A DNA stretch of 64,000 nt. Source: an uncultured Planctomycetaceae bacterium (GTDB lineage Bacteria > Planctomycetota > Planctomycetia > Planctomycetales > Planctomycetaceae). The stretch spans positions 1 through 64,000 of the forward strand of contig CAWFAK010000018.1 of assembly GCA_963813715.1 (NCBI GenBank). The letters are read 5' to 3'. A program made the translations under genes and the position numbers. The notes under the pieces are model-generated. The model did no database searches and was not told the origin of the DNA. It saw only the letters and a program-made list of their open reading frames with translations. Shown here piece by piece: positions 1 to 64,000 of this stretch (the first letter of the stretch is position 1; each line of letters begins with the position of its first letter).

Positions 1-39
1 CTAATCCGTCGGTCGCAGGTTCGAATCCTGCCGGGCGTA
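1..39 (+). tRNA. 3' half of tRNA-Arg (anticodon YCT, truncated by window start)
   Basis: Anticodon-loop end CTAA, then T-arm GCAGG-TTCGAAT-CCTGC (15-31), acceptor 3' strand CGGGCGT and discriminator A; no encoded CCA. The first anticodon base is outside the window. Confidence 0.85.
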
Positions 40-102
40 TTGATTGCGAGCTCAGCAACTTCCTCTTTGCCGCAGGTTCGAGTCGGCAGTGAATCGACAA
101 CT

Positions 103-1227
103 TTAGCGGCCGGATTCGGCGACAAGGGTCGACTTGACGAAGTCTTCGTTCAGCGTCACTCCTAGCCCGGGGCCGTCCAGGACGCGGATCGTGCCGTCGA
201 CGGCTTGGACTTTTTCGACCGTCAGCTCGTGACGCAGCGGAAGATCCTCCACGCAATCCTCGAACAGGAAGGCATCGCGGCACGTGGCGAGCCAGTGCAG
301 GCTGGCGGCGACCGTCAGTGGGCTCGTGTAGCAGTGGTTGCAAAGGCGAGCGCCGATTTCTTCGACCCGGTTCTTGATATACGCCGCGTCGGTGAATCCG
401 CACCGCGAGAGGTCGACTTGATAGACGTCGAGCGCGTGACGATCGATGAGGGGCCGAAATGACTCGCGGCCGCACTCGCCTTCGCCGGCGGCGATCGGGA
501 CGGGCGAGCGATCGCGCAGCCAGACGTAGCCGTCCACGTCGTCTTGCCGCAGGGGCTCTTCGAGCCAGCCGATGTTGTAGTCGGCAAACTGGTGGGACCG
601 CCGCAACGCCGTGCGCGCATCCCACACCAGGCCGGCGTCGACGAGCAACGTTGCCTCGTCGCCGAGCCCCGCGCGGGCGCCCCGCACGAGTTCGAGATCC
701 AGCGCCTCGGATTTCCCCATCGGCTCCCAGCCGAATTTCACGGCGCGATAGCCGGCTTCGCGCCAGCGGCGTCCGATGTCGGCCGTTTCTTTGCCGTCGC
801 GCCCGAATAGGATCGACGCGTACGCGGGGATCGCGTCGTGCCGTTTGCCGCCCAGCAGGCGGTGAATCGGCTCTCCGAAGTGCTTGCCCTTCAAATCCCA
901 GAGAGCCATATCGACGGCCGCCATCGCGGTGATCGTGACCGAAGTCCGGCCGAAGTAGACGGTGCCGGCCAGCATCTTCTGCCACAGTCGCTCGGTTTCG
1001 AGCGGGTTCTCGCCGATCAAGAGTTCGCGCAGCCCGCAGGCGATGTTGTGGCTGAAGGGAGCGTCGATGATCGCCTTGACGACTTCGGGAGACGAATCGG
1101 CTTCCCCGATTCCTTCAGTTCCGTCGTCGGCGCGAACCCGCACGAGGACCGCGTCCTGGCAGCTCGCGGTTTTGGCGGCCACGTTTCCGACCCGCAAAAC
1201 CTGACAAATCACCTGAGTGATCTTCAC
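103..1227 (-). CDS. Mandelate racemase/muconate lactonizing enzyme family protein (enolase superfamily)
   Basis: GTG start after GAGGA, overlapping the MFS stop (GTGA). Motifs GIGEA, AAVDMALWDLKGK..G.PIHRLLGG, and metal ligands in LVDAG, WLEEP, AAGE. The 818-aa ORF in the track is an artefactual fusion. Confidence 0.9.
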   Translation of the reverse strand: MKITQVICQVLRVGNVAAKTASCQDAVLVRVRADDGTEGIGEADSSPEVVKAIIDAPFSHNIACGLRELLIGENPLETERLWQKMLAGTVYFGRTSVTITAMAAVDMALWDLKGKHFGEPIHRLLGGKRHDAIPAYASILFGRDGKETADIGRRWREAGYRAVKFGWEPMGKSEALDLELVRGARAGLGDEATLLVDAGLVWDARTALRRSHQFADYNIGWLEEPLRQDDVDGYVWLRDRSPVPIAAGEGECGRESFRPLIDRHALDVYQVDLSRCGFTDAAYIKNRVEEIGARLCNHCYTSPLTVAASLHWLATCRDAFLFEDCVEDLPLRHELTVEKVQAVDGTIRVLDGPGLGVTLNEDFVKSTLVAESGR

Positions 1228-2559
1228 GACGGATTCCTCATTTCGTCCACGGAGAATTCCTGCGACCCCGGACGCACGCCGAGCCACATCGACGCGCCGA
1301 CGACCGAGATCGCGCCGGCCACGGCGAGGCTCGCACGCCAACCGCTTGCGGCACCAAGGTAGCCCCCAAAATACGTGCCCAACCAGGGCGTCGCGATCGG
1401 CGAGAGGAACCCGCCGGCATTGCCTCCCAAGTTCATCATTCCTGCCGCAAGACCGCCGCGGGATCGGCCGAGCTGAACGGCCGTCGTCCAGAACGCGGCT
1501 TCGCACATTCCCAGGAGGGCTGCCGAGATTGCGAACGCGCTCACCATCACGCGCGAATCGGAGCCAAGCAATCCCAGCTCGAAGACCACGCCGCTGGCAA
1601 CCATACCCCACGCGGAAACGAGTCCCCGTCGGGAGCGACCGCTGGCGTGCGGCGGAATGCGATCCGCCAGCCAGCCGCCGAAAACCATCCCGAAACCCAT
1701 CGTGAGCGTAATGCCCGTCGAATAGAGCCGCGGCGTGTCCGCGCCCAAATGTTCGACGGTGCCGATGTAATACTGAATCCAGTAGAAGAACAGGTATTGG
1801 AAATACCCAAGGGCGGCGTAGCTCAGCGTGAGGCAAATCACGCCAGGATCTCGCAAGACCTGCCAGATGTCGTGCTCGGCAAGCGCGTGGGGCGCGGCTG
1901 TCGACGTGCGCGTCGACTCGTTCTGTGTCGATCGCGTTCCCCAAACCCAGACCAACGCCGACGAGCAGCGTGAACCAGCCGGTTATCAAAAATGCCGTGG
2001 GCCAGCCGAATCGTGCGGCCAGTAGGCCAAAGCCATAGTAGGTCGCCGAAATTCCCAAGCATGCGGAAAACGTCACCAGGCCATTGGCAAACGACTTCGC
2101 GCGGAGCGGCACTTCGGCGTAGACCATGCGGGCAGCCGCCGGATGCAGGGGAGCGTTGACGATCCCCATCAGCGAGCGGACGACGAGTAGTCCGAACAAG
2201 AGTGCAGTGGCAGTCGGCGAAAAAAGTCCGACCGCGCTCGTGCCGGCAACGAAAATCGCCGAACCAAAACAAAGAATGATCAGGGTGGCCCGCGCTCCCA
2301 CCCGATCGATGAGCCAACCGGCCGGCAGCATGGCCAGCGTGTAGAACAGCAGAAATGCGGAATAGACCCAGCCCATCCGCGTTTCGCTGATGCCCGACTC
2401 GCCAATGATGTGTTCGGCCCCCGCGACCGAAATGGCGACGCGATTGAATTGGGCCGAACCGACGACAAGCATCAGCAGTCCGACAATCGGCCACCAAGGA
2501 CGGGGCGGCCGTTCGGACACTTCTACGTTCGCCAATTTGCTGCTGTCGGCGGTCGCCAT
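1224..2559 (-). CDS. MFS transporter (ACS/sugar-acid type), one frameshift near 1955
   Basis: N-half has FNRVAISVA and GWLIDRVGAR; C-half (ORF 1224-1955) has GGWLADR and AAGMMNLGGNAGGFLSP; multiple hydrophobic segments. Confidence 0.85.
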
Positions 2560-2888
2560 CGTCGTACAGGTTCTTTACGAAGCAGGTTCCGCTCAACGCG
2601 TGCCACGAGGAACACGTGGTTGGGTGGACCGGTGGCCGGAGTGGAGAGTATGGGCTGTGCCTTTATCGCTCAGCCTTCGCACTTTCGCAATCGGGCCACG
2701 TTCGTGATCTAGGACGCCAAAATCCGCCTGCGATGCGGGAAATCACGGGACCCTCCCATGATCGGTCTTGCCTTCTCGCCGCTGCTCCTTGCCTCGCGGA
2801 GGAATCGGCAGCACACTCAGAAAATATCCACAGCAGGCACACGGCTTCGTTTGTCCTGCTTGAGGCGGCGCGTCGGGAGTTTTACGGC

Positions 2889-4073
2889 ATGTCTGGCGAG
2901 GCGCTGACGATTTTGCACGTCGACATGGACGCGTTCTATGCGTCCGTCGAGCAGCGCGATCGGCCGGAGCTGCGTGGGGAGCCCGTGATTGTCGGCGGGC
3001 TCGGTGGGCGCGGCGTGGTTTGTGCCGCGTCGTACGAGGCGCGGCCGTTCGGCGTGCACAGCGCGATGCCGATTTCTCAGGCCCGGCGGCTCTGCCCGCA
3101 GGCCGTCTATTTGCCGGTACGCATGTCGCACTACGCGCAGATCGGCCGGCAGATTCGCGAAATTTTGCTTTCGTTTACGCCGCTGGTCGAGCCGTTAAGT
3201 CTGGACGAGGCCTTCCTGGATGTGGCCGGTTGCGAAACGCTGTTCGGATCCGCGGCGGAGATTGCGACGCAGATCAGGGAGCGCGTCAAGAGCGAGACCG
3301 GGCTGACAGCCTCGGTCGGCGTCGCGCCAAACAAGTTTCTTGCCAAGCTGGCCAGCGATCATGGCAAGCCCAACGGGCTGGTCGTCGTCGCGCCCGATCG
3401 AGTCGGCGAATTTCTGGACCCATTGCCGGTCGGCCGCATCTGGGGCGTCGGCAAAAAAGCGGAAAAACGACTCAACACGTTGGGCATCCAAACGGTCGGA
3501 CAACTGGCCCGGCTCTCCGAGCCTGATCTCGTCGCGAACTTTGGCGAGCTGGGCGAACACTTTCGGCAACTGGCCAACGGAAACGACGGTCGCCGCGTCG
3601 TGCCGGATCGGGAGGCCAAATCGATCAGCACCGAGACGACCTTCGCCAAAGACATCAGCGATCGGCAGCTCTTGCGTGATTGGCTCCTCGATCTGACCGA
3701 TCAATTGGCCGCTCGTCTGCGGCACGCCGGTTTGCGGGCACGCACGGTCGAACTCAAGATTCGGTCGTCGGACTTTCGCACGCGTCACCGTGCCCAGGCC
3801 CTGCCGGAGGCGACCAACGCGACCGACCTGTTGTGGCAAACGGCCAAAGCCATCCTCGAGCAAGGCCTGACGCGCGAGATGCTGCCGTTGCGACTGCTCG
3901 GCGTCGGAGCCACGCGGCTGACCGGTGAAGCGGCCGCCCAACGCAGCCTGTTCGACGCGGCCGAGCGCGATCGCCAAAAGTCGCTCGATCAGACCGTCGA
4001 CGCCATTCGCAAACAGTTCGGCTCGACGTCCGTCCGCCGCGGGGCCTCGTTCGGTCGATCCGATCGCGAATAG
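2889..4073 (+). CDS. dinB: DNA polymerase IV (Y-family)
   Basis: ILHVDMDAFYASVEQ, AASYEARPFGVHSAM, VEPLSLDEAFLD, SVGVAPNKFLAKLASD, little-finger RLLGVG. Confidence 0.95.
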   Translation: MSGEALTILHVDMDAFYASVEQRDRPELRGEPVIVGGLGGRGVVCAASYEARPFGVHSAMPISQARRLCPQAVYLPVRMSHYAQIGRQIREILLSFTPLVEPLSLDEAFLDVAGCETLFGSAAEIATQIRERVKSETGLTASVGVAPNKFLAKLASDHGKPNGLVVVAPDRVGEFLDPLPVGRIWGVGKKAEKRLNTLGIQTVGQLARLSEPDLVANFGELGEHFRQLANGNDGRRVVPDREAKSISTETTFAKDISDRQLLRDWLLDLTDQLAARLRHAGLRARTVELKIRSSDFRTRHRAQALPEATNATDLLWQTAKAILEQGLTREMLPLRLLGVGATRLTGEAAAQRSLFDAAERDRQKSLDQTVDAIRKQFGSTSVRRGASFGRSDRE

Positions 4074-4154
4074 ACACCGGACTTCCGGTGCCGGCCTGTT
4101 GCCGCGCGACGGCAGGCCACAGGTGCCGACCACTCGTGCGAGCCAAACTCGGAA

Positions 4155-7100
4155 TCACGCCGCGACGGTCAGCGTGAAGGTCTGCGTCACGTCTGTATCG
4201 ACGCCATTCATCGCGGTGATCGTGATCGTGTAAGTGCCGGCCGTCCCGGCATCAGGCGTGCCGCTGAGCAAGCCCGTCGTGTCGTTGAAGGTGACGCCGG
4301 TGGGCAGCGCCCCGCCTTCCGCGAACGTGGGCGCCGGGAAGCCGTTGGCGGTCACGTTGAACGAGCCAAAACTTCCCTGCGTGAACGTCGTTGCATTGAC
4401 GCTCGTGATCGACGGCGCTTGGAGCACGACCAGCGTGAACGATTGCGGGGCTCCCGTGCCGGCCGCGTTCATCGGCGTGAACTGCAGCGAGTAACTCCCG
4501 CCGCTGCCTGACAGGGGCGTTCCGCTCAGCACGCCGGTCGTGGTGTCGAACGACAGGCCGCTGGGCAACGTGCCCGCCTCCGCGAACTTCGCCGCGGGGA
4601 ATCCGCTGGCCGTGACGGTGAAGGTGCCGCTGGTGCCGACGGTGAACGTTGCGGTATTCACGCTCGTGATCTGTGGGACTTCGTTGACGACGAGCGTGAA
4701 GGTCTCGGTGGCGTTGGGGCTGACGCCGTTAGTGGCCGTGATCGTCACGGGGTACGAACCGCCGGTGCCCGTCTCCGGCGTTCCGCTGAACGTGCCGGTG
4801 TTGGGGGTAAAGGAAACGCCCGTCGGCAGCGTTCCGCTTTCGCTGAGGGAGACGATCGGAAATCCCACGGCCGTCACGTTGAACGATCCCGGCGTGCCGA
4901 CGGTAAATACCGTGGTGTTCGCGGTCGTGAACGTCGGCGCCTGGTCAACGAGCAACGTGAAGACTTGGGTCACGCCGTTGCCAACCGAGTTCACGGGCGT
5001 CAGGTCGAAGGTATACGTGCCGGACGTGCCCACCGCGGGAGTGCCGCTGAAGACTCCGGTCGTCGCGTTGAAGGAAACTCCGTTGGGCGGAGTCACCGTT
5101 CCCGTGAATATGGCGGCCGGGAATCCATTGGCCGTGACCGTGAACGTGCCGTTTTGTCCGACGATGAACGTCGTGCTATTCGCGCTGGTGATTGACGGCA
5201 CCTCGTTGACAACGAGGGTGAAGGTCTGGCTCGGTCCGGTGGCCACCGCGTTGACCGGGGTAATGGTCAACGAGTAGAGACCGCCGCTGCCGGGAAGCGG
5301 TGTCCCGCTGAGCGCGCCCGTGCTGTCGTTGAAAGAAAGTCCGCTGGGCAGAGTACCGCTCTCGGTGAAGGTGGGGGCCGGAAAACCGCTCGCCATTTCA
5401 GTGAAGGTTTGCGTCGTGTTCACCATGAAGGTGGCAGTCGCCGCGCTGGTGATTTGGGGAGCCTGCTGGACGACGATCGTAAAGATCTGCCCCAGGCCCA
5501 CACCGACGCTGTTCACCGGCGTGAAGGTGACCGAGTCCGTCCCGCCGGTGCCGGGCAACGGCGTGCCGCTCAACACGCCGGTCGGGCTGAATCCCAGCCC
5601 GGGAGGCAGCGTGCCGGCTTCATTGAAGGTCGGTGCCGGAAAACCGGTAGAGACCAACGAGAACGTGCCCGCGGTCCCCACGGTAAAGGTTGCCGTGTTG
5701 GTGCTCGTGATATTGGGAAGTTCGTCGACGATCAGCGTGAAGGTTTGCGTGACATTTGGGCTCGCACCGTTTGACGCCGTGAACGTCAGCGTGTACGTGC
5801 CGCCGGTCCCGGTCGCGGGCGTGCCGCTGATGGAGTCGGTTCCGGCGTTGAAGGAGAGCCCATTGGGCAGCGTCCCCGACTCGCTCAAAGTCGGCACAGG
5901 ATTTCCGGAAACGGTCGCCGTGAAGGTGCCTGCCGTCCCCACGACGAATGTGGCGCTGTTCGCGCTGGTGATCATCGGCGAAGTGACGACAATCAGATTG
6001 AAGTCCTGGTCGGCCGTCGCGCCTACCCCGTTCGAGGCGGTGAATATCACCGGGAAGGTGCCGATCGTTCCGCCGATCGGTGTGCCGCTCAGTACGCCTG
6101 TCGTGTCGCTGAACGTTACTCCCACCGGCAGGGTGCCGCTCTCCGTGAATGTCGGTGCCGGGAAGCCGGAGGCGGTCACGTCGAACGTGCCAGCAAGCCC
6201 GGCCGTAAACGTGGCTGCGTTTGCGCTGGTGAACGCCGGCGACTGATCGACGATCAGGCCAAAACTTTGAGTTGCGTTCGGGCTGAGGCCGTTGGCGGCG
6301 GTGATCGTCAACGGATAGGTGCCGCCGGTGCCGGTCTGCGGCGTTCCGCTGAGCGCGCCCGTTGCGTCGTTGAAGGTCACGCCGTTGGGCAGCGTTCCCG
6401 TTTCGCTGAAGGTTGGCGTCGGAGTGCCCGTCGCCGTGACCGTAAAACTGCCCGCGGTGCCGACGGTGAACGTGGTGCCGTTGGCGCTGCTGATGACTGG
6501 GGCCTGGTCGACAATGAGCGTGAAGGTCTGCGTCGTCCCCGTGCCGACGGAGTTGGAGGGCGTGAAGGTCAGGTCGTACACGCCGACAGTGCCCGCTTGC
6601 GGCGTTCCGCTGAGCACGCCCGTCGATGGATTGAACGAGACGCCGTTGGGCAACGTGCCGGTTTCGGCAAAAGTTGCGTCGGGAAATCCGTTGGCGGTGA
6701 CGGTGAACGTTCCGGCGACTCCCGTGGCGAAGGTGGTGCTGTTATTGCTGGTGATCGACGGCGTTTCATTGACTACGAGCAGGAAGTTCTGCGTCGCGTC
6801 CGGAGTCAAGCCGTTGGTGGCCGTGAACGTGAGATTGTAAATCCCACCACTGCCGGTTGAGGGTGTGCCGCTGAGCACGCCCGTGGCATTGCTGAACGAC
6901 AAACCGACCGGGAGCGTGCCCACTTCTGTGAATGTCGGTACGGGCATGCCGCTTGCCGTCACGGTAAAGCTGCCGTTTGTGCCGACCGTAAACGTCGTGG
7001 TGTTCGCGCTGGTAATTGCCGGGGCCGCGTTGACGATCAGCGTGAAGGCCTGCGTGGCTGCCGGGCTGACGCCATTCGCCGCGGTGATCTGCAGCGGATA

Positions 7101-8309
7101 AGTGCCGCTGGTGCCGGTTTGCGGCGTTCCGCTCAACGCACCGGTCGACATATTGAACGAGACGCCCGCAGGCAAAGCCCCTGTCTCGGTGAAGCTCGGT
7201 GCGGGGAAGCCGTGGGCCGCGACCGTGAACGAGCCGGCCGTGCCGACGACGAACGTCGTGCTGTTGGAGCTGACGATGCTCGGTGCCGCGTCGACGGTCA
7301 GCACGAAGGACTGGCTGGCATTCGGGCTGACGCCGTTGAAGGCGGCGAACGTCAACACATAGGTCCCACCGGTGCCGGGCAAAGGCGTGCCGCTCAATAA
7401 GCCGGTCCCGTCGTCGAAGACCACTCCGTTCGGCAGAAGTCCATTGCCCTGGAGGGTTGGCGTCGGGCTGCCGGTTGCCGTCACGGTGAAGGTGCCGTTG
7501 GTTCCGACAGTGAACGTCGTGTTGTTCACGCTGGTGATTGTCGGAGCCACGTTAACCGTGAGCGTGAAATCCTGCGTGGCGGCGGTGCCGATGCCGTTCG
7601 ACGCGGTGAAGACGAGCGGAAAGCTGCCGTTCGTCCCCGCCTGCGGCGTCCCGCTGAGCACGCCCGTCGACGGATTGAACGACACGCCCGCCGGCAGTGC
7701 GCCGCTCTCGCTCAGCGTCGGCGTCGGGAATCCGAGCGCAGTGACTGTGAAGGTGCCGGCCGTGCCGACCGCAAATGTCGTGGCGTTGCTGCTGGTGAAC
7801 GACGGGGCTTCGTCGACAGTCAGTACGAAGTTCTGGGTCGCGTTCGACTTCGTCCCGTTGAGCGCGGTAAAGGTCAGGTCGTAAGTGCCGCCGGTTCCCG
7901 GCAGCGGAGTGCCGCTGAGGATGCCGGTGGCATCGTCGAAGGTGACGCCGTTGGGCAAGAGCCCGTTTCCTTCGAATGTCGGGGTCGGCTTCCCGGATGC
8001 GGTCACCGAAAAGCTCGAACTCGTGCCGACCGTGAACGTCGTGCTGTTGCTGCTGGTGAAGGCCGGAGCCTGGCGCCCGCGGCTCGATGACGAGTCGGAT
8101 TGGTTTCCAGACCCGCCGCACATGGACGACGAATTCGACCGGGCCGACTCCGCGATGTGCGATAGCGACGAGGCGGAAAGGAGCGTGCGGATTTCGAGTT
8201 GCTCGATTCCCCAGGACGGACGCCACTGTCGCCGCCGCCGCGTGCGACCGCGGGGCCGAGGAGTGGGGAATTCGCCGGACGACACGTCGAGATGGTTCAA
8301 AAAGAGCAC
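4155..8309 (-). CDS. Large secreted/surface protein: LEPRxLL-type N-terminus plus 15 tandem putative Ig (He_PIG-like) domains
   Basis: Arg-rich leader then IEQLEIRTLLS; 15 units of about 87 aa (APxITSxNxTTFTVG...LPxGVxFxxxTGVLSGTP...QxFTLxV). Start codon approximate. Confidence 0.85.
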   Translation of the reverse strand: MLFLNHLDVSSGEFPTPRPRGRTRRRRQWRPSWGIEQLEIRTLLSASSLSHIAESARSNSSSMCGGSGNQSDSSSSRGRQAPAFTSSNSTTFTVGTSSSFSVTASGKPTPTFEGNGLLPNGVTFDDATGILSGTPLPGTGGTYDLTFTALNGTKSNATQNFVLTVDEAPSFTSSNATTFAVGTAGTFTVTALGFPTPTLSESGALPAGVSFNPSTGVLSGTPQAGTNGSFPLVFTASNGIGTAATQDFTLTVNVAPTITSVNNTTFTVGTNGTFTVTATGSPTPTLQGNGLLPNGVVFDDGTGLLSGTPLPGTGGTYVLTFAAFNGVSPNASQSFVLTVDAAPSIVSSNSTTFVVGTAGSFTVAAHGFPAPSFTETGALPAGVSFNMSTGALSGTPQTGTSGTYPLQITAANGVSPAATQAFTLIVNAAPAITSANTTTFTVGTNGSFTVTASGMPVPTFTEVGTLPVGLSFSNATGVLSGTPSTGSGGIYNLTFTATNGLTPDATQNFLLVVNETPSITSNNSTTFATGVAGTFTVTANGFPDATFAETGTLPNGVSFNPSTGVLSGTPQAGTVGVYDLTFTPSNSVGTGTTQTFTLIVDQAPVISSANGTTFTVGTAGSFTVTATGTPTPTFSETGTLPNGVTFNDATGALSGTPQTGTGGTYPLTITAANGLSPNATQSFGLIVDQSPAFTSANAATFTAGLAGTFDVTASGFPAPTFTESGTLPVGVTFSDTTGVLSGTPIGGTIGTFPVIFTASNGVGATADQDFNLIVVTSPMITSANSATFVVGTAGTFTATVSGNPVPTLSESGTLPNGLSFNAGTDSISGTPATGTGGTYTLTFTASNGASPNVTQTFTLIVDELPNITSTNTATFTVGTAGTFSLVSTGFPAPTFNEAGTLPPGLGFSPTGVLSGTPLPGTGGTDSVTFTPVNSVGVGLGQIFTIVVQQAPQITSAATATFMVNTTQTFTEMASGFPAPTFTESGTLPSGLSFNDSTGALSGTPLPGSGGLYSLTITPVNAVATGPSQTFTLVVNEVPSITSANSTTFIVGQNGTFTVTANGFPAAIFTGTVTPPNGVSFNATTGVFSGTPAVGTSGTYTFDLTPVNSVGNGVTQVFTLLVDQAPTFTTANTTVFTVGTPGSFNVTAVGFPIVSLSESGTLPTGVSFTPNTGTFSGTPETGTGGSYPVTITATNGVSPNATETFTLVVNEVPQITSVNTATFTVGTSGTFTVTASGFPAAKFAEAGTLPSGLSFDTTTGVLSGTPLSGSGGSYSLQFTPMNAAGTGAPQSFTLVVLQAPSITSVNATTFTQGSFGSFNVTANGFPAPTFAEGGALPTGVTFNDTTGLLSGTPDAGTAGTYTITITAMNGVDTDVTQTFTLTVAA
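4158..8072 (-). repeat. 15 diverged tandem repeats of about 261 bp (Ig-like domains)
   Basis: Counted from the translated repeat starts; 15 x 87 aa accounts for nearly the whole ORF. Confidence 0.85.
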
Positions 8310-8548
8310 GAGCCGCACTTCCGCCGTTAGTGACCAGGAATTCGCGTGTGCCGTGAAGCACAAGCGAGGCGCGCGGAGAGCCCGGTCCGCGAGCGGATTA
8401 AGCGGCGGTCATTATTCCCCCTGAATCGCGTAATTTCAACCGCAAAGCTTGCGCAGCTCTCCTCCGCCAGTGATTCATCCCGGTCCTCGTAACACGATGA
8501 GCCGACTCAAATTTCGCAGATTTCCACACACGGAGGCCGCCGCGGGCG

Positions 8549-9823
8549 TCACCTGCCAACGTCGAGGCATTTAAGCGTGTGGTCGTCGCGGGCGTAGACG
8601 CGGCCGGCGGCGAGCGCGGGCAGGGCGAACGTTTTGGCGTTGAAGACTTGGGCCGAGGCCAGCTCGGTGTATTGGGTCGGCGTGGCTTTGACCAATACGA
8701 AGGTGCCGTCGGTCTTTTGCACGATCAGTTTGCCGTCGGCCCAGAGCAGCGTGGCATAGCCAAAATCGTCCTTCTCCCACACCACTTTCTGCTTGTCCGG
8801 GTCGATGCAGCGGAGGCTGGCTTGGCCCTGGTCGTCGCGGCCATGAATGCCGTAGAGCACACCGCCGTCGGCAATGCAGGTCGCGTACTGGCTCGAGATC
8901 AGGTCGTTCGATTCCCACAGTTTTTCCAGCGACGCCGCGCCGATCTTCGCGAAGACCGCGCCGATACCGTAACTGGCCGTCATGAACAGTCGGTCGCCCA
9001 TCACCGTCGGATTGGCTCCGTTGACGGTCGGCCCGCGCATGCCGAATTCCAGCTCCGAGCGGATCGCCCCGGTGTCGGGATTGAGCACGACCGTTTTGAG
9101 CCGCGTCTCGACGATCACGTTCCGCACGCCATTCACCGTGACGGCGATGGGCGAGGAATAGCTGGCGTCTTCGTGGGTCACGTTCCAGACGGGCTTGCCA
9201 GTGTCGAGCGCGAAAGCGACGATCCCCGCTCCAGTTTTCTTCCCGCCCACGTTCACAATGACCTTATCCCCCTCGACGATCGGCGAACTCCCCGCGCCGA
9301 AATAGCCTTCGCCTACCCGAAATTCGGCATGCGTGTCGCGAGCCCAGAGTTTCTTGCCATCGGCCAGGCGCACACAGGTGAGGTTTCCCTGCACGCCGAA
9401 GGCGATCACCCGGTCGCCGTGAATGATGGGCACGCAGCGCGGCCCATCGTCCGGCGAGATGCCCGAGACGTAGGACGTGGGAATCGCGTACTTCCATGAC
9501 GACTTGCCGGTCTTCGCCGCGAAGGCTTCAACGACTTCTTCGCTCTCGACGCGATGAAAAAGCACACCCCGCTCGCCGACCACGGCCACACCCGCGTACC
9601 CCCGCCCGACCGGCCGCTCCCACACGACCTTCGGTCCACCGGCCGGCCAAGCGTCGGCCAGCGATTCATGCTCGGCGCGGCCATCGCGATGCGGGCCCAG
9701 AATCTGCGGCCAGTCGCCGGCGTGTGCCGTGGTCGTCCACAGCCCACGGACCGTGAGGCACGCTGCGATTAGGATCAGAGTCCACCGGACTCTCGCGCCC
9801 TTCCGCGGATCGAATGCCGCCAT
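8549..9823 (-). CDS. PQQ-binding-like beta-propeller protein (planctomycete BamB-like family)
   Basis: Signal peptide ending AHA-GDWPQILGPHRDG; W...GPKVVWERPVGRGYAG; repeated G..xW blades; SYSSPI. Confidence 0.85.
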   Translation of the reverse strand: MAAFDPRKGARVRWTLILIAACLTVRGLWTTTAHAGDWPQILGPHRDGRAEHESLADAWPAGGPKVVWERPVGRGYAGVAVVGERGVLFHRVESEEVVEAFAAKTGKSSWKYAIPTSYVSGISPDDGPRCVPIIHGDRVIAFGVQGNLTCVRLADGKKLWARDTHAEFRVGEGYFGAGSSPIVEGDKVIVNVGGKKTGAGIVAFALDTGKPVWNVTHEDASYSSPIAVTVNGVRNVIVETRLKTVVLNPDTGAIRSELEFGMRGPTVNGANPTVMGDRLFMTASYGIGAVFAKIGAASLEKLWESNDLISSQYATCIADGGVLYGIHGRDDQGQASLRCIDPDKQKVVWEKDDFGYATLLWADGKLIVQKTDGTFVLVKATPTQYTELASAQVFNAKTFALPALAAGRVYARDDHTLKCLDVGR

Positions 9824-9838
9824 CCTTCGGGTCTTTCG

Positions 9839-10347
9839 TCAACTGTTTGGAGTTACCTGATCGGACGCCCTGTTGTCCCGGGGATTGTGCCAACTCAAGA
9901 GCGCGGCCGCGACCGCGCACAGGGCGAGGTCACAGACGTTGATCACGATCGACGCGCGATGATAGGCCGCAAATGCTTCCGCCCGCGCCCGTCCCACCGG
10001 CACAATCATCCCCACGATCGGCAGATAGATGGCAAAATAATCGGCCACCAAGAGCCCAAGGACCAGCACTAACAGCCAGGCTGCCGCTGCCACCTGTGTG
10101 CGCCCCGACGCCTGCCGCTGCCCCTTGGTCCGGCCCAGCAGCGCGACGACGGTGCCCGCAAGCGCCACCGAGATCAAAACGAACCCGCCAGCGTAATAGG
10201 CCGGGAACCTCAAGAGCGCCAGCGTGTCCTTGGTCGCAGAGTCGAATCCCGGATGCTGCACCTCGCGGACGGCGATGATCACGAACAAGATCGCGCCCCC
10301 ACCCAGGCCGCGGACGCCAAGCGGGCGACGAGCAAACCTAATCGCAT
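9839..10347 (-). CDS. Four-TM membrane protein (DUF4149-like), frameshift at G-run near 10298
   Basis: MRLGLLVARLASAAWVG joins GAILFVIIA if one G is added to a 5-G run; C-terminal AFAAYHRASIVIN. Confidence 0.65.
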
Positions 10348-10506
10348 CCGGGAAATTGCCTCTTCAATTTTGACGCGGAAGCCGGCAAGCTAAGAGAGCC
10401 TCGGACAGTATAGCGAAGGACCGCTCAGCCTCCGAGGTCGTGGGCGGCATGAACCTGCCGCTGAGGTCGCCTCATCCCGCGCTCGCCGCATTCCGGAGAT
10501 GCCGAA

Positions 10507-11001
10507 ATGAACCGCTGGAGACTCGCGCTTGTCTGTGTTGCTGGCGTCGTGATCCTACTTCGTTTTGGATACAGCCGAAGCAAGTCACCCGACCGGGTGA
10601 TTCAGGTGAGCGAACACGACCCAAAGATGAACGCGGCCATCGAGAAAGCCCGCGCTTCGGTCGACACGTTCATTGCCGCGCTCAAAGCGCCGAAGCCCGG
10701 TCAGACTGGGTTCAATGTGAAGAAGAAATTCGAGGACGGCCGCCAGGTCGAACACATCTGGCTCGATCAGGTGACCTACGACGGCACCAACTTTGAGGGA
10801 ATTATCGCCAACGATCCGGAGATGGTGAAAAACGTCAAGAACGGGCAGAGAGTGACGGTGACACCCGCAGAAATCAGCGATTGGATGTATATCGATCACG
10901 GAAAATTGGTCGGCGGCGAAACGGTTCGCGTGTTGCTCGAAGGCCTCTCCCCGGCGGAGCGCGACAAATTCAAGAAGAGCGTCGACTTCAGTGTCGAATA
11001 A
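10507..11001 (+). CDS. DUF2314 (YegJ-like) protein
   Basis: DPKMNAAIEKARASVDTF, FNVK..F....EHIWL, GIIANDP, ISDWMY..GKLVGG.T. Confidence 0.85.
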   Translation: MNRWRLALVCVAGVVILLRFGYSRSKSPDRVIQVSEHDPKMNAAIEKARASVDTFIAALKAPKPGQTGFNVKKKFEDGRQVEHIWLDQVTYDGTNFEGIIANDPEMVKNVKNGQRVTVTPAEISDWMYIDHGKLVGGETVRVLLEGLSPAERDKFKKSVDFSVE

Positions 11002-11015
11002 ACTTCCGTCGACGG

Positions 11016-12931
11016 TTAGTCCCAGCTGCCCATCTCGATAGTGACGCTGACGGGCTTTCCGTGCCGCTGGAGCTTGGCGGCGACCTTCTGCCCGGGCTTG
11101 AGGGTGAACGTCAAGGCCCGAAGCGTCCGAAAATCGGAGACCGGCTCGCCCGCGAATTCCACCAGCACATCTTTCTCGGCCAATCCCGCGCGGGCCGCCG
11201 GAGAATTGGCGTGGACCACGGCGACTTTCAAGCTCCCCAGGTCGGATTCAAAGCCCGCGCCAAGATACGCTTCCGAGATGCGGTCCACGTTGATTTCCGG
11301 ACGTCTCTTGTGCAACTCCTCGAGCGCCTGATCCGACACTCGGCCGCGACCTCGGACGAGAAAATGGCTAAGAGGCAAGTACCAGACGAGACGCAGATCG
11401 CGATCAGTGCCTTTCCACTTGTCTCCGAGAATGATCAGTTCGACCTCAGGTCCGGCGACATCTGAGTCCGGTTTCGCCGGTTTGGCGGCCTTGAATCGCA
11501 ATTGAGCCCAATTTCCCCAGAGCGAGGATCGCCGCCTGATCGTCCGCCGCGCATTGACCCGCCGCATCGTGCAGCTCTTGAAGATCGGAGTCGGTCACCT
11601 TGAACGTCGTCGATTGAAACACGTCGGATTCGACGGTGTTTCTTACCTCGTACGTAATCACCACCAGGCGATCGTCAGGTTTGACGTTGTCGGTAAGATC
11701 GATGATCGATTTGATAGCATCGCGAACCGAATTGCCGCTCCCGATTTCGACTTCCCGCAAGAGGCAGCCTGGCGAAATCTCACCCGGTTGCTGCATTGGA
11801 TCGGTGCGCTTCACGCAAGCCAAAATCAACACTCCGCGGTCCGTGGCAAGGTCGTAGGCCGATCGCAACTCGGGCGTGACATCGGCAAGCTCCATTCCCA
11901 GCACTCGGTAAGTCTTCAGGTCTTTGGGAAACGGGATCGACTGCAATGAGAATCTTGAGAATCCGTGCGATCGCCGGCTAGCACGAGCGGAACGCGCGTT
12001 TTTTCTTTGATGTGCCCGGCGAGGATGGTGAGAGTCGCAGGACCGTCGGCCATCCCGCGGATTACAAACTTTCCCCGTTCGTCAGCCATGCCTGCTTTTA
12101 AACAGCGTCCGCCTGGCTCGACCGCCTTGACCGTCACCCGGGGGACAGGTTTGTTGGCTGCGTCGAGCACAACTCCCGATAGCGTATGCCCGTTTTTGAG
12201 GACGATACGCAGCGCCGTCCGTTGCCGCGGCGTAAGCGTGTAGACATCGGGGATCGTGGAGGTGACGAAGTCGGGGTGGGAGCAGGAGACGCACCCGCGG
12301 CTGGCTTCCCCCTCGACCTTCTGCGGCCTCTCAGGAAAGGCAAAGATTTCGAACGAACCGTCCGGCTTAGTATCGGTTTCCTCGAACTCGAATTGTCGGC
12401 CACTCGCCGTGACGGCTTCGGGAGAAATCCTTGCTCCAGGGATCGGCTTTCCTTGTTCGTCGACGACGGTACCGGCGACGTAGAGAGCAGCGTGGAGGGA
12501 TAAGTTGACTTTGAGTTGCCCACCGGGCTTCAAGATGGGCAGGGTGCTGTCAGCGCCCAACGAAACGCGTAACAATCGCTGGTAGCCCGGGTGAGTTGCG
12601 AGGATATAGAAGCTGTTCCCTGCCTCGAGCCGCGGAATCTCGACCCGGTAGTCTCCGCTGGCTGTCGATTTGGCCAGGAATTGCCTCGTGATCCCGTTAA
12701 GGTTCGTCACCTCGACTTCGATGCGCACGTCGGCTATTGGCTTGTCACTCTCGTTTGTCACATGCCCGCTGAGGCTTGCGGCGGCGGGGGTGATCGGTTG
12801 CGCCCGGGCGCTTTTTTGGGGGCCGGATTTGGCCCGTCCGACCGTGCCTCGACGCGTGACGCCGCGAGAACGATGGTGATGATCGCGACACGGAGAGCGC
12901 GCCAGCCGCGCTTTGGCCTTTGGTCGGACAT
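11016..12931 (-). CDS. Exported protein with carboxypeptidase-regulatory-like repeats and PDZ-like domains (three frameshifts near 12815, 11950, 11505)
   Basis: Signal-like MSDQRPKRGWRALRVAIITIVLAA after AGGAAG; three (L/V)xGxVxDxxxKP repeats; LGMELADVTPEL and C-terminal VHANSPAARAGLAEKDVLVEFAGEPV. Confidence 0.7.
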
Positions 12932-13115
12932 ACACTTCCTCGCGTCCTGCGTGTCGTGCCAAAACGGCGACAGCCGGCCATCCATCGCACCGGATGCGGG
13001 TGCTTCGAACAAATGTTGCCCGAACCCTTTCGCAAAGTGTTCGTCATTATAGGAAATCGCAGTCCGACGTCGGCACACGGATCGCATAAAAGTGCTCTCA
13101 AGTTAAAGGAAATGC

Positions 13116-13948
13116 ATGTCCCCCAATCGGCAACTGTTTAACGAGAATTTTCCCCGGGCTTCGCAATACAACCCCGAATGGGTCCTGGCTCATGCCAGCG
13201 GCGGGGCCAATTCGCTGTGGCTGACGGAGTGGCTGACGAGCGCGCTCGACTTGCGGCCCGGGATGCGCGTGCTCGACCTGGGCTGCGGCCGCGCTTCCTC
13301 ATCGATCTTTCTGCGTTGCGAATTCGGCGTACAGGTTTGGGCGACCGACTTGTGGTTCAGCGCGGGCGAGAACATTCAGCGGATCCGCGATGCCGGCGTG
13401 GATGACGGCGTCTTTCCGCTGCACTGCGACGCCCACTCGCTGCCGTTCGCGCCGGAGTTCTTTGACGCCATCGTGTGCATCGACTGCTATCCCTACTTTG
13501 GGACGGACGATCTTTATCTCAACTATCTGGCCCAATTCGTGAAGCCCGGACGCCCGATCGGCATTGCCGGCGTCGGACTGATGCAGGAGATCGAAGGGGG
13601 AGTTCCGGAACATCTGCGGCCGATGTGGGGCCAGGATTTTTGGTCCATTCACTCGGCCGGCTGGTGGAGGCGGCACTGGGAACGGACGGGCATCCTGGCG
13701 ATCGACGTCGCGGACAATATGCCGGACGGCTGGCATCGCTGGCTCGAATGGCAATACGCGGTTGCGCCCGACAATGCGGCGGAAATCCAGGCGCTTGAGG
13801 CCGACGCTGGCCGAAATTTCGGCTACATCCGCGTCGTCGGCCGGCGGCAAAGCGGCGTGAAGCTGGAAGAATATTGCTGGCCGGACGCTCTGCGCTCCTT
13901 CCCCAGCAGTACACGAAAAAGCCTTTGCTCCGCGGCGATAATTCTTGA
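13116..13948 (+). CDS. Class I SAM-dependent methyltransferase (probable frameshift near 13900)
   Basis: LRPGMRVLDLGCGRA motif I; DAHSLPFAPEFFDAIV. The natural-looking end YTKKPLLRGDNS* is in the shifted frame; the uncorrected ORF runs to 14021. Confidence 0.85.
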
Positions 13949-14067
13949 GTTGCCGGTCGGATCTCGCGGACGTGCGCTTGCCATTTTCGCGGGCGGCAAA
14001 TGTTGCGATTGGTTACAATGACCCGCGTTCGGTTGACCCTTCAATCCTCTCTCGGAGGAACGCCCGC

Positions 14068-14459
14068 GTGTCGACCACCATCACCATCCGCGACGAGACG
14101 ACCACTGGCGAGTCGGCCAACGAGTGGACGCTCGAAGTTCTCTCCGAATCGATGACCGTGCGCGAAATCATTCGCAGCCGCGTCTATCAGGAAGTGCAGG
14201 ACTACAACCTGCAAAACGCGGGCGAGTTCCGCGGGCTCGTGCAGCCGGCGCCGCCCAGGAATTGGTGAGCGGACTCAGTCGCCGAAAGACGCCCATCGAT
14301 TGGCATGAGCAATTCGACAAGGCGATCGAAGCCTTCGAGAAGCGGCAGATTCTCGTGCTGGTCAACGATCGGCAGGCAGCCTCGCTCGACGAGTCGTTTC
14401 AGATCGGGCCCAAAACGGTCGTCTGCTTCTTGCGACTCACCCTGCTGGTCGGCGGCTGA
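14068..14459 (+). CDS. About 130-aa putative ubiquitin/MoaD-like (beta-grasp) protein ending in LVGG; frameshift near 14255
   Basis: GTG start 8 nt after GGAGGA; joins ORFs 13945-14268 and 14124-14459; C-terminus ILVLVNDRQAASLDESFQIGPKTVVCFLRLTLLVGG*. Confidence 0.75.
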
Positions 14460-14483
14460 CCTTTATCGCTGAGGGCGACGGAA

Positions 14484-17243
14484 ATGGAGCCGTTCGATTC
14501 CGAGTCTCGGCGAGCCTCCCCGTCGGACGATCAACGGCACACTGCGGCACCGATCGACAGCCCGAGTTCGGCGCCCGATGCGGCGTCGTCGGGGGCCGAG
14601 CGCCTGCTACACGCGTTCATCGTGCGGACGATCGGCAAGCCCCTCGCAGGAGATCCTCCCGGCAAACGGTAAAACGAGCGAGGACCCCGCAGCGCCTACC
14701 GTCATGTCAGCGTTACTCTTCGACCGGTATTTTGGATGGTTTGCCCTCATTCCACTGCGTCTCAGAGAGCCGCTCCTCAAGGAAACGCCGGAATGGAACG
14801 AGGCCATGGCCCTGAGCCCTGATGGTCGGTCGCAGGTCGTTCGCACGGCGATCGGCGTTCTGCGATCGCTGCAATCGGGGCGGTTTGCCGTTTTGGCGGA
14901 GGTTGGCGGTGCGCGGCCCGAGCTTCGACATGCCGACACGTTGCGGGCGAACGCTCAGGCCTTTCGCGTCGTGTCCTGCCTGCTTGCCGCGCTGCTCAAA
15001 GGCAAACTGAAGTCGACCGACGCCGATCTGACCGAGCTTGTTTTGCTGGCCGCCGACAGGACGCCGGGTTCGGGGCTGCTCATCCCGGCCGTTCCGATCG
15101 TGGTCGCGCTGGAAAAATTCTGTGCCGCGAACGTCCCCTCCGAAGCGCTCTGCGAAGCGTGCCGAAAGTTTCAGGGGCTTGTTCCGGCGAGAAATCGCGA
15201 GTACGGCCGGCTCGAAAAAATCATCGCTTCGCGGCAAAAGGATAACAGCAAGCCGGCGATTCCAATCACCCTCGAGCCGGGCGAGCCTTGGTCGGAAGCG
15301 GCACTCGCCGCGCTGGCCGCCCTGCCTGAGGATGAGTGTCGCAAGTGGGTCGAACTGTTGAGCCATTGCCAGGGGCTTTCTGCCGCGGCTCCCTCGAAGA
15401 AATGGCGCGACGACGCGGTCAAACGGGTCGATGCGGTCGGTCTCGACGCGTTCCGCACGCGAGTCGGCGAATGGTTTGGCCTCTACGTGAAGACCGACGC
15501 AAGCTCGCCGCTGGCCCCGTACAGCATCAATGAGGTCGTCGATCGTGCGGCCCGTCGCGCGATCATCCGCCGCGAGCACGACAATCTCCTCAAAGGGCTG
15601 GCCTGGTGCTGTGGCCAGTACGACGACGAGCGGATCGCCGAGGCGGTCCTCACGTTGGGGCTGACCGCGTACAAAAAGATCCCCAACATCGGACCGCTTT
15701 CGATCAAAGTCGGGAACGCGGCAATCGGGGCACTGGGTGCGATGCCGGGGACTCATGGAGTCGGCCGCCTTGCCGTGCTGCAAGCCAAGCTCAAGTCGCC
15801 CTCCGGACGCAACATGGTCGGGAAAGTGATCGCAGCGGCGGCCGAGCGGCTGCAGATTTCCGAAGGCGATCTCGACGAACTGGCAGTTCCCGCGTACGGG
15901 CTGGGCAGGGGAGGAGTTCGTCGACAAACGCTCGCGGGCGTTACCGTCGAACTCGCTATCGTCTCCTCGACCGGGGCGGAATTGCGATTCCGGCGCGGAC
16001 GACAAACCGTTGAAGTCGGCTCCGACCGAGATTCGCCGCAATCACGCCAGCGATCTTAAAGAGCTCAAAGCCGCGGTCAAACAAATCGAAACCAGCCTGG
16101 GGGCCCACCGGCAACGACTCGACACGCTGTTTCGCCGCACGAAGTCATGGGACTATCCGACCTGGCGGGCCCGCTATCTCGACCATCCTCTGTTGGGAAC
16201 GCTCGCACGGCGATTGATCTGGCGGTTCACGCGCGGCGACGAAAACCACGCCGCGATTTTCCACGACGGCCAATTGGTCACGGCCGACGACACGCCACTC
16301 GCGGCCCCGCTCGAACAGTCGACCGTCACGCTTTGGCACCCGCTCGAAGAACCACGCGAACGCGTCGCCACCTGGCGCGACTGGCTCGAACGCCACCTGG
16401 TGCAGCAGCCGTTCAAGCAGGCGCATCGGGAGATTTATGCCCTCACCGACGCCGAGCGCCAGACGCACACCTACTCGAACCGCTTTGCCTCTCACATTGT
16501 GCGACAGCACCAGTTGAACTGCGCTGTGCGAATCGCGCGGCTGGCAGAGCCGCCTGCTCTTGTTGCACGCCGATAACGCCTTTTTTCCGCCGAGGCTCGC
16601 GCTCCCCGAGTGGAACCTGCTGGCCGAATTCTGGGTCAACGAGTCGGACATGGCGGAAAGCCAGATGGGAGTCGCCCTGCATTTGGCGACCGATCAGGTC
16701 CGGTTCTATCACGCCGATCGCGACGGCGCCGTCGGCGACCCGGTGCCACTCGAAGAGGTCGCCCCAATCGTCTTTTCGGAAGTCATGCGCGACGTCGACC
16801 TGTTCGTCGGCGTCTCGAGCATCGGCAACGACCCCACTTGGGCCGACGGCGGTGCCGTCCACCGGAACGCGGAAGCCTGGAATGCCTTCGCCTTCGGCGC
16901 ATTGTCCGAATCGGCCAAAGTGCCGCAAAGAGGTGCTGGAGCGAATCATCCCCCGCCTGCAGATTGCCGAGCGGTGCACGTTCGAGGGGCGATTCCTGAT
17001 CGTGCGCGGCGACCTATGACCTACAAAATTCATCTCGGGAGCGGCAACATCTTGATGTCTCCCAACGATCAGTACCTGTGCATCGTGCCCGACCGATCCT
17101 CGACGACCGCCGCGACGGGCCCGATTTATCTTCCGTTCGAGGGCGACGGGATGCTTTCGATCATTTTGAGCAAGGCTTTGCTCCTGGCGGACGACAAGAA
17201 GATCAAAGATCCGTCGATTCGCGCACAGATCGCACGCTCTTGA
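14484..17243 (+). CDS. DUF4132 domain-containing protein, about 920 aa reconstructed (about five frameshifts near 14645, 15995, 16520, 16922, 17015)
   Basis: LDELAVPAYGL, WRARYLDHPLLGTLARRLIW, LWHP...WRDWLERHLVQQPFKQAHREIY, FSEVMRDVDLFVGVSSIGNDPTW, YKIHLGSGNILM...YLCIVP, LPFEGDGMLSIILSKALLLADD. Confidence 0.85.
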
Positions 17244-17360
17244 GGTGACGCTCGAGTTTCGGCCGAATCCGCATCGCCGCGAGAGAGGCCGAGGCATCGT
17301 GCACGTCCGCTCTCGGCACGATTGATTTCCGAGTCGTCGCGTTCTGAATGCGGCCCGTTC

Positions 17361-17400
17361 AAAAAAAAGCGGAACGCCGGACGTTTTCCGGTCGTTCCGC
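17361..17400 (-). terminator. Intrinsic terminator of the surface-protein gene
   Basis: Minus strand reads GCGGAACGACCGGA-AAACG-TCCGGCGTTCCGC followed by T8, 36 nt after the stop at 17437. Confidence 0.8.
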
Positions 17401-17436
17401 CAATAGTGCGTCTCGAGTTCCTTACGTCAGTGTTTG

Positions 17437-20400
17437 CTAAGACACCGTCTCTTGCAGTGCGGCCGAGGTGCTCGCGGCGAAGTTGGCGTCGCCGCTGTAT
17501 TTCACGGTGATCTTATAGGTGCCGGCCTTCTTGAAGGTGACCGGCAGCGTGGCTTGCCCCTGGCTGTTGATGGCCACTGTTCCCAGCGCCGTCGAGCCGG
17601 AGTAGAACGTCACCGTTCCCGTTGGAGCGACGCTGCCGGACGCGGTCGGCACGACCGTGGCCGTAAAGGTCACTTGCGTGTTGGCCGGCGGATCGCTGGG
17701 CCCGCCGACGCTCGACGTCGTTGCCGCCTTGTTCACCTTCTGATTGATGGCGATCGAGGTGCTCGTGCCGAAGTCCGTGGCTCCCTGGTAGACGGCGGTG
17801 ATCGAGTGGGTGCCGACTGCCAGTGACGACGTCGAATAGGTGGCCTGGCCGGAGCCGTTGAGGGTGCCGGGGCCGAGCTCCGTGCTGCCATCGTAGAAGA
17901 TGACCGAGCCGTTCGGCGTGCCGCTGCCCGGGGTCTTCACCGTGACCGTCGCCGTGAAGGTGACGTTCTGCCCGAAGGCGCTGGGGCTGCCCGACGACTT
18001 GACCACCGTTTTGGTCACGGCCTGGTTCACCGTTTGGCTAATCGCCGTCGATGTGCCGCCGACATAATTGCCGTCGCCGCTATAGACGACGGTGATCGAG
18101 TTCGAGCCGAGCGGCAGGCCGGACGTGGAATAGGTGGCCCTGCCCGAGCTGAGCGTTTCCTGCATCAGCGGCGTGCTGCCGTCGTAGAACGTCACCGTTC
18201 CGGTCGGCGTGCCGCTGCCGGGGCTGGTCGAAGCCACGATGGCAGTAAAGGTGACCGACTGGCCGAACACGGTGGTGGCGTCCGAGGTCTTGACGCTGAT
18301 CGCGGCGGGATCCGCCTTGACCGTCTGCGTGAGGATCGCGGAGGTGCTCGTCTCAAACTTCGTGTTGCCGGAATAGACCGCCGTGATCGAGTCCCCGCCG
18401 ACAGCCAGGGCAAAGGCGGTCGTCGTGTAAGTGGCCTTACCCGCGGTGCTGAGGGTGACGGTGGCTAACACCGTGGTGCCGTCCAAGAACTGGACGCTGC
18501 CGGTCGGCTTGGTCGAGCCAGTCACCACCGGGGCGACGGTGGCCGTAAACGTCACCTTCTGTCCGTAGGTGGAAGGATCGACGCTCGCGGCCAGCGTGGT
18601 GGTCGTCGCGCCGACGGACCAGGAGAAGGCTTGAGTCGTGCTGGCTCCCTGGCCGTCGCTGGCCGTGACCGAGCTGGCATACGTATTGGGCGAGCCGCTG
18701 ATTGTGCCGGTGATCAAGCCGCTACTGGCATTGATCGACAGGCCGCTCGGCAAGCCGCTGGCCGAATAGGTCCACGTGTCGCCCGTCGGCAAACCGCTCG
18801 CATGAATCTGCAGCGAGACGGCGGCCCCGAGGGCGCTGTTCTGAGAGCCGGGATTCGTCACCGAGAGCGTCGACACGTTCCAGGTAAAGCTCTGGCTGAC
18901 GCTGGCGCCTTCGCCATCGCCGGCCGTCACCGACGGCGAGTATGTGTTGGCCGAGCCGGTGATTGTGCCAGTGATCAACCCGCTGCTGGCATTGATCGAC
19001 AGGCCGCTGGGCAAGCCGCTGGCCGAATAGGTCCACGAATCGCCGCTGGGCAAACCGCTCGTCGCAATCGCCAACGAGACAGAGTCGCCCGACTGCGCCA
19101 TTCTGCGTGCCCGGGTTGGTCTCGGAGAGGACGGAGACGTTCCAGGTGAAGCTCTGCGTCGCGCTGGCGCCCTCACCGTCGCTGGCGGTCACCGAGGACG
19201 AATACGTGTTTGCCGAGCCCGTGATTGTGCCGGTGATCAACCCGCTACTGGCATTGATCGACAGGCCACCGGGCAAGCCGCTGGCCGAATAGGTCCACGA
19301 ATCGCCGCTGGGCAGACCGCTCGTCGCGATCGCCAACGAGACGGAGTCGCCCACTGCGCCATTCTGCGTGCCCGGGTTGGTCTCGGAGAGGACGGAGACG
19401 TTCCAAGTGAAACTCTGCGTCGTGCTGGCGCCTTCACCGTCGCTGGCCGTCACGGCGGACGAGTACGTGTTCGCTGAGCCGGTGATCGTGCCGGTGATCA
19501 AGCCGCTGCTGGCGTTGATCGACAGGCCACTGGGCAAGCCGCTGGCCGAATAGGTCCACGAGTCGCCCGTGGGCAGGCCGGTGGTCGCGATCGCCAGCGA
19601 GACGGAGTCGCCGACTGCGCCGTTCTGAGTGCCGGGGTTGGTCTCCGACAAAATGGAGACGTTCCAGGTGAAGCTTTGGGACGGCTCGTCTCCTTGGCCG
19701 TCGTTGGCGGTGACTGTCGCCGAGTAACTTTCGGCAGAGCCGGTGATCGTTCCCGTGATCAGACCCGAGCTCGCATTGATCGACAGGCCGCTGGGCAAGC
19801 CGGTGGCGGAGTACGTCCAGGTGTCGCTCGGGGCCAGGCCGCTGGCCTGGACTTGCAGCGAAACCGTATCGCCCACGGCGCTGTTTTGCGTGCCCGGGTT
19901 GGCAACGGCGGGCACGTATTCGTCGTAGGCGGTCGAAGTTCCGGTCGTGAAGTTCAAGTCCCCGCTATAGACGGCCGTGATGACGTTGGTGCCGCCCGGC
20001 AGGCTGGAGACGTTCAGAGTCGTGGTTTGGTCGGGATTCGGATTGGCCTCGTTGTCGAGGTTATTGAGGTTAGCGGTCCCCAGCAGCGTGCTGCCGTCGT
20101 AGAACGAGACCGTGCCGATCGGCACGAACGACGAGCCGTTGGGCGAGACGGTGGCGGTCAGGGTGATGCCGGTCCCTTGGCTGATCGGATTGGCCGAGGA
20201 CGTAACGCTCGTGGTCACGGTTTCGAGCACCGGCTCGTCGAGGATCGTTTGGCCGGGCGAATAGGTCGAATCGCCGCTGTACGAGGCGTAAATGTGATAG
20301 TGGTCCGCTACCAATCCGGAAACCTGAATCGACGCGACACCGTCGACAATGTTGGCCGTGCCGATCGGGACGGCCGTGGTGTCGTAGTTGAGCGGGTTAT

Positions 20401-22453
20401 TGGCGCCCTCGTAGTAACTGAAAGTCACCGTGCCGGTCGGCGTGGGGCCGCCATTGGTCGAGGCGAGTGTGGTCGTGAGCGTGATCGTGTTGCCGACGAC
20501 GGCGGGATCGACCGACGGAGCCGTGTTGATCGTGTAGTTCGTGTAGCCGCCTTCGGCAAACAGCTCCCCGCCGTTGTCGGAGAAGATTTCGCCGTTGGGC
20601 GCGATGGCCGTCGGCGTGTAGGGGACGCCGATGCCCGACGTGACTTCGACGGCGTCAGTGACGGTGTTGGTGCCCAGGTTCCACTCGTAGGTGTAGCCGT
20701 CTTCGTTGTTCATGAAGACGCTGTCGGTGGCCGGATCGACGACCGTGCCGTTGGTGCACCACTCGCGGACTGCGTCAGGGTCGCCGGCTTGGACGGCCGG
20801 CACGTCGGGCGAAGGGCTGGTGAAGGCCTCGACCGTGGCCATCACCTTGAAATTGGGATTGGGAAAACCGGGGTTCGGATTGTTGGGGTCGTAATTGGGA
20901 TCGGGGACAGCGGAATTCGGGTCGAGCACGGCGATTTCATTCACGCCGTTGTCGCCGTAATCACCCGAGTTGGGACCGCCGAAATCCGCGTTGGAGTAGT
21001 TGTTGTATTTGGAGAGGATCAAGTAGGTCGAAGTGCCGGTATAGGACGGGACCATCGACGCGGGGATGATCGAAGGCGTGTCGTCCCAGCCGAAGGCCCC
21101 CGGCGTGTACTCGGTGCTCAAGTCGCCCGAAAAGTGGAGCAGGTATCCGCGGGAACCGTTGTACGGATTGCCGAAGACGCCCTGGAAAACCGTGCCGTCG
21201 GGAGCAACCATCGGACTGGCCGTGCTCTCGTCGATCAGGCCGGCCCCTTGGCCGCTTGCGGGATCGAGCAGCTGCACCGAGGACACCGGCGCCATCGTCG
21301 TGGTGTTGAATCCGACGAGGTAAGAGTTGTATTCGCCGTTGCCGTTGAGCCCGTAGCCCGAGTCGTTGATGCCGAAGTAGACGATCGAGCCGTCGTTGCT
21401 GACCGCCGCCGAGGCCCCTTCAGCCGGGTTCCAGTTGCCGTCGTTGGACTGCCCGACGGCCGAGTAGGCCAGCGTGTCGGTGGCGACTCCCGAGGGAGTG
21501 ACTTTCACGACGCCGCCGTCGGTGATGCCCGAGGGATTCGACCCCGTCACGGTGAAGCCGAAGTAGACGTTGCCCGCGCTGTCGATCGTCAAACCGGTGT
21601 TGGTGTAGATCGATGAGTTGTAGGCCGATTCGTTGGCCAGGTAATTCGACGTGCCGTAGAACGCCTCCTGCACGATGGTCGGCGTCCCGGCCTGATCAGG
21701 ATTCGAGATGTAATCAAGCGTGCCGCCGGGGCCAGCGAAATAGACGCGGTTGGTCCCCGCGTCGTAGACCGGCTGGTAGGGGGGGAGCCAGCCGTAGTTC
21801 GGCTCGATGTAGCTGGTCTGGTTGGACGGGTTGAGGACCCACGTGCCGCCGCCGCTGTACGCTCCGTTGCCGCTCGTGCCTTGCAGCTGAAACGAGTTCG
21901 CGGTCACGTCCTCGATGGTAAACGTGCCGTTGGCCGCCGTATTCCCGTTGACGCCGCCGATCGTCACGCTGTCGCCGTTGACCAGACCGGTCGTCGAGCC
22001 GCTGATCACGATCGGGCCCGCGTTGCTGGCGCCGGTAATGGCGCCGGTCGGCTCGGTCGTCCACAGCACCTGGCCCGTGACGTCGTTGACCCCCTCGAGG
22101 AAAAAGTTCTGCGCGTTCTGGTCCTGCGCGCTCCAGGTGACCTTGATCGGGACAATCACGGTGTTGTTGGAGGTGAAGATGGGATCGCCATAGTGTTCCG
22201 CGCCCCATGGTTCCAAGTCGAGCGACACCGACCACAACACTTGATTGAGGGGCTGCGCCACGGCCTGCGACACACCCGTGTGCTGAGCGTTGCCGTTGAG
22301 CTGGTTCCAGACCGTCGCGGGGATGGCCGGCGTCGTCGTGCTCGCCGAGAGCAGCGCGCGATCCTCGAGTTGCTCGATCGCCGGCGTGTAAGCAGATCTA
22401 CGGACGGCCCGCTTCGTACGACGCTTCGGAAACCAGCGCAGCTGCAAAACCAT
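17437..22453 (-). CDS. Large secreted protein: LEPRxLL-type leader, propeller-like domain, Ig-like group-3 domains and five He_PIG-like repeats; frameshift near 19089
   Basis: RRTKRAVRR...IEQLEDRALLS; PTGTVTFYDGST...ITAVYSGD repeats; NPGTQNGAVGDSVSL...GLPSGLSINASSGLITGT repeats. The extra base is shown by a 262-bp versus 261-bp repeat spacing. Confidence 0.85.
18612..19910 (-). repeat. Five tandem 261-bp repeats, the central three highly similar at DNA level
   Basis: Marker GCCGAATAGG at 18761, 19022, 19284, 19545 (spacings 261, 262, 261). Confidence 0.9.
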
Positions 22454-22706
22454 GAAACTGTTCCCTGGGGCCCGCAAGGAGTTCAGTCAGAGAAAGATGA
22501 ACTCGACCAGCCTACGAAGCGGCCCGACCCTCAGCAAGCAGCCATTTTGCAATTTTGGGCAATCTGCGCAGACTGGTGTTCGAACGATCACGCGAGCGAG
22601 TCCGCGGACGCGAAATTGCCGAGGAATTTCGCCCTGGCGGACGGATTACAAAACCGTTTTGTTCCGGCGGCGTCACCTTCGCGATGGTCGCCAAACATGA
22701 CGGCGA

Positions 22707-24522
22707 CTACTTCGCGCCTCGGCCGTATGGGATGCGGTCTGGGCGGAAGCGATGGTCGGCGTTGTCCCCGGCCGCCGGAGAAATCATCGCGCGCAGCGAC
22801 GCGTCCTTGATCGGTTCTTCGAGGAACCCGGTGCTGCTGTCTCCGAACGTCGCACAGAATCCTCCTTGAAAGAACCCGCCCAAGGAGGGGAGCTTGCCGG
22901 TCGGGTCGTAAGGGAGGTCCGCGGGCTTAGTCCAGGGGATGTTCCGCCGGGCTTCGACGATGGCCAAGGTGTTCGTCGTGCCGTCGGTCACTTGGCGGAA
23001 CGCGACTCCGACCTTACTGCTGAAAATCGTCTGCAGGCCCGGGCCGTCGACGTTCGCATCGACCAGGCGTCCGACCAGCACGAAGTACGCGGAATTCACC
23101 GAGCCGGGGGCGTCGGCCGGATCGCGGAAAACTTCCGGCATGTTGGCGAGCACGACTTTGTTCGCCTTGCTGTCCCACGGCTCGTCGAATTGATAGCGGT
23201 CATACAGGTTTCGCGCCCCGAGATAGGGCAGCAACTCGATCCGCCAGCTATGCGGATATTTGCCATGACCGTCTTTCCCATAGATGACGGCAGGCGGAAA
23301 ACGAAACGGCGTGACCGCGCTCGAAGAGGATGACGAATGCGGGCCGGATGTCGAAGAGCCGGACTTCACCTGGTGTGCGTCGGCCCAGTCGTGCAGTGCG
23401 ATGCACAACTGCTTGAGATTGCGAATCGATTCGTGCATCCGATGCACGGCATCCGGGTTGTCGAGCGCGAGGGGCAGCGCCGGCTGGTCGTCTGGGCCGA
23501 CGCCCGCCGCGTTGTCGGCACGGACCGGGAAACAGGCTAACGACGCGACCACAACTACGAGGAGCGCGACGGCCACGCGCGAACAGTGCGGCCGCACCGA
23601 CGAGTTGGCGATCATCTCGAATCTCCGGGCGATCTGGGACGGATTGCCGAATCCGGGCGAGGCCAGCGTGCCCAGCGCCCGGCTGCCTTGCGAGAAATCG
23701 ATGGCGCAGAGCAAAGTCGCCGCGTAACGCCGTCGCGGTGGCGACAAGCGGGCGATTGCCCAAGCGTCGCAGGATTCTTCTTGCCTGCCCTGCATTTCAC
23801 GTCGTGCCCACCACGCGGCCGGATGCCACCAGAAGAGCGCAACCACGGCCAGTGCGACCAGGTTGAAGGCCCAGTCATGACGCCGCAAATGGGCCAGCTC
23901 GTGCGCCAGCACGCATTTGAGTTGTTCGTCGTCCAGCTGCACGGCCAGGACGCGGGGAAAGACGATGGCCGGGTGTCGGCCCCGCATCCAGAGCATGGGC
24001 GTAATCGAGGCGTCAACCAGGGCGACTCGCGGCACGGGGCGAACGCCCATTCGGCGCGCCAGCTCGGCAGCCAACGACGCGAGCCGCTCAGGCGCTGGCC
24101 GGGCCATTCGCAATACGCGATCGGCCCGCGCAGGTCCGCGCAAACCCGATAAGGAGGACGAGCGTCCCGGCGAGCGACGTCGCGAGGAGCGTCCACGACC
24201 AATCGGGCTGCCAGGACGTTTCGCCGGGAGCCGTAGCCTCCGATAGCGCTGCCGCGATCACCTTCGCGGGAAGGTCGAGTTCCGATTTAGTCAGCGCCGT
24301 CGCCGCCCGCGGAGTCCGCTCGAGCCTTACGTCGGCGGTTGCCGTCGGCAGGCAGGGAACTGGAACGAGGGGCGGAACGAGCAGCTTGATCAGCACTCCA
24401 AACCAGACCCAGTGCATGAGGGCGGGCCGCCCGCGCAGGAAGCTCGTGCGTCCCGCGAGCGCGACCAGCATCGCTAACACGGTTACTAACAGGGCATTCC
24501 ACAGGACGGCTGCGAGCAGCAT
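22707..24522 (-). CDS. BlaR1-like M56 metallopeptidase fused to DUF1559 domain; frameshift near 24140
   Basis: ATG after GGAGGA; RPALMHWVWFGVLIKLLVPP; VLAHELAHLRRHD; FWWHP; EESCD; then SWRIELLPYLG..YQFDEPWDS and VTDGTTNTL...PWTKPADL. Confidence 0.9.
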
Positions 24523-24544
24523 GGCCGGTTCCTCCAACGAACCC

Positions 24545-24922
24545 TTATTCGATGCCTTCGATCAACTTGACGATGGCGTCGCGATCCTTGCGATTTAATT
24601 TCATCTTGGGCACCAGTGTGAGCAGCATCGGCGCGAGCGCACCGCCGAAATGGCTCTCGGCCAGTTTCTCCAGCTGCTGCCGCACATAGTCGTCGCGTGA
24701 GACGCGGGCCGAGAAGCGGTGGGCAAAGCCCGCTTTGTCGCACGAGATGAAACCTTTGGCTTCGAGCCGCTCCAGCAGGCTCTTCACCGTCGCGTGCAGG
24801 GCCCGCGATCGCTCCGGATAGAGGGCCTCGACGATGTCCCGCACGGTGCAAGGTTGCTTGTCCCACAGGACTTCGAGAATGGCCAACTCGGTGTCCGTGA
24901 CCGGGGCCGACTTCCGCACCAT
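24545..24922 (-). CDS. BlaI/MecI/CopY family transcriptional repressor
   Basis: VTDTELAILEVLWD...TVRDIVEALY...HATVKSLLERLEAKGFI...FSARVSRDDY...HFGG; directly upstream of the M56 gene. Confidence 0.92.
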   Translation of the reverse strand: MVRKSAPVTDTELAILEVLWDKQPCTVRDIVEALYPERSRALHATVKSLLERLEAKGFISCDKAGFAHRFSARVSRDDYVRQQLEKLAESHFGGALAPMLLTLVPKMKLNRKDRDAIVKLIEGIE

Positions 24923-24967
24923 TCCCCGCTCCTTCTTGCTCCGTGATTGATCAGACGCCGCGCTATT

Positions 24968-25022
24968 AGGCATTATGCCTGACATGTTGCGGCCATTGTA
25001 AGGCACCGTGCCTGATATGCAA
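24968..25022 (-). promoter_or_regulatory. Sigma70-like promoter (TTGCAT-N16-TACAAT) with two AGGCA-N3-TGCCT operator palindromes
   Basis: -35 at 25022-25017, -10 at 25000-24995; palindromes at 25001-25013 and 24968-24980, each followed by GAYATG. Confidence 0.75.
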
Positions 25023-25126
25023 GCCGAAAAAAATCAGGCGGCTCGAAATTGAGCGACGTCCGACCTGGGGAAATCGGAGTTGGGTACAATCAAAACGTAG
25101 GGTCTCGCACCGCAAAGGAGCCGGTC

Positions 25127-25384
25127 TTGGCAGCCAATCTCGACTCGCTGATTCTCGATTTGCTCGAATGGATCGGCCCGCGGCCCAAGGCCTACGCCGA
25201 GGTGATGGACGCGTGGCGAACGTCGTGCCCGCGGCTCACTGTGTGGGAAGACGCCAACGAACGCGGGTTTCTCGAGCGCCGCTATGACGACCGATGCGGC
25301 GCCTTGGTCTCGCTTACCCGCCGGGGCCAGGATTTCCTCGCGGCACATCGTCAAACGGGAGCGGGCGTAACAGAGAGGGGCTGA
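25127..25384 (+). CDS. Small conserved hypothetical protein
   Basis: TTG start after AAGGAG; LILDLLEWIG..P..YAEVMDAWRTSCPRLTVWEDA pattern recalled from a small uncharacterised family. Confidence 0.7.
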   Translation: MAANLDSLILDLLEWIGPRPKAYAEVMDAWRTSCPRLTVWEDANERGFLERRYDDRCGALVSLTRRGQDFLAAHRQTGAGVTERG

Positions 25385-25412
25385 TTGCGTTCGGCGTTCT
25401 GCGCCGCAAGCG

Positions 25413-25751
25413 CTACTTCGCCGCGGGCGCCTGGCCCAGGTTGAACGTGAATCCGTAAGGATCGCGGATGTAGCAGCGCGGCAGGGCCGGATCCTCTTCG
25501 ACGACCGTGCAGCCGGCCGCCAGCAGTCCGCGCTTGGCCGCCGCGACGTCGGGCACGAGCAGCTCGAACACGGGAGCGTGAGCGGCCCCCTGTTCTACGT
25601 AGAGACGAAACGCGCCGGTTTCGAAGCCGACCATGTTCGGCGTCTCGTACGCCACAGGCAAGCCGAGCACCGTACGGTAGAACCCGACGGCGTCGTTCCA
25701 TTGTTCGGTCCGCAGGATGACTTCGCGAGTCGACTGGAAGGGGCCTGACAT
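25413..25751 (-). CDS. VOC (glyoxalase/bleomycin resistance) family protein
   Basis: AVGFYRTVLGL; VPDVAAAKRGLLAAG; CYIRDPYGFTFNL. Confidence 0.85.
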   Translation of the reverse strand: MSGPFQSTREVILRTEQWNDAVGFYRTVLGLPVAYETPNMVGFETGAFRLYVEQGAAHAPVFELLVPDVAAAKRGLLAAGCTVVEEDPALPRCYIRDPYGFTFNLGQAPAAK

Positions 25752-25824
25752 CAGTTGCGTCTCAAGTTGACGAGCGAGGGAAGGTAGACGCGAAAAGCAC
25801 GTGCGTCCATCATGCGAGCGATCG

Positions 25825-25869
25825 TTGACAAAGTCGACGCGCGGACACTATAGTGAACCATATGGTTCA
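25825..25869 (+). promoter_or_regulatory. Promoter TTGACA-N18-TATAGT with perfect 16-bp palindrome TGAACCATATGGTTCA over the start codon
   Basis: -35 at 25825-25830, -10 at 25849-25854, palindrome at 25854-25869. Confidence 0.8.
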
Positions 25870-26209
25870 GTATCGCCAAGCTCGCTTCGACCGCGTCGCT
25901 GCCGCCATCTCCGATCCGACACGGCGTCGCATCATCGAGCGGCTCGCCCGGGGACCAGCCCGCATCTCCGACGTCGCTCGGCCCTTCTCGATGTCGCTCA
26001 CCGGCTTTTGCAAGCACGTGCGGGTGTTGGAAAAAGCAGGGCTCGTCCGCCGCACTCGACACGGGCGCGAGAACACGCTCGAGCTGTTTGCCGAGCCACT
26101 GCGCGAAGTGGCCCAATGGATTCTCCCCTACCGCGAATTCTGGACTGCTCGGCTCGACAGGCTCGAATCGTTTTTTGCCGCAACCCGAGACCAGGAGCAA
26201 CAGCAATGA
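25862..26209 (+). CDS. ArsR/SmtB family transcriptional regulator
   Basis: AISDPTRRRIIERLARGP..ISDVARPFSMS..GFCKHVRVLEKAGLVRRTRHGRE...FWTARLDRLE. Confidence 0.92.
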   Translation: MVQYRQARFDRVAAAISDPTRRRIIERLARGPARISDVARPFSMSLTGFCKHVRVLEKAGLVRRTRHGRENTLELFAEPLREVAQWILPYREFWTARLDRLESFFAATRDQEQQQ

Positions 26210-26640
26210 GCGAAATTGTAACGACCGTGACGCGCACCATCGCCGCACCGCCCGAGCGTGTGTTCGACGTCTGGATCGATCCGAAAAGTCCCGGGGGTCC
26301 GTGGCACGGCGAGCGAGTGATTCTCAACGCGGTCGTCGACGGTCTGTTCTACATGGCCGTGAAGCACCAAGGCCGCGTTTGGCCCCACTATGGACGTTTC
26401 CTCACGCTCGATCGGCCGCGGTTGATCGAGTTCACCTGGGTGTCGGAGGCGACTCGGGGGATCGAAACCGTGGTCGCGCTCGAACTGGCTCCCCGGGGAA
26501 ATCAAACCGAGGTAACGCTCCGCCACTCGGGCGTCCCGGACGACGAAATGGGCCGCGGACACAAAGAGGGCTGGACGATGATTTTGTCGATGCTGGACGA
26601 CGCGCTCACCCGGGGCGGTTCGGCCGCCGCCTCGCACTGA
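26206..26640 (+). CDS. SRPBCC/AHSA1 domain protein
   Basis: ATGA overlap with ArsR; VTRTIAAPPERVFDVWIDP; G.FL.LDRPRLIEFTW; TEVTLRHSG; HKEGW. Confidence 0.9.
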   Translation: MSEIVTTVTRTIAAPPERVFDVWIDPKSPGGPWHGERVILNAVVDGLFYMAVKHQGRVWPHYGRFLTLDRPRLIEFTWVSEATRGIETVVALELAPRGNQTEVTLRHSGVPDDEMGRGHKEGWTMILSMLDDALTRGGSAAASH

Positions 26641-26643
26641 GGC

Positions 26644-29286
26644 TTACGGCCGCTTGGCCGCCCGGTCCGCAGGGGAGGCTTCCGGCCCACTCGCTGGGAG
26701 GTCGATGTCGCACACCACGCGAAAGCCCCAATCGGGGCGGCGGTAGGTTTCGACGCCGTAGTAGCGGTAGCGCGCACCTCCGACGTGCGTGAAGCCCGCA
26801 CCGCGCGCCACGTGCATCGTGCCCAGCGCCGGACCTTGCGGGTCGTCGACCGGAGAGTGTTTGTAATAGTCGGCCGCCTGCCAGTCGGAGCACCACTCCG
26901 TGACGTTTCCGAGCATGTCGTACAGACCGAAATTGTTCGGGCGATAATGCCCCACCGGCGCCGTGTAGATGTACCCGTCGGACGACTTGACCCCCTTCCA
27001 GTGGGGAAAGACCGCGTGCGCCGTGGCGTCGGCGCAGTTGGAGATCTGCGTGACCTCTTCCAGGTCGTTGCCGTTGTAAAAACGGGTTACGGTCCCCGCG
27101 CGGCAAGCGTATTCCCACTCGGCCTCGGTGGGCAGTCGGTATCTCTTTCCCTCTTTTCGGCTGAGCCACTCGCAATAGGCACCAGCCTCGCGCCAGGTGA
27201 TCTGGACCACGGGATGATTGTCGTGCTGCGGGAAGCCCGGATTGCGCCAGGTGAACTGCTTGTTCGGGTCCCATTTCGCCGCGATCTCGGTGTTCTCCAG
27301 ACCTATCCCGCCGGGCATCTCCTCGGCCACCGTGTGGTAGCCCGTTGCGCTGATGTACTGCGCGAACTGGCCGCGCGTCACTTCGTAAAGCCCGAAGTAA
27401 CACGGCCGCGTGATGCGGACCTGGTGACCCGGTTCAGCACCCATCACGTATTCGCCGGGAGGAACCAGCGCGAACTTCAGACCGACCGAGTTCGTGGTTT
27501 CGACCGGCACGTGAGCGTACGCGGCCCATTCCCGCTGGGCTCGCCGCGCGGTCGGCTCGTCGAAGAGGAGCAGCAACAAGCCCGGAGTCGGGGCCGCGGC
27601 GAGCGCCGGGTTGCCGGTGGGCTGAGACTCCTGCGGACGCGAGTCGGCGGGCTTCGTCGCAATTGGGCTCGCTCCACTGACGCTCGCCGGAGCGGGGCTC
27701 GCCGCGACCACCGGCTGCGCGGTCGCCTGGTCGGACGCTTTTGCCCCAAGCGGTTTTGCCCCGGCCGAAATGGGTATGACGATGAGATCCGAGTCGCCCA
27801 GCCGAGCGGCGACAGTAGGCCCGGCCAGCGAGACGCTGACGACCTCCTTGTTGCCCCTCTTGAGCTTGAACTTCTCTGTTTTGAATTTGAGGTCCCCGTG
27901 CGTGATCGTCAGCTCGTGCTCGCCCGGCTCGATCGAGATCTGCTCGCTTGCCTTTCCCGTCAGCGTGATGCTCGAGCCTTTGAAGGCGACCTGGATGCCT
28001 GGATCCTTGATGTCGATTTCAACGAGCGTTTTGCCCACTTTCATATACAGCACGACGGCCGCCGCGAGCACGCCGACCGCCACGGCTGCGGACCCCACCG
28101 CCCACCATGTCCGCGAATTCCGACGCGGCGTCGGTGCCGGCTTGATCGACTGATCGCGGACGATGGCGGCAAGTTCCGCGGCGACCTCCGACAGCGAGCC
28201 GAAGCGGTCCTCCGGTTTTTTCGCCAGCATCTTCAGGCAGACCGTTTCGATCCGCGGATCGAGACCGGGGCGGTACTGGCTGGGCGGGGTCGGTTGCTTC
28301 TCGATGATTTGTCCCATCACTGAGGTCAGCGAGCCGACGAACGGGACCTTCCCCGTCAGCAATTCATACAGAATCACACCAAGACCGTATTGGTCCGTGG
28401 CCGGGCCGATCAGCGCCTGGCTTCCTTCGACCTGTTCGGGGGCCATGTAAGCCGGGGAGCCCAGGATCACACCCGTCTGCGTGAGGCGAAAATCGTCCTC
28501 CGAACGAGTTTGGTGGGCCAGGCCGAAATCCATGATCACCGGTTCGCCGTGACGATCGACCATGATGTTCGACGGTTTCAGATCGCGGTGCACGATGCCG
28601 TGGTCGTGCGCCTCCTGCAGCGCCTCGGCGAGCTTGCCGACGGCAACCAGGATTTGCCGCATGCTCTGCGGCTTGGCCGGATTGACGAAGTCCGACAGCG
28701 GCCGCCCCTCGATGTAGGCCATCGTGATGTAGTGCTGGCCCTCGATGTCGCCGACGTCGTAGACCGGACAAATCCGCGGATGCCGAAACGCGGCGGCCGC
28801 GCGGGCCTCCCGATAGAACCGGACCAGCGACTCCTGCTCCGAGTCCGCGGAGAACTGCGGCGTTTTGAGCGCGACTTGCCGCTCGAGCTGGGTGTCTTGG
28901 GCGAGATAGACCGTGCCCATCGCCCCCTTGCCCAACGAGCGAATGATCTGGTAGCGGCCGAATTGTCCCGACAAGTCGCTCTGGCTCGATTGCCCGTCGC
29001 GCGCGGCGCCCGCCGATCGCGGCGGCAGCGTCTCTCGGCCGGGCTGACTGAAGACACCCGTGGAGATTTGCGAGATGTCGCGGAACGATTCGGCGGCGAA
29101 GCGGCGAAGTTCGTCTTCGGTCGTAATGAATTGACGCAGCTCGTCGGCGATTTCGGGATGCTGTGCGACGAAGTTTTCCGGCTCGACCGGTTCGCCGCGA
29201 TCGACCCGGTCGAAGTACTCCTCGAGCGCCGCCTGCAGCCGCGGATCGTTCGGTACCGGCAACTTTCGGGGGGCTGAGTCGTTCAT
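26644..29286 (-). CDS. Ser/Thr protein kinase - TM - formylglycine-generating-enzyme (SUMF1) domain fusion
   Basis: LGKGAMGTVY, VALK, HRDLKPSN, DFG, YMAPE; TM WWAVGSAAVAVGVLAAAVVLY; YRLPTEAEWEYACRAG, PNNFGLYDMLGNVTEW, GFRVV. Confidence 0.93.
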   Translation of the reverse strand: MNDSAPRKLPVPNDPRLQAALEEYFDRVDRGEPVEPENFVAQHPEIADELRQFITTEDELRRFAAESFRDISQISTGVFSQPGRETLPPRSAGAARDGQSSQSDLSGQFGRYQIIRSLGKGAMGTVYLAQDTQLERQVALKTPQFSADSEQESLVRFYREARAAAAFRHPRICPVYDVGDIEGQHYITMAYIEGRPLSDFVNPAKPQSMRQILVAVGKLAEALQEAHDHGIVHRDLKPSNIMVDRHGEPVIMDFGLAHQTRSEDDFRLTQTGVILGSPAYMAPEQVEGSQALIGPATDQYGLGVILYELLTGKVPFVGSLTSVMGQIIEKQPTPPSQYRPGLDPRIETVCLKMLAKKPEDRFGSLSEVAAELAAIVRDQSIKPAPTPRRNSRTWWAVGSAAVAVGVLAAAVVLYMKVGKTLVEIDIKDPGIQVAFKGSSITLTGKASEQISIEPGEHELTITHGDLKFKTEKFKLKRGNKEVVSVSLAGPTVAARLGDSDLIVIPISAGAKPLGAKASDQATAQPVVAASPAPASVSGASPIATKPADSRPQESQPTGNPALAAAPTPGLLLLLFDEPTARRAQREWAAYAHVPVETTNSVGLKFALVPPGEYVMGAEPGHQVRITRPCYFGLYEVTRGQFAQYISATGYHTVAEEMPGGIGLENTEIAAKWDPNKQFTWRNPGFPQHDNHPVVQITWREAGAYCEWLSRKEGKRYRLPTEAEWEYACRAGTVTRFYNGNDLEEVTQISNCADATAHAVFPHWKGVKSSDGYIYTAPVGHYRPNNFGLYDMLGNVTEWCSDWQAADYYKHSPVDDPQGPALGTMHVARGAGFTHVGGARYRYYGVETYRRPDWGFRVVCDIDLPASGPEASPADRAAKRP

Positions 29287-29496
29287 CGGTCGGCTTCCGT
29301 GTGGCAATCCTGAGCAGGCGCTGGAAACTCGGGCCGCTGTCGCCTCACCGCGACGTCTTCGTCACCGCCACCTCCGCATCGTCGCACAGGTGTTCATCAT
29401 CGGGATTCGTGCGGAGGAATTCCAGTTGTCGAAGCGGCTGAAACGCAAGCAAGAGCGCCGCGCAGTTTCGGCGTTCTTGCCTGGTATCGCGTCGCC

Positions 29497-30198
29497 TTAG
29501 CCGGCGATGGGCGTCGGCGAATCGGCGGCGGGAACCGCGGTCGGTGCGTCGTCGACCGGCACCTGCGAGACCACCGCACTCGGATCGGCGGGAGCCGGCG
29601 GCACCAGCGCCGCGACGGGATCGATCACCTCGGTCACGTTGCTGGGAACCATCGTCGAGGTCACCGGCGGGAAGAGCGGAGCGTTAAGCGTAGCGGGAAC
29701 ACTCGCGGTGCTCGGGTATCCGACCGTGCTGGTGTAATAGGAATACGGATTGGAGTAGTAGTACGAAGGCCCAACTTCTCCGCCCACGTATCCGCCACCC
29801 CAGCCGCCCCAGTAGCCCGGGCCCCAACCGCGGCGACCATACCATCCTCCGCGATTCCAGCCCCAACCGTGCCCGTAGCCCAAACCGTGTCCGCCGTATC
29901 CCCAGCCGTGGGCGTAACCGTTGTGGCGATAGCCGGCGTAACTGTGGGCGAAGCTGTGATTGCCGAACTGATGACCGGAGTGCCCAGCGGTGCCGCTGTG
30001 GTGAGCGAAGCTGTGAGTCGAGGTGTGAGCGTGTCCGCCATGCGACGCATGCCCGCCATGTCCCCCGTGAGCCGCATGCCCGCCATGTCCGCCACCGTGC
30101 CCCCCATGTCCCCCGCCCCCCTTCGCGAAGCTAGGCGTTCCCACGAAGAGCGTCACTGCCACCACCACGGCCGTTCCCAACAGATGAGTGCATTTCAC
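29497..30198 (-). CDS. Secreted Gly/His/Tyr/Trp-rich low-complexity protein
   Basis: Signal peptide ending SFA-KGGGGHGG; GGH repeats; GWG/GYG tract; YYYSNPY; Pro-rich tail. Confidence 0.75.
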   Translation of the reverse strand: MKCTHLLGTAVVVAVTLFVGTPSFAKGGGGHGGHGGGHGGHAAHGGHGGHASHGGHAHTSTHSFAHHSGTAGHSGHQFGNHSFAHSYAGYRHNGYAHGWGYGGHGLGYGHGWGWNRGGWYGRRGWGPGYWGGWGGGYVGGEVGPSYYYSNPYSYYTSTVGYPSTASVPATLNAPLFPPVTSTMVPSNVTEVIDPVAALVPPAPADPSAVVSQVPVDDAPTAVPAADSPTPIAG

Positions 30199-30466
30199 GG
30201 CAAGTCCCCCATTCTTCGACTTGGCTTTGATTGGCTGCGTTATTGATTCGCGTTGTTGCTAACCGGACAGCCAAAGAAGCCCCGAAGCGAGGGAAACGAG
30301 TGTGATTTTCTGAAAAAAATCTGGGGGGGATTCATGGGATGGACGCAAGGCATTGCAGCATAAGTGCTTATGCACTAAGCGGCCGGCATCGAAAGCGTGC
30401 GCAAATCCGGAATCAGACGAGAGACCGCTCTGCGCAAGCCGCGATACCGGACGACCAGACCGGCAG

Positions 30467-30629
30467 TTACGCAAACGTCGAACTGCTGAGCAGCTCGCGC
30501 GTTGCCGGGTGGGTCGGTGCGTCGAAGACTTGCTCGGGCCCACCCGACTCGACGATCACGCCGTCGATCATCACATGGACGTTCGTCGCCACGCGGCGAG
30601 CAAACGCCATCGCGTGAGTGACGACGAGC
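30467..30629 (-). pseudogene. Displaced duplicate of the ABC ATPase 3' end
   Basis: Encodes [53 protein letters not shown]; direct repeat of 31261-31395. Confidence 0.85.
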
Positions 30630-31395
30630 GTAGACTTTGAGGAACGCGATAACTTATCGAGCTGGCGAACATGCGATCGGCTTACGCCTATAGAGTACAT
30701 GCTCGGTCTAATGTGTCGAATTGGCGACGGACACGCATGTCGATGATCGTGACACACGACCTGCGTTTGGCCGACGTCGCTGATCGTCAGGTCGCATACG
30801 AAGGCCGAGTGTCGATCGATCCGTAGCCCCGTCGACGCGAAAGCCGCCTTCGCCGCCGCCGTGGCGACTGCTTTGATCGTCGCCGAAACTGTACGAATAA
30901 TTGAATGATATCAGGTCCCTCTGAGTCTCGAGATCGACGAGGAAGCCCCGTAGTGCAGGAGGTAAGCGTGCGTCGATGAGTGACGAGCGGTACGCCCACA
31001 GCGGGCGGCGGCTTGAGGCCCCTGATGAAGTCCAATCCGAACAACTTGCGATAAACCCATCCGCCGGCGAGAAATAGCGTCCGTCGAGCAGGCGAACGTC
31101 GTGAACGGAAAGGCTGAAAGTACAAGTCGCCCCGTCAGACATCCGAACGAGGATCTCCTTTGCGTGTCATGAACCGTGTGCCGCCGATTTTGAGTTTTGT
31201 GAAATCACTGCTGTGATAATACGATAGGCAGCTACCCGAAGGTCGACGCGAGTAAGAAATTCGCGAGTGGCGGGATGGGTCGGTGCGTCGAAGATTTGCT
31301 CGGGCGCACCCGACTCGACGATCACGCCGTCGATCATCACATGGACGTTCGTCGCCACGCGGCGAGCAAACGCCATCGCGTGAGTGACGACGAGC
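30495..31395. repeat. 135-bp direct repeats (30495-30629 and 31261-31395), offset 766 bp
   Basis: 89 bp identical (30541-30629 vs 31307-31395) and 6 mismatches in the remaining 46 bp. Confidence 0.92.
30708..31142 (-). CDS. Hypothetical protein inside the duplicated-end cassette (possibly frameshifted; true end uncertain)
   Basis: ATG 12 nt after AAGGAG; protein-like segment LISFNYSYSFG...GGGEGGFRVDG; no recognised family. Confidence 0.45.
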   Translation of the reverse strand: MSDGATCTFSLSVHDVRLLDGRYFSPADGFIASCSDWTSSGASSRRPLWAYRSSLIDARLPPALRGFLVDLETQRDLISFNYSYSFGDDQSSRHGGGEGGFRVDGATDRSTLGLRMRPDDQRRRPNAGRVSRSSTCVSVANSTH

Positions 31396-31976
31396 ATCGT
31401 CTGACCCGACTTGGCCAGGTCGGCCATCACGGTCAACACTTCGGCCGTCATCTTCGGATCGAGCGAACTGGTCGGCTCGTCGAAGAGGATCACGTCGGGC
31501 TGCATGGCGAGGGCCCGCGCGATGGCCACCCGCTGCTGCTGGCCGCCGGAAAGTTGTTGGGGGTAAGCGTCGAGCCGGTCGGTCAGGCCGACGCGGGCCA
31601 GAAGCGCCTCGGCCTGGCGGACGGCTTCCTCGCGCGGCTTGCCGAGCACGTGGATCGGCGCTTCGATCACGTTTTCCAGCATCGTGCGATGGGCGAAGAG
31701 GTTGAACTGCTGGAACACAGTGCCGACCGAGCGGCGCAGCGTCCGCAATTGCTGCTCGCGACTGGCGCCGTTACCGGCCGTCAACCGGGCGTCGCCGACG
31801 GCCACCTCGCCTTCCTCGAAAACTTCGAGGCCGTTGACACAGCGGACGAGGGTGCTTTTACCGCAGCCCGACGGACCGATCAGCACGCCGACCGTCCCCC
31901 GCTCGACGCGCAGGTTCACCCCCTTGAGGACTTCGCGTCCTCCGCGCCGCTTGATGAGATGGGTGATGTTCAGCAC
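31167..31976 (-). CDS. Polar amino-acid ABC transporter ATP-binding protein (GlnQ-like)
   Basis: [53 protein letters not shown] start inferred. Confidence 0.92.
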
Positions 31977-32373
31977 GGCGGTCTGCTTTCTGGCGGCGAA
32001 GTCACATCTTGTGACTTTTATTAGCCTGGGCTGTGTTGACACTCGCATTCTTTTGCGAGCGTCCGCGCCTCGCACTCTATTGAGTTGGCCGCCCACTTTC
32101 TACGGATCCTTTTGCGGCCCGCTGGCCCGCTTTCAATTTCCCAATGAACCCAGCGCAACGCATCGCCCGCAGATTCTGCGAAGACACGGCACAGCTTAGC
32201 CTCCCCTTTGCCCTGCCTCACGATCCGCGGGCGTTAGCCTAAACAGGTGATTGAAGTCACCAAGTGAAATGCCGTATGCTTAGGCGACTCGCCCAGGCGG
32301 CTTGGCTGGCTGCCGGCTCTCTGCTTTGGCCTGCCCCGCGCGACCACCCTTCCGAGGACAAAGGCACACCGCG

Positions 32374-33306
32374 ATGAGCGACTACGACACTCCGCGTCTT
32401 GCTGAGCTACTGGCTGCCGGCAGAGGTGCCGTCGAACGTGCTCGATACGTGTTAGTAGCGATCACCGTCGCCGGCGGGCTCATCCTGTCGGCGCAATTTA
32501 ATCTCTATTACCCGTGGCTGCGAAATAAGATCGCATTGGACCCAAAAGGACTGAATTCCGAGGAACAGGCGACACAACGATCGATCCGCGACTTCATTTA
32601 CAAGGACCTGCAGAACGTCTCGGTTCCAATCATCGGCGTCAAATTCTCCGCATATGACCTGTCCGTGATTGGGTCTTTGGCGATGTTGATCCTAGCGATA
32701 TGGTTCTATTACAGCCTGCGACGCGAGAACCATGTCGTCAACCGGATCTTTAATGTCGCACTGGAGGGTGAAGACAATGGGGGCGTTCACACAGATGCGT
32801 CGAGAGATGCAGCAGTTGGTCGAAAGTGGCAGCGAGCACGATATCTCTACGACGCCCTCGTTCATCATTTTGTATTCAACCCATTGGGTGAGGCCGCGCC
32901 AGTCCCGCGGTGGGCTATTCGGGCAATGTTCTTCATGCCCTTTTGGGTCCCTTTGGTAGTCGCCTTAATAGATTTCTGCAGTTTGTGGTACGAGTACAAA
33001 TTGGGGCTTCCAGCTAACAGGGCGATTTGGGGTCCCAACTATAAAAAGGAAAAATGGGAGGGTGTATGGCGATGCTTTCATGGAGTCGTCATCGCGGTCA
33101 TCTCCGGACGAATCATGTACTCGTGCAATCAATTTCATTGGAATACAAGAGAAACGCTTAATGTCCTTGGTGAGTACGCAGGCGTAAAGGTGATAGCTGA
33201 AGAGAGGCAAGGATGGGGCTGCCTTAAATGGTGGGACTGGTCGCTTATTGCAGCGATGGCCTTGCTTGCCGGGTCGTTTTTATGTTTAGTATGGTACTTA
33301 CAATAG
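32374..33306 (+). CDS. Hypothetical multi-pass membrane protein, visibly lower GC, antisense within the ABC operon
   Basis: Intact 310-aa ORF with 4-5 hydrophobic segments and AT-richer codons than its neighbours. Confidence 0.75.
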   Translation: MSDYDTPRLAELLAAGRGAVERARYVLVAITVAGGLILSAQFNLYYPWLRNKIALDPKGLNSEEQATQRSIRDFIYKDLQNVSVPIIGVKFSAYDLSVIGSLAMLILAIWFYYSLRRENHVVNRIFNVALEGEDNGGVHTDASRDAAVGRKWQRARYLYDALVHHFVFNPLGEAAPVPRWAIRAMFFMPFWVPLVVALIDFCSLWYEYKLGLPANRAIWGPNYKKEKWEGVWRCFHGVVIAVISGRIMYSCNQFHWNTRETLNVLGEYAGVKVIAEERQGWGCLKWWDWSLIAAMALLAGSFLCLVWYLQ

Positions 33307-33350
33307 GAGAGAGAGACTATACCGTCACAAAGTCGAGTCGGAAGTGCCGG

Positions 33351-34941
33351 CTACTGAGGTGTATTGCCGTTGAGCCGCCGCTCCAGCCACGCGGCCAACA
33401 GCGACAGCGGCCAGCTCATCGCCAGGTACAGGGCGCTTGCTACCAGGGCCATCTGCAAATAGAGGCCCGTGCTCTTGGCCGCGACCGAATATTGCGTCGA
33501 CAGCTCTTGGACGGCGATCACCGAGCAGACGGCCGTATCCTTATAGAGCGCGATGAAGTCGTTGGCCGTCGCCGGAATCACCGTGCGGATGGCCTGTGGC
33601 AGGATGATGCGACGGACCGCCAGACCTCGCGACATGCCGAGCGACAGCGCCGCCTCCATCTGGCCGACGGGAATCGACTGGATGCCCAGCCGCATGATCT
33701 CGGCCTCGTAGGCCGAGTAATTCACGGCAAGCGCCAGGACGCCCGCCGAGAACTTATCGATCGCCACGCCGAACTCGGGCAGCACGAAATACACCACAAA
33801 GAGTTGGAACACGAGCGGCGTGCCGCGAATGATTTCGACATAAAGCGTCATCAGGCCCCGCACGGCCTGCCCGATGACGGACGGTTGCGCTCCAGTGCCG
33901 CCGAGCACCGCAGACGGCCAGGCCCGCACGAGCGCGACGGCCAGGCCGATCGCCACCGCCAGAGGCATCGAGAGGAAGGCCAACGCGACGGTGAAACCCG
34001 CCGCCCGAAAGAACAGCGGCAGCTCGGCCCAAATCTGGGTCAGCGCGCCGGTTTCCGGTAGGGCGTCCTGCGGCGGCCACGTTTTCCAGACATTTGGGAG
34101 ACCTTCCTGCGCCTTGTTCCACAGGCCGTACTTTTCGTAGATCCGCCGCAGCGTCCCGTCGGCATAGAGCTGGCGGAGGGCCGTGTTGAATTCGTCGACG
34201 AGCGGCTGATCGCGCTTGCGCATAGGCGACGTAATAGCCGGGCTGGGCCGGACCGCCCACGATCCGCAGTCGCGGGTAACGCTTGAGGCGATTGAGATAA
34301 AAATCGAGCGGGGGCAAGTCCTGCACGGTCGCGTCGAGCTGGCCCGAATTGATGAGCAAGAAGGTCTCGACCGTCCCCTCATAACGAGCGATTTCGCACG
34401 TCGCGCCAAATTCGGCCGTGACGTAATGGTCGGCGGACGATTCACGCAGCACGCCGACCCGCGGCCGATGCCCGGCAACCGGCTGTTTGAGCGCGGCCCA
34501 CGAATCGATCGGCGAGCCTTCCTTGACGCAAAGCCCCAGCTCGTAGACGTAGTAGGGGAGGCTCGCCGCGTATTGACGGGCGCGCTGGGCCGTGTACTCG
34601 TAGCCGTTGAGTCCCAGGTCGATGTCGCCGCGGTCGAGGTTGGCGAGAATCTGGTCCCAGCCGCAGAACACGAGCTCGGCCTTCGCGCCCATTTGGCGTC
34701 CGAGGGCGTCGGCCAGGTCGACCTCGAAGCCGATCACGCGGCCGGGGTCTTTCGGATCGGGGTAGATGTAGGGACCGCCCCCTTCGCGATCTGCCCCCCA
34801 CCGGAACGATTTCGCCGGCGGCGCGTCGGCCCGGGCGTGTTGCCGCGCGGGAACGAGGACGATCCAAAGAGCGATCGCCGCCAGGCTCCAGCGGAGCGAT
34901 TGAGATACGGACGAACGCAGAGAAAAGGTGTTCGTCGCGAT
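33351..34941 (-). CDS. Amino-acid ABC transporter substrate-binding/permease fusion (frameshifts near 34797 and 34225; start uncertain)
   Basis: WGADREGGGPY..VIGFEVDLADAL (SBP family 3); YVEIIRGTPL, NYSAYEAEIMRLGIQSIPVGQMEAALSLGM, IILPQA. Confidence 0.88.
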
Positions 34942-34958
34942 GGCTCCCGACCCGGCCG

Positions 34959-35162
34959 CTAAACGGATTCGTCCGGGTTCAGCGGTTCTTCCTCGACACG
35001 TTGCGGATCGAGCGGCTCGACGATGCAGTATTCACCCTTCGACCAGCGGAGCAGATCGACCTGTCGGCAGCGTTCGCTGCAGAAGGGAAACGTCGCCGAT
35101 TTCGCGGCCCCGTCTGCCGAAACGGGCTGCGAGCAAATCGGGCAGCTGGGCGGCGCGATCAC
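34959..35162 (-). CDS. yacG: DNA gyrase inhibitor YacG
   Basis: CPIC...[20 protein letters not shown]. Confidence 0.88.
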
Positions 35163-35521
35163 GATGACTCCTTCGACCCGCCCGACTTGCCCTTCGCGGG
35201 CGGCGTTTTTTCGGTCGACTTCGATTCAGATTTCGATTCGGACTTCGACGATCCGCTGTCCGACTTTTCGCCGTTCGACTTCGCCGACGTCCCCTCGGAC
35301 GCTTTTTTATCGGCTTCGGCCGATTTCTTGTAGGCCGAGCTGCGGTAGTCGGTCTGATAAAAGCCCGAGCCTTTGAAGATGATGCCAGCGCCGGGGCCGA
35401 TCATGCGCTGGGCCTGGCGCTTGCCGCACTTGGGGCATTTCTTTTCGGCTTCCGCCTTGATCGACTGGAACAACTCCCAGCGATGGTGGCAGGCTTTGCA
35501 TTCGTAGTCATAGGTCGGCAT
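35159..35521 (-). CDS. FmdB-family zinc-ribbon protein
   Basis: [17 protein letters not shown]...CPKCG...[15 protein letters not shown] plus Ser/Lys-rich tail. Confidence 0.9.
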
Positions 35522-36159
35522 GCGGTTGCTCCGCTTCGGGGGACGCGTCGGCCGCGATCCCCGGCGCCCGCAGGCGCGGTTGAGACGATGACCGTGGCTG
35601 GCCGGACAACCCGGTCCTTGAGCGTGAAGCCGCGTTCGACTTCCTGCACAACCGTCATCGGCGGGTGTTCGTCGCTCGGCACTTGCTGAATCGCCTGGTG
35701 CAGATTGGGGTCAAAGGGTTTGCCGGCCGAATCGATCGGCACGATGTCGTGGCGTCCCAGGGCCGCCTCGATCTGCTTGGCGACGAGCTTGACGCCGTTG
35801 ACCAGATCCTTGACGTTGCCGGAGCTTTCGGCCGCGGCGAGCGCCCGGTGCAGATTGTCGAGCGCGGGCAACAGGTCGCGGGCGACGGGCAGCGCCTGGT
35901 ACTGCCGCATTTCTTCGGCTTCTTTTTGCGCCCGCTTGCGGTAGTTCTGCAGCTCGGCCTGACTCCGCAGGTACAGGTCGTAGTTGACGTCGCGCTCGGC
36001 GCGGGCCGCCTCGAGCTGATCCATGAGCGAGATCGAGCCGGCCGCATCGCCGTCTGCCGATTCGGCGCCCGCGGCCTGCGACTGCGCCGCGTTCAGCGCC
36101 TTGTCGTCCGGTCGACCGGCGTCGTCTGGTGTTTTGCGTGAGTTAGATTTATCCGCCAT
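35508..36159 (-). CDS. grpE: Nucleotide exchange factor GrpE (probable frameshift near 35560)
   Basis: LRSQAELQNYRKR, DLLPALDNLHRAL, GKPFDPNLHQAI, ERGFTLKDRVVRPATVIVS. End inferred from the shifted frame (..EQPHADL*). Confidence 0.92.
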
Positions 36160-36174
36160 GGGTTTGATCCGCGC

Positions 36175-37318
36175 TCAGTTTGGCCGCCCGCCGGCGGGAT
36201 CCTCGTCGGCCGGGGCGAAGTAGTCCTTGAGCTTGTCGAAAAACGACTTGCGGTGGGGAGTGACCTCGACTTTTTCCAGCTCGGCCAGCTCCCGCAGGAC
36301 TCGTTCCTGTCCTTCGCTCAGATTTTTGGGAACCTCGACTTGGACTTCCACGTACAAGTCTCCGCGGCGTCCGCCGTGCGGATCGGGCATGCCCAGCCCG
36401 TTCAGCTTGAGCAGTTCGCCCGGCTGCGTGCCTTGCGGAATCGTCAACCGCCGGCGGCCGTCCAGCAGGGGAATCTCGATCTCGGTGCCGAGCGTCGCCT
36501 GCGTGAAGGAGACCGGCACCTTGCACGACAAGGTTCCGCTCGTGCCGCTCGAAGAACGGGTGTGGCCTGACCTGAATGTCGACGTACAAGTCGCCCGAGG
36601 GCCCGCCGCCCGGACCGCCTTCGCCCTCACCGCGCAGGCAGAGCTGCATGCCGTTATCGACGCCGCTGGGGACTTTCACTTCCAGCCGCACGGACCGCTG
36701 CTGCAGCCCCGAACCCGAACAGTCGGCACAGCGATCGCGAATTACACGGCCGGAGCCGTGGCAGCCCGGACACGTGGTCTGCACGCGGAAGAATCCCTGC
36801 GAATGCATGACGCGCCCGCGGCCGCCGCAATAGTCGCAAGTGAGCGGCTTGCTGCCCGGCTTGGCCCCCGTGCCTTGGCACGTGCCGCAGCTGACGTGGC
36901 GCCGCAGTTCGAGCGTGCGCGTGCAGCCCTGGGCCGCTTCCAAGAGATCGATGGTGATGGAGCTGCGGAGATGTCCGCCCCGCTGGACGCGGGTGCCGCG
37001 ACGTCCCTCGCCGAAGAGCCCGTCGCCAAACAGGTCGCCGAATGTCTCGAAGATGTCCGAAATGTCGGAAAACTGCGGTCCGCCGTTGCCCGACACGCCC
37101 GCGTGGCCGAAGCGATCGTAGCGGGCCCGCTTATTGTCGTCGCCGAGCACGTCGAAGGCTTCGGCGGCCTCCTTGAAGCGGACGACGGCCCCATCGTCCC
37201 CGGGATTGCGGTCGGGATGATTGGCGATCGCGGCCTTTTTGTAGGCCTTCTTAATTTGGTCGGGACTGGCGTCCTTGGCGACGCCCAACACTTCGTAGTA
37301 GTCCCTTTTCGAAGCCAT
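36175..37318 (-). CDS. dnaJ: Chaperone DnaJ (frameshift near 36525)
   Basis: KRDYYEVLGV, HPD, four CxxCxGxG motifs, GDLYV; C-terminal part in ORF 36175-36630. Confidence 0.95.
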
Positions 37319-37371
37319 CGAAACCATATTTGAGTGGAATCACGGTGGATTCCGCAAGATCGGTTAGCGGC

Positions 37372-37431
37372 GCGACACGCCACCGTCGAGCGGTGGGACG
37401 TGACACGGGCCACCGTTAACGGGTGGCCCGT
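37372..37431. repeat. Two related REP-like hairpins
   Basis: GCGACACGCCACCG-TCGAG-CGGTGG and GTGA-CACGGGCCACC-GTTAACG-GGTGGCCCGTG. Confidence 0.55.
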
Positions 37432-37490
37432 GGTTTCAATCGAATTCTACGCCACCGTGTCCACCCCCGCGGGCGAACTAGCGGATACTT

Positions 37491-37508
37491 CCCTCCCTCG
37501 AGGGAGGG
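37491..37508. repeat. Perfect 18-bp palindrome immediately after the groEL stop
   Basis: CCCTCCCTCGAGGGAGGG. Confidence 0.7.
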
Positions 37509-39127
37509 CTAACGAATACTGCCCTCGACCTTCGGCTTGTCGCCGCCGCCCGTTTCGTCGGTCCGGGTGACGAGGACCTGCGTGGTCAGCATTAATCCGG
37601 CGATCGAAGCGGCATTGAGCAGGGCGTTCTTGACGACCTTGGTCGGGTCGACAATCCCCTTCTTGAACATGTCGACGTATTCGCCCGTGTTGGCGTCGTA
37701 GCCGATGTTGCCCGACTTCTGGCGGACTTCGTCGGCGACGACCGAGCCATCCGCACCGCCGTTGGAAGCGATCTGGCGAATGGGGGCTTCGAGTCGCCCG
37801 GGCGATGATCTCGATGCCGATCTTCTCGTCGCCCTTCGCCTTCACCTCGCGCACGGCCTCGATGGCCCGCAACAGGGCCACGCCGCCGCCGGGGAGAATG
37901 CCCTCTTCGACGGCCGCCCGCGTGGCGTGCAGCGCGTCTTCCATGCGGGCCTTGGTCTGCTTCATTTCGGCTTCGGTGGCCGCACCAACCGAGATCACGG
38001 CGACGCCGCCGGTCAGCTTGGCGAGCCGTTCCTGGAACTTCTCGCGGTCGTACTCGCTGTCGGTCTGCTCGATCTGCGTGCGGATCTGCTGGATGCGGGC
38101 CTGGATGGCCTTCTTATCCCCAGCACCCTCGATCAGCGTGCAGACGGTCCTTGGTCACTTCGATCTTCTTCGCCTGGCCCAGGTGCTTGACCTCGACGTT
38201 CTCGAGCTTGATCCCCAGGTCTTCCGACAGGAGCATGCCGCCGGTCAGCACGGCAATATCGCCCAGCATGGCCTTGCGGCGATCGCCGAAGCCCGGCGCC
38301 TTGACGGCGCAGATGTTGAGCACGCCCCGCAGCCGGTTGACGACCAGCGCCGTGAGCGCCTCGCCCTCGACGTCTTCGGCAATAACCAACAGGGGCCGGC
38401 CGGAGTGGGCGACTTTTTCGAGCACGGGGACAAAGTCCCGCAGGTTCGAGATTTTCTTCTCGTAGATCAGGATCAGGCTGTTTTCCAACAGGCAGGTCAT
38501 GTTCGTCGGGTTATTGACGAAGTAGGGCGAAATGTAGCCCTTGTCGAACTGCATGCCTTCGGCGAATTCGAGCGTCGTCTCGTTGCCTTTGCCTTCCTCG
38601 ACGGTAATCACGCCGTCGCGGCCCACTCGCTCCATCGCCTCGGCGATGAGGTTGCCGATAGTTTGGTCGTTGTTGGCCGAGATCGCGCCGACCTGGGCGA
38701 TCTCCGTCTTCGACCCGACCGGCTTCGACGCCTTGGTGATGTGCTCGATGGCCGCCTCGACGGCCTTGTCGATGCCGCGGCGAACGACCATCGGATTGGA
38801 GCCGAGCGAAATGCTCCGCAGCCCCTCGTCGTAGATGGCGCGGGCGAGGACCGTGGCGGTCGTCGTGCCGTCGCCGGCGACGTCGCTGGTCTTCGAGGCG
38901 ACTTCGTTGACGAGCTTGGCCCCCATGTGCTCGTAGGGGTCTTCCAGCTCGACCTCTTTGCTGACGGTCACGCCGTCCTTGGTCACGAGCGGGTTGCCAA
39001 AGCTCTTATCGATGATCACATTTCGGCCGGTGGGCCCCATGGTGACGGCCACCGCGTCGGCCAGGATCTTAACGCCGCGCTGCAGCTTGATTCGGGCCCG
39101 GTCGTCGAACAACAGTTGCTTCGCCAC
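37509..39127 (-). CDS. groEL: Chaperonin GroEL, paralog without GGM tail (frameshifts near 38138 and 37795)
   Basis: [48 protein letters not shown]; ends [10 protein letters not shown]. Confidence 0.95.
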
Positions 39128-39216
39128 TTCTGGAGACTCCTTGATTCGCGTTCTGCCTGATATCCGCTAATCGCCGGACTGGAGTCGCAGCTGATCGCGA
39201 CGCCGGCGTGATCGAT

Positions 39217-39507
39217 CTACTTCACGACCTTGGCCAGGATGTCGCTCTCGCGGAGGATCTTCGAATCCTTCCCTTCGACCTCGATATCGGTCCCGCCGTA
39301 CTTGCCGAAGAGCACTTCGTCGCCGACTTCGACCGCAACCGACGCCCGCTTGCCGCCATCGAGGATGCGGCCGGGGCCGACGGCGATCACTTTGCCGCGC
39401 TGCGATCTCTCTTGAGCTGCGTCGGGCAGCACAATGCCGCCGGCCGTCTTCTCTTCCGCACTCGTGGGCTCGACAACAACGCGATCATCCAAAGGTTTGA
39501 GGGCCAT
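39217..39507 (-). CDS. groES: Co-chaperonin GroES
   Basis: [45 protein letters not shown]. Confidence 0.97.
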
Positions 39508-39661
39508 ATCTTCCTCTGACTCCGCTTCGATTAAATGAGATTCTTGTTTGTTGAATTTGGCCGCGGATCAACTTGTCAGGTGCGGCACGTTTCCTTATTT
39601 TTCTGTGCGTCAAACCGTCCCCGCGTGCACGGCAGACTTCTTCCTCGCAGGCGCGGACGCC

Positions 39662-41374
<1,713 letters not shown>

Positions 41375-41677
41375 TCAGCGTTGATGACAGCATTTGTTCC
41401 GGCACAGCGTTGATCTGGCAGCTTGAGTGTGGGCAGCGTTAAATCTGACCGTGCGATACGATCGGAGACCGTCATCGGTCCGCCCCACGCCTCCTGCCTG
41501 CTCACGCCATCGCTTGCTTCGGCCTGGTCCTTAGTGCGCGACTGCCAAGTCAGTCGAAAGTATGTCCGCGGCGCTTTCCAAAAGCAATCAACGTGCCGGG
41601 AACTGCCTTTGTGTCGCAACTCATTAGTGGAATTAACCTTGCGATAGACGACAGCCGTTGGGCAAAATGTCGGGCTG

Positions 41678-44085
41678 TCAAGTTGGCAGGCGATTGGTGA
41701 CGAGCGGTCCGCTGCCGGGCACGAGAATCGGCTCCAGTCGCGGCTCTCGCGGCCGCTTCCAGAGGACGGCCACACAGGCGGGCAGTAAGAAGAGACGCCA
41801 ATCAGGGCCCCCGTCAGCGTCACGATCGACAGCTCGGCGAACCGCCGCGTTGGCAGGAAGTCCGAAAACAAAAGCACAGCCAGGCCGACCACGGTGAGGA
41901 ACGTCGACAGGCACATCGGCTGGCCTTTGCCGATCAGCGTCTTCCAGGTGGCGCGGTCTATGTCGGGGTCGCGGGCGAACTCCTCGCGGAAGCGAAGGAT
42001 GTAGTGAATCGTGTTGTCGACCGCGATCCCCAGACTGATCGTAAAGACAATCACGTTGCCGGCATTCAAATCGAAATGCCGCAGCCCCATGTAGCCGAAG
42101 GTGACGCCCAGCGGAATCACGTTGGGCGGAATTGTGATCAGGCCGATCCGTAGCGAGCGGAACAGGACGGCGATCAGGCCGAAGATCACGAGGGCCGCGG
42201 TCAGGATCGAAACCAACAACTCGTGAATCATCTGCGTGAGGCCCAGCGCGCTCACGTAGGCGTCGCCCGTCGGCCGGTAGGTGATGCCTGAGCCTTCGGG
42301 AAACAGTTCCGCCATTTTGGCTTCGAGCGTGGCGACGAGGGCCAGCGTGTCCCGCGTGCCGACGTCACGGATCTTGAGCAGTAACCGGGCGTGAGTGTCG
42401 TCGGGCGACATGAATTCGTGGTACCGCATCTCCCCGGCGACTTTGCCGAGAAAGTTACGACCCCGCTCGATGCGGCGAACGCCCTCTTCGTCGGTCCGCG
42501 GCAACTCGTCCGAGAGTTTTTCGTCCGTTACGAAGCGGCTGTTGATCTCGTTGAAGTAGTCGATGTAAGACCGGGCGAAGAGCACGGCCTTTTGCTGGCG
42601 GGCGAATTGCTGCAGCTCGGCCACCTTGCGGAAGACGTCGGGACGATAAAACAGCCCCGGCTCGTTCGCATGGAGGCTGATCTCCAGCGGCAACAATCCC
42701 GAGAGATGCTCCTCGAGCGCGTGCAACGTCTGGATAGTCGGGTGATTCTCGTCGTAGGTCTCCAGCGTTGTCGAATTGACCCTGACGTTCCGCGCGAACC
42801 CCAGCGACACGCCTCCCAAGACCAGAAAGACGCCGATCGTCGCCCAGCGCCACTTGACGAGCGCCCGGCCGATGTGCGCCAGCCCCACCGACAGCCATTG
42901 CCAGACGCGAACTTCCTGGAACGCGGGCGGGCGGAAGTAGGGCAGCAGAGAGCCGAGCGTGAGGATCACGGCGAAATACAGGAACAACAGGCCCATCGCC
43001 GCCTGCGTGCCGAACTCCTGCAGCACGGGGGAGCTGGCGGTGATCAGCACGTAAAAGCCGACGGCCGCCGTCGTGAAAGCGCCCAGGCAAGCGACGAGCA
43101 TCTGGCGAATCGTGGCGCGGCCCGCGTCGCGGCGGGAGACGCCGGGGCGGGCTTCCTCCGAGTAGCGTGTGAGCACGTGAATCGAGTTCGAGACGCCGTT
43201 GATCAACAACATGCACGGCAGGATGTTGCTCACGATGTTGAGCGGCTGCGCCCAGAACGCGATCACGCCGAACGTCCAAATCAGCCCCTGCCCGACGGCA
43301 AACAGCGGCAGCAGGCTGCCGGAGATGCTGCGGAAGGCCAGCGCGAGCGTAATTAAATAGAGCACGCCCGCCAGCGGCATCAGCCGTACCTGGTCCTTTT
43401 GCAAGTCGTTCACGATGCCGACGCGGAGCACGGGCAGGCCGCTGACCAGCACCTTGTAGCCCGTCGGCGGCGCGTGCTTGGCCAGCGTGTCGTCGACTTG
43501 CCGCACCATCGTCCGCATGGCGTCGAAGTTGGATTCGGTCGCGTCGAAGACGACCAACAGCGCGGCCATCTTGTAGTCGCGGCTGACCAGGGAGCCAAAC
43601 GGCAGTTCCGTGTCGGCCAGCCGTTCGCGGAGCACTTCGGCCGTTTCCTCGCTGACGGGCGTTTCGTCGATGATCGGCTCGTAGGACAGCTTAGGATCAA
43701 GCCCCAGGCTGACTCGCGGCGTCTGCATCGAAATCAGGCTCTCGACCCGCTTCACGTTGGGCAGATGCAAGAGGTCGCGGACCATCTCGGCTTGCCACGT
43801 GAGCGCGGCCGCACTCACCACGTTGTCTTTCCCCTGCGCCTCCAGGCCGAGGATGATCACCGTGTCGTCGTAGTTGAACTCGCGGCGGAACTGGGCCGCG
43901 TATTCAATCTCGGGGTTCTTGCTGCTGAAGACTGCTTCGGGATTGAAGTCGAACCGCAGGTTGCGCGCCGAATAGCCGGCGACCGCCGTGAGCGCGAGCA
44001 GAATGGCCAGCACGAACAGCGGGTGACCGACGATCAGGTCGGCCAGCCGAACGGGGAACGACTCCAGACGTCTCGACAGTTTCAC
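41678..44085 (-). CDS. MMPL/RND family transporter (frameshift near 41795)
   Basis: Two-repeat architecture; LINGVSNSIH and ISLGIAVDNTIHYILRFREE; IPPNVIPL; LLFSDFLPTRRF. Confidence 0.88.
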
Positions 44086-44136
44086 ACGTGTCTCCGAACG
44101 CGATGGGGTCCCGCGCTCACGCTTCGGTTTGGGCAA

Positions 44137-45710
44137 TTACCGCGCCGTGGCCGGCTCGAGCAACGAGCGACCCGTCATTTCGGCCGGCTGCGGGATGCCC
44201 AACAGGTGCAGCATGGTCGGGGCGACGTCCGCCAAAATGCCCGGATGCAGCTTCCACTGGTTCTGGTCGGCGCCGACGTAAAAGATTTCGACCGGGAACG
44301 TGGTGTGCGCGGTGTGCGGCTGGCCGTTGGCCTCGCGCATTTTTTCGGCGTTGCCGTGATCGGCCGTGATCAGGGCGACGCCGCCGATCGCGCGGAGCAC
44401 GTCGACCACCTCGCCCACGCACGCATCGGTCGTCTCCACCGCCTTGATGGCGGCCGGAATGCTCCCCGTGTGTCCGACCATGTCCGGATTGGCATAATTG
44501 CAGATCACGACGTCATATTGCCGCGTTTCGAGGCGGCGGATCAGCTCGGCGGTCAACTCGGCCGCGCTCATCTCGGGCTTGAGATCGTAGGTCGCCACTT
44601 TGGGCGACGGGATGAGCGCGCGATCCTCGCCCGAGTTCGGTTCTTCCACGCCGCCGTTAAAGAAGAAGGTGACGTGTGCGTATTTTTCGGTCTCGGCAAT
44701 TCGCAGTTGCTTGAGACCGATCGCGGCGACCACCTGGCCCAGGAGGTTCTGCATCGATTCGGGCGGAAAAACCGTCGGCAGGTGAAACGTGTCCTTATAT
44801 TCGGTCATGCAGACGAACTCGACCTTGGGCCGCCGCGCCGGGCGAAGCCGGTGAAGTCGTCCTGCATGAAGGCCTGCGTCAACTCGCGGGCCCGGTCGGC
44901 GCGAAAGTTGTAGAACAAGATCCCGTCACCGTCACGAACGAGCGGTTGGTTCGCGTCGCCGCCCGGCGAGCGAATTACCGTGGGCAGGATGAATTCGTCG
45001 GTCTTGCCGTTGGTGTACGACTCTTCGATCGCCTGCACGGCGTCGGGTCGTGCGACGCCCTCGCCCGCGACCATCGCGTTGTAAGCGGCTGCGATGCGGT
45101 CCCAGCGGTTATCGCGGTCCATCGCATAGTAGCGGCCCATGACGGTGGCGATCGTCCCCACGCCGAGCTGCGTCATTCGCTGTTCGAGCTGTTGCAGATA
45201 TCGCACACCCGCCGTTGGCGACGTGTCGCGGCCGTCGATAAAGCAGTGGACGTAAACCTCCGCGATGCCGTTGCGCTTGGCCAGTTCGAGACAGGCGTAC
45301 AAGTGATCGATATGGCTGTGCACGCCCCCGTCGGAGCACAACCCCATCACATGCAGCCGTCCGCCGCGCGACTTCAAATTGCCGACGAGCGTTTTGAGCA
45401 CGGGGGCTTCGAAGAATTGGCCCTCGCGGATCGACTTAGAGATGCGGGTGAGGCTCTGGTAGACGATGCGGCCCGCCCCGAGGTTCAAATGCCCGACCTC
45501 GGAATTCCCCATTTGACCGGCCGGCAGTCCGACTGCTTCGCCACCGGGGTCGAGCGTGGTGTGCGGGCACGCGGCACGCAGGCCGTCGTTCACCGGCGTA
45601 CGGGCCATCAGCGTGGCGTCGGCCTCTTTCTCGATCCCCGCGCGGCCGGCCGGGTTGAGCCCCCAACCGTCCCGAATGATGAGCACCACCGGCCGATGCG
45701 CCAATTTCAC
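44137..45710 (-). CDS. gpmI: 2,3-bisphosphoglycerate-independent phosphoglycerate mutase (frameshift near 44830)
   Basis: [86 protein letters not shown]. Confidence 0.96.
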
Positions 45711-45872
45711 CGCACACACTCCCCAAACCCAGACAGATGAAACTCAGACCGGGCCGTGCCCCGTTCGGATTGTAGAATTCCAGACCAGCGCGGCCAACGC
45801 ACCGCGGCCGGCCAAAAGATTACAGTTTTCGAGTGGTTGCCGCGGCAACGCGCAGTTTCGGCCGGTTTCCTG

Positions 45873-45901
45873 TTGACGAATCGGCGGGGTCGCGGTATCA
45901 C
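45873..45901 (+). promoter_or_regulatory. Candidate sigma70-like promoter for the flagellar cluster
   Basis: TTGACG-N17-TATCAC in the divergent gpmI/TPR intergenic region. Confidence 0.4.
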
Positions 45902-46085
45902 ACGCCCCTCTCTCCTCTCTCTCGTCCTTCTCCAACTCGAATTCCTCAAGTTTTCGCAGACGAATCGCCCGAACCCGGCGCGATCCGAACAAGTCACCGC
46001 CGCGCGAACGCTTCGCGCCTCGGCATGTTGTTCGCTCGCTTCGTGACTTCGTGGCGATCCTCGCTGCGTCCCACTTCACTTCTCC

Positions 46086-48776
46086 ATGGCCGACCCAGCA
46101 GCAAAACCTGGCGAGCGCAAACCGGCGGGCGACAAAGTCCCCGCGGCGCCTCATTCGCCGAGCCTGCTCACCAAGGCGCGGGCCCTCTTCACGGCCTTCA
46201 AGTGGCCGGTGATCGGCGCCAGCGGGGCGATCGTGGTGTTGGGGGCCGGAGCGTCCTGGTATTTCTTGCACGACACGCGGCCCGAACCGCCCGTCCTCTT
46301 GGCGCGGGCCCTCGAATGCCTCAAAGACCGCGATAACGCCGAAGCCACCGTCGAGGCCCGCCGCATCACTTCCGAGCTGGACGCGCTCCACTATCGCGAT
46401 CCCGATTTCATGGGCGCGATTCCATACATCCTGGGAGTCATCGACTTCCGCAAGGCCCAGCAACAGATCGATCGCGAACGGGTCGAATCGATGCGCTCCG
46501 CCGCCGCCCACCTGGAGCGGGCCGCCGACGGGCTCGACGCCGCCCATCGTCTCGACGGCCTGTTCACGCTCGGCATGGCCCTTTCCGCGGTCGGCGACGT
46601 GGCCGGTGCGCAAGAGCCGCTGCGAAAAGCCGTGCAAGACTTCCAAACGGAGAAAACTCCGACCCCGCCGCCGGAATTCTTCCAGGCGGCCGCGGCCCTG
46701 CAGGACGGGTATCTCGACGTTCACACGCCGGCCGCGCTGATGGCGGCCGTCAAATTGAACGAAGCCGTCCTTGCCAAAACGAACCTCGAACCGGGCGAAC
46801 GTGACATCACGCTGCTCCGTCGGGCGCAGGCCTTTGTGGCGCTGCACGACGGCGAGCAGGCCCGCGCAGCGATGATCCAGGTCTCGAACGAGGCGTCGGC
46901 CCGTCACGGGGCCGTGCTGATCCGCGCCCAGGTCTACATGGCCGAACGCCGCTTCAAGGAGGCGCGCGTCGATCTGGAAGCCCTGTCCAACGAATCGGGT
47001 CTCGACAGCTTATATCCCCGGCAGGCCCTCTACCTGCTCGGCGTTTCCTTCGAGGCCGATCACGATTACGAAAACGCCCTGCGCCGCTACGGAGACCTCG
47101 TTCGCCGCTACCCGGACCGGCAGGAAGGCCTGGCTGGCAATGTCCGCCGCGCGGAGTTGTTGCGCAAGGCCCAGCGCTGGGAGGAAGCGCTCGACGCTTA
47201 CGTGAAATCGCTGGAACGCGTGCCGCCCAAAGGTTTCACCAACCGCTGGCTGCAGCTGGACGATCTGCGACGGTTCGTGCTGGCCGCGTTCGATGACTTC
47301 ATGCGGACGCGGGCGTACGAATTCGCAATCGAGCTGGCGCGCCACATGCGACCGCTGTTCCCGCCCAAAGACGCCTTCGAAGCGCTCGAACGCGTTGCCA
47401 CGGCCAACGAATTGTGGGCCGCGCAGCTCGATTCTGAAATCGCCAAGAGCCCGTTCGTCGTCCGCGAGGCGCGGATGCCCGAGCTGCTCGAACGCTGGAA
47501 GACTAGCGGCAAGGCCTACGCCGATCTTGCCGAGGCGCTCCACGAATCGCCGAAATATGCCGACGTGCTCTGGATCAGCTCCGAGCACTATCGCAAAGGG
47601 CACGACTTTCAGAACGCTCTCGTGCAGGTCACTCGCTATATCAACACCCAGCCCAAGCAGCGGCTGCCGATGGCTTACGTCCGCCGCGGCGAAGTCCTGA
47701 TGGACCTGGGCCGCTTCGATGAGGCGCTCGATCACTTCGAGCGCATGCTCGCCGAGTTTCCCACTGACATCGCCGCGTTCGCCGCCATGTACCTGGTCGG
47801 CGTCTGCGAAGTGGAACGCAACAAGCCCGACAAGGCGGTCGCCGCCTGGCAGCGCGTCCTGCACGAGCCGCATCTCGATCCGTCGGCCAACGAGTGGCAG
47901 GTGTCGCTCTTCGCCCTGGGCCGCATCCAGTTCGAGATCGCCATGACCATGAAACCCGAGCCGGCGCCGGAAGGTGCTACGGCCACCGGACCGACGCAAG
48001 AACTGCGGCCGCGCTCCCCCGCCGCCTACGAACGGCTCGACGACGCGATCAATCGTCTCGAAGAGTTCGTCGCCCGTTACCCGAATCGCCTCGAATGCCC
48101 CGAAGCCCGGTATCTGCTGGCCAACGCCCTCCGCGAACGGGCCGTGCTGCCTCGCGTCAAACTCAAAAAGGCCGAGACCGACAACGCCCGCAAAGAACTG
48201 CAGACGGAAATTCAACGGCAGCTCAACGAGGCGCAGAACCAGCTCGAACTGTTGATCGAGAGCCTGCAAGCCAAGGAATCGGCCGGACTGCTCGACCTGC
48301 TGGGCCAGCGAATGCTTCGCGACGCCTACTTCGAGCGGGCCCACAACCTGTACGCGATGGACAAGTTCGAGCGGGCCATCGAGGCCTACACGAGCGCGGC
48401 CAACCGCTATGCCGAAGACCCCAACGTCGTGCTGGCCTACATCCAAATGGCCAACTGCTACGACCGGCTGGGCAAACCGCTCGACGCCCGCGGCGTCGCC
48501 ATCCAGGCGATGCTCATCCACAAGAACCTGTCGGAAAAAATCTTCACGCAGGACAAGACCCTGATGAATCGCGACGAATGGCGGAGCTGGCTCGAATGGG
48601 CCGGCGCCCTGCGGGACTCCCCGCGGCACCGGGCGTCCCCGTCTCCCGCCACGAGCGCCGCAGTCAGCCCGTCGTCGATTCGTCTAGGCCAGGCCCGCAT
48701 CCAGCCCGGTAGTAGCCTCGCATCCGTGTCCGATCCAAACCTGTCTTCCCCGAGGCCGGTTTCCACGAGATTCTAA
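46086..48776 (+). CDS. Membrane-anchored tetratricopeptide repeat protein
   Basis: N-terminal TM (WPVIGASGAIVVLGAGASWYFL); TPR patterns ALYLLGVSFE, AYVRRGEVLMDLGRFDEALDHF, AYIQMANCYDRLG. The C-terminal tail may be extended by a frameshift. Confidence 0.85.
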   Translation: MADPAAKPGERKPAGDKVPAAPHSPSLLTKARALFTAFKWPVIGASGAIVVLGAGASWYFLHDTRPEPPVLLARALECLKDRDNAEATVEARRITSELDALHYRDPDFMGAIPYILGVIDFRKAQQQIDRERVESMRSAAAHLERAADGLDAAHRLDGLFTLGMALSAVGDVAGAQEPLRKAVQDFQTEKTPTPPPEFFQAAAALQDGYLDVHTPAALMAAVKLNEAVLAKTNLEPGERDITLLRRAQAFVALHDGEQARAAMIQVSNEASARHGAVLIRAQVYMAERRFKEARVDLEALSNESGLDSLYPRQALYLLGVSFEADHDYENALRRYGDLVRRYPDRQEGLAGNVRRAELLRKAQRWEEALDAYVKSLERVPPKGFTNRWLQLDDLRRFVLAAFDDFMRTRAYEFAIELARHMRPLFPPKDAFEALERVATANELWAAQLDSEIAKSPFVVREARMPELLERWKTSGKAYADLAEALHESPKYADVLWISSEHYRKGHDFQNALVQVTRYINTQPKQRLPMAYVRRGEVLMDLGRFDEALDHFERMLAEFPTDIAAFAAMYLVGVCEVERNKPDKAVAAWQRVLHEPHLDPSANEWQVSLFALGRIQFEIAMTMKPEPAPEGATATGPTQELRPRSPAAYERLDDAINRLEEFVARYPNRLECPEARYLLANALRERAVLPRVKLKKAETDNARKELQTEIQRQLNEAQNQLELLIESLQAKESAGLLDLLGQRMLRDAYFERAHNLYAMDKFERAIEAYTSAANRYAEDPNVVLAYIQMANCYDRLGKPLDARGVAIQAMLIHKNLSEKIFTQDKTLMNRDEWRSWLEWAGALRDSPRHRASPSPATSAAVSPSSIRLGQARIQPGSSLASVSDPNLSSPRPVSTRF

Positions 48777-49229
48777 ATGCCTCTCTCCACCCTCGAAGAA
48801 ATCCGCGACGTCCTCCAGCATCGCCGCAAACACTGCCGCGACCTGCTGGAGCTTTCGCGGCGACAAATCCAGTTCATCGAATCGAACGACTTCACGCAGC
48901 TGATGGCCACGTTGGCCCAGAAGCAGCGGATTTTGGGTCGGCTCGATGAAGTGAAACGGCGCTATCCGGAATTGAGCCGGCAGTGGGTCGCCTTGCGCGA
49001 CTCGGGCATGCCGGCCGTCCGGAACGACTGCGAGTCGCTGATCGCCGACACCGAGTCGATTCTGGCCGAGCTCTTGGAGTCGGAGAAAGAAGGAACCACG
49101 CAACTGACCGAGCGCCGCGACGCCACGCGCCGCCAGCTCGAAGCCGTTTCTCAGGGAGTCCACGTCAACCAGAGTTATGCTGATACCACGCCCGTCCTCA
49201 ATCATCGCTTCTTGAATACGAACCGCTAG
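48777..49229 (+). CDS. FlgN-like flagellar export chaperone
   Basis: Helical LLELSRRQ..FIES.DF..LM..LAQKQRIL..L pattern; position in flagellar cluster. Confidence 0.6.
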   Translation: MPLSTLEEIRDVLQHRRKHCRDLLELSRRQIQFIESNDFTQLMATLAQKQRILGRLDEVKRRYPELSRQWVALRDSGMPAVRNDCESLIADTESILAELLESEKEGTTQLTERRDATRRQLEAVSQGVHVNQSYADTTPVLNHRFLNTNR

Positions 49230-49233
49230 ACGC

Positions 49234-49287
49234 CTCTCACGACATATCTGCTCTCACGCTTTCTGCTCTCAGTCCGTTGCTCTCACG
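49234..49287 (+). repeat. Four short direct repeats CTCTCA(C)G
   Basis: Copies at 49234, 49251, 49266, 49280. Confidence 0.7.
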
Positions 49288-49360
49288 CAATTCTCCGCTG
49301 CGGACGATTTCGTCCGACGCCACTCAAAAGCTCAGTCAATTCGGAAAAACAAGTAGAACC

Positions 49361-49389
49361 GGTGGCACCCGTGGCTCGCCACGGGTACC
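49361..49389. repeat. REP-like palindrome
   Basis: GGTGGC-ACCCGTGGC-TC-GCCACGGGT. Confidence 0.55.
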
Positions 49390-49510
49390 CGCACCCACCG
49401 CTCGCCTGGAATCTGCGCTTCCACGTCTCACTGCACACGGCCTTTGCTCTCGCCCTTCTGTTGTCTCGTCACCTCTTGTTCCTCCCCCACCATTCGACGG
49501 ATCGATTGCC

Positions 49511-50926
49511 ATGTCTGTAATTGCTCCTGCCACCCCCCGGCCCTCCGCGCCGACCGCTCGGCTGTTGGTTTGCAGCGGCTCGCCGGCCCTCCTGACCGAA
49601 ATGATCGCGAACGCCGACGACACGGCGTTCGAGCTCGACGTGGCCGCCGACCAGGCCACGGCACTCAAGCGGCTCGCCGAACGGCAGTTTGAAATCTGCC
49701 TCGTCGACGTAACGTGGGACGATGCGGCCGTGGCCGAGCTGTGTACGGGCATTCAAAATCGCAGCGGAGCAACGCAGGTCGTGCGTTTGTCGGCGACAGC
49801 CGAGGCGTCCGCCACCGCGGGCCCCTGGACGGTCGACGCGGTGCCGCTCGACACGCCGCCGGCCCTCTTCGGCAAATTGCTGTTAGCCGCGGCGCAAAAG
49901 GCCCGACTGCAGGCCGAGAACCGTTCGCTCAAGCGCCAACTGCAGTCACGGGTGCTCAACGAGATCGCCGGACAGTCCGAGACGACCGTGGCCCTGCGCG
50001 AGAGCGTCCGCTACGCAGCCGACGCGGACGGGCACGTGCTCATTCAGGGAGAAGCCGGCTCGGGAACGCAACAGGTGGCCCGGCTGGTGCACCTGGCCAG
50101 CCGCCGCGCCACGCGCCCCTTCATCGTGCTCGATTGTCGCGTCCACTCGGCCGAGAGTCTCGAGTGCGAACTCTTGGGCGAAGCGTCGGCCGACAACTTC
50201 GATCCGACCGAAGTCGGCGCTCCCGGCCGCCTGGCCACGTGCGCTGGCGGCAGTCTCTTGCTCAAGAACGTCGAGCTGCTGCCGGTCGCCATCCAGAAGA
50301 AGCTGGCCGGCATTCTGTCGCGGCAATCGTACACCTGCCAGGCCACCGGCAAGCAACGACCCGTCGACGTGCGGGTCATGGCCGCCACGCACGCCGACCT
50401 GGCCGTCCTGGCGCAGGAAGGAAAATTCTCGGCGACGCTCTATGAACTGCTTAGTGGCTGCACGTTGCACGTCTCCTCGCTGCGGGAGCGTTCGGCCGAC
50501 ATCGGGATTCTGGCCGAGAACATTCTCAATCACCTCGCCGTGGTCGAAGGCAAGCCGGTGAAGCGGCTGAGCGTGGAAGGGCTCAACGTGCTGCGGACGC
50601 ACGATTGGCCGGGCAACCTCCGCGAGCTGGAAAACGTCATCGAGCGGGCTTGCTCGCTGCACGACGAAGGTCTGCTGACCGCCGAGATGCTGCAGCCCTG
50701 GATCGCGCGACCGGTCAGCGAGCAGGCGGAATCGTCGGCACTCTCACTGCGGGAGATGGAACGCAAGCTGATCGAAACGACCTTCGCCCGCTGCCAGGGG
50801 AACCGCGAACACACGGCCCGGCTGCTCAAGATCGGCATCCGAACACTTTCGGGAAAATTGCGGGAATACGGCTATCCGCCCCGCGGCGGCCCCGGCTCGA
50901 ATCGCCGGCTCACGCGGGCCGCCTGA
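49511..50926 (+). CDS. NtrC/FleQ-like regulator (REC-like, AAA+, Fis HTH) with degenerate ATPase motifs
   Basis: VLIQGEAGSGTQQVARLVH, VDVRVMAAT, WPGNLRELENVIERA, SLREMERKLI..T...GNREHTARLLKIGIRTL. Confidence 0.88.
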   Translation: MSVIAPATPRPSAPTARLLVCSGSPALLTEMIANADDTAFELDVAADQATALKRLAERQFEICLVDVTWDDAAVAELCTGIQNRSGATQVVRLSATAEASATAGPWTVDAVPLDTPPALFGKLLLAAAQKARLQAENRSLKRQLQSRVLNEIAGQSETTVALRESVRYAADADGHVLIQGEAGSGTQQVARLVHLASRRATRPFIVLDCRVHSAESLECELLGEASADNFDPTEVGAPGRLATCAGGSLLLKNVELLPVAIQKKLAGILSRQSYTCQATGKQRPVDVRVMAATHADLAVLAQEGKFSATLYELLSGCTLHVSSLRERSADIGILAENILNHLAVVEGKPVKRLSVEGLNVLRTHDWPGNLRELENVIERACSLHDEGLLTAEMLQPWIARPVSEQAESSALSLREMERKLIETTFARCQGNREHTARLLKIGIRTLSGKLREYGYPPRGGPGSNRRLTRAA

Positions 50927-51032
50927 TCGGGCTGATTTTCGTTGGACTGCTTTTCAGAACATCGCCATGAAATCTTCGACCGCGAGAAATCGAGAGGGAG
51001 GGTCAGCCAGCGGGCATCACGAAGCGAGAAGA

Positions 51033-51438
51033 ATGTCTTCGATCGTTGACGGGACCACGATTCCGTTGTTGGAAAAAGTCGCCGCGTTCGGTGAGCGTCG
51101 CAGCACGGTGCTGGCGAGCAACGTCGCCAATATCGACACGCCCAACTATCACCGCCGCGACCTGCCCGTGCAGGAGTTTGAACGGTCGCTCCGCGAGGCC
51201 ATTCAGGGCGGGGCGTCCCGCAACGATCTCTCGACCGGCCCGGCCGGATTGCCGGCAGAGCTGATTCACGGACGCGAGATCGCATCGCCCAGCTTGACCT
51301 ATCAGAGACAACAGCAACCGCAGCATCGAGCACGAAATGATGGAGATGACCAAGAACCTGTCGATGCAGAGTTTCGCCGTCACCCTGCTGACCACGCAGA
51401 TGGGCATGCTGCAAGCGGCCATCCGCGAACAGGCCTGA
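51033..51438 (+). CDS. flgB: Flagellar basal-body rod protein FlgB (frameshift near 51305)
   Basis: VLASNVANIDTPNYHRRDL; C-terminal DNSNRSIEHEMMEMTKN...LQAAIRE in the shifted frame. Confidence 0.88.
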
Positions 51439-51461
51439 GACCTCTTTGAGGACCGTACGCG

Positions 51462-51872
51462 ATGTTCAATCCCATCGACGTCAACACGACCGCGCTGATC
51501 GCCGAGCGACAGCGGATGAACACCATCGCCGACAACCTGGCCAACGTCAACACCACGCGCAACGCCGATGGCAAAAGCTCGCCGTTCCAGCGGCGGTTCG
51601 TCACCTTCGCGTCGAGCGAGATCGAAGGTGCACCCGCGGGAACGGCCGGCGTCACCTACCAGGTCAACGTCGACACCAGCACGCCACCCCGCCGCGTCTA
51701 TCAGCCCGGCCATCCGGACGCGGACAAGGAAGGCTACGTCTCCTATCCGAACATCGATTTCATGACCGAATTCGTCAACGCGATGGACGCCAGCCGGGCG
51801 TACCAGGCGAACCTCGTCGCGATTGATATGGACAAGCAGATCGACAACCTCAGCCTGAAGATCTTGGCCTAG
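51462..51872 (+). CDS. flgC: Flagellar basal-body rod protein FlgC
   Basis: AERQRMNTIADNLANVNTTR, PFQRR, YQPGHPDAD..GYVSYPNID, ASRAYQAN. Confidence 0.95.
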   Translation: MFNPIDVNTTALIAERQRMNTIADNLANVNTTRNADGKSSPFQRRFVTFASSEIEGAPAGTAGVTYQVNVDTSTPPRRVYQPGHPDADKEGYVSYPNIDFMTEFVNAMDASRAYQANLVAIDMDKQIDNLSLKILA

Positions 51873-51901
51873 CAAAGACCTGAACCTGTGGGAGCGATGC
51901 G

Positions 51902-52213
51902 ATGACGGGACCGATCAGCGCCTTCACTACGCCGGTAACGACCAATTCGCTGTTGGGGTCGCTCGCGGGAACTTCCGCAACGCCCAGCCAGAACCCCATG
52001 TTCTCCGACATGCTCTTGGAGCAGCTCGGTCAGGTCAACGCCCTCGATCAATCGGCCCACGCGGCCGTGGAAAAGAGCCTCTCGGGCGGCGACATCACGC
52101 AGGTCGAAGTCTTCACTGAAATGAAAAAAGCCGACCTGGCCCTGCGGATGATGATCCAGATGCACAACAAGATCTTCGACGCGTACAGCGAAATCAAACA
52201 GATGCAAATGTAA
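51902..52213 (+). CDS. fliE: Flagellar hook-basal body protein FliE
   Basis: FSDMLLEQLGQVN...KADLALRMMIQMHNKIFDAYSEIKQMQM. Confidence 0.93.
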   Translation: MTGPISAFTTPVTTNSLLGSLAGTSATPSQNPMFSDMLLEQLGQVNALDQSAHAAVEKSLSGGDITQVEVFTEMKKADLALRMMIQMHNKIFDAYSEIKQMQM

Positions 52214-52219
52214 GGATGA

Positions 52220-52317
52220 GTCCAAGGTCCAAAGTCCAAGGTCCAAGGTCAGAATTCAAAAAAGCGCCCGTGGCCTGCCTGTCTACGACTTTGGACCTTG
52301 GACCTTGGGCTTTGGAC
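52220..52317. repeat. Inverted pair of heptamer (GTCCAAR) tandem arrays
   Basis: Four-plus units at 52220-52250 and their reverse complement at 52287-52317, with a 36-nt spacer. Confidence 0.9.
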
Positions 52318-52348
52318 AAGAACTTAACTCCCCGATCTGAGACCCGAG

Positions 52349-54005
52349 ATGCGTCGGACGCTTGAACAATTTCTGGCCGTGTTCAATTCGCTGGCCCCCA
52401 GCCAGCGGATCACGTTTGCCGTCATTGCCGTGTTGATTCCCGCGGGCTTCCTGTTCTTCGCCTGGAACGGGAACTCGTCGACGATGGTGCCGCTGTCGTA
52501 CGGAAAAGTCTTTTCCAACGACGAGCTGCGGAATGCCGAGCAGGCGCTCAAGGAAGCGGGATTCTCGAAGTTTCATAGCGAAGGGCGGCAGATCCTGGCG
52601 CCCGCCAGCGAGGTCGAAAAATACAACGCGACCCTGTTGCAATCAGGCAGCCTGCCGACGCACTGGGCCGAAGAACTCGAGAAGAAGCTCGAGAGCACGA
52701 ACCCGTTCATGTCTTCGGCCGAAAGCATGAAGCAAACGCGCGAAGCCCTCCTGACCAAGCACCTGGTGCAGATGATCCTGGGCAGCCCGGACTTCGAAGA
52801 CGCCGACGTGCTGTGGTCGCCGGCCAGTAGCGGCAAGTCGCGGTTCTCCCGCGATGCCCGCATGAAGGCGACCGTCGTGGTCAAGCCGCGGGCCGGTCAC
52901 GACCTGACGACGCGTCAAATCCAAGCCCTTCGCGACGCGGTCACCTTCGCCATTCCCGATCTCAAGTCGACCGACGTCACCGTCTACGACCAGCGCGAAA
53001 GGCGAGGCGTACACGCCCGAATCGGAGAACGATCCGCTCAACGGCAAGCAGTTCGCGCTCTTGCGGGAAGCGTCGCAGCTCTACGAATCGAAGATCAAGA
53101 ACGCCCTCACGCACATCTCGCCCGAGATCGTCGTGACGGTGAACGTCGAGCTCGACCCGATTCAAGAGTCGACGACGCAGACCGTCAAATACGACCTGAA
53201 GCGAAGCATCGAGCAGCAGACCAGCGAGCAAAAACGCACCGAAAGCTTTCGCCAACAGCCCATGCAGGCCGAGCCCGGCCTTCGCTCGAACCAGCCGCGC
53301 TCGCTCGCGAACGCCCCCTCCAACGCGACGAACCGCCAGGTGACCGAAGAGAACAACTCGATGACGCGCAGTCCCGGCGGTGAGGCGACGTACATCAAGA
53401 GCCTGGCCGCCATGCCCAAGGTGGTCACCGTCTCCGTGCTGATTCCCGAAGACTATTACGCCAAGGCGCTCGACGCTCAGAAGAACGCACCCGGCCAGAA
53501 ATCGGGCGCGAAGACAATCGAGAAGGTCAAGGAGGAGACCGAGCAGGCGGTGAAGAACATTGTCGCGGGCGCAATCCCCAATCCCGATCCGAAGTCGATC
53601 ACGGTCAGCTCGTTCGTGCCGGTGCACGACGCGCCGCCCACGATCACGCCGTCGTCGCTCAACACGGTGACGTCACTGGTAAGCCAGTGGGGCGGGGCGG
53701 TCGCTCTCGGCCTCTTTGCGGTGTGGGCGCTGTGGATGCTGCGATCGACGACGGCTTCGCGGGCCGCCACGTTCGATCCGCCGACAGAAGCCTCGATCAA
53801 CGTTCCCGCTCCGTCCAGCTCCGGCACCGGCGCCGCCGCGACGCTCGGACAACCGGCGGCCGCCAAGAAAGAAAAAGAGCCGGTCGTCATCGAGGAGGAG
53901 CCGATGCCGACGCTCAACGACCGCGACCTCGTCCAGACCATGGTCCGCGACAATCCGGAGATGGCCGTCGCCATCATCGGTAAATGGCTGCAAGGGGCTC
54001 GCTAA
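52349..54005 (+). CDS. fliF: Flagellar MS-ring protein FliF-like (frameshift near 52998)
   Basis: Between fliE and fliG; two TMs; ATVVVKP...QIQALRDAV..AIPDL....VTVYDQ; C-terminal VRDNPEMAVAIIGKWL. Confidence 0.8.
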
Positions 54006-54997
54006 TGGACGCCGTACGCAAGGCCGCCATTTTATTGCTCAGCCTGGAGAAGCCGATCGCGGCCGAGGTTCTCAGCCAGCTCCCCAAGGGCATGGTTGAG
54101 TCGGTCATGCTCGAGATCGCCAAGATCGACGACATCACCAAGGACCAGGTCGAGTCGGTGCTCCGCGAATTCCGCGGGCTGGTGCGGGAACGTGTGCCGA
54201 TCGAGCAGGGCGGCATCGAGTTCGCCAACGACCTCTTGAAGCAGTCCCTCGGCACCGAGGGGGCCGGCGAAATCCTGGAAAACGTCCGCAACTCGATGAA
54301 CTCGGTCCCGTTCGGCTTTTTGCACAAGACGGGCGCCGAGAACATTCTCACCTTCATCGTCGAAGAGCATCCGCAGACGATCGCCCTCATCATGTCTCAC
54401 CTGCCGACCAACATCGCGGCCGAAGTGCTGTCGGGGCTGCCGTCGAACAAGCAGATCGAAGTCATCCGCCGCGTCGCCAACATGGAGCAGACCAACCCCG
54501 AAGTCGTCAAGGACGTCGAGGCCAGCCTCGAGCGGCGGATGAAGTCGATGTTCAACCAGCAGCTCGAAAAAGCGGGCGGCGTGCGGCTGGTCGCGCAGAT
54601 CTTGAACGTCACCGACCGCATGACCAACAAGGGCGTGCTGGAGAACCTCGAACAGGAAGACGCCGACCTGGTGGGCGAGATCAAGCGGCTGATGTTCGTG
54701 TTCGACGACCTGCTCAAGCTCGACGACAAGGCCATCCAGTCCGTGCTCAAGGAAGTCGACAACAACCAGTGGGCCATCGCCCTCAAGGGCGCTTCCGACG
54801 AGCTCAAGCAAAAAATCCTGGGCAACCTGTCCGAGCGGGCGGCCGAGCTGCTCAAGGAAGAAATGCAATACGCCGGCCCGCAACGCGTCAGCGACGTCGA
54901 GGCGATGCAGGCGCAGATCGTCGAAGTCGTCCGCCGCCTCGAAGATTCGGGCCAGATCACGGTGGCCAGCGGCGAGCAGGAAGAGTTCATCGCCTGA
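54005..54997 (+). CDS. fliG: Flagellar motor switch protein FliG
   Basis: KAAILLLSL, GGIEFA, EHPQTIALI, MFVFDDL, AIALKG, NLSERAA, DVEAMQAQIV. Confidence 0.97.
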   Translation: MDAVRKAAILLLSLEKPIAAEVLSQLPKGMVESVMLEIAKIDDITKDQVESVLREFRGLVRERVPIEQGGIEFANDLLKQSLGTEGAGEILENVRNSMNSVPFGFLHKTGAENILTFIVEEHPQTIALIMSHLPTNIAAEVLSGLPSNKQIEVIRRVANMEQTNPEVVKDVEASLERRMKSMFNQQLEKAGGVRLVAQILNVTDRMTNKGVLENLEQEDADLVGEIKRLMFVFDDLLKLDDKAIQSVLKEVDNNQWAIALKGASDELKQKILGNLSERAAELLKEEMQYAGPQRVSDVEAMQAQIVEVVRRLEDSGQITVASGEQEEFIA

Positions 54998-55084
54998 CGA
55001 AACGTGTCTGCCGCAGAGAACAGCACGACGTAGAACAAGCACGGGTAAGACCAGAGCACCCCTCCGATTCAGACCGAAACTGCA

Positions 55085-55806
55085 ATGCCGACCGACACCG
55101 CTTCCCAAACTCGATTGCTCAAGGCCAACGACGTCCGCGGCCTGGGCTCGAAAGTCGTCTTCAATTTCGACGACTTGCGGCAGCGCGGCGACGACTACGT
55201 TGAGTCGATCAAAAAGCAGGTCGAGCAGATGTTGACGAGCGCCAGGCGGAAGTTGTGACACTCCGCCAGGCCGCGCACGACGTCGGGCTGCAAGAGGGCC
55301 GCGCGGAAGGGCTGAAGCAGGCCAACACGGCGATCGAGCAGCGGGCCCGCGAAATCGCGGAAAAGACCGCCGCCGACGCCCTCGCTACCGCGCTGCCGGC
55401 GCTCAATTCCGTGGCCGAATCGCTGGCGCTGGAGCGGGACCGCTGGATCGGCGACTGGGAAACGATGGGCGTCCAACTGGCCGCCGCCATTGCCTCGCGG
55501 CTGGTGGTTCACGAACTGCGACTCAACCCGAACGGGGCGCGGGAGATGATCCGCGAAGCGCTCCAGATGGCGGTCGGCGCTCCGCGCGTTCGCGTCCGCC
55601 TCCACGGCGACGACGCGGCCCTTCTGGGACCGCAAGCCCGCGACGTCGTCCGCGCCTTTGCCGCCTGCGGCGAAGCCGAGATCGTCCCCGACAACTCGCT
55701 CACCCGCGGCGGCTGCCTGATCGAAACACAACACGGCCAGATCGACGCTCGCATCGAAACCGTCCTCGACCGCATCGTCGCCCAACTGGTGGAAAACCAA
55801 GACTAA
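55085..55806 (+). CDS. fliH: Flagellar assembly protein FliH (frameshift near 55245)
   Basis: GxxxG repeats (GLQEGRAEGL), VRVRLHGDD, DNSLTRGGCLIETQHGQIDARIE. Confidence 0.88.
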
Positions 55807-55885
55807 GAGCCGCGCCACGAAGTCAGCGGTGCCTTTATTTTTTCCTAGTCCAAGACGACCCCAAGCCACACACCAGGACCCGCTC

Positions 55886-57322
55886 ATGCTCTCGGTCGTC
55901 GACCAGGTCAAACATCTGCTGCCGTTCGGACTGTCCGGCACGATCACGCGGATCGTCGGCCTGACGGTCTCGGTCGCCGGCTTTCCCGCGCCGCTCGGCG
56001 CGGTGTGCCGGATTCTTCGCGAGCAGGGCCAACCGATCGACGCCTCGGTCGTGGGCTTTCAGGGCGACGAAACGTTGCTCTTGGCCTACGGTGATCTCGA
56101 GGGTGTCCGGCGCGGCAACCGCGTGTTGCTGCGGCAATCGGTTCCGGGCGCCCGCGTGGGCGAACGCCTGCTCGGCCGTGTGCTCGATGGTCGCGGCCGA
56201 TTTCTCGATCGACTGCCGCCCGCCGCTCGCCCGCATCGCATCCCCCTGTTCGGCACTCTGACGCCACCGCTCGACCGCCCGCGGATCGACGCGCCGTTGG
56301 CGACCGGCATCCGCGTGATCGATTCGCTGCTCACGTGCGGCAAGGGGCAGCGCCTGGGAATCTTCTCGGGCAGCGGAGTTGGCAAAAGCACGCTGCTTGG
56401 GCAAATGGCAAAGACCAGCTCTGCCGACGTCAACGTCATCGTCCTGGTCGGCGAGCGAGGCCGCGAAGTCCGCGAATTCCTGGAACGCGACTTGGGCTCG
56501 GAAGGGCTCCGCCGCTCGGTCGTCGTGGTTGCCACCAGCGACGAACCGGCCCTGATCCGCCTCAAAGCGGCTTTCCTAGGCACCGCAATCGCCGAATATT
56601 TCCGCGACACCCACCGCGACGTGCTCTTGATGATGGACAGCGTGACCCGCGTCGCCCTCGCCCAACGAGAGATCGGCCTTGCCAGCGGCGAGCCCCCCGC
56701 CACCCGCGGCTATCCACCCAGCGTCTTCGCTCTCTTGCCGAAATTGCTCGAACGCAGCGGACGAACCGTAAGTGGAAGCATTACCGGTTTTTACAGCGTC
56801 TTGGTTGAAGCCGACGACACCAACGAGCCGATCTCAGATACGGTGCGCGGCACGTTGGACGGCCACATCATGCTCTCTCGCAAGCTCGCGCATCAGGCCC
56901 ATTGGCCGGCCATTGATCCGCTGGCCAGCATCAGCCGATCGATGAACGACATCGTCAGCCGCGAACATCGGGCCGCCGCCGACAGCATCAAACAACTCCT
57001 AGCCGCCTATCAGCAATCCGAAGATTTGATCACCATCGGAGCCTATCAGATGGGGTCGAACCAACTGGTCGACCAGGCGATCAAGCTGCGTGATCCGATC
57101 GACGCGTTCTTGCGACAGACGTCGACCGATCGCGTCACGCTGGACGTCGCCGTCAATGAGCTGATGAAGCTGGCGCGGCTCCGCGCGGGATTGGTGCACG
57201 AGGCCGCCTCGGTGCAGAGCGCTCCGAAAACTCCGCAGCGCCGCGTTATCGGCCGACCGGCCGCTCCCGGGGCGGCAGCCCCCAACGCTCAGCCCGCCGC
57301 CGTGGCCGGAGGTAAATCGTGA
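55886..57322 (+). CDS. fliI: Flagellar export ATPase FliI
   Basis: GQRLGIFSGSGVGKSTLLG, LVGERGREV, LLMMDSVTR, GEPPATRGYPPS, LDGHIMLSR. Confidence 0.96.
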   Translation: MLSVVDQVKHLLPFGLSGTITRIVGLTVSVAGFPAPLGAVCRILREQGQPIDASVVGFQGDETLLLAYGDLEGVRRGNRVLLRQSVPGARVGERLLGRVLDGRGRFLDRLPPAARPHRIPLFGTLTPPLDRPRIDAPLATGIRVIDSLLTCGKGQRLGIFSGSGVGKSTLLGQMAKTSSADVNVIVLVGERGREVREFLERDLGSEGLRRSVVVVATSDEPALIRLKAAFLGTAIAEYFRDTHRDVLLMMDSVTRVALAQREIGLASGEPPATRGYPPSVFALLPKLLERSGRTVSGSITGFYSVLVEADDTNEPISDTVRGTLDGHIMLSRKLAHQAHWPAIDPLASISRSMNDIVSREHRAAADSIKQLLAAYQQSEDLITIGAYQMGSNQLVDQAIKLRDPIDAFLRQTSTDRVTLDVAVNELMKLARLRAGLVHEAASVQSAPKTPQRRVIGRPAAPGAAAPNAQPAAVAGGKS

Positions 57323-57771
57323 GCGGTTTCGTCTTCACGCTGCGGCCGCTGCTCGAGTTTCGGCGACATCGCCGGGACGCGTGCCGGCAGCTCTTGGCGC
57401 AGGTGCTCGCCGACGAAGCCGCGCTGCTCGCCGAAAAGCAGACCGTGCTGGCGTCGCGTCAGCGGCAGTTCGACGAAATTCGCGATCTGAGCCGCAGCGG
57501 CCCGGTCGCCGTCGAGCGAGCGGTTGCTCGGCGTTATCACAGCGGACAATTGCTGGGTTTGGTCCGGGCCCTCGACGAACGACGCCGGATCGTCGGTCAG
57601 CAGCTGCAGCTGTGTCGAGACGCGCTGGTGAAGGCCGATCAGGAAGTCAAAGTGCTCGAACGCGTGCAAGAGCGACAGCGGATCGAATACGACTATCGGG
57701 CCGAACGCGTGAGCCAGTTCGAGCGGGAAGACGCCTGGATGACTCGTAAGCTCGTGGAGGCGGCCCGATGA
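57319..57771 (+). CDS. fliJ: Flagellar export protein FliJ
   Basis: FVFTLRPLLEFR; coiled coil; ALVKADQEVKVLERV; GTGA overlap with fliI. Confidence 0.85.
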   Translation: MSGFVFTLRPLLEFRRHRRDACRQLLAQVLADEAALLAEKQTVLASRQRQFDEIRDLSRSGPVAVERAVARRYHSGQLLGLVRALDERRRIVGQQLQLCRDALVKADQEVKVLERVQERQRIEYDYRAERVSQFEREDAWMTRKLVEAAR

Positions 57772-58523
57772 TGCGCACGCTCTGGATCGTGCTCAGCGTC
57801 TGCTGCGTCGCGGTCATCGTCTCCGAGATGTCCGGCGCCGCCATCCTTTGGTCGCGCGGCTTCCTCACCGCGCGGCACCTGCGGGAAGTCCGCGAAGTCT
57901 TCGAGCCGCAGGAAAAAGAAGCCGTCGCGCTCGACGCCGAGTCGCAGCCGGTCATGCCCTCGTCGCAGGACGTGCTCCGCGAACGCAGCATGCGGGTGCT
58001 GTCGCTGACGTCGCTCGAGTCGGACGTCGGCTTGCTCAAAGCGATGCTCGACACCGAACGGACCAGCCTGAGCGCTCAGAGCGCGGCCTTTCAGCAAGAG
58101 CGGGCCGCCTTCAAGGCCCAACTGCAGCAGCTCTCTGACGAGACGGCCGTCGCGGCCCGCGACCAGGCCCGCGGCGTGCTCCTGGCGCTGCCACCCAACG
58201 AGGCGGTCGAGCGGCTGATGCAACTCACGGTGAACGACGACGTCCTGCTGCTGCGGGAAATGCCCGAAAACAAGATCGCCCTCCTGCTCAAGGAATTTGT
58301 CTCGACGCCGGAAGGCGAGACCGTCAGCGCCAACACCCGCGGTGTATCCGAGCGACGTCAGCGCGCCCAGGAGATTTTCAAGAGCATCAACAACGGCGAG
58401 CCGCGCAACTCGATCATTCGTTCGGCCCTCTCGAACCTGCAACAAGCCGAAGGCGAACGACCAGCGTCGCCGGCCAACGGAGCTACGGCGTCCAGCAACG
58501 CACCGGCCACGACCACGCGATAA
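57768..58523 (+). CDS. MotE/YlxF(FlbB)-like flagellar protein
   Basis: N-terminal TM, coiled coil, LLALPPNEAVERL...LLREMPENKIALLLKEF; lies between fliJ and fliK. Confidence 0.6.
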   Translation: MMRTLWIVLSVCCVAVIVSEMSGAAILWSRGFLTARHLREVREVFEPQEKEAVALDAESQPVMPSSQDVLRERSMRVLSLTSLESDVGLLKAMLDTERTSLSAQSAAFQQERAAFKAQLQQLSDETAVAARDQARGVLLALPPNEAVERLMQLTVNDDVLLLREMPENKIALLLKEFVSTPEGETVSANTRGVSERRQRAQEIFKSINNGEPRNSIIRSALSNLQQAEGERPASPANGATASSNAPATTTR

Positions 58524-58584
58524 GAACCAGGCGAAGAGCCAAACGACGAAATGACGCAGTTCGATCAATGACACACTTCTATAA

Positions 58585-60484
58585 ATGACACAGATCAATA
58601 CCACGATCGCACCCTTCTTGCCGCCGAGCTCGGCCAGCTCGGACGCGAGTTCCACTGCGCCCGAATGGGCCACTTCGCAGGTCGACTCCAGCTCGTTCCT
58701 CCAATCGCTCACCGCCAACGGGAACTCGAACGCGTTCGCACCGCCGGCCTCCGGCACGAACGTGACGGGACAGCCGGCCACGTCGCCGGGCTTCGCGCCC
58801 GTCAACGGTGCGCCGCCGGGATTCGGGAATTCGAGCACGGGGAACTTGACCGCTGGGAACTCGACCGCCGGGAACCCCGCCGCCGCCAACTCGAACGGCG
58901 CCACCTCGAATGCCGGGGGCTCCAGCGGTCCGTCGAATCCCTTTGCCGCTAATTCGAGCGACAATTCGTCGACGGCGGCGGCGGCGGCGAATTCTGCGAA
59001 TCAGAACGGCGCAGGCGCCGGCAAGAAGACACAGTCGAGCCAGAACAGTTCCTCGTCCGCGAGCCAGTCGGCCCAAAGCCAGTCAACCCAGAATCAATCG
59101 ACGAATTCCTCGTCGACCTCCGCGACGAACTCGTCATCGTCGGCCGATGGAACGTCCGGTCAGACGAATTCACCAAGCCAGGCCACGAACCAGGCGAACG
59201 CCTCGGGACAATCGACCGACGGCACAGCAGCGCCGAGCACAGCGGCGAACGCCAGTCAAAGCGCTACCGCGAGCCCGACCACCCCGTCCGGCTTGGCCCA
59301 ATTGCTGCAGTCCACCTCGGACGCGGGCAATTCAACAACGAATCTCAAGGCAAGCGGCTCGTCGTCGGGCGCCGACCCGAGTCAACCGCTCGTGGCTCCC
59401 CCCGCACTCGCGCAAGTTTTGACACGCACGCCGCGTCAGATCGGAGACGCGGGCGGGAACAAATCCGCTGCGAAGTCGGCGAGTGCGACCACGGCTCCGA
59501 GTTCTTCGTCGACTCAAACGGCCAACGCCTCGAACTCTCACGGCGACACTCGACGCATCGAGCGCGCTGGCCGGGGCGGCGACCGCGACAACGCTGACAA
59601 CCGAACCCGCGACCGTCACGCCTTCGGCGGCTCCGCAAGCTTCCACTGCCAATTCCGTCGGACCGCTGGGCGTCGATATCACGGGCGTTGGCCTGACGGG
59701 TGCCAGCGCGGCTGCCGCCAGCGATTTGGACGCATTAAGCGAGGCGGCCGACCAGTTGGCGACCGGGACGGCGGCCGATCTCGACGGCGAGATTGCCGCC
59801 AACAGCACTGCCGCGACGCCGACCACGTCTCCGACAACTTCGAGCGCGTCGCAACCGGACGCCGATTCGTCCGCCGCGAAATTATTAACCGACAAAAACA
59901 CTGCGAGCGCAACCGTGGCGCCGACGGCGAACGACGCCCCAGCCGCGACGGCGGTCGCAACCGTCACGACCTCCGCGAGTGTGACGGGCACATCGACGAG
60001 CGCCGCGCATGGGGCCGGCGCGACGAATGCGCCGACCGCGCAATCGGCGCAAGAAATGGCCGATCGCGTGGCGAGTGCGCTCAATAACGGCTTCTCCAGT
60101 GGCGGCGAGCTGCGGGTACGGGTCGAACCGCCGGCGCTCGGCAAAGTGCAAATCCAAGTGCAGGCGGACGCCGGCTCGATCTCGGCCCGAATCGAAGTGC
60201 AGACTCCGGCCGCGCAAAAAACGCTGCTGGACAACATCTCGATGTTGCACGACGCGATCGGCCAGACGGGAGCGACCGTCGGGCGTATCGAGATTGAGGT
60301 TGCGCCGCAGCAGCAAAACGCCAACGACGCCAACCAGCGCGACGGCGGCTCGGGACGGGAGCAACAAGACTCGGGCAACGCGAATTCGCAGAATCAGTCG
60401 AATCAGAGCGGGGGCGGGAACCAGCAGCAAAATTCCGGTGGGCGCACAAACGCCACCATCGATGAGATCGATATCGATATCTAA
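58585..60484 (+). CDS. fliK: Flagellar hook-length control protein FliK (frameshift near 59540)
   Basis: Long Ser/Thr/Ala/Asn-rich region plus C-terminal LRVRVEPPALGKVQIQV...ARIEVQTPAAQKTLLDNISMLHDAI and Gln-rich tail. Confidence 0.88.
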
Positions 60485-60514
60485 TTCCCCCGTCGTCGGG
60501 GCAAGGAGGCCAAG

Positions 60515-60952
60515 ATGAGTGCCATAACCAATCCGACCGCCGCCGCTCAAACGCAGACCTCGCAGGCGGCCGCCAACTCCAACACGAACGCGGGCGGGTT
60601 CAACAACCTGACCACGGCGGACTTCATGCAGATGTTGATTGCCGAGCTGGAGAACCAGGATCCGACGAACCCGATGAGCAACGAGGACCTGATGACACAG
60701 CTCGCGACGATGAGCCAGCTGCAGTCGACGCAGGACCTGGACTCCGCGCTAACGGCCAACACCAACAACCAGCAGTTGTCGATTGCCTCGTCCTTCATCG
60801 GCGCCAACGTGACCGGGACCGACAGCAACAACAAAGCGGTCAACGGCGTCGCCACGCAGGCCCTCTTGCAAAACGGCACCGCCTACGTCGCCGTTGGCAG
60901 CTCGCTGGTGCCGCTGGCCAACATCACGGGAGTCGCCCCGGTATCGGCCTAA
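60515..60952 (+). CDS. flgD: Flagellar hook capping protein FlgD
   Basis: DFMQMLIAELENQDPTNPM...QLA.MSQL; ASSFIG..V. Confidence 0.93.
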   Translation: MSAITNPTAAAQTQTSQAAANSNTNAGGFNNLTTADFMQMLIAELENQDPTNPMSNEDLMTQLATMSQLQSTQDLDSALTANTNNQQLSIASSFIGANVTGTDSNNKAVNGVATQALLQNGTAYVAVGSSLVPLANITGVAPVSA

Positions 60953-61101
60953 GTGGCGGCCTAATCCACACAACGTAAGCGCTCCACGAACCGCATGTGG
61001 TTGGGACGCTGCGCGCCTGCGAAGGTGTGACGAATCCGTTCTGGCGGAAATCAAGACGAAGGTCGCCCGCAGCGGAATGAACCAGAACGGGCTGGTGTTC
61101 T

Positions 61102-62371
61102 TCACTCGATCTTTGTGGCTTGCTTCGGCACATATTCTCCCCCATCGCTGCGGAAGAGCTGCCCTGTGGGGGCGTCATGAACCGACATCTTGCCTTTCGC
61201 GAGATCCCAGACGAAGACAGTAACGGCCTCGTCGGGGACGCGATGGCGAGCCTTGGGGCTCATGAAATCGTTCGTGCCGAAGAACGCGATGCGAGTGGGT
61301 TTTTCGAGCAATTGGATGCGATCCGGCATGACGAGACCCCATTCCGAGCGATCGAGCGGGGGCGCAATCTCGTAGCGCGGGCCGTCGGAAAATGGCACCA
61401 GTGTCGCTGACGGTGCTTCATTCGAGAAGACGCCCCCGGTGCGGGACTGAAAGTACAGCCGCCCATCCAACGAGAGGCCCGCAGCCATGGCGGCGGGGGT
61501 TCCGATGGTTTCCTTCTTGGGCTTCTTGACCAGGATCGGCTCGGGCCGTGGGCGCTGCCACACGAGGGCGTATTCGCCGCGGTTGTAAGTTTTGCCGCCG
61601 AGTGTAAACGTCTCGTAAAGCCCGCCCCGACTGTTAAGAATCGCCTCGGGGGTGGATACGAGGTACTTCAAATCATCTGTGAGCCAGGTCCTGACGTTTT
61701 CGAAGTGTTCGATCGAACGGCAGGCCGTGAATGCGGCTTCCAGCCATGGATCGTCAATGCGCTTGCCCGTCAAACGTTCGTGCAGCGTTGTCTTTCCGCC
61801 CGAGAGCTGCAGGTGGTAACGACCAGAGAGGGTGGTCACCGTCTCTTCGTTCATCGGCGGCCCCGGAGGAGGCAGCGGCAGAAACGGACCGTCCTTTTTC
61901 CAATAAGGTTTGGCGTCAAGGACGAGGTGTTCGCGAACCATTGCTCGGGCACCGTTCCCCTCGGCTCGAATCCTGACAACGGCGCCGTCCCACGCCAGAT
62001 CGATGAACGGCGTGGCCTGCCTGGCAGCCGCGTCTTCCTTTGTGAAGATCGGCCCCGCGTCAAAGCTGAGTGACGAGCGCTCGTTGGGCACATCCCACAG
62101 CGGTCCGATGACGCGCGCCACGACTCTCGATGGGGCCGTCTTTCGACAAATCGACCGTGATCAGCCAACCCTTGGCGTTTGAAGCTTTGGAGCTGTGCGA
62201 CCCGAAAGGCCGGTGTCTGCTGGCAGTCTCCAGGATGACTCGTAATTCGTCTCCCGCCATGCGAACCGATCGGATCCTGAACTCGGGAGAGCCGCTCGCG
62301 CTGCCGCATCCGAGAATCGTGGCAGCGAAGAGGGCAAGAAACAGGATGGCAGTCCGGGAACGACGTTGCAT
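61102..62371 (-). CDS. Hypothetical lipoprotein (frameshift near 62120)
   Basis: MQRRSRTAILFLALFAATILG-C lipobox; joins ORF 61102-62121. Confidence 0.65.
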
Positions 62372-62949
62372 TTCAGAGCATGCCTCGCACGACTATGGGG
62401 CGCAGGAGAAATCCTCCAAATTAGGAATCGTTGTCCGAGACATGTTCGGACCGTCCTGGACACGACAGCACGAGCAGCATGACGATCACGGCATGGTGGA
62501 CGAATCCGTCGGTAGTGGGTCAGTTTGAAATTCGGTCCCGATCGATGACGACCCCCGAGTCTTGACGAGCCTCGCGCAGCTCAGCGATAAGTTCGCGTAG
62601 CAACCGGTTATTTTCGTTTAGAAGGCTGATTGCCTTTTCTTGCTCGACGTTTTTAGAGTAACGCAGCATAAACGAAACGCGACACAATCGCTGCCACGAG
62701 GAATAAAGGGTTCCAAAGGTCCTGCATTATCGCGCTCCAGCTGACGGGCTCAGCCGTTCGGGTGACACTTGCAGTATGCAGAAACGCCCAGCTAAGAAAA
62801 AGCTCCCCCGCGACGTGAACGCCCGGGGCCGTAACCCGCGAACGGGCTGCCGTGACAGTTGATCTTGTGTGAATAGGCGTTCTGGTAAAATAGAGGTACC
62901 GGACGCAGTGCGCAGTGGCGGTGCGGCCAGAAGACCGAGCTGGAATGAT

Positions 62950-63077
62950 GGGTGTCCATGCCCACAGCTTTGTGTGGGCATGTCCTGCAATGCATGCCCA
63001 CGCCGAGCCGTGAGACTGTTCGGGAATTCAAAGGGAAGATTTGCCTTGGGTGCCACGGTTGAGCTTGCTCAACCGTG
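62950..63077. repeat. Cluster of REP-like palindromes with GGGTG(T)C foot
   Basis: GGGTGTC-CATGCCCAC-N8-GTGGGCATG, a second CATGCCCAC at 62993, and GGGTGC-CACGGTTGAGC-TT-GCTCAACCGTG. Confidence 0.7.
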
Positions 63078-63137
63078 CTCCTAATGGGTCAGCCGTCAAC
63101 AGCAGCCGGAAAGAGCACGGCTGAGCCGAAGCGTCTC

Positions 63138-64000
63138 GAGGGGATCCGGGAATTCAGAGGCCGTCGAGGATCCAGCGAACTGAGCCGTTGTGTTTGTGTT
63201 TTCGGCGGTTGTAGCGAACGAGTAGCTGGTAGGCGAACAGGCGCCGAGAACTTGGGTGCGGTTGTTGTCCAAGCCACGGTGCCAGGCTCGCTCGTGAAGT
63301 TGGAATGTGGATTTGAACCATTCGTGGAACGGCTCGGCGGTTCTGCCTCGCCGCGAATAGTGAAGCCGGGCTGTCTTCGTCTGGAAGTACTGATATCGCG
63401 CCTCCCGGCGAGTGCGGACTTCTCTTCGAGCACGATGTGCGTCGTGAAATGGTCCCGGCTGGCGACGATGTCCTCCTCGGTAGATTTGAGGGCATAAAAA
63501 CCGCCGGCCTGTCGGGTTGCCACGCGAATCTCGCTCGATGGCGTCAGCGTGGTCATTGCCGTCGTAGCCGCTATCCGCCAAGACGTACTTGGTGGGTCGA
63601 GGCAAGTGTGGAATCTTTTCGGGGAATGACCGGTGCTCACTCCAGTGAGCCTGATTCACCGACGCCAAGAGGGGCACAACAAGTCCCTTTTTCCCCGCAG
63701 AAAGTAGGACTTCGTAGGAGTAGCCCTGGACCCAACCATGGTGCTTGCAATAGCCCCACGTGCTCTCACGGTCCACACCCCGCAAAAGCTTTCCTTGGAT
63801 GCGCAGCCGTTTTGGCCACTTCGGACCCAACGACCGAATCAGGCTTTTGTCGACAGCCACACAACGTGCGTCGCCGACTTGATGCTTCAACAGACACCTG
63901 CCTTGAAGACGAACGGCAACCTGAAACAGGCGATGGGCCCTTCGATAACGCTCACAGTACGTGCTGCGTGACGGGAACCGGGTGGTCCCGATCCATTCCA
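63138..64000 (-). mobile_element. IS element (IS4/IS5-superfamily DDE), right part only
   Basis: Transposase open to the window edge; candidate terminal inverted repeat GAGGGGATCCGGGAAT abutting the stop codon. The other end is not visible. Confidence 0.75.
63154..64000 (-). CDS. DDE transposase, partial (frameshift near 63243)
   Basis: VAVDKSLI, D.ESTWG....HGWVQGY, YVLADSGYD, YSRRGRTAEPFHEWFK; C-terminus FAYQLLVRYN...WILDGL* in the shifted frame. Confidence 0.85.

Follow-up and report, generated by a model that had tools for sequence, protein, structure and literature searches.

A conserved gene pair in Planctomycetota encoding a ubiquitin-like protein with a free C-terminal Gly-Gly and a DUF4132-DUF7737 protein

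The window, a 64,000-nucleotide stretch of DNA from an uncultured Planctomycetaceae bacterium (positions 1 to 64,000 of contig CAWFAK010000018.1), contains a locus of two genes in which a small gene predicting a ubiquitin-like (Ubl) protein is followed on the same strand by a large gene predicting a protein with DUF4132 and DUF7737 domains. The features of the locus, with the evidence for each, are:

14056..14061, forward strand: ribosome-binding site GGAGGA, 6 nt 5′ of the GTG start of the small gene (read from the sequence)
14068..14459, forward strand: small gene, 130-aa beta-grasp ubiquitin-like protein ending LVGG* (translation, fold model)
14484..17243, forward strand: large gene, 919-aa DUF4132-DUF7737 protein (Pfam, indel repair, public protein P0270)
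16013..16522, forward strand: DUF4132 domain, Pfam PF13569 (E 2e-45)
16918..17231, forward strand: DUF7737 domain, Pfam PF24879, alpha/beta with weak likeness to the E2/UBC fold
17079..17081, forward strand: TGC codon for the conserved Cys of the YLCIVP motif in DUF7737 (Cys in 51/51 readable Planctomycetota loci)

The small gene starts with GTG at 14068 and is read in frame 1 until about 14247 and in frame 0 from there to the stop. It ends GGC GGC TGA at 14451-14459, with the Gly-Gly codons at 14451-14456 and the stop at 14457-14459, and the C-terminus of the translation is ...CFLRLTLLVGG*. One base is missing after 14247; an extra C is found there in contigs of 4/4 public runs, and an unbroken 130-aa ortholog is present in a genome of the same genus (G004). 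These confirm the preliminary description of a ~130-aa gene that has a strong ribosome-binding site, ends in GG and is recovered by the repair of one indel.

The large gene begins with ATG at 14484, 24 nt past the stop of the small gene, and its product of 919 aa agrees with the ~920 aa first estimated for a DUF4132 gene at that distance. In the window it is broken by five indels, near 14649, 15992, 16520, 16923 and 17015, which went unmentioned in the preliminary description. In independent short-read contigs, taken from four public runs that belong to four studies, each of the five has the corrected letters in 2 to 3 of the runs covering that site. All six pieces of the large gene align in order, at 97-100% identity, with P0270, a public protein of 919 aa, and rpoB in the same genome is likewise split, into four frames. 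The corrected contigs, the match to P0270 and the split rpoB indicate that the six frameshifts in the window are assembly errors, and the same evidence rules out a pseudogene or gene decay. The two-gene locus exists in nature in an intact form.

Pfam searches with the pieces found in the window detected DUF4132 (155 bits, E 2e-45) and DUF7737 (97 bits, E 9e-28), both above the curated cut-offs, and an intact relative scores 179 bits and 140 bits, respectively. The 919-aa protein is composed of four parts, namely a helical N-terminal half, the DUF4132 core, a TBP/KA1-like alpha+beta domain and the C-terminal DUF7737. The DUF4132 core is rich in invariant polar residues, and the alignment columns include the invariant stretch QPFKQAHRE..Y..T..E..T...SNR...H. 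A Foldseek search of the PDB with the C-terminal 447 residues returned nothing meaningful, and neither protein of the pair has a match in NCBIfam.

An AlphaFold2 model of the small protein places strands at residues 3-11 and 16-24, a helix at 31-48, a disordered segment at 51-72 and a further helix at 79-91, and the C-terminal tail is flexible (pLDDT below 50). The fold is a beta-grasp (beta-beta-alpha-beta-beta-beta) in which 44 aa are inserted after helix 1, and the top structural match is MOCS2A/MoaD; the two strands and helix followed by an insert of ~45 aa, as read earlier from the sequence, fit the model. At the sequence level, a phmmer search of PDB sequences gave only two chance-level rows, and no Pfam family, ThiS/MoaD included, was assigned to the pieces in the window (E<=0.1) or to the intact ortholog (E<=0.01).

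The small-protein family is large, with 1282 clusters at 50% identity reaching E<=1e-3 and 6277 proteins matching the family profile, none of which has a Pfam family or a name. A terminal GG is present in 55/57 Planctomycetota loci, the remaining two being frame-broken records, and is invariant in 120/120 aligned representatives, a set picked for full-length matches. A DUF4132 gene lies adjacent and on the same strand in 56/57 of these loci; the Ubl gene precedes it in 37 and follows it in 19. Together, the GG ends and the adjacency show that the pattern is not due to chance, and both the conservation of the GG and the two-gene module that had been proposed hold across the homologues, the latter in either gene order. 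The pair also occurs in Bacteroidota (Chondrinema, Fulvitalea), Actinomycetota (Nonomuraea), Alphaproteobacteria (Novosphingobium) and Deinococcus.

There is no third conserved gene, the best other neighbour cluster being found in 7/57 Planctomycetota loci and in 8/80 loci of a sister clade. Across these 57 + 80 loci no linked synthase partner, E1, JAB, Moco, thiamine, cysteine-synthesis or rhodanese gene is conserved. A tblastn search for a ThiF-type E1 near the pair, which used two ThiF query fragments and so had limited sensitivity, gave no match in 61 + 80 loci, and the ThiF-family genes of the source genome are at three loci, none of them linked to the pair. The neighbour survey and the tblastn search therefore agree with the original reading that no E1, JAB, Moco or thiamine gene accompanies the pair.

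The predicted elements of DUF7737 are, in order, a helix, four to five strands and three helices, with the Cys after the last strand. E2 chains recur among its structural matches, the likeness being within the range that the tool calls common. A DUF7737 profile gave 0 matches to PDB sequences at E<=10, the one Pfam family that turned up in more than 2 of 46 members at E<=10 was DUF7737 itself, an ESM Atlas search returned no usable match, and an HPN motif was not established. The Cys is found in 51/51 readable Planctomycetota loci versus 6/56 sister-clade proteins. In the sister clade, where the Cys is lost in 50/56 pairs and the tail is capped in 42/56, the two genes are still linked. The capped tails have the form G-x-x-aromatic, and the Cys position in those 42 pairs is occupied by S, A, N, H, L or P. 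The other 14/56 pairs have a tail ending GG or GA, and their residue at the Cys site is C, F, W or V; among those with a free GG, F, V or W replaces the Cys in 6/12. The retention of linkage in pairs with capped tails and no Cys implies that the core function of the family requires neither a free GG nor the Cys. A quick tree places the GG/GA pairs in one clade and needs only 2 changes for the tail label; with so few evolutionary events, the co-variation of tail and DUF7737 could reflect shared descent rather than contact. New here are the weak resemblance of the Cys-bearing DUF7737 to E2/UBC and the joint change of tail and DUF7737.

In MoaD-MoaE, ThiS-ThiG and CysO-CysM, the gene of a small beta-grasp protein whose GG end is free lies beside that of its working partner. 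The pair described here shares this arrangement, but the partner is a DUF4132-DUF7737 protein, there are no linked pathway genes or E1, and the Ubl differs from the sulfur carriers in its 44-aa insert after helix 1 and in lacking a Pfam ThiS/MoaD match. UEV and RWD are inactive variants of the E2/UBC fold. DUF7737 shares with the E2/UBC, UEV and RWD fold the order of secondary structure and a Cys after the last strand, though it has no sequence similarity to E2/UBC, and the absence of the Cys from 50/56 sister-clade DUF7737 proteins parallels the inactive UEV and RWD variants. In Bil, Bub and type II CBASS (Cap2/Cap3), a Ubl with a C-terminal Gly likewise occurs beside a domain of the kind that DUF7737 may be, Cys-bearing and E2-like (parts of PMC10557695 and PMC11601596). 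However, the E1, E2 and JAB/DUB genes of those operons are missing from the present pair, in which only two genes are conserved.

Experimental data are available for one member only, the Deinococcus ortholog. DR_A0165 (SEP068184) is a 134-aa protein ending LAGG* that belongs to the same family as the small protein of the window, aligning end to end with the family profile (hhalign probability 98.5%, E 1.6e-15). The adjacent gene, 3 nt away, predicts DR_A0166, which like the large protein of the window has DUF4132 and DUF7737, with the Cys retained (FLCIVP), but is 1626 aa in length, versus 919 aa, with a DUF5724 N-terminal region. According to the accessible text of PMC8533742, the DdrO-regulated operon drA0165-drA0166 is strongly induced on DdrO depletion, and moeA and moeB do not respond together with it. 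The accessible text of PMC9650054 describes an increase in DR_A0165 protein after gamma rays and H2O2 and a knockout that is more H2O2-resistant. In the same portions of these papers, a MoaD/SAMP1-like structure prediction is noted, and DR_A0165 is treated as Deinococcus-specific and is linked neither to DR_A0166 nor to a wider family. In the published co-IP/MS data for tagged DR_A0165, none of the four pull-down tables contains the partner Q9RYY7, nor does the proteome table. As the cells were unstressed, DR_A0166 may simply not have been expressed. Q9RYY7 occurs in that dataset only in a reference list.

We favour, with slightly less than even confidence, an obligate complex in which the small protein would be a dedicated subunit of the large protein, with its C-terminal tail docked on DUF7737, either at the site of the Cys or close to it. 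The Deinococcus ortholog suggests, by analogy, that the module would serve in the response to stress, either DNA damage or oxidative, and would have no role in Moco or thiamine synthesis or in a classical E1-E2-E3 cascade. It is very probable that the two proteins bind each other, and for contact between the tail and DUF7737 the chances appear evenly balanced. A stress role for the pair in Planctomycetota, drawn from the analogy, is put forward tentatively. A prediction of the complex from residues 20-886 of the large protein (51-row alignment) and the Ubl (120-row alignment) had a score of 0.00 and gave no verdict, so that it weighs on neither side of the question of binding. The original proposal that the DUF4132 protein conjugates, receives or binds the Ubl stands as far as a strict module is concerned, but GG-dependent tagging as its core function does not, given the capped, Cys-less sister clade.

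The strictly invariant free GG exceeds the apparent need of simple docking, which argues against docking and favours chemistry at the carboxylate, and in the Planctomycetota subfamily the GG may possibly also be charged covalently. Minimal charging would involve adenylation of the GG by a housekeeping MoeB/ThiF-type E1 acting in trans and thioester formation with the Cys of an E2-like DUF7737, followed by conjugation either to targets or to the large partner. We consider this rather unlikely because the 57 + 80 loci show no linked E1, JAB or other partner, the GG is retained without the Cys in half (6/12) of the free-GG sister-clade pairs, the E2 likeness is of the common range and has no sequence support, and no conjugates of tagged DR_A0165 are reported in the accessible text of PMC9650054. 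A related scheme would make DUF7737 a highly diverged E2, served by a housekeeping trans ThiF/MoeB-type E1 in a minimal, widespread, stress-induced charging or conjugation pathway tied to DNA-damage and oxidative-stress responses, and the clade with capped tails and no Cys a catalytically dead, UEV-like offshoot. This scheme is unlikely.

A trans MoeB/ThiF-type enzyme could instead act with a sulfurtransferase to form a thiocarboxylate on the GG, the DUF4132 protein then being the 'synthase' in the manner of MoaE, ThiG or CysM. Such a sulfur-carrier pair is improbable, as the conserved neighbours in 57 + 80 loci include no gene for Moco, thiamine or cysteine synthesis or for a rhodanese, the capped tails of 42/56 sister-clade pairs cannot bear a thiocarboxylate, the small protein has no sequence match to Pfam ThiS/MoaD, and moeA and moeB do not co-respond with drA0165-drA0166 (accessible text of PMC8533742). 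The pair is patchily distributed, being found in 7/61 related genomes and 3/12 within the genus, and in several phyla it has copies on large secondary replicons. These properties would suit an anti-phage defence or other conflict system, with the Ubl tagging or sensing proteins of the invader, as would the defence role of Ubl operons already known from bacteria, namely Bil, Bub and type II CBASS (parts of PMC10557695 and PMC11601596). However, neither protein matches PADLOC, the conserved neighbours in the 57 + 80 loci include no defence genes, the neighbours in the window are a methyltransferase and large repeat proteins, and the Deinococcus data indicate DNA-damage or oxidative stress instead (accessible text of PMC8533742 and PMC9650054). 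The suggestion of a conflict or defence system made at the outset is therefore not upheld, the lack of a PADLOC match and the Deinococcus link to stress making it very improbable.

Bacterial beta-grasp proteins with a free Gly-Gly are known from two settings, as sulfur carriers or in defence operons with their own E1, E2 and protease. The Ubl and DUF4132-DUF7737 pair represents a third. Its members number in the thousands and span at least five phyla, with the large protein as the sole conserved companion. Full-text searches returned no paper that mentions DUF7737 and five that mention DUF4132, all without the Ubl pairing, and among the 15 matches listed for yehI, molR and DUF5724 there was no functional study. 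To our knowledge the DUF4132-DUF7737 protein has been characterised by nobody, and the two-gene unit is so far undescribed in the literature as a pair. The Deinococcus member, which is induced by radiation and peroxide and whose deletion alters survival of peroxide, offers a genetic entry point. Settling whether the tail is charged, and what its target is, would give function to two large uncharacterised families and might uncover a pared-down pathway of the ubiquitin type with a link to DNA damage.

Contigs from RNA libraries (runs X5 and X14) cover the locus, a coverage that does not demonstrate transcription. A promoter/terminator scan found no regulatory site upstream of the small gene in the window, and it placed one weak terminator-like site past the end of the convergent gene.

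The small and large genes of the pair are separated by 24 bases and lie in the following context.

13116-14021, forward strand, SAM-dependent methyltransferase gene (Methyltransf_25/11)
14068-14459, forward strand, small gene, GTG 14068 to TGA, as read from the sequence
14484-17243, forward strand, large gene, from ATG 14484
17437-22477, reverse strand, two long ORFs that overlap (579 aa and 1251 aa)

A GGAGGA site is found six bases upstream of the small gene's GTG, and the gene is read in frame 1 until approximately 14247 and in frame 0 from there to GGC GGC TGA at 14451-14459, giving a product (Ubl) that ends CFLRLTLLVGG. In Pfam, the large-gene pieces hit DUF4132 (E 2e-45) and DUF7737 (E 9e-28). 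The methyltransferase gene ends 46 nt upstream of the small gene, an adjacency not kept in G004, a genome of the same genus, or at other loci. The ORFs on the opposite strand are probably a single gene split by an assembly indel, and their product is a giant protein of secreted type in which near-identical repeats of the SASGLPSGLSINASSGLITGTI kind occur many times.

The preliminary description repaired one indel, which is correct for the small gene but not as a total, as six are present, five of them in the large gene. These six breaks are assembly errors and both genes are intact in nature, since the G004 orthologs are unbroken (130 aa and 886 aa), all six large-gene pieces align in order, with 97-100% identity, to a public protein of 919 aa (P0270), and the essential rpoB gene of the same assembly (G000; 18 contigs, 82.6% complete) is broken across four frames. 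Furthermore, Logan contigs from four public runs (four studies), compared over window positions 13900-17400, correct every frame-breaking indel in the two genes. Any frameshift in the window should thus be suspected to be an artefact before a pseudogene is called. Indel errors are frequent genome-wide in G000, G000:C9:452772-456471 being one example, and its ThiF-family genes are likewise broken.

Frame-breaking indels in the small and large genes, with the reading in the run contigs.
After 14247: extra C, 4/4 runs
At 14649: one letter fewer, 3 runs
After 15992: extra GC, 2 runs
At 16520: one letter fewer, 3 runs
At 16923: one letter fewer, 2 runs
After 17015: extra G, 2 runs

A scan with one genome per species recovered 57 loci, all in Planctomycetota. 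The small protein terminates in GG in 55, the remaining two records being frame-broken, and a DUF4132 gene adjoins on the same strand in 56, the sole exception being a 3.3-kb contig whose sequence stops shortly before the start of the small gene. The small gene is first in 37 loci and the DUF gene in 19. No third gene is conserved at the 57 loci, the best other cluster (prepilin-like) being found in 7. ThiF was not matched by tblastn, using two ThiF fragments of G000 as queries (limited sensitivity), either at these loci or at 80 loci of the sister clade described below, and the ThiF-family genes of G000 are in three places, all unlinked to the pair. Distribution is patchy (7/61 related genomes, 3/12 within the genus). 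Searches of plasmid and secondary-replicon records using tblastn detected the same pair in other phyla, namely in Chondrinema and Fulvitalea (Bacteroidota), Nonomuraea (Actinomycetota), Novosphingobium (Alphaproteobacteria) and four Deinococcus species. In one Sedimentisphaerales MAG locus (L058), the arrangement is Ubl-DUF-Ubl', with a second, diverged Ubl gene (10156-10548) directly after DUF4132; this second copy terminates NVPKIEKI and lacks GG.

The intact G004 small protein, 86-87% identical to the window's pieces, was folded using 120 aligned, diverse relatives. The AlphaFold2 model (pLDDT 79, pTM 0.70) includes strands 3-11 and 16-24, a short strand 28-30, helix 31-48, a disordered stretch 51-72, helix 79-91, strands 95-99, 110-112 and 118-123, and a low-confidence tail 127-130, reproducing the layout with an insert of ∼45 aa proposed from sequence. 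The small protein has no sequence-level relative in Pfam, NCBIfam or PDB. Its family comprises 1125 proteins from one query, 1282 clusters at 50% identity, or 6277 proteins using a profile, and members named by their source are labelled 'hypothetical'. GG, Q103 and F121 are invariant across the 120 rows, which were chosen for full-length matches, a choice that favours a complete tail. In an alignment of 51 full-length relatives, the C-terminal half of the large protein carries many invariant polar residues, in stretches including QPFKQAHRE..Y..T..E..T...SNR...H, SE..RD.D, H.GS and PF.GD. A model of residues 440-886 of the G004 large protein (pLDDT 90, pTM 0.85) had no Foldseek match and three partial likenesses by VIA-align.

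The DUF7737 Cys, which lies in YLCIVP in the window, is present in 51/51 readable Planctomycetota loci, and in Chondrinema and D. radiodurans. A sister clade of giant DUF5724-DUF4132-DUF7737 proteins was sampled by searching metagenome contigs with its C-terminal region. Tail and Cys position were both readable in 56 of the 80 loci found; the remaining 24, for the most part short contigs truncated on the upstream side, yielded no Ubl. The Cys-position column is backed by an alignment of 18 chosen loci.

Ubl tail and residue at the Cys position in 56 sister-clade pairs.
GG, then stop: 12 pairs; C 6, F 4, V 1, W 1
GA, then stop: 2 pairs; F 1, W 1
Capped, G-x-x-aromatic (e.g. AGSYW, SGRLW): 42 pairs; S 27, A 8, N 3, H 2, L 1, P 1

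Cys and a capped tail never occur together, half of the free-GG pairs lack Cys, and three quarters of pairs have no free GG, with the genes still linked. Short tails pair with large or thiol residues and aromatic-ended tails with small ones, a pattern that looks like a contact site. Alternatively, the pattern may reflect descent, as the GG/GA pairs form one clade on a quick tree, on which two changes suffice to explain the tail label. Capped tails (AGSYW, SGRLW, AGRMW, GGLW and similar) are seen at L097-L167 (metagenome contigs) and L082, L084 and L085 (Bacteroidota replicons), where Ser, Ala or Asn replaces the Cys.

Two further cases fit these results. An orphan small ORF (L168, G041:C1:1744500-1753500; 4842-5249, reverse strand) ends LVAG rather than LVGG; its genome (one contig, 94% complete) has DUF7737 nowhere and no DUF4132 gene within 4 kb of the orphan. 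A mobilizable Acetobacter plasmid (L081, MOBF relaxase; features 2226-2745 and 3096-6446) encodes a Cys-less DUF4132-DUF7737 protein with no Ubl upstream, the upstream gene encoding an unrelated 132-aa protein. This plasmid gene also adjoins a BrnT/BrnA-like toxin-antitoxin pair.

The conserved core of the family is a dedicated partnership of a Ubl and a DUF4132-DUF7737 protein, in which free GG and Cys are both dispensable. Since the partnership needs neither, we place first, at somewhat short of even chances, an obligate complex in which the Ubl tail would be docked on DUF7737. However, GG and Cys are both retained without exception in the window's own subfamily, and a covalent step, in which the large protein would be charged with Ubl in an E2-like manner following activation by a trans E1, thus remains a serious if less probable rival. 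A sulfur-carrier role for the pair is considered improbable, and a defence role more so.

The D. radiodurans pair is DR_A0165/DR_A0166. DR_A0165 ends LAGG and aligns end to end with the family profile (hhalign 98.5%, E 1.6e-15). Full-text searches of the literature returned five papers with mentions of DUF4132 and none with DUF7737. The drA0165-drA0166 operon is reported to be strongly induced upon depletion of the DNA-damage repressor DdrO (PMC8533742). DR_A0165 has been studied as the 'small ORF peptide' SEP068184, with a level raised by gamma rays and H2O2, higher H2O2 survival after its deletion, binding to thioredoxin Trx1, and a predicted structure similar to MOCS2 and SAMP1 (PMC9650054). 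Its authors term it Deinococcus-specific and do not connect it to DR_A0166 (Q9RYY7), which is missing from all four co-IP sheets and the proteome sheet, made from unstressed cells, in the supplementary tables. The Deinococcus pair (L083 167-1696; L080 5230-9161, a D. radiodurans replicon) has sulfur/molybdate-flavoured surroundings not common to other loci: two genes of the YeeE/YedE family and that for thioredoxin TrxC lie directly upstream, and downstream come a DUF99 gene, genes for a molybdate ABC transporter, and thiD.
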